Of a stretch of DNA of 8,390 nucleotides, positions 1-8,390 are shown piece after piece. The DNA is from an uncultured Muribaculaceae bacterium (GTDB lineage: Bacteria > Bacillota_I > Bacilli_A > RF39 > UBA660). Below the pieces are notes generated by a model, which was not told the DNA's origin, made no database searches, and worked only from the letters and a program-made list of their open reading frames with translations. Positions within the stretch are counted from its first letter, which is position 1, and the number at the start of each line of letters is the position of its first letter. Made by a program: the position numbers and the translations under genes. The stretch spans positions 1-8,390 of the forward strand of contig CAYUEQ010000042.1 of assembly GCA_964443805.1 (NCBI GenBank), in the 5' to 3' direction.

Positions 1-31
1 TAAAAACTTCTTTTATTATTATATTAAAGTT

Positions 32-40
32 TGTTATAAT
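32..40 (+). promoter_or_regulatory. Possible extended -10 promoter element (TGtTATAAT) upstream of the LtaS-family gene
   Basis: TGTTATAAT at 32-40, 24 nt upstream of the ATG at 65. No convincing -35, and the window edge limits context. Confidence 0.3.
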
Positions 41-64
41 AATAACAATAAGAAGGGATTTATA

Positions 65-2083
65 ATGAAAATAAAAATTAAAACATTATATCAAAATATC
101 GTTAAACAAATGATTTCTTTTGTAAGTACAAATAGATTATTTATTTTTTTTGTAATTTCTTCTCTTATTAGTTGTATGTTTTTAAGAGAATATACTATTG
201 GAAATCCATTTGATATAAAACCTTTTATAGTTGATTTAGCTATGATTCTTATAATAGGATCGTTTGGTTATTTAATTAAAGGGAAGAATCAATTTTATTA
301 TTTTTTTAGTTGGTCTATTGTAATAGCATTATTAAATATAATTAATTCAGTTTATTTTGTTTTTTATCAATCATTTACATCTTTTGGTTTATTAGAAACA
401 GTTGGTCAATTAAATACAGTTGGTGGATCAGTAGCAGAGAAATTGGAAACCATTCAATTTATTTATCTGTTGGCACCATTTTTACTTTATTATTTAAATT
501 ATAGTTTAAGTAAATGGAATTATTATAATCTACTTGAAAAGGTAGAAAAAGGAAAGAGAATGTTTGTATCAACTATATTAGTAGCATCTGTTTTAGTTGC
601 TATAACACTAGTTACAATGAAACCTCAAGACTATAGTCGTTTGACTAAACAGTGGGATAGATATTATTTAGTAGAACGTTTTGGTATTATTATGTATCAA
701 TTAAATGATTTAGTCCAAACAGTAACTCCTAGATTTAATTCTTTATTTGGTTATGAAGAAGCTGCAGAAGAATACAGAGTATTCTTTGAAGAAAAAGATC
801 AAGAAATAATAAAAAACAATAAATATACAAATAAATTTAAAGGCTATAATATTATTTTTGTTCATATGGAAAGTATTCAAACCTTTTTACTTGATTTAAG
901 TTTTAATGAAAAAGAAGTAATGCCTAATCTAAATAATATTATAGATAATGGGGTGTTTTTTAATAACTTCCATTCTCAAATAAGTATAGGTACCAGTTCA
1001 GACACTGAATTCACTTTATTAACATCCCTAATGCCTGCTCAATCAGGAACAGTCTTTGTTACTTATAGTGATCGTGAATACGTATCTATTCCTTCTTTAT
1101 TAACAGACAAAGGATACTATACATTTAGTACTCATGGTAATAAAGCAAATATGTGGAATAGAAATAATATGCATTATAACTTAGGTTACCAAGATATGTA
1201 CTTTGAACCAGAATTTGAATTAGATGAAGTAGTTAATTTAGGAATAACTGATAAGTCTTATTTTAGACAGTTAGTTCCTAAACTAGAAAAAATAGAAGAA
1301 GAACATGATTCATATATGGGAACTATTATTACATTATCAAATCATTCACCATTTTATAAAGGTGCTGAATTAACAGACTATGATTTAACTTATACAATAA
1401 CTTCAGATGAATTAGGAATGCCATTAGAAGAACCGATTATAAATCCATATTTAGAAGATACTAAATTAGGAGAATATATTAAAAGTTCTCACTATGCAGA
1501 TGAGGCATTAGGAGAATTTATAGAGATGATTAAAAATTCTGATAAGTTTGATAAAACACTATTTGTATTCTATGGAGATCATGATGCGAAGCTATCTCGT
1601 TCTGAATATAGACATTTTTATAACTATGATCCACAGACAAAGACATCAAAACATAAAGATGATATAGACTACGTTAATTACGACTACTATGCTCATGAAC
1701 TTAACAGAAGTGTACCTTTAGTCCTATGGACTAAGAACTCTTCTATAAAGGGTGAATTTAGCTATCCTATGGGTATGATAGATATAATGCCTACTATAGG
1801 TAATATGATAGATATAAGAAATAGATATAGTTTAGGAAATGATATATTTAATGTTAAAAATGATAATATAGTTGTATTCCCAAATGGAAACTTTCTAACT
1901 AGTAAAGTTTACTATAATAATTCTAAAGAAGAATATATTCCATTTACAACTGAACCAATAGATAAAAACTATATAACAAACATAAAAGAATATACAGATA
2001 AAAGATTAAAAATATCTAATGACATTATTGTTCATGATTTAATTAGAAAAGAAAGAGAAATATTAGAAGGAGTTATAAATTAA
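65..2083 (+). CDS. ltaS: LTA synthase family protein (polytopic N-terminus plus extracellular sulfatase/alkaline-phosphatase-superfamily domain)
   Basis: 672-aa uninterrupted ORF. The first ~190 aa form several hydrophobic segments. Then come LtaS/sulfatase-type motifs: FVHMESIQTF, GTSSDTEFTLLTSLMP (Thr nucleophile context), STHGN and FYGDHD (metal-binding). An AAGGGA Shine-Dalgarno-like sequence precedes the ATG. Confidence 0.88.
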   Translation: MKIKIKTLYQNIVKQMISFVSTNRLFIFFVISSLISCMFLREYTIGNPFDIKPFIVDLAMILIIGSFGYLIKGKNQFYYFFSWSIVIALLNIINSVYFVFYQSFTSFGLLETVGQLNTVGGSVAEKLETIQFIYLLAPFLLYYLNYSLSKWNYYNLLEKVEKGKRMFVSTILVASVLVAITLVTMKPQDYSRLTKQWDRYYLVERFGIIMYQLNDLVQTVTPRFNSLFGYEEAAEEYRVFFEEKDQEIIKNNKYTNKFKGYNIIFVHMESIQTFLLDLSFNEKEVMPNLNNIIDNGVFFNNFHSQISIGTSSDTEFTLLTSLMPAQSGTVFVTYSDREYVSIPSLLTDKGYYTFSTHGNKANMWNRNNMHYNLGYQDMYFEPEFELDEVVNLGITDKSYFRQLVPKLEKIEEEHDSYMGTIITLSNHSPFYKGAELTDYDLTYTITSDELGMPLEEPIINPYLEDTKLGEYIKSSHYADEALGEFIEMIKNSDKFDKTLFVFYGDHDAKLSRSEYRHFYNYDPQTKTSKHKDDIDYVNYDYYAHELNRSVPLVLWTKNSSIKGEFSYPMGMIDIMPTIGNMIDIRNRYSLGNDIFNVKNDNIVVFPNGNFLTSKVYYNNSKEEYIPFTTEPIDKNYITNIKEYTDKRLKISNDIIVHDLIRKEREILEGVIN

Positions 2084-2706
2084 TGAAAAAGAAACAAAAA
2101 ATAATAATTATTATAAGTATAACTTTAGTTTTGCTCGCAGTAACTTTAACAAGTTATCTAGTTTTAAAACCAAAAAAAGAAGATAAAGTAAAAACAATAA
2201 AAGTATTAGATAGCATTGAAGGATATGATTATAAATTAGAAGATAGAGATGGTATCTTATATCAAGACATATTCATGTTATTAAAATCATGTTTAGAAAA
2301 AGATGAAGTAGACTTTAGTGAATATGCTCAACTTATATCACAATTATTTATAATTGATTTATATACTATAGATAATAAAATAAATAAATATGATGTTGGT
2401 AGTGTAGATTTTATTCATCCAGAAGTAATTGATAATTACTCATTAAATGTTAGAGATACTCTTTATAGATATTTAGAGGACAATACAAACGATAAGAGAA
2501 CACAAACATTACCAGAAGTGACTGATATCGATATAACCAATACAGAAGAAATTGAGTATGATTACAACGATAAAACATATCCAGCTTTTGAAATAGATCT
2601 AGAATGGTCTTATAAGAAAGATTTAGGTTATGATAAAGATGGAACTGTTATAGTAGTTAAACAAAATGAAATGTTATACATAATTGAAAAAAAAGATGTT
2701 AAGTAA
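2083..2706 (+). CDS. Hypothetical membrane-anchored protein (single N-terminal TM, acidic extracytoplasmic region), translationally coupled to the LtaS-family gene
   Basis: 207-aa ORF. Its ATG overlaps the upstream stop (TAATG at 2081-2085). AAGGAG at 2067-2072 lies 10 nt upstream. The N-terminus KKKQKIIIIISITLVLLAVTLTSYLVL looks like a signal anchor. I recognise no catalytic motif. Confidence 0.72.
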   Translation: MKKKQKIIIIISITLVLLAVTLTSYLVLKPKKEDKVKTIKVLDSIEGYDYKLEDRDGILYQDIFMLLKSCLEKDEVDFSEYAQLISQLFIIDLYTIDNKINKYDVGSVDFIHPEVIDNYSLNVRDTLYRYLEDNTNDKRTQTLPEVTDIDITNTEEIEYDYNDKTYPAFEIDLEWSYKKDLGYDKDGTVIVVKQNEMLYIIEKKDVK

Positions 2707-2744
2707 TAAAGATTAATTAATAAAAATAAAGCTTTTAATAAATT

Positions 2745-2779
2745 AGTTGTTGGAGTATAATACTCTAACAACTGGTTTA
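2745..2779 (+). terminator. Stem-loop downstream of the 207-aa ORF (weak intrinsic terminator; may overlap the tRNA promoter)
   Basis: AGTTGTTGGAGTA (2745-2757) pairs with TACTCTAACAACT (2761-2773): 13 bp including one G-U, loop TAA, followed only by GGTTTAT. A TATAAT hexamer at 2756-2761 lies inside the stem apex and could instead be the -10 for the tRNA. Confidence 0.45.
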
Positions 2780-2788
2780 TACATACAT

Positions 2789-2864
2789 GTCTCCGTAGCT
2801 CAGTCGGTAGAGCAACTGACTCTTAATCAGTGGGTCCACGGTTCAAGCCCGTGCGGGGACACCA
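2789..2864 (+). tRNA. tRNA-Lys (anticodon CTT), CCA encoded
   Basis: 76-nt cloverleaf read by hand. Acceptor GTCTCCG/CGGGGAC (one G-U). D arm GCTC-AGTCGGTA-GAGC. Anticodon stem ACTGA/TCAGT with loop CTCTTAA (anticodon CTT). Variable loop GGGTC. T arm CACGG-TTCAAGC-CCGTG. Discriminator A then CCA. Confidence 0.93.
2819..2864 (+). repeat. attL-like copy: 3' 46 nt of tRNA-Lys, repeated at 6311-6356
   Basis: ACTCTTAATCAGTGGGTCCACGGTTCAAGCCCGTG (2819-2853) is identical to 6311-6345. The next 11 nt, CGGGGACACCA versus TGAGGATACCA, match at 8 of 11 positions. Confidence 0.85.
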
Positions 2865-2878
2865 AGTTGATATTTAAG

Positions 2879-2908
2879 AGATGATTTATAATAAATTATC
2901 TTTTTTTT
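2879..2908 (+). terminator. Rho-independent terminator after tRNA-Lys
   Basis: AGATGATTTA (2879-2888) pairs with TAAATTATCT (2892-2901): 10 bp with one G-U, loop TAA, followed by a T7 run (2902-2908). Confidence 0.7.
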
Positions 2909-2919
2909 GTATCGAAATA

Positions 2920-2948
2920 TAGCAGTTTTTGGAAATTGATGATATAAT
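2920..2948 (+). promoter_or_regulatory. Candidate promoter of the PHP-ATPase operon (extended -10 TGATATAAT)
   Basis: TGATATAAT at 2940-2948. There is a weak -35-position hexamer TAGCAG at 2920-2925 (17-nt spacer). It lies 65 nt upstream of the ATG at 3013. Confidence 0.4.
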
Positions 2949-2962
2949 TAAGACAGATTGAG

Positions 2963-2994
2963 CAGTATTAAATCTTATTTTAATGCTGTTTTTT
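2963..2994 (+). terminator. Terminator-like hairpin plus T-tract in the 5' leader of the PHP-ATPase gene (possible attenuator)
   Basis: CAGTATTAAA (2963-2972) pairs with TTTAATGCTG (2979-2988): 10 bp with one G-U, 6-nt loop TCTTAT, then TTTTTT (2989-2994). It sits between the candidate -10 and the GGAGG RBS at 3001-3005. Confidence 0.45.
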
Positions 2995-3012
2995 ATAATA
3001 GGAGGTTTTTAA

Positions 3013-5508
3013 ATGAATAATGATAAAAATGATATTAATAATGTTTTGAAAAAAATATCTATTTGGAATAAATGGGATTTACACATACATACCCCAGTGA
3101 CAAATAATATGGTACAAAATGATTATAAAAATCCTAATTTGTTTTCCCCATCAGAATTTGTAACTAAAATGTATGCTAACGATATTAAGCTTGGCGTTAT
3201 CACTGACCACAATGTATTTGATTCGAATCAATTTAAACTTTTAATAACGGAAATTGAAGAAAGAAATAGAAAAGAAAATAAATTTCTTACATTATTGCCT
3301 GGAGTAGAATTAAACGTGAGTTTTCCCAATGAACAAGAGGATTCAATCCATTTTATACTTATATTTGATGATAAGGAAGATTTAAATAAAATTGAAAAAG
3401 CGATTGAAGATTTAAACTCTAAGTCAGGTTTTACAAAAAACAATCCAAAAGATGCAAGTATAGAACAAATAACCGAAGCTTTTTGTAAATTTAATTATAT
3501 AGTTAGTATACATTTAGGCAAATCATCAAACAGTCCAAAAGATGATAATTACGAGGAATTTTTAAAATTATATGTAGGAGGTTACATTGATGTATGTGAA
3601 AATAATCCTGGTAACAAAATTAAAAATAAGGTCTATTTAGAAAATAAAGTTCAAGAATTAACTGGCGACAGAAAAGACTCTCTATTTATAGTAGGAAGTG
3701 ATAATCACGATATAAGTAATTATCCAATGTGCGAAAATAATCCTACCCCACCTAAAATCACTTTTTATAAAGCGATTCCATCTTTTGAAGGTTTAAAAAT
3801 GGTTATTACAGAATATTCCAGAATATATAACAGTGATAGTAATTCATTACCAGATTATATAAATTCAACTAACGATATCACTAAAATTGAAGCTTTAAGA
3901 ATAGAAGGAACTGGATTCAATAATACTGATATATATTTTGGTAGAGAATTAAATTCGATTATAGGAGCTCGAACAAGTGGTAAAAGTTTGTTAATTAACA
4001 TATTAAAATATGCTTTATCAAATGCCTATGATGAGAGTAAATATGAAAACTATATATCAAATCTAAGAGTTAAAATTAAAACATTTGACGATAAAATTTT
4101 TAAAGACAATAGCTCTGTTCAAATAGAAGTTTTTGACCAAAATAGATTAATGGAAGAATTTGATAAATCAAAAAATAAAACAGATTTTTTTAAGGATACC
4201 TATATTTCTAAGACATTCGATGATTTGACAATACAGCAAAAGATTATTAAAGATTCGTTTGAAACTGAGATATCACAAGAGACAGATTTTTTAAACAAAC
4301 TGGAGCAATTAAAAATTTCCATTGATTCATTTAAACTTCCCAATGTTTATTTAAAAAGCTATATAAATTTGGGTAAAAATACCGATGATATGTCAAAGTT
4401 TTATTTAAAAGTTATTGAAACAAAGAAATTCGAAAATATTTTAACCAATTATGAAGAAAAAGAAATTTATTTAAAGACTTCCATTGATTCACTAAACACT
4501 ATAATTGAAAATGATAAATATGAATTTATAAGTAATGAAACTTCGCTTATATTAAAAAAATTGATAGAAGAATTTGAAGAAAAATTAGAAAATGTAGAAA
4601 AAAAATTGAAGAGTATAAAAGCGATTAAATTACTTAATATAACTCAATACAAACCATTTGAAGTGGATGAAAAATTCTACGATTCTCATAAAAGTTTTCT
4701 AAAAAATGTTGGTTCGATTGCTAAAATTAGAGCTAAATTAAAAAAAATCGAAAATTCTTCAACATTGTTTAAGAATAGAAAATTTAAAGTGAATAATGAA
4801 GAAAAATATGAAAAAACTAAATTAGTGCAAGAATTTACTTTTATTTGTTCCATAGATTATGATGTTAATTTTTTAACTAAAGATGCTGACCCAAAACATA
4901 TTGTAGAAAAATGTTTCTATGCCGATGATATAAAGGACGGTTGGATAGATTTAGTAAAAAAAGTATTCTTGAAAAAACTAAAAACTGAAAGTTTATTTAA
5001 AAATAGTAATACTGTGGATTCTATAGTTCAAGAAATATTAAAAGAGATACCTAAACCATATAAAACCATTGTTGATTCTAAAGGTATAGACATCAACAAC
5101 ACCTCTCCAGGTAATAGAGCATCCATACTAATAACAGTAATTTTAGAAAATCAAGAAAATAAAATATTGATTATAGACCAACCAGAAGATAATTTAGATA
5201 GTAAGTTTATCTATAATGAAATTGTCTCGAGACTTAAAACCTTAAAAACCACAAGACAAATATTTTTGGTTACTCATAATGCTAATATTGTAGTTAATTC
5301 TGATAGTGAAAATGTAATTTGTTGTAAAAATATTAATAATAAGATATCTTATGAGTATGGTGCTATTGAGTATTCAAAAAAAATATTTGAAAATTATAAT
5401 ATGAAAGAATTTATTTTGGATAATTTGGAAGGAACCGAAAAAGCATTTAAGACAAGAAGTGAGAAATACTTTTTGAAAGGAGTTGAATTAAATGATAATC
5501 ACAATTGA
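3013..5508 (+). CDS. PHP-domain phosphoesterase fused to a split ABC/SMC-like ATPase with a long coiled-coil-like insert (candidate single-protein defence nuclease-ATPase)
   Basis: 831-aa ORF; GGAGG lies 7 nt before the ATG. PHP motifs: DLHIHT (H24, H26; nt 3082-3090), ITDHN (D65-H66), PGVELN, IHFI, SIHLG, GSDNHD (D230, H232). ATPase motifs: Walker A GARTSGKS (aa 318-325, nt 3964-3987), signature-like TSPGNRAS (aa 697-704), Walker B ILIIDQPEDNLD (aa 718-729, nt 5164-5199), H-loop LVTHNAN (H755). Between Walker A and the signature motif lie ~370 aa of K/E/I/L/N-rich, heptad-like sequence. Confidence 0.88.
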   Translation: MNNDKNDINNVLKKISIWNKWDLHIHTPVTNNMVQNDYKNPNLFSPSEFVTKMYANDIKLGVITDHNVFDSNQFKLLITEIEERNRKENKFLTLLPGVELNVSFPNEQEDSIHFILIFDDKEDLNKIEKAIEDLNSKSGFTKNNPKDASIEQITEAFCKFNYIVSIHLGKSSNSPKDDNYEEFLKLYVGGYIDVCENNPGNKIKNKVYLENKVQELTGDRKDSLFIVGSDNHDISNYPMCENNPTPPKITFYKAIPSFEGLKMVITEYSRIYNSDSNSLPDYINSTNDITKIEALRIEGTGFNNTDIYFGRELNSIIGARTSGKSLLINILKYALSNAYDESKYENYISNLRVKIKTFDDKIFKDNSSVQIEVFDQNRLMEEFDKSKNKTDFFKDTYISKTFDDLTIQQKIIKDSFETEISQETDFLNKLEQLKISIDSFKLPNVYLKSYINLGKNTDDMSKFYLKVIETKKFENILTNYEEKEIYLKTSIDSLNTIIENDKYEFISNETSLILKKLIEEFEEKLENVEKKLKSIKAIKLLNITQYKPFEVDEKFYDSHKSFLKNVGSIAKIRAKLKKIENSSTLFKNRKFKVNNEEKYEKTKLVQEFTFICSIDYDVNFLTKDADPKHIVEKCFYADDIKDGWIDLVKKVFLKKLKTESLFKNSNTVDSIVQEILKEIPKPYKTIVDSKGIDINNTSPGNRASILITVILENQENKILIIDQPEDNLDSKFIYNEIVSRLKTLKTTRQIFLVTHNANIVVNSDSENVICCKNINNKISYEYGAIEYSKKIFENYNMKEFILDNLEGTEKAFKTRSEKYFLKGVELNDNHN

Positions 5509-5737
5509 CAATAATAAAATTGTCATTCCCAACTACGGAGAATTTAATGAAGATGGTAGCGACTTTACAGATAAAAAACTTTTAGAAATACTTGATAAAA
5601 TAAAAAATAAGGAAACAATTACAGTAGACCCAAAACTAGTTGATGATGATAGAAAAAAATGCGAGTTAATTAAAGAAATCTTAGAAACTTATATAGTGAA
5701 TTATTTTGAAGATGATAGTAACGATAACGTAAAATAA
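5492..5737 (+). CDS. Small acidic hypothetical protein, translationally coupled to the PHP-ATPase gene
   Basis: 81-aa ORF. Its ATG at 5492 overlaps the last 17 nt of the upstream ORF. AAAGGAG at 5476-5482 lies 9 nt upstream. By my count about 20 of 81 residues are D/E, including the tail EDDSNDN. A terminator follows immediately. Confidence 0.62.
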   Translation: MIITIDNNKIVIPNYGEFNEDGSDFTDKKLLEILDKIKNKETITVDPKLVDDDRKKCELIKEILETYIVNYFEDDSNDNVK

Positions 5738-5769
5738 AGAAACATCAAATTTCAGATATTTCTTTTTTA
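5737..5769 (+). terminator. Rho-independent terminator of the PHP-ATPase/81-aa operon
   Basis: AAAGAAACATC (5737-5747) pairs with GATATTTCTTT (5756-5766) with one C/A mismatch, loop AAATTTCA. The 3' arm runs into a T-tract ending at 5769. Confidence 0.6.
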
Positions 5770-5960
5770 TTAAATATATTGGTAACTTTCTTATTCATTT
5801 ATGATTTATGTAAAAAAAAATTAAGTCTATAGTTGAGCAATAACTTGTCTTAAATGTTTACTAATGATTGATGATTATCAAACTATTATATTTGTTTTAA
5901 TAATATATGATGTGATAAGATATAATATATATATTTTAAAATGAAAGGAGGAACGCTTGT

Positions 5961-6161
5961 ATGGGTCAAGCTAAAAGACAATTAGCGGAACAGGAGCAAA
6001 AGCGAATCAATAAATTAGAAGGTTATAGAAAACATCTTCATAATGAAAGCACATATGTTATGGACTGCCCTTATTGTTGTAATGCGCTTAGCAAATATGA
6101 TATGCAAAAAGATGATTGTCTTCATTGTGGTTATCCACTTAATTTCAGCGATGAAGACTAA
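5961..6161 (+). CDS. Small zinc-ribbon protein (CxxC...CxxC), function unknown
   Basis: 66-aa ORF. AAAGGAGGA at 5944-5952 lies 8 nt before the ATG. It has a basic, helical-looking N-terminus (QAKRQLAEQEQKRINKLEGYRKHL), then CPYC (aa 36-39) and CLHC (aa 53-56). The ORF is visibly richer in G+C than its surroundings. Confidence 0.62.
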   Translation: MGQAKRQLAEQEQKRINKLEGYRKHLHNESTYVMDCPYCCNALSKYDMQKDDCLHCGYPLNFSDED

Positions 6162-6310
6162 ATCACATTCTTATACAGACAGAAGAACCATTCTGTGTGA
6201 TGGACGATAGTAGAGTTGTACAAGGAGGCATGATTATGAAGAGTAAGTTAAGACAAGAAGATTATAAACAATTATAGTAAAATAATAAGTAGTAATATTT
6301 GCTTGTAAAC

Positions 6311-6356
6311 ACTCTTAATCAGTGGGTCCACGGTTCAAGCCCGTGTGAGGATACCA
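6311..6356 (+). repeat. attR-like partial tRNA-Lys copy (3' 46 nt; anticodon loop through CCA; non-functional fragment)
   Basis: Matches 2819-2864 (35 nt identical, then 8 of 11). It lacks the 5' acceptor strand, the D arm and the 5' anticodon stem, and its acceptor 3' strand is mutated (TGAGGAT versus CGGGGAC). Confidence 0.85.
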
Positions 6357-6367
6357 ATTATTTGATT

Positions 6368-7354
6368 TTAGAAGTTATTACTTAGAACTTTTTTATTTAT
6401 TGACCTAATTTTATTATTTTTAAGTTTATCTTTAATTTTTTTTTGTATACATTTATATTTACTTTCGTCAAATATTTGAGCAGTAAATATTAATCCTAAT
6501 AAACTTTGTAATTCTTTTTCATTATAGTCTTCTTGTTTTAATTTTTTTGCTATCTTGTATTTAATTTTATTGGGTATAACTAATTTTTTGTTTTTTGATA
6601 TTATACATCCAGTTATTTTCTTAAAGTCGTTCGTATAATAACTTTTTGTTTTACTCATATTTATGATATGGCAATGTCTTATTACTACACTATTTATTTG
6701 TGATATTAAAAACTTTGGTATAGGAATATCACTTGATATTGTAATATCATCAACATATATTGATATTATACAATTATTATTTTTAGCAAGAAGTTCTATT
6801 TCTTCAAACATATCTATATTTGCTAAATATGACATTATGCTACTTATAGGTGAGCCTGTAGGTAAATGGTTTAATGATTTTATATTCATATCTGTAATAA
6901 AATCATTAATTTCATTAGTTGTTATTTGCTTTAATGAAACAGTAGATAAGTCTGTTAATATTTTAGCAATATCAGAATTAACTTTTAACTTTTGTTTATA
7001 AAAGTTATAAATCATTTCTCTATGAGTATTTGGAAAAAATTTTGACATATCTATTTTTAAAAAATATTTAGAATTTATATGATATAGAGCATTATCAATA
7101 TATGATTTTCCAGGTACACCAGAAAACACATTATCCTGATAATCTAATTCACAAAGATAGTTTTTTATTTTTCTTTGAATTAATTTGATATCAACATTTG
7201 GGTTTTCTATCAACCTTTTTTTTCTATTTTTTTTATCTATAAATGGTCTGTATTTTACATTGTAACTATTAAAATTTTTGACATTATAATTTAGCAAGGT
7301 CTTTAAATCCCTTTTTCTTTTGACATTATAAAGTCTACATTTCTCATATTTCAT
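6368..7354 (-). CDS. Retron-type reverse transcriptase
   Basis: 328-aa ORF; GAGGT lies 7 nt before the ATG. RT motifs in order: RLIENPNVDIKLIQRKI (motifs 1/2), retron-typical NALYH (NAxxH, nt 7079-7093), FLKIDMSKFFPN (motif A), LPTGSPISSIMSYL (motif B), IYVDDITIS (YVDD, nt 6746-6757), INMSKTK (motif D), and retron-typical KKITGCIIS (xTG, nt 6608-6616). By eye it is collinear with Ec86 RT (NATPH / LNIDLEDFF / LPQGAPSSP / YADD / KVTGLVIS). Confidence 0.88.
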   Translation of the reverse strand: MKYEKCRLYNVKRKRDLKTLLNYNVKNFNSYNVKYRPFIDKKNRKKRLIENPNVDIKLIQRKIKNYLCELDYQDNVFSGVPGKSYIDNALYHINSKYFLKIDMSKFFPNTHREMIYNFYKQKLKVNSDIAKILTDLSTVSLKQITTNEINDFITDMNIKSLNHLPTGSPISSIMSYLANIDMFEEIELLAKNNNCIISIYVDDITISSDIPIPKFLISQINSVVIRHCHIINMSKTKSYYTNDFKKITGCIISKNKKLVIPNKIKYKIAKKLKQEDYNEKELQSLLGLIFTAQIFDESKYKCIQKKIKDKLKNNKIRSINKKVLSNNF

Positions 7355-7370
7355 ATCATTACCTCACAAA

Positions 7371-7424
7371 ACAATTACTTTTGTAAAAATATCAATTTGA
7401 TAATATACTTACAAAAATAATTGT
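7371..7424 (-). other. 54-nt imperfect hairpin filling the gap between the 67-aa ORF and the RT gene
   Basis: ACAATTACTTTTGTAA (7371-7386) is the reverse complement of TTACAAAAATAATTGT (7409-7424) with one mismatch. Inside the loop is a nested 5-bp stem TATCA/TGATA (7390-7394 with 7398-7402). On the minus strand only UUUGUG follows the stem. Confidence 0.55.
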
Positions 7425-7427
7425 TAA

Positions 7428-7631
7428 TTATTTAGTATGTTTTTTTATTCTCTTAGTAATTTGTTTGAATACTTGGTACCCGAAACAAACAAATACTAAG
7501 ATTTTAACGTTTAATTTTACATTAAAGTCTAGTGAAAAATCAAAACCGATACTAGCATTAAGTGTCAGTCCTAAAGATAAAGTTATCAGATATTTATAAT
7601 CGTGTATAAATTCTTTTAATTTGGATACCAT
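7428..7631 (-). CDS. Small hydrophobic protein (one or two membrane segments, basic C-terminal tail), first gene of the RT operon
   Basis: 67-aa ORF. A strong AAGGAGG lies 9 nt upstream of the ATG. Hydrophobic stretches are YLITLSLGLTLNASIGF (aa 14-30) and KILVFVCFGYQVF (aa 42-55). The tail is KQITKRIKKHTK. It is on the same strand as the RT and 73 nt upstream of it. Confidence 0.58.
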   Translation of the reverse strand: MVSKLKEFIHDYKYLITLSLGLTLNASIGFDFSLDFNVKLNVKILVFVCFGYQVFKQITKRIKKHTK

Positions 7632-7640
7632 TATGATATA

Positions 7641-7962
7641 CCTCCTTCTTTGTAATTTTGGACACTTTAGCTTTATTCCGCGGATAAAACCTAGTGCGCC
7701 CCATATTCCAAATCACAGGAGATACTATGCTAGACACTTAATATATAATTAACAATTTCCTGCCCCATACTTAATTGATATAGAGCTTGATTATACTTTT
7801 TCAATAAACAGTATAACTTACATCATTATTAATTATAATAATATAGTATGTATTGGTTAGAAAACTACTGCCGTCAAAAAGTATTGCGAAGATATAATCT
7901 TCTCGCTAATAAATTAGCCATACATGGAGCTTTGGCATAATGCCTTGAGCACCTTTAGAACT
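7641..7962 (-). ncRNA. Candidate structured non-coding leader of the RT operon (possible retron msr-msd-like ncRNA; boundaries uncertain)
   Basis: ~320 nt with no plausible ORF on either strand and visibly higher G+C than its surroundings (about 44% by my count over 7661-7730). A promoter-like element lies just upstream on the minus strand. Local hairpins: GGCA-taa-TGCC (7934-7944), GCTAA-taaa-TTAGC (7905-7918), GCGAAGAT-ata-ATCTT(ct)CGC (7886-7906), and an 11-bp bulged stem 7742-7752 with 7771-7782. I could not identify a convincing a1/a2 pairing. Confidence 0.35.
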
Positions 7963-7968
7963 AGTAAA

Positions 7969-7997
7969 ATCATATCATAAAAATTTATTTTCGACAA
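7969..7997 (-). promoter_or_regulatory. Candidate sigma-A-type promoter for the ncRNA/67-aa/RT transcription unit
   Basis: Read on the minus strand: -35 TTGTCG (7997-7992), 17-nt spacer, TGa-extended -10 TATGAT (7974-7969). The predicted start is near 7962. An alternative internal perfect TATAAT lies at 7795-7790 (minus strand). Confidence 0.4.
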
Positions 7998-8003
7998 ATA
8001 TTT

Positions 8004-8039
8004 AAAAAAGGTTACTAAACAATATTAGTTACCTTTTTT
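8004..8039. terminator. Bidirectional intrinsic terminator (A-tract, stem-loop, T-tract)
   Basis: AAAAAA (8004-8009). GGTTACTAA (8010-8018) pairs with TTAGTTACC (8025-8033) at 8 of 9 positions, loop ACAATA. TTTTTT follows (8034-8039). It insulates the RT module from the rightmost gene. Confidence 0.6.
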
Positions 8040-8140
8040 CTTTCTTTAAATAAGTCATTAAATAGATTATATCAAACTTAATTTTTTTTTAAAAAAACAA
8101 AACTATTTTATTTTTTTTTCTGTTTGATTCATAAATACTA

Positions 8141-8178
8141 ATCTGTTTTATCTTCAATATTTTTATATTAAAACAGAT
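8141..8178. other. Perfect 10-bp inverted repeat just downstream of the rightmost minus-strand gene
   Basis: ATCTGTTTTA (8141-8150) and TAAAACAGAT (8169-8178), with an 18-nt loop. On the plus strand it is followed by GTATTTTTTT; on the minus strand only by UAGUAUUUAU. It may be a weak terminator for the minus-strand gene. Confidence 0.35.
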
Positions 8179-8186
8179 GTATTTTT

Positions 8187-8390
8187 TTAATTATCATTAT
8201 TTGTTCCTTCAGGTGTTACTTCTGGAGGTAAAAATGTTTCACTTTCTTTATCTTCTGGAGTTTCTTCTTCCTCTTCATCTTCTTTTTCAATTGGCTCTAA
8301 CGTCTTAGGTTTTTCTTTTACTTCTTCATCATTTATAGGAGTATCCACTTTATCTTCAACTTCTGTTTTTTGTTTTCTACTTGTATCTAC
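8187..8390 (-). CDS. 3' end of a minus-strand gene running off the window; acidic, low-complexity C-terminal tail
   Basis: Not in the supplied ORF track because it is partial. My own translation of the reverse complement in the frame of 8390 gives 67 sense codons: VDTSRKQKTEVEDKVDTPINDEEVKEKPKTLEPIEKEDEEEEETPEDKESETFLPPEVTPEGTNNDN, then TAA (8189-8187). The purine-rich codon bias is consistent, but no domain is recognisable. Confidence 0.45.
   Translation of the reverse strand, partial: VDTSRKQKTEVEDKVDTPINDEEVKEKPKTLEPIEKEDEEEEETPEDKESETFLPPEVTPEGTNNDN

Follow-up and report, generated by a model that had tools for sequence, protein, structure and literature searches.

A probable two-gene member of the type VI retron lineage that lacks the HTH gene

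Introduction

Type VI retrons are bacterial anti-phage systems with a toxic small protein (SP) and little msDNA at baseline. In their canonical order, an ncRNA is followed by the SP gene and then by the reverse transcriptase (RT) gene (Mestre 2020, PMC7736814). In the same classification, their RTs form a clade within clade 3 that is sister to types IV and V, the mark of the type is a Cro/C1-type HTH protein of cluster 2_1, whose gene overlaps the RT gene or lies just 5' of it, and the named SP clusters are 2075, 2760, 3272 and 3897 (Mestre 2020, PMC7736814). Both mechanistic studies of type VI retrons put the HTH protein at the center. In Retron-Vpa2 from Vibrio parahaemolyticus, the SP is the toxic effector and is encoded in a hybrid RNA together with the msr-msd, while the HTH represses reverse transcription and its loss is toxic (10.1101/2025.10.22.683967). 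The model for that system places copies of a conserved short direct repeat within the msd and in the loop of a riboregulator, and it includes sequestration of the ribosome-binding site (RBS) and a 3' inverted repeat; its authors raised the repeat-based riboregulator only as a hypothesis (10.1101/2025.10.22.683967). Retron-Sen3 is controlled post-translationally through contacts among the RT, the HTH and the SP; there the HTH is an antitoxin, the SP is a proven toxin and loss of the HTH is again toxic (10.64898/2026.04.27.721009). The Sen3 study reports an HTH in about 78% of the type VI entries in the catalogue and does not analyze the remainder (10.64898/2026.04.27.721009).

Because HTH loss is toxic in both of the studied type VI retrons, a stable system that lacks this gene needs another form of restraint. 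Here we analyze a retron locus in an 8,390-nucleotide stretch of DNA, hereafter the window, using Yersinia phage, Shewanella phage and Aeromonas plasmid loci as canonical type VI comparators. We judge that it probably belongs to the type VI lineage as a member with two genes and no HTH.

Results

Layout and surroundings of the locus

The locus runs along the minus strand from 7997 to 6368 and consists of a promoter, a structured leader of ~330 nt, a 67-aa ORF, a 56-nt hairpin and a 328-aa retron RT. An earlier interpretation of this DNA, the sequence-only reading, had placed every element correctly. Its central proposal holds: the RT is of the retron kind and is accompanied by its own structured RNA and by a small hydrophobic protein. 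The order of the parts, which it took to be unusual and undescribed, is instead the one that defines the type VI operon: leader, SP, RT (Mestre 2020, PMC7736814).

Ten nucleotides past the RT stop codon, the 3' half of tRNA-Lys(CTT) is repeated. This copy (6311..6357, plus strand) is an att scar; it is 94% identical to 2819-2865 and bounds a 3.5-kb insert on its other side, not the retron. At the opposite end, a hairpin flanked by A- and T-runs (8004..8039, minus strand; -13.1 kcal/mol, z -4.7) ends the convergent-side neighbor gene and insulates the retron promoter; among the loci compared, it occurs only in the window and its 97% relative. The defense-island setting claimed earlier, beside a tRNA scar, is present. 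The region 3' of the RT holds only the tRNA scar and a divergent island. We rejected the downstream genes (SIR2, AIPR, PemK-like and metallo-beta-lactamase-fold) as effectors because they differ in every clade. The 97% relative diverges from the window within the last ~10 RT codons.

HMM scores place the RT with type VI retrons

The RT gene (6368..7354, minus strand) encodes 328 aa and follows an RBS, GTGAGGT, at about 7366-7360 (minus strand). Its product matches Pfam RVT_1 (2e-14) and carries N88-A-L-Y-H92, Y200-V-D-D203 and I247-T-G249, which make up the complete retron set of an NAxxH between RT2 and RT3, a YxDD at the catalytic site and a VTG-type triplet in RT7. Residue H92, the YVDD and T248-G249 are invariant across 15 RT homologues, and 269 homologues were found at E<=1e-10. 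The sequence-only reading had named an RT outside the retrons as the outcome that would overturn it. We found the opposite: the best PADLOC match is RT_VI (1.1e-67, 226 bits, against 113 bits for the next-best model), the best 25 PADLOC matches are retron RT models throughout, and all 12 PDB sequence matches are retron RTs. All NCBIfam scores were under every cut-off.

The relatives' RTs score 210-223 bits on RT_VI and no more than 76 bits on RT_V, and RT_IV is absent from the best 25 PADLOC matches of the RT and of its relatives. The canonical RTs of the Yersinia phage, Shewanella phage and Aeromonas plasmid loci, all of which carry an HTH, score 320-346 bits on RT_VI. By tblastn, the RT studied here is about 30-33% identical to HTH-bearing type VI RTs. 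By these HMM scores, the RT appears to fall in the type VI clade. The possibly undescribed retron subtype that had been proposed reduces to a variant of type VI, a known system from which the type-defining HTH is missing. Its departure from the Ec48 (type IV) layout, also pointed out earlier, stands, as the locus has neither a 2-TM effector 3' of the RT nor an RT of the type IV clade.

The same arrangement recurs widely. In MAGs of Bacilli and Clostridia, ~55 loci have an SP-RT pair preceded by a noncoding leader of ~330-430 nt; their RTs share 35-97% identity with the query. The pair was found again when the search started from an SP homologue. A scan of the contig collection with a single RT gave no confirmed locus, and a scan with an RT profile did find loci.

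A conserved small protein precedes the RT

The SP gene (7428..7631, minus strand) encodes 67 aa and, as the conserved partner of the RT, is presumed to specify a toxic effector. It lies between the predicted ncRNA and the RT, the position that the type VI order demands, and is preceded at 7648-7641 by GAAGGAGG, which contains an AAGGAGG RBS. Conservation of the mini-ORF/RT pair had been suggested as a check, and it is strong: an AGGAGG-type Shine-Dalgarno sequence (SD) and an ORF of 58-90 aa stand directly 5' of the RT in essentially all of the ~55 loci (no call for L040), and this size range is kept in all clades. The ORF also evolves as a protein. Substitutions fall 757/434/825 by codon position, as fits coding sequence, the synonymous share is 23% compared with 17% and 14% in the shifted frames, indels are whole codons, and L20, T23, L45, V48, G51 and Y52 are invariant. 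We rejected an overlapping 47-aa GTG ORF (7737-7594), which has no RBS and whose frame is lost outside the 97% relative.

The family of the SP is small and private: an exhaustive HMMER search through 1.84 billion sequences yielded only about 10 small-protein representatives. A word-index protein search gave no match for it, nor did Pfam, PADLOC, PHROGs or NCBIfam at the thresholds used; MASE10 was discarded as a candidate family (E 0.065, far under the cut-off). It likewise has no detectable sequence similarity to the canonical SPs of the Yersinia and Shewanella comparators. The protein has a net charge of +7, two hydrophobic segments and amphipathic termini. Its maximum 19-residue Kyte-Doolittle hydropathy is 1.44, under the usual 1.6, residues 15-42 show a beta-type periodicity, and AlphaFold2 returns a low-confidence two-helix hairpin (pLDDT 64-70, pTM 0.35). 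Of the "membrane mini-protein" described by the sequence-only reading, the conserved, hydrophobic, 67-aa protein remains; by these predictions it is not a clear transmembrane protein.

The leader is predicted to contain an msr-msd-like domain

A candidate promoter (7969..7997, minus strand), found by a consensus scan, has a -35 TTGTCG, a 17-nt spacer and a TG-extended -10 TATGAT. In this 25% GC DNA the scan is not enriched over shuffles, and the -35/-10 position is kept in homologous loci. Transcription should start near 7962. The region from 7970 to 7352 folds at -158.6 kcal/mol (z -7.58). In an alignment of nine sequences, the consensus fold has 112 pairs, with 95.2% of cells paired compared with 40-49% when partners are slid, and 25 double-sided pair changes compared with 3-9 in the slid controls and 0/500 shuffles. 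Covariation in nine close homologues supports the leader features, as do coordinated changes of sequence in Firmicutes clades that are further removed. Rfam at permissive thresholds matched tRNA only and no retron RNA family.

The 5'-terminal segment CTAGTTCTAAAG (7953..7964, minus strand) is predicted to pair with SP codons at 7576-7565 (CTTTAGGACTGA); this helix (RNAalifold columns 17-28 / 465-476) has 97% of cells paired and three double-sided changes. Next comes an a1-like element, GCTCCATGT (7922..7930, minus strand), which is complementary to direct repeat 1 if G-U pairs are included and has the consensus GCCCC/GGGGC. A conserved TGG at 7920-7918, just 3' of a1, offers a candidate branching G. 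An a1-type upstream complement of the repeats, with TGG and changing along with them across clades, is found in 24/35 loci compared with 0.1% of shuffles; in the minimum free energy fold of the window sequence alone, a1 pairs locally and not with repeat 1.

Two short msr-like hairpins follow (7886..7920, minus strand). SL1, GCTAA/TTAGC at 7918-7905 (minus strand), covaries as GCTAA/TTAGC, GTCAA/TTGAC, GCTATA/TATAGC and GTCAG/CTGAC, and SL2, GAAGAT/ATCTTC at 7902-7888 (minus strand), is invariant. A long hairpin (7793..7884, minus strand; -19.8 kcal/mol, z -3.0) is the candidate msd, the template for msDNA. Its base is conserved, whereas its tip differs among homologues both in sequence and in length. 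Within the leader, conservation is lowest in this block, and a long stem occupies this position in each homologue folded separately. These predictions are consistent with a structured ncRNA composed of inverted repeats at its ends (a1/a2), short msr hairpins and a long, variable msd hairpin.

A predicted riboregulator sequesters the SP ribosome-binding site

The G-rich sequence TATGGGGC occurs in two exact copies in the window, where 0.04 would be expected. Direct repeat 1 (7762..7769, minus strand) lies 138 nt 5' of the SP start and would close the msr-msd-like domain by pairing with a1; direct repeat 2 (7698..7705, minus strand), 74 nt 5' of the start, lies in the riboregulator arm, partly in its loop. 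The position of the repeats is conserved and both copies change sequence in concert across clades; repeat and complement also change together between clades. Direct repeats at about -130 and -60 are found in 29/35 loci compared with 2.8% of shuffles, and the canonical Yersinia and Shewanella loci have 7-nt repeats at similar offsets.

The SD of the SP gene, GGAGGTA (7639..7645, minus strand), is sequestered in the predicted fold, where it pairs with an anti-SD, TATCTCC (7718..7724, minus strand), that is invariant in the alignment. The predicted probability of an unpaired SD is 0.00 in the window and <=0.10 in 6/7 clades, and the SD/anti-SD pairing is conserved. Forcing repeat 2 to be unpaired in a thermodynamic model left the SD paired in 7/7 clades; the release step proposed below is thus not supported by this simple constraint on repeat 2.

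The SP gene is bracketed by a long-range helix of 12 bp between IR1 (AATTGTTAATTAT; 7745..7757, minus strand) and IR2 (ATAATTAACAATT; 7419..7431, minus strand), the latter overlapping the SP stop codon. All cells of this helix are paired (100%), and L003 has one compensatory change from A-U to G-C. Unrelated sequences occupy the IR1 and IR2 positions in other clades, and a helix of at least 9 bp at the SP stop codon is present in 51% of loci compared with 5.7% of shuffles. IR2 also overlaps the base (first 7-10 nt) of the next hairpin, an AU-rich stem of 24 bp with a U-run between the SP and the RT (7370..7425, minus strand; -21.2 kcal/mol, z -6.25). This hairpin shows compensatory changes in homologues, G-C to A-U among them, and distant clades keep it with a different sequence; a GC-based terminator scan gave it no score. 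It is terminator-like and probably forms the 3' end of the abundant RNA; the RT would be expressed by read-through. We rejected an internal RT promoter at 7427-7400, whose -10 falls within the hairpin's variable loop and lacks conservation. The features given for hybrid RNAs in the literature, a sequestered RBS, SP-bracketing inverted repeats and conserved short direct repeats, are all predicted here.

The HTH gene is missing

The gap between the SP and the RT is 73 nt and is occupied by the hairpin. No Cro/C1 HTH gene lies just upstream of or overlapping the RT, and an HMM built from four HTH_VI proteins, run over every stop-to-stop frame of 40 aa or longer, found no HTH_VI-like ORF in the 8.4-kb window. 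The earlier view of the small protein as the RT's sole partner holds here and in most relatives, as all but five of the ~55 loci also have no HTH_VI-like ORF within a 3-kb flank. The exceptions, L004-6, L016 and L021, have an HTH_VI-like gene upstream of the leader that matches weakly (32 bits, 2.5e-8) compared with 120 bits for the canonical type VI loci. In the window, the site of the L004 HTH is taken by the terminator and the host gene.

Two small ORFs were considered as a hidden HTH and rejected, neither having an HTH_VI HMM match. An 81-aa ORF gives a weak Phage_CI_C match (0.0044) and overlaps the end of the ATPase gene, on the other strand side of the tRNA scar; a 66-aa ORF encodes a CxxC zinc ribbon. 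The HTH-less arrangement is kept down to ~35-45% RT identity, in many MAGs and hundreds of contigs: the RT of one relative is indexed in 1140 contig-collection blocks, and its cluster is on 574 contigs. The missing HTH gene, shared with most of its gut Firmicutes relatives, is the sole oddity of the locus.

Discussion

The locus is best read as an HTH-less variant of a known system, with its msDNA and its function inferred. The two mechanistic studies are centered on the HTH protein, and a gut-metagenome lineage keeps the RNA, the SP and the RT, not the HTH. That a large lineage does so suggests that RNA alone may hold the toxin in check.

We propose that a single promoter would give a hybrid RNA of ~600 nt. 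Its 5' third would be the msr-msd-like domain, with a1, two short hairpins and the long variable hairpin, closed by pairing between a1 and repeat 1. The middle part would be the riboregulator, in which the SD of the SP gene is locked in a 9-bp helix and repeat 2 is shown in a loop; the IR1-IR2 helix would bracket the SP gene, and the RNA would end at the terminator-like hairpin, with read-through supplying the RT. If the system works as Retron-Vpa2 does, the RT would yield little stable msDNA in uninfected cells, and phage recombination or nuclease-inhibiting proteins would cause msDNA to accumulate. This msDNA, carrying the complement of repeat 1, would engage repeat 2 and help open the riboregulator, and the SP would then be translated and kill or arrest the cell in an abortive infection. 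The production of msDNA, its trigger, the toxicity of the SP and the release step are all taken from this analogy, while the gene content, the RT family, the conserved SP-RT pair, the covarying RNA structure and the lack of an HTH come from the sequences themselves. Since the locus has no gene for an HTH repressor or for an antitoxin, the toxin would be restrained solely through RNA structure and the turnover of msDNA.

A bolder reading is that of a natural retron pared down to a minimum, one hybrid RNA and an RT, with toxin control that is purely RNA-based and involves no protein repressor or antitoxin. We put this forward tentatively, as a possible rather than a probable reading. The three-way co-variation between a1 and the two repeats would then reflect a toehold-like switch, in which the cDNA of repeat 1, or a1 itself, engages repeat 2 and unlocks translation of the SP.

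Control could also be exerted at the protein level, as Retron-Sen3 demonstrates for type VI lineages. The SP would then always be made and a protein partner would neutralize it after translation, an arrangement that we consider unlikely here. Either the RT would serve as that partner, or an antitoxin encoded elsewhere in the genome, such as an HTH, would do so, and phage interference with a host nuclease would free the toxin. The HTH_VI-like gene just upstream of the leader in L004-6, L016 and L021 shows that an HTH can sit outside the SP-RT interval. However, neither the 8.4-kb window nor the 3-kb flanks of most relatives contain an HTH_VI-like ORF, a terminator and a host gene stand at the position of the L004 HTH, and the strongly conserved sequestration of the SD points to translational control, not to constitutive production.

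Two further readings question whether the SP is an effector, or whether the locus works at all. IR2 overlaps the stop codon of the SP gene as well as the terminator-like hairpin over its first 7-10 nt, so a terminating ribosome, or IR1-IR2 pairing, would alter whether the U-run directly follows a full stem. The 67-aa ORF could accordingly be mainly a regulatory leader ORF, translated through IR2 and the hairpin base to set termination and hence RT expression, with the effector absent or elsewhere. We find this very improbable, since the peptide is conserved as a protein (with its invariant L20, T23, L45, V48, G51 and Y52 and its whole-codon indels), its 58-90 aa size is kept in all clades, the proteins encoded at the same position in Vpa2 and Sen3 have been proven toxic, and no other conserved gene accompanies the RT, whose downstream neighbors differ in every clade. 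A decaying, non-functional remnant of a canonical type VI retron that has lost its HTH would suit the recombination hotspot beside the locus (the tRNA scar) and the divergence of the 97% relative within the last ~10 RT codons. We give it hardly any credence, because neither the RT nor the SP ORF is disrupted and every catalytic motif is present, compensatory change maintains the RNA helices, and the HTH-less arrangement persists to ~35-45% RT identity in many MAGs and hundreds of contigs.

If the minimal-retron reading is true, the HTH of canonical type VI systems would be an add-on regulator and not a core part, and a widespread gut Firmicutes lineage would offer the simplest test bed for msDNA-activated translation. 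The HTH-less lineage is also a simpler system in which to ask how reverse-transcribed DNA switches on translation, and the concerted change of both repeats and their upstream complement gives comparative support to the repeat-based riboregulator idea. Annotation of a type VI retron may require both an RT and an HTH. If such a rule holds, HTH-less loci would be labelled only "reverse transcriptase family protein".

Comparison with known systems

The locus is closest to Retron-Vpa2, whose hybrid RNA we compared by its published description. Both have the ncRNA first, the SP next and the RT last, and PADLOC RT_VI is the best RT model. In both, an msr-msd-like domain and the SP coding sequence share one structured transcript, here as predicted, with the SP RBS sequestered, one short direct repeat beside or in the msd and another in the riboregulator loop, and a 3' inverted repeat that folds back onto the 5' domain. 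Unlike Vpa2, the SP-RT interval here contains a terminator-like hairpin in place of an HTH gene. The SPs are also unrelated in sequence: that of Vpa2 has 55 aa, a basic N-terminus and one hydrophobic C-terminal helix, whereas the one described here has 67 aa and two hydrophobic segments. The host is a member of the Firmicutes with 25% GC.

With Retron-Sen3, of the cl2075 lineage, the locus shares a conserved long-range IR1-IR2 helix around the SP gene, an RBS that a basal stem sequesters and an internal long stem-loop with a non-conserved center. It differs in its SP cluster and in having no HTH antitoxin, which in Sen3 binds both the SP and the RT. Retron-Eco6 (Ec48, type IV) is similar in its RT, which belongs to clade 3 of Mestre 2020, and in its hydrophobic effector with a presumed membrane action; its effector, however, is a larger 2-TM protein encoded 3' of the RT, and its ncRNA lies directly 5' of the RT.

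Beyond the retrons, type I toxin-antitoxin mRNAs such as hok/sok encode a small hydrophobic toxin whose translation is prevented by sequestration of the SD and by pairing between the distant 5' and 3' parts of the mRNA. The likeness is one of function only, in that the mRNA of a hydrophobic toxin would here too be held by long-range pairing and SD sequestration. Unlike hok/sok, the locus has no evident antisense RNA and no sequence relationship to that system, and its proposed activator is reverse-transcribed DNA.

Organization of the retron locus

The module is encoded on the minus strand between 7997 and 6368, where we confirmed every element listed in the sequence-only reading: promoter, leader, 67-aa ORF, hairpin and RT. 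A consensus scan placed a TG-extended promoter (TTGTCG-17-TATGAT) at 7997-7969 (-); the scan gave no excess over chance in such AT-rich DNA (G+C is 24.9% across the 8390-bp window), but the -35/-10 position is nevertheless conserved in homologous loci. Downstream lie a leader of ~330 nt with no credible ORF, the gene for the 67-aa small protein (SP; 7631-7428, -), preceded by GAAGGAGG, an AU-rich hairpin of 56 nt (7425-7370, -; -21.2 kcal/mol, z -6.25) and the gene for the 328-aa RT (7354-6368, -), which has an RBS ahead of it and stops 10 nt short of a tRNA scar. A hairpin with A- and T-run flanks (8039-8004, -) closes the neighbour gene upstream of the retron.

The window begins with an LtaS-like sulfatase-family gene (65-2083, +), separated by a gene for a 207-aa product from tRNA-Lys(CTT) at 2789-2864. 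The 3.5-kb insert that follows (2865-6357) ends in a repeat of the tRNA 3' half, whose 47-nt copies at 2819-2865 and 6311-6357 are 94% identical; no integrase is present in the insert. It encodes a protein of 831 aa whose N-terminus is PHP-like (HIHTP; 3013-5508, +) and then an overlapping 81-aa ORF (5492-5737, +). NCBIfam assigns the larger protein to the TrlF family AAA-like ATPases (368.6 bits; cut-off 350), and its C-terminus has Ppl-like matches in PADLOC. A 66-aa ORF between this ATPase operon and the tRNA scar (5961-6161, +) has two CxxC pairs, is zinc-ribbon-like and weakly matches PADLOC PDC-S64 (E 0.0025). The insert looks like a defence cargo of its own, lodged at the same tRNA hotspot.

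In two homologous loci, L001 and L002, the RT is 97% identical to that of the window and departs from it over the last ~10 codons (window 6368-6400; L001 2220-2300). Past the RT end, their DNA matches the tRNA scar, at its distal end, over just ~12 nt (TGGTATCC.CA) before other genes begin (DUF4238 and others). This divergence and the short shared stretch seem to place the variable region's recombination junction at the 3' end of the RT gene or inside it. The flanks of other relatives (L003, L007-L014, L059) hold SIR2_2, AIPR, DpnII-type restriction-modification, a NACHT ATPase, a PemK-like domain protein, integrases and a serine recombinase with Mob_Pre, a setting consistent with gut-Firmicutes defence islands and mobilisable elements.

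Placement of the RT among type VI retrons

HMM placement, proposed as a check in the sequence-only reading, gave PADLOC RT_VI as the best model for the window RT (1.1e-67, 226 bits, residues 7-299 on model positions 2-275 of 279), with RT_III-A second at 113 bits. Its best 25 PADLOC matches were all retron RT models, as were all 12 PDB sequence matches retron RTs. The retron motifs NALYH (88-92), YVDD (200-203) and ITG (247-249) are present, and H92, YVDD and T248-G249 are invariant in 15 homologues. NCBIfam scores fall under every curated cut-off, so routine annotation would give just 'reverse transcriptase family protein'. Canonical type VI RTs from Yersinia phage vB_YenM_56.17, Shewanella phage MuM16-1 and an Aeromonas salmonicida plasmid scored 320-346 bits on RT_VI, and their adjoining regulators 120 bits on HTH_VI; relatives of the window RT scored 210-223 bits on RT_VI and at most 76 bits on RT_V. 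We assign the window RT to the type VI lineage, a placement drawn from HMM discrimination together with leader and operon features. The gene order had been called unusual, yet leader, SP, RT is how type VI operons normally run (Mestre et al. 2020), and having a tiny effector 5' of the RT is a hallmark of the type; the supposed "possibly undescribed subtype" falls within this described family.

Conservation of the leader, SP and RT

At E<=1e-10 we found 269 RT homologues: one 97% identical, a clade at 54-59% from Bacilli/'Tenericutes' MAGs, and further clades at 35-50% from Clostridia and Christensenellaceae. The pairing of mini-ORF and RT, whose conservation had been singled out for checking, is kept in essentially all of the ~55 loci examined, an ORF of 58-90 aa with an AGGAGG-type Shine-Dalgarno sequence (SD) lying directly 5' of the RT; the single exception, L040, gave no SP call. 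The SP-RT gap is -17 to ~85 nt in most loci, and 330-430 nt of non-coding sequence precede the SP. Because the genes 3' of the RT are unlike in every clade (SIR2, AIPR, PemK-like, metallo-beta-lactamase-fold and restriction-modification neighbours), the conserved unit is leader, SP and RT.

A search begun from a divergent SP homologue returned to an SP-RT pair. The SP family is tiny: when 1.84 billion representatives were searched exhaustively with HMMER, 12 matched, 10 of them of 58-90 aa. SP substitutions number 757/434/825 by codon position, the synonymous share is 23% compared to 17% and 14% when the frame is shifted, and indels are whole codons; judged by this pattern, the SP evolves as coding sequence.

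The window SP carries a net charge of +7; its N- and C-terminal segments are amphipathic, and residues ~14-24 and 43-50 are hydrophobic. Residues 15-42 (ITLSLGLTLNASIGFDFSLDFNVKLNVKILV) show a very strong two-residue hydrophobic/polar alternation, typical of amphipathic beta strands, despite which they are helical in the AlphaFold2 model, a low-confidence two-helix hairpin obtained both without and with an 11-sequence alignment (pLDDT 69.6 and 64.5, pTM ~0.35). The best 19-residue hydropathy is 1.44. Given the hydropathy, periodicity and low-confidence model, the earlier description of a hydrophobic membrane protein is safe as to "hydrophobic" and unproven as to "membrane". The window SP is unlike those of the Yersinia and Shewanella systems, which have a basic N-terminus and a hydrophobic C-helix, a style that some Clostridia relatives share.

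Structure of the leader RNA

Retron-Vpa2 has the operon order ncRNA, SP, HTH, RT; one 'hybrid RNA' contains both its msr-msd and the coding sequence of its SP, which is the toxin and whose RBS and start codon are sequestered (Zhang et al. 2025, bioRxiv 10.1101/2025.10.22.683967). In the window, a stretch of 619 nt (7970-7352) folds at -158.6 kcal/mol (z -7.58). A consensus fold from a nine-sequence alignment of the 54-59% RT clade, edited to add the IR1-IR2 helix before pairs were counted, contains 112 pairs, with 95.2% of cells paired compared to 40-49% with slid partners. Double-sided pair changes number 25, against 3-9 in slid controls, and 0 of 500 shuffles met the observed values.

In this fold (minus-strand coordinates throughout), positions 7964-7953 at the leader's 5' end pair with SP codons at 7576-7565. 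An a1-like GCYCC (7930-7926) pairs with GGGGC in repeat 1 and encloses two short hairpins, one of which covaries (GCTAA/TTAGC, GTCAA/TTGAC, GCTATA/TATAGC, GTCAG/CTGAC), and a long hairpin, conserved at its base and variable at its tip (7884-7793), the msd candidate. The direct repeat TATGGGGC occurs at 7769-7762 and 7705-7698, two copies against 0.04 expected. An invariant anti-SD, TATCTCC (7724-7718), pairs with the SD GGAGGTA (7645-7639). The inverted repeats IR1 (7757-7745) and IR2 (7431-7419) are complementary, IR2 overlapping the SP stop codon, and in L003 an A-U pair of this helix is swapped for G-C; the terminator-like hairpin also carries compensatory changes, G-C to A-U and others. 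Folded by itself, the window sequence pairs a1 locally in its minimum free energy structure; contrary to that structure, the comparative data support the a1-repeat 1 pairing.

Within 7370-7431 (-), IR2 runs into the terminator-like hairpin and covers its first 7-10 nt; with IR1-IR2 formed, the leftover stem no longer directly adjoins the U-run. The two structures could form an antiterminator/terminator pair that sets the ratio of RT mRNA to hybrid RNA, and a ribosome halted at the SP stop codon would perturb both.

A shared plan in distant clades

The same plan recurs in distant clades, whose leaders have different sequences and cannot be aligned with the window. In 29 of 35 non-identical loci (2.8% of shuffles), a G-rich sequence of 7 nt or more stands in two direct copies, at about -118 to -147 and -47 to -84 relative to the SP start. 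In 24 of 35 (0.1%) this repeat is joined by a complement further upstream that is itself followed by TGG within 16 nt, and in 51% of loci (5.7%) a helix of at least 9 bp joins the region just 3' of repeat 1 to the SP stop codon, all counts being descriptive since the loci are phylogenetically non-independent. By clade the repeat reads TATGGGGC, GAGGGGC, GCGAAGG, TGAAGGG, GCAGGAG, AGGGAG, TTGGGGAG or TGGGAAGTC, and the upstream complement shifts along with it (GCCCC, CCTTC, CCCTT, CTCCTG, CTCCCT). The stop-codon helices are unrelated in sequence between clades. Such concerted changes of repeats and complement are hard to explain without function. Repeats of 7 nt stand at comparable distances in the canonical type VI loci: the Yersinia phage has TGGCGAC at -107/-47, and the Shewanella phage has two copies of GGGCGAG.

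A motif near the leader's 5' end (window 7940-7965, -; same position in L007, L010, L013, L048 and L051) stayed nearly constant while a1 and the repeats changed, being CCAAAGnnGCTCGAAA-like across clades and reading TTCTAAAGGTGCTCAAGG in the window itself. A protein, perhaps the RT, may bind this motif, which would then not be a pairing partner.

Absence of the HTH gene

The HTH is present in ~78% of catalogued type VI entries (Garcia-Rodriguez et al. 2026, bioRxiv 10.64898/2026.04.27.721009) and required for viability in both systems studied, Vpa2 and Retron-Sen3. In the window, the SP-RT interval is 73 nt and taken up by the hairpin. We trained an HMM on three canonical HTH_VI proteins plus that of L004 and searched with it every stop-to-stop frame of 40 aa or longer in the window and 58 loci; the window gave zero matches. 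The HMM recovered its training loci and near-identical relatives (the canonical genes, L004-6, L016 and L021); beyond these, its sole matches were unrelated genes of the XRE type in a few loci, lying over 2 kb away.

In L004-6, L016 and L021, which form part of the closest clade, a 79-aa HTH_VI-like gene (PADLOC 2.5e-8, 32 bits; L004 3065-3304) lies ~60 nt 5' of the leader promoter, a position occupied in the window by a terminator hairpin and host gene. Their order, HTH, ncRNA, SP, RT, is a rearranged type VI order that is absent from the published type VI accounts compared. As other loci have none, versions with and without the HTH coexist in one RT clade, the majority lacking it.

Proposed working and comparison with known type VI retrons

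Taken together, the comparative evidence describes a type VI-lineage RT with a co-conserved small ORF whose SD is predicted to be locked in a conserved helix, an msr-msd-like domain and concertedly changing repeats and inverted repeats, and no HTH. By analogy with Vpa2, leader-SP RNA would accumulate with its 3' end at the hairpin, and read-through of the hairpin would produce RT. Its msDNA would be held low until stabilised by phage proteins, and would then lift the translational block, so that the SP arrests the cell. In a folding test of the release step, forcing repeat 2 single-stranded freed the SD in 0 of 7 clades; as the SD stays paired, release must involve a contact longer than 8 nt, or a protein.

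Control might instead be post-translational, as in Sen3, where a conserved IR1-IR2 helix flanks the SP gene and the HTH is the antitoxin (Garcia-Rodriguez et al. 2026). The window module shares such a helix. For control of the Sen3 kind the protein partner would be encoded elsewhere, and the predicted pairing of the SD with an invariant anti-SD argues for translational control; we consider the Sen3-like reading unlikely. That the 67-aa ORF is purely a regulatory leader ORF would suit the overlap of IR2 with its stop codon and with the terminator-like hairpin; its codon-wise evolution is that of a coding sequence, and we regard this reading as very improbable. We give still less credence to a decayed remnant that lost its HTH: the RT motifs and the SP-RT pair are kept across the homologues.

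For the translational control that we favour, the closest comparison is Vpa2, whose msDNA is undetectable at baseline, builds up on triggering and is required for SP translation; as a possible link, its authors raised the conserved direct repeats of 7 nt, of which the msd holds one and a riboregulator loop the other (Zhang et al. 2025). That a1, repeat 1 and repeat 2 all three change in concert is new comparative evidence on this proposed msDNA riboregulator. The 'Large' type VI lineage already includes Bacillota entries (Garcia-Rodriguez et al. 2026); what is new beyond the published type VI accounts compared is a widespread gut-Firmicutes lineage without the family-defining HTH and with an SP family of its own.

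Follow-up and report, generated by a model that had tools for sequence, protein, structure and literature searches.

What kind of RNA is specified by the noncoding stretch at positions 7641–7962, upstream of a reverse transcriptase (RT) gene on the minus strand of the 8,390-nt window (the whole stretch of DNA that was analysed)? The original prediction described a G+C-enriched leader without a credible open reading frame (ORF), behind a minus-strand promoter of the form TTGTCG-17-TGaTATGAT, and proposed a nonclassical retron noncoding RNA (ncRNA), possibly also a cis-regulatory leader. Its description of the leader and promoter is borne out. G+C content is 32.6% (0.326) versus 24.9% (0.249) across the window, a level attained by just 1.7% of 322-nt windows; the 5′ domain (0.39) and, on the 3′ side, the regulatory part (0.37) carry the enrichment, and the long middle hairpin is AT-rich (0.21). 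Neither strand of 7641–7962 holds an ORF longer than 47 aa, and none is credible. A consensus scan places the promoter at 7969–7997 (−), with a −35 box TTGTCG (7997–7992), a 17-nt spacer, and an extended −10 box TG-a-TATGAT (7977–7969); homologues have a TGnTATAAT box with the same spacing to the conserved 5′ end of the RNA, which is predicted here at ~7962 (−). The stretch folds better than shuffled sequences (z = −4.2). The covariance-model check suggested with the original prediction came back empty: an Rfam cmscan of the whole window at E ≤ 10 returned a tRNA as its sole match and nothing in 7355–8000, and therefore no curated model backs a hybrid-RNA identity.

The answer we favor is that 7641–7962 is likely to be the noncoding portion, the 5′ two-thirds, of a hybrid RNA (hyRNA) from a type VI retron, which would work by a mechanism analogous to that of Retron-Vpa2. 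Both halves of the earlier proposal, the nonclassical retron ncRNA and the cis-regulatory leader, are supported by the type VI RT, covariation, and the hyRNA layout. The RT (6368–7354, minus strand, 328 aa) matches Pfam RVT_1 (2e-14) and, in PADLOC, RT_VI (1.1e-67, 226 bits), with the next retron model at 113 bits. Its translation carries NALYH, ITG (KKITGCII), and YVDD motifs; according to Mestre 2020, retron-type RTs carry NAXXH in region X and a triplet of the VTG type in region Y, together with the catalytic YxDD. Related Firmicute RT families all score best as RT_VI in PADLOC (202–240 bits), and canonical Aeromonas and Serratia loci reach 316–335 bits with the same model. By sequence, the downstream RT is assigned to retron RT clade 3 and, within it, to the type VI group.

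Across ~28 homologous loci, drawn from metagenomes and gut MAGs, the leader proved conserved and structured upstream of the RTs, with covariation, as the original prediction had suggested should be checked. An ORF of 59–79 aa with a GGAGG Shine-Dalgarno sequence (SD), ending 22–80 nt before the RT, was present in all 39 genome loci examined and in all added metagenome loci (L040 provided no upstream sequence). In the window, this small protein (SP) spans 67 aa (7428–7631, minus strand) behind the SD AAGGAGG; a counterpart precedes each of the homologous RTs, and public assemblies annotate it as a gene. SP is small, basic, and hydrophobic, with a net charge of +7 and one hydrophobic segment, and shows no sequence similarity to the two proteobacterial SPs with which it was compared; by analogy with Retron-Vpa2 and Retron-Sen3, it is presumed to be the toxic effector. 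In more than 60 loci whose flanking genes are unrelated, the leader is co-inherited with SP and the RT. One metagenome scan match (L043) shares 27 identical bases covering repeat 1 and IR1 (both described below) and nothing else, and was left out of the alignments. Viral contigs scanned with two conserved motifs yielded no matches, so phage carriage is without evidence.

The functional transcript is predicted to run from ~7962 to ~7366 (−), ~600 nt that include the SP coding sequence. The original prediction had overlooked that the RNA continues past 7641, through the 67-aa ORF (7631–7428), to ~7366, and that the second arm of a closing inverted repeat lies beyond this ORF, which has a strong ribosome-binding site (RBS) and which it had not linked to the RNA. 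Single-sequence MFE folds give strongly negative z-scores, yet the long-range pairs that they propose differ from those supported by covariation, and they were therefore not used for the architecture; they retrieve neither of the two long-range helices described next.

The first of these helices, H1, was found with RNAalifold and joins the predicted RNA 5′ end, AGUUCUAAAG (7953–7962, minus strand), to 7576–7567 within the SP coding sequence (codons 19–22). In an arms-only alignment, 99% of its cells are paired and 3 of 10 pairs are compensatory (L005, L058, and L065); all 10 pairs are retained in L057, L058, and L065, which were fetched after the helix had been defined. The second was found by repeat search and pairs IR1, AAUUGUUAAUUAUA (7744–7757, minus strand), with IR2, AAUAAUUAACAAUU (7419–7432, minus strand), which overlaps the SP stop codon (7430–7428). 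The 14 bp of IR1:IR2 are retained in 14 of 14 distinct rows, with an A-U to G-C change in L058 and L065 and a G-U intermediate in L066; one pair in the helix is compensatory and four are wobble-only. All other RT families and Aeromonas carry an inverted repeat of unrelated sequence at the same position. Taken jointly with a local hairpin (H3, below), the two helices have 99.0% of cells paired versus 24–48% when partners are slid, and both-side changes in seven pairs versus zero or one when slid, a result reached by 1 of 500 shuffles. The arms-only alignment behind these pairing statistics was curated by the analyst, and the independent lineages behind the covariation are few (window/L059, L005, L057, L058/L065, and the main group). 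Both helices still held in sequences fetched after they had been defined. A GUGCU:AGCAC pair proposed by RNAalifold (7952–7948 with ~7732–7728), invariant in the main group, is lost in L057, L058, and L065 and was dropped. Because the 5′ end precedes IR1, which precedes the SP codons and then IR2, the two helices cross, which makes them either a pseudoknot or a pair of alternative states.

Three small hairpins noted in the original prediction (7934–7944, 7905–7918, and 7886–7906) exist as H2, H3, and H4, the first two with compensatory changes. H2 (GGCA-UUA-UGCC, 7934–7944, minus strand) reads GGAU...AUCC in most homologues, equivalent to two compensatory pairs, and is missing from L005, L057, L058, and L065. 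H3 (GCUAA-UUUA-UUAGC, 7905–7918, minus strand) shows compensatory changes in three of five pairs, its variants being GUCAA/UUGAC, GCCAG/CUGGU, GCUAU/AUAGC, and GUCAG/CUGAC. The stem of H4 (GAGAAGA-UUAUA-UCUUCGC, 7886–7904, minus strand) is invariant in all family-A sequences and therefore offers no covariation evidence; within the msr-like domain, this hairpin is a candidate for the element recognized by the RT.

Small 5′ hairpins followed by a long variable hairpin, upstream of a retron RT with NAXXH and VTG-type motifs, also characterize Ec86 (Retron-Eco1), and a classical msr-msd closed by a1/a2 within ~7630–7980 would account for that arrangement. A further resemblance is that of UUAGCGAGAAG (7909–7899) to the Ec86 sequence around its branching G, UUAGCGAGAGG. 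A branching G chosen by this likeness was rejected because the G is not conserved: G7906, the G of UUAGC, lies in a motif that reads UUGAC in most homologues, and no branching G was located at the locus. Within 7630–7980 there is no conserved flanking inverted repeat, and the two 9-bp a1/a2 candidates of the original prediction (one of them 7631–7639/7972–7980) are AT-rich and lie outside the conserved features. The a1/a2-like pair had escaped notice because IR1/IR2 spans the SP gene, beyond the region then read, and for the closing pairs that are conserved, the second arm is at 7576–7567 or 7432–7419. Unlike Ec86, the RNA has no a1/a2 at the ends of a short ncRNA, no conserved branching G that could be identified, and no Rfam match, and it contains an effector gene; a classical msr-msd is scarcely credible here.

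Between H4 and the conserved 3′ elements lies H5 (7793–7884, minus strand), a long imperfect hairpin whose sequence is barely alignable among homologues. All 24 distinct homologues nevertheless form a single closed hairpin at this place (89–134 nt, z = −1.5 to −5.1). Its position corresponds to the msd stem-loop of Retron-Vpa2 and to SL3 of Retron-Sen3, and the hallmark of an msd is a long, variable-sequence hairpin bordered by conserved elements (Mestre 2020). H5 is thus a candidate msd-like template for reverse transcription. The adjoining H6 (7762–7786, minus strand), GCUCUAUA-loop-UAUGGGGC, is a conserved hairpin with variable loops whose arms are 7786–7779 and 7769–7762; it displays C/U variation opposite G and a compensatory change of stem shape in L005 and L057. 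IR1 follows directly on its 3′ side. An 11-bp bulged stem (7742–7752/7771–7782), proposed in the original prediction to display TATGGGGC in its loop, was rejected, as homologues place its 5′ arm in a variable loop and its 3′ arm is IR1, paired elsewhere; the 8-mer is in fact the 3′ arm of H6.

The duplication of TATGGGGC itself was correctly noted, and its conservation in homologues can now be added. The two copies lie at 7762–7769 and 7698–7705 (plus-strand GCCCCATA), −138 and −74 from the SP start, with repeat 1 (7769–7762) in H6 and repeat 2 (7705–7698) in the regulatory arm that precedes SP. The window would be expected to contain only 0.04 copies, and none of 200 shuffles held two or more, but it is not unusual in itself for 260 nt to contain some 8-mer direct repeat with a separation of 45–110 nt (p ~0.33); the significance of the repeat comes from its conservation rather than from mere 8-mer repetition. 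It is kept in family A, with flanking bases altered in both copies in L005, L058, and L065. Other RT families carry different G-rich repeats at the same positions (relative to the SP start, ~−135 and −50 to −85), and between RT families GTGCAGGAG changes to GTACAGGAG in both copies. An Aeromonas caviae plasmid locus (LC735978, L067) has its own repeat, ATTGGGGCGA, at −146 and −88, with the core UGGGGC common to both systems; there, too, repeat 1 sits in a hairpin, IR1 is directly next, and IR2 directly follows the SP stop. The hyRNA reads, 5′ to 3′, H2–H4 (an msr-like group of small hairpins), H5, H6 (repeat 1), IR1, the regulatory arm (repeat 2), SP, IR2, and a terminator-like hairpin, with the RT next, the same layout as the canonical Aeromonas type VI locus. 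The L067 locus differs in being G+C-rich, in lacking a terminator-like hairpin after SP, and in having an HTH gene that follows SP and overlaps the RT start.

In the regulatory arm (7637–7724, minus strand; fold z = −3.4), an anti-SD UAUCUCC (7724–7718) pairs with the SP SD GGAGGUA (7645–7639). Across 17 sequences analysed with RNAalifold, CUCC:GGAG is invariant and a neighboring pair changes from A-U to G-C in six. Repeat 2 lies on the 5′ strand of the arm and is half paired (GGGCGC 7701–7696 with GUGUCC 7665–7660). The predicted probability that the SD is unpaired is 0.00–0.17 in six full-length homologues, and this almost complete pairing argues for translational repression. When repeat 2 was forced to be single-stranded (ViennaRNA, the same number of homologues), the SD was not freed, its probability of being unpaired staying at 0.00–0.17, and the proposed derepression step is thus without thermodynamic support here.

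An SD predicted to be so tightly sequestered would also suit a leader that acts only in cis, controlling translation of a small toxin through an mRNA fold like that of type I toxins or hok, in which the 5′ and 3′ parts pair over a long range. The hok mRNA is an example of a toxin mRNA controlled by folding; both the pairing of the 5′ end within the coding sequence and the inverted repeat that encloses the gene resemble such messages. A census, as quoted secondhand, also counts six type VI retrons without detectable msDNA. Against this explanation stand the co-inheritance of leader, SP, and RT described above, the msd signature of H5, the reverse transcription of the equivalent stem-loop in Vpa2 and Sen3, and the likeness of the repeat copies, which a pure cis fold gives no reason to maintain. 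We consider cis-only control improbable. With toxin mRNAs of this kind and with toehold-type riboregulators, the hyRNA shares an SD locked in a hairpin, long-range pairing around a toxin gene, and a short single-stranded motif open to complementary nucleic acid; the presumed trigger, however, would be DNA reverse transcribed from the same RNA, not antisense RNA. The resemblance is one of mode of working, not family membership.

The SP–RT gap is just 73 nt (7355–7427) and folds into a terminator-like or attenuator hairpin (7366–7425, minus strand), with its 5′ arm from 7425 and its 3′ arm to 7370, followed by UUUU (a U-run of 4–8 in homologues). Its stability is considerable (ΔG = −21.3 kcal/mol, z = −6.3), and 8 of its 25 pairs show compensatory changes among 17 sequences. 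The first seven nucleotides (AACAAUU) are shared with IR2, so the hairpin is incompatible with the full IR1:IR2 helix. A strong, conserved hairpin directly upstream of the RT, at the classical msd position, raises the prospect that these 56 nt (7425–7370) are the true msd and H5 a structural spacer. Unlike msd stems, however, this stem is highly conserved, with variation confined to the loop, and a terminator-like U-run is next; RT families with a 22–43-nt SP–RT spacer have only small hairpins (ΔG −4 to −12 kcal/mol) and no 25-bp stem, and the Vpa2 cDNA maps upstream of SP. That assignment is accordingly very improbable. The hairpin, a putative terminator or attenuator, occupies the HTH-gene position of canonical type VI retrons.

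Type VI retrons were defined with an adjacent Cro/C1-type HTH protein (cluster 2_1, 91–110 aa), usually encoded just upstream of or overlapping the RT (Mestre 2020). No HTH gene was found for this retron when PADLOC HTH_VI, Pfam, and NCBIfam models were applied to the window ORFs and the upstream gene of L059, which is not an HTH, was translated. When four HTH proteins served as phmmer queries on every ORF of every locus, an HTH turned up in only five family-A loci and L025; in the five related loci, the HTH_VI-like ORF (2.5e-8) lies upstream of the RNA promoter. About 22% of entries in the type VI RT clade lack an HTH (Garcia-Rodriguez et al. 2026, bioRxiv preprint 10.64898/2026.04.27.721009). 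In Retron-Vpa2 of Vibrio parahaemolyticus, the HTH protein represses reverse transcription and toxin translation is derepressed by msDNA (Zhang et al. 2025, bioRxiv preprint 10.1101/2025.10.22.683967). In Retron-Sen3 (cl2075 lineage; order SP-HTH-RT), the HTH protein is the antitoxin (Garcia-Rodriguez et al. 2026). With the HTH absent from the operon, neither published mechanism can therefore hold unchanged.

Retron-Sen3 bears on the present locus in another respect. As a type VI retron with a comparable ncRNA, located within ~280 nt of SP and with IR1–IR2 pairing that shows no statistically significant covariation (Garcia-Rodriguez et al. 2026), it makes both ssDNA and SP constitutively, SP being neutralized after translation, and activation there is independent of msDNA-driven translation. 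The window shares an ncRNA that lies upstream of SP and within ~300 nt of it, an internal stem-loop that is long and has an unconserved middle, a sequestered SP RBS, IR1 upstream, and IR2 just past the SP stop. It differs in the lack of an HTH between SP and RT and in an IR1:IR2 helix with one both-side pair change and whole-helix replacement between RT families. The Sen3 mode requires its HTH antitoxin, for which no counterpart is encoded in this operon or near it, either in the window or in L059, and the nearly fully paired SD predicted in six homologues favors translational repression; we judge such a mode unlikely here.

The functional reading is modeled on Retron-Vpa2. Its hyRNA combines a sequestered RBS, an a1/a2-like inverted repeat enclosing SP, and direct repeats of 7 nt, one in the msd and one in the riboregulator (Zhang et al. 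2025). By published description rather than sequence, the likeness extends to a structured single transcript with an msr-msd part and the SP gene, an SP RBS held in a stem, an inverted repeat linking the post-SP segment to the msr-msd arm, and a direct repeat with one copy on the msd's 3′ side and a second in the regulatory arm; the RTs fall in the same HMM family. The present locus differs in lacking an HTH gene, in its gut Firmicute host, in an RNA of ~600 nt (vs ~470 nt in Vpa2), in the place of repeat 1, which is the arm of a stem and not a loop, in a 5′ end that pairs inside the SP coding sequence, in an IR2-overlapping terminator-like hairpin before the RT, and in an SP without sequence similarity to proteobacterial SPs.

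On the Vpa2 analogy, H5 and H6 would be copied by the RT into single-stranded DNA, in which the copy of repeat 1 (GCCCCATA) would be complementary to repeat 2. Phage infection would lead to accumulation of this DNA and remodeling of the regulatory arm, upon which the toxic SP would be translated and growth arrested. Specific to this clade, we infer, would be an operon without an HTH protein and a post-SP hairpin that competes with IR1 for IR2 and may set the amount of transcription or translation reaching the RT. A more speculative extension, which we offer tentatively and hold to be possible rather than probable, is that the clade represents a minimal type VI retron without a protein regulator, in which RNA alone restrains the toxin. 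IR2 would then act as a two-state switch, pairing either with IR1, so that the toxin gene is enclosed, or with the 3′ arm of the terminator-like hairpin before the RT. Because the stop codon of SP falls within IR2, a ribosome completing SP would tip this switch, and the RNA would in this way couple toxin translation, RT supply, and cDNA synthesis without the HTH protein that serves as repressor or antitoxin in Vpa2 and Sen3.

The type VI retron hybrid RNA is already known; the HTH-less form of gut Firmicutes is new. The comparative set provides sequence-independent support for IR1:IR2, for the pairing of the 5′ end with SP, and for a direct repeat that changes in both copies between RT families, all of which are concrete targets for mutagenesis. 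The compact cassette could interest retron engineers working in Gram-positive hosts. Vpa2 and Sen3 disagree on how the toxin is controlled (msDNA derepression vs an HTH antitoxin), and both depend on an HTH protein. A widespread gut-Firmicute clade that holds RT, SP, and the full RNA architecture in ~1.65 kb without an HTH offers a natural experiment on which components are indispensable, and it implicates RNA structure as the central means of control.

The stretch at 7641-7962 (minus strand) is very probably a type VI retron hybrid-RNA leader, and the msr-msd or leader interpretation in the original prediction was essentially right. It precedes an ORF for a 67-aa small protein (SP; 7428-7631, minus strand, ribosome-binding site AAGGAGG) and a 328-aa reverse transcriptase (RT; 6368-7354, minus strand). 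The best PADLOC model for the RT is that of type VI retron RTs (1.1e-67), with a lead of over 100 bits on every other retron type, and the protein contains the NAXXH, VTG-type, and YVDD motifs. Two preprints from 2025-2026 describe the corresponding RNA of studied type VI retrons. The "hybrid RNA" of Retron-Vpa2 is a transcript of ~470 nt that includes the msr-msd as well as the ORF of a toxic SP, whose ribosome-binding site lies within a stem; the stretch following SP folds back to pair with the msr-msd arm (Zhang et al. 2025, 10.1101/2025.10.22.683967). For Retron-Sen3, the ncRNA, an IR1-IR2 pairing around SP, and a helix-turn-helix (HTH) antitoxin were described, with an HTH gene carried by ~78% of type VI entries (Garcia-Rodriguez et al. 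2026, 10.64898/2026.04.27.721009).

A profile scan of species-representative genomes returned 40 related loci, every one of them from a gut MAG (Bacilli, Clostridia, or Christensenellaceae). With the exception of L040, which comes without upstream sequence, all were examined, and 39/39 carry a 59-79-aa ORF with a GGAGG site that ends 22-80 nt before the RT, the interval being free of genes. The SPs form four families unrelated in sequence, whose membership follows RT similarity; all of them are basic with one hydrophobic segment. The window's own RT family (family A) was enlarged through a metagenome motif scan and RT-homologue look-ups to 28 distinct RNA sequences. Outside RT, SP, and leader, the flanks of these loci have nothing in common with the window, which leaves promoter-leader-SP-RT (~1.65 kb) as the conserved unit. 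Separately, the unrelated-looking metagenome contig Ga0172379_10185131 (L043) contains, at ~405-435, 27 bases identical to the first repeat copy and IR1 (CTGGGGCAGGAAATTGTTAATTATTAT) and shares nothing else with the family.

Most sequence features first noticed in the region were borne out. Its G+C content (0.326, in a window averaging 24.9%) is matched by only 1.7% of equal-length windows, its ORFs reach no more than 47 aa, the TTGTCG-17-TGaTATGAT promoter can be recognized, and folding is more stable than in shuffled sequences (z = -4.2). The leader alignment is good at both ends and poor in the middle. Read along the minus strand, the RNA 5′ end (AGUUCUAAAG, 7962-7953) lies behind a conserved TGnTATAAT box and is followed by the three predicted small hairpins, of which H2 (7944-7934) and H3 (7918-7905) display compensatory changes and H4 (7904-7886) is invariant. 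H5 (7884-7793) differs in sequence in almost every lineage but folds as a single closed hairpin of 89-134 nt in 24/24 distinct sequences, the behavior expected of an msd. In H6 (7786-7762), GCUCUAUA is paired with the first copy of the repeat, and the inverted-repeat arm IR1 (7757-7744) begins four bases later. The regulatory arm (7724-7637) contains an anti-Shine-Dalgarno (anti-SD) segment, UAUCUCC, paired with GGAGGUA; the adjoining pair changes from A-U to G-C in six sequences, and the SD has a predicted unpaired probability of 0.00-0.17 across six full-length homologues. An 11-bp stem presenting the repeated motif in its loop had also been proposed, but this part is not supported: in homologues its 5′ arm falls within a variable-sequence loop, and its 3′ arm belongs instead to a conserved long-range helix.

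Two long-range helices connect the leader to the SP gene. In H1, the RNA 5′ end is paired with SP codons 19-22 (7576-7567). The partner of IR1 is IR2 (7432-7419), a segment overlapping the SP stop codon. These were evaluated in an arms-only alignment for which we used distance from the promoter, the alignment of codons, and neighboring invariant motifs as anchors. Together, H1, H3, and IR1:IR2 contain 99.0% standard pairs, versus 24-48% with the partners slid by 1-3 columns, and seven pairs changed on both sides versus 0-1 when slid, a result attained by 1/500 shuffles. Three loci fetched after H1 and IR1:IR2 had been defined (L057, L058, L065) retain all pairs of both helices; among their changes, H1 has U-A in place of G-C, and IR1:IR2 has G-C in place of A-U. 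L066 has a G-U intermediate in the latter helix. In the other three RT families, an 8-13-bp inverted repeat of entirely different sequence occupies the IR1/IR2 positions. H1 and IR1:IR2 cross; the outcome would be a pseudoknot or a pair of alternative states.

The duplicated 8-mer TATGGGGC (7769-7762 and 7705-7698) occurs exactly twice in the window against 0.04 copies expected, and the second copy, on the regulatory arm, is half paired and half free. Its core, UGGGGC, is invariant in family A. The two preceding bases read AG in L005 and GA in L058 and L065, where both copies have changed; in L004 and L057 the change is confined to a single copy. The other RT families possess different G-rich repeats at ~-135 and -50 to -85 from the SP start (for example, ATGCGAAGG, AAGCGAGAGG, and TGCAAGGGGG), and there GTGCAGGAG is replaced by GTACAGGAG with both copies alike. 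The repeat of a canonical SP-HTH-RT locus, carried by an Aeromonas caviae plasmid, is ATTGGGGCGA, at -146 and -88, and shares the core with the window; the first copy lies in a hairpin, IR1 follows directly, and IR1 pairs with the segment right after the SP stop. The window layout is therefore that of the canonical type VI hybrid RNA.

Further complementarities surround the repeats. GCUCCA in the 5′ domain (7925-7930; AGCCCCA in most homologues of family-A alignment A2) is complementary to the UGGGGC core of both copies, and another "anti-repeat" of this sort is formed by the H6 5′ arm; an anti-repeat could be an alternative partner for the second copy. In nine loci of other families (L014, L016, L020, L021, L027, L030, and L034-L036), the repeats ~135 and 50-85 nt upstream of the SP start are all purine-rich. 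They resemble SD sequences (GCAGGAG, GAAGGAG, GCGAAGG, GGGAG) and might compete for the anti-SD, instead of or besides binding cDNA.

Unlike canonical type VI loci, the window has no HTH gene between SP and RT. The HTH_VI model matched none of the window ORFs, and the upstream gene, complete in the 97%-identical locus L059, does not encode an HTH protein when translated. Within family A, an HTH_VI-like ORF (PADLOC, 2.5e-8) was found in only five loci (L002, L007, L052, L053, L056), in each case upstream of the hybrid-RNA promoter; the HTH thus appears optional and displaced in this clade. The match in L002 is a 79-aa XRE-type ORF (1559-1798). The HTH position is filled by a 25-bp hairpin (7425-7370; ΔG = -21.3 kcal/mol, z = -6.3) followed by a U-run, with compensatory changes in eight pairs. 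It begins with the seven bases that end IR2, and the two pairings, both under selection, are mutually exclusive. This overlap suggests a switch that would govern the extent to which read-through or translation continues into the RT. The long post-SP hairpin of RT families B and C (L008-L020) contains the RT ribosome-binding site in its 3′ arm (e.g., AAAAGGGGGAAUU) and probably controls RT translation rather than termination.

Beyond the retron promoter lie an AT-rich spacer and the end of the upstream gene. The spacer hairpin AAAAAAGGUAACUAAUAUUGUUUAGUAACCUUUUUU (8003-8036), spotted by eye between A and U runs, is probably a two-way terminator insulating the promoter from that gene; having fewer than three G-C pairs, it was passed over by the terminator scan. 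On the other side are an LtaS-like sulfatase (65-2083, plus strand), an ORF of unknown function (2083-2706, plus strand), tRNA-Lys(CUU) (2789-2864), and a TrlF-family PHP/AAA ATPase gene (3013-5508, plus strand) accompanied by two small ORFs. Two direct copies of a 47-nt sequence (94% identity) lie at the tRNA 3′ end (2819-2865) and at 6311-6357, directly adjoining the retron; the intervening segment, holding the ATPase gene and its small ORFs, resembles an island that has inserted into the tRNA gene. The 831-aa ATPase, which is followed by an overlapping 81-aa ORF (stretch 3013-5737), matches the NCBIfam TrlF-family AAA-like ATPase model at 1.1e-109, above the model cut-off, and at its C-terminus the Ppl anti-phage protein; it is probably a separate defense gene beside the retron. 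Positions 6418-8390 are 97.4% identical to L059. The identity ends ~17 codons before the RT stop, so the RT C-terminal tails differ (6368-6418 versus L059 2248-2274), and L059 carries a 133-aa ORF and a DUF4238 gene between RT and the same tRNA end.

The RT family, the conserved module, the helices, the predicted SD sequestration, and the match in layout to canonical type VI loci are shown here; the mode of action is modeled on Retron-Vpa2. In that system, phage infection leads to msDNA accumulation, SP translation requires msDNA, and a 7-nt direct repeat has copies in the msd and the regulatory arm, to which the cDNA could hybridize (10.1101/2025.10.22.683967). By analogy, H5 and H6 would be reverse transcribed, the cDNA would build up on infection, and its segment GCCCCATA would bind the second repeat copy, upon which SP would be translated and growth would stop. 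Three observations count against a simple transfer of this model: the absent HTH, the failure to find a priming G, and a thermodynamic model in which the SD helix stays closed when the second repeat copy is held single-stranded. Derepression by msDNA has about an even chance of applying here. Hybrid RNAs of this kind were already described in 2025-2026; the present locus is an HTH-less Firmicute variant in which a switch-like hairpin replaces the HTH gene.
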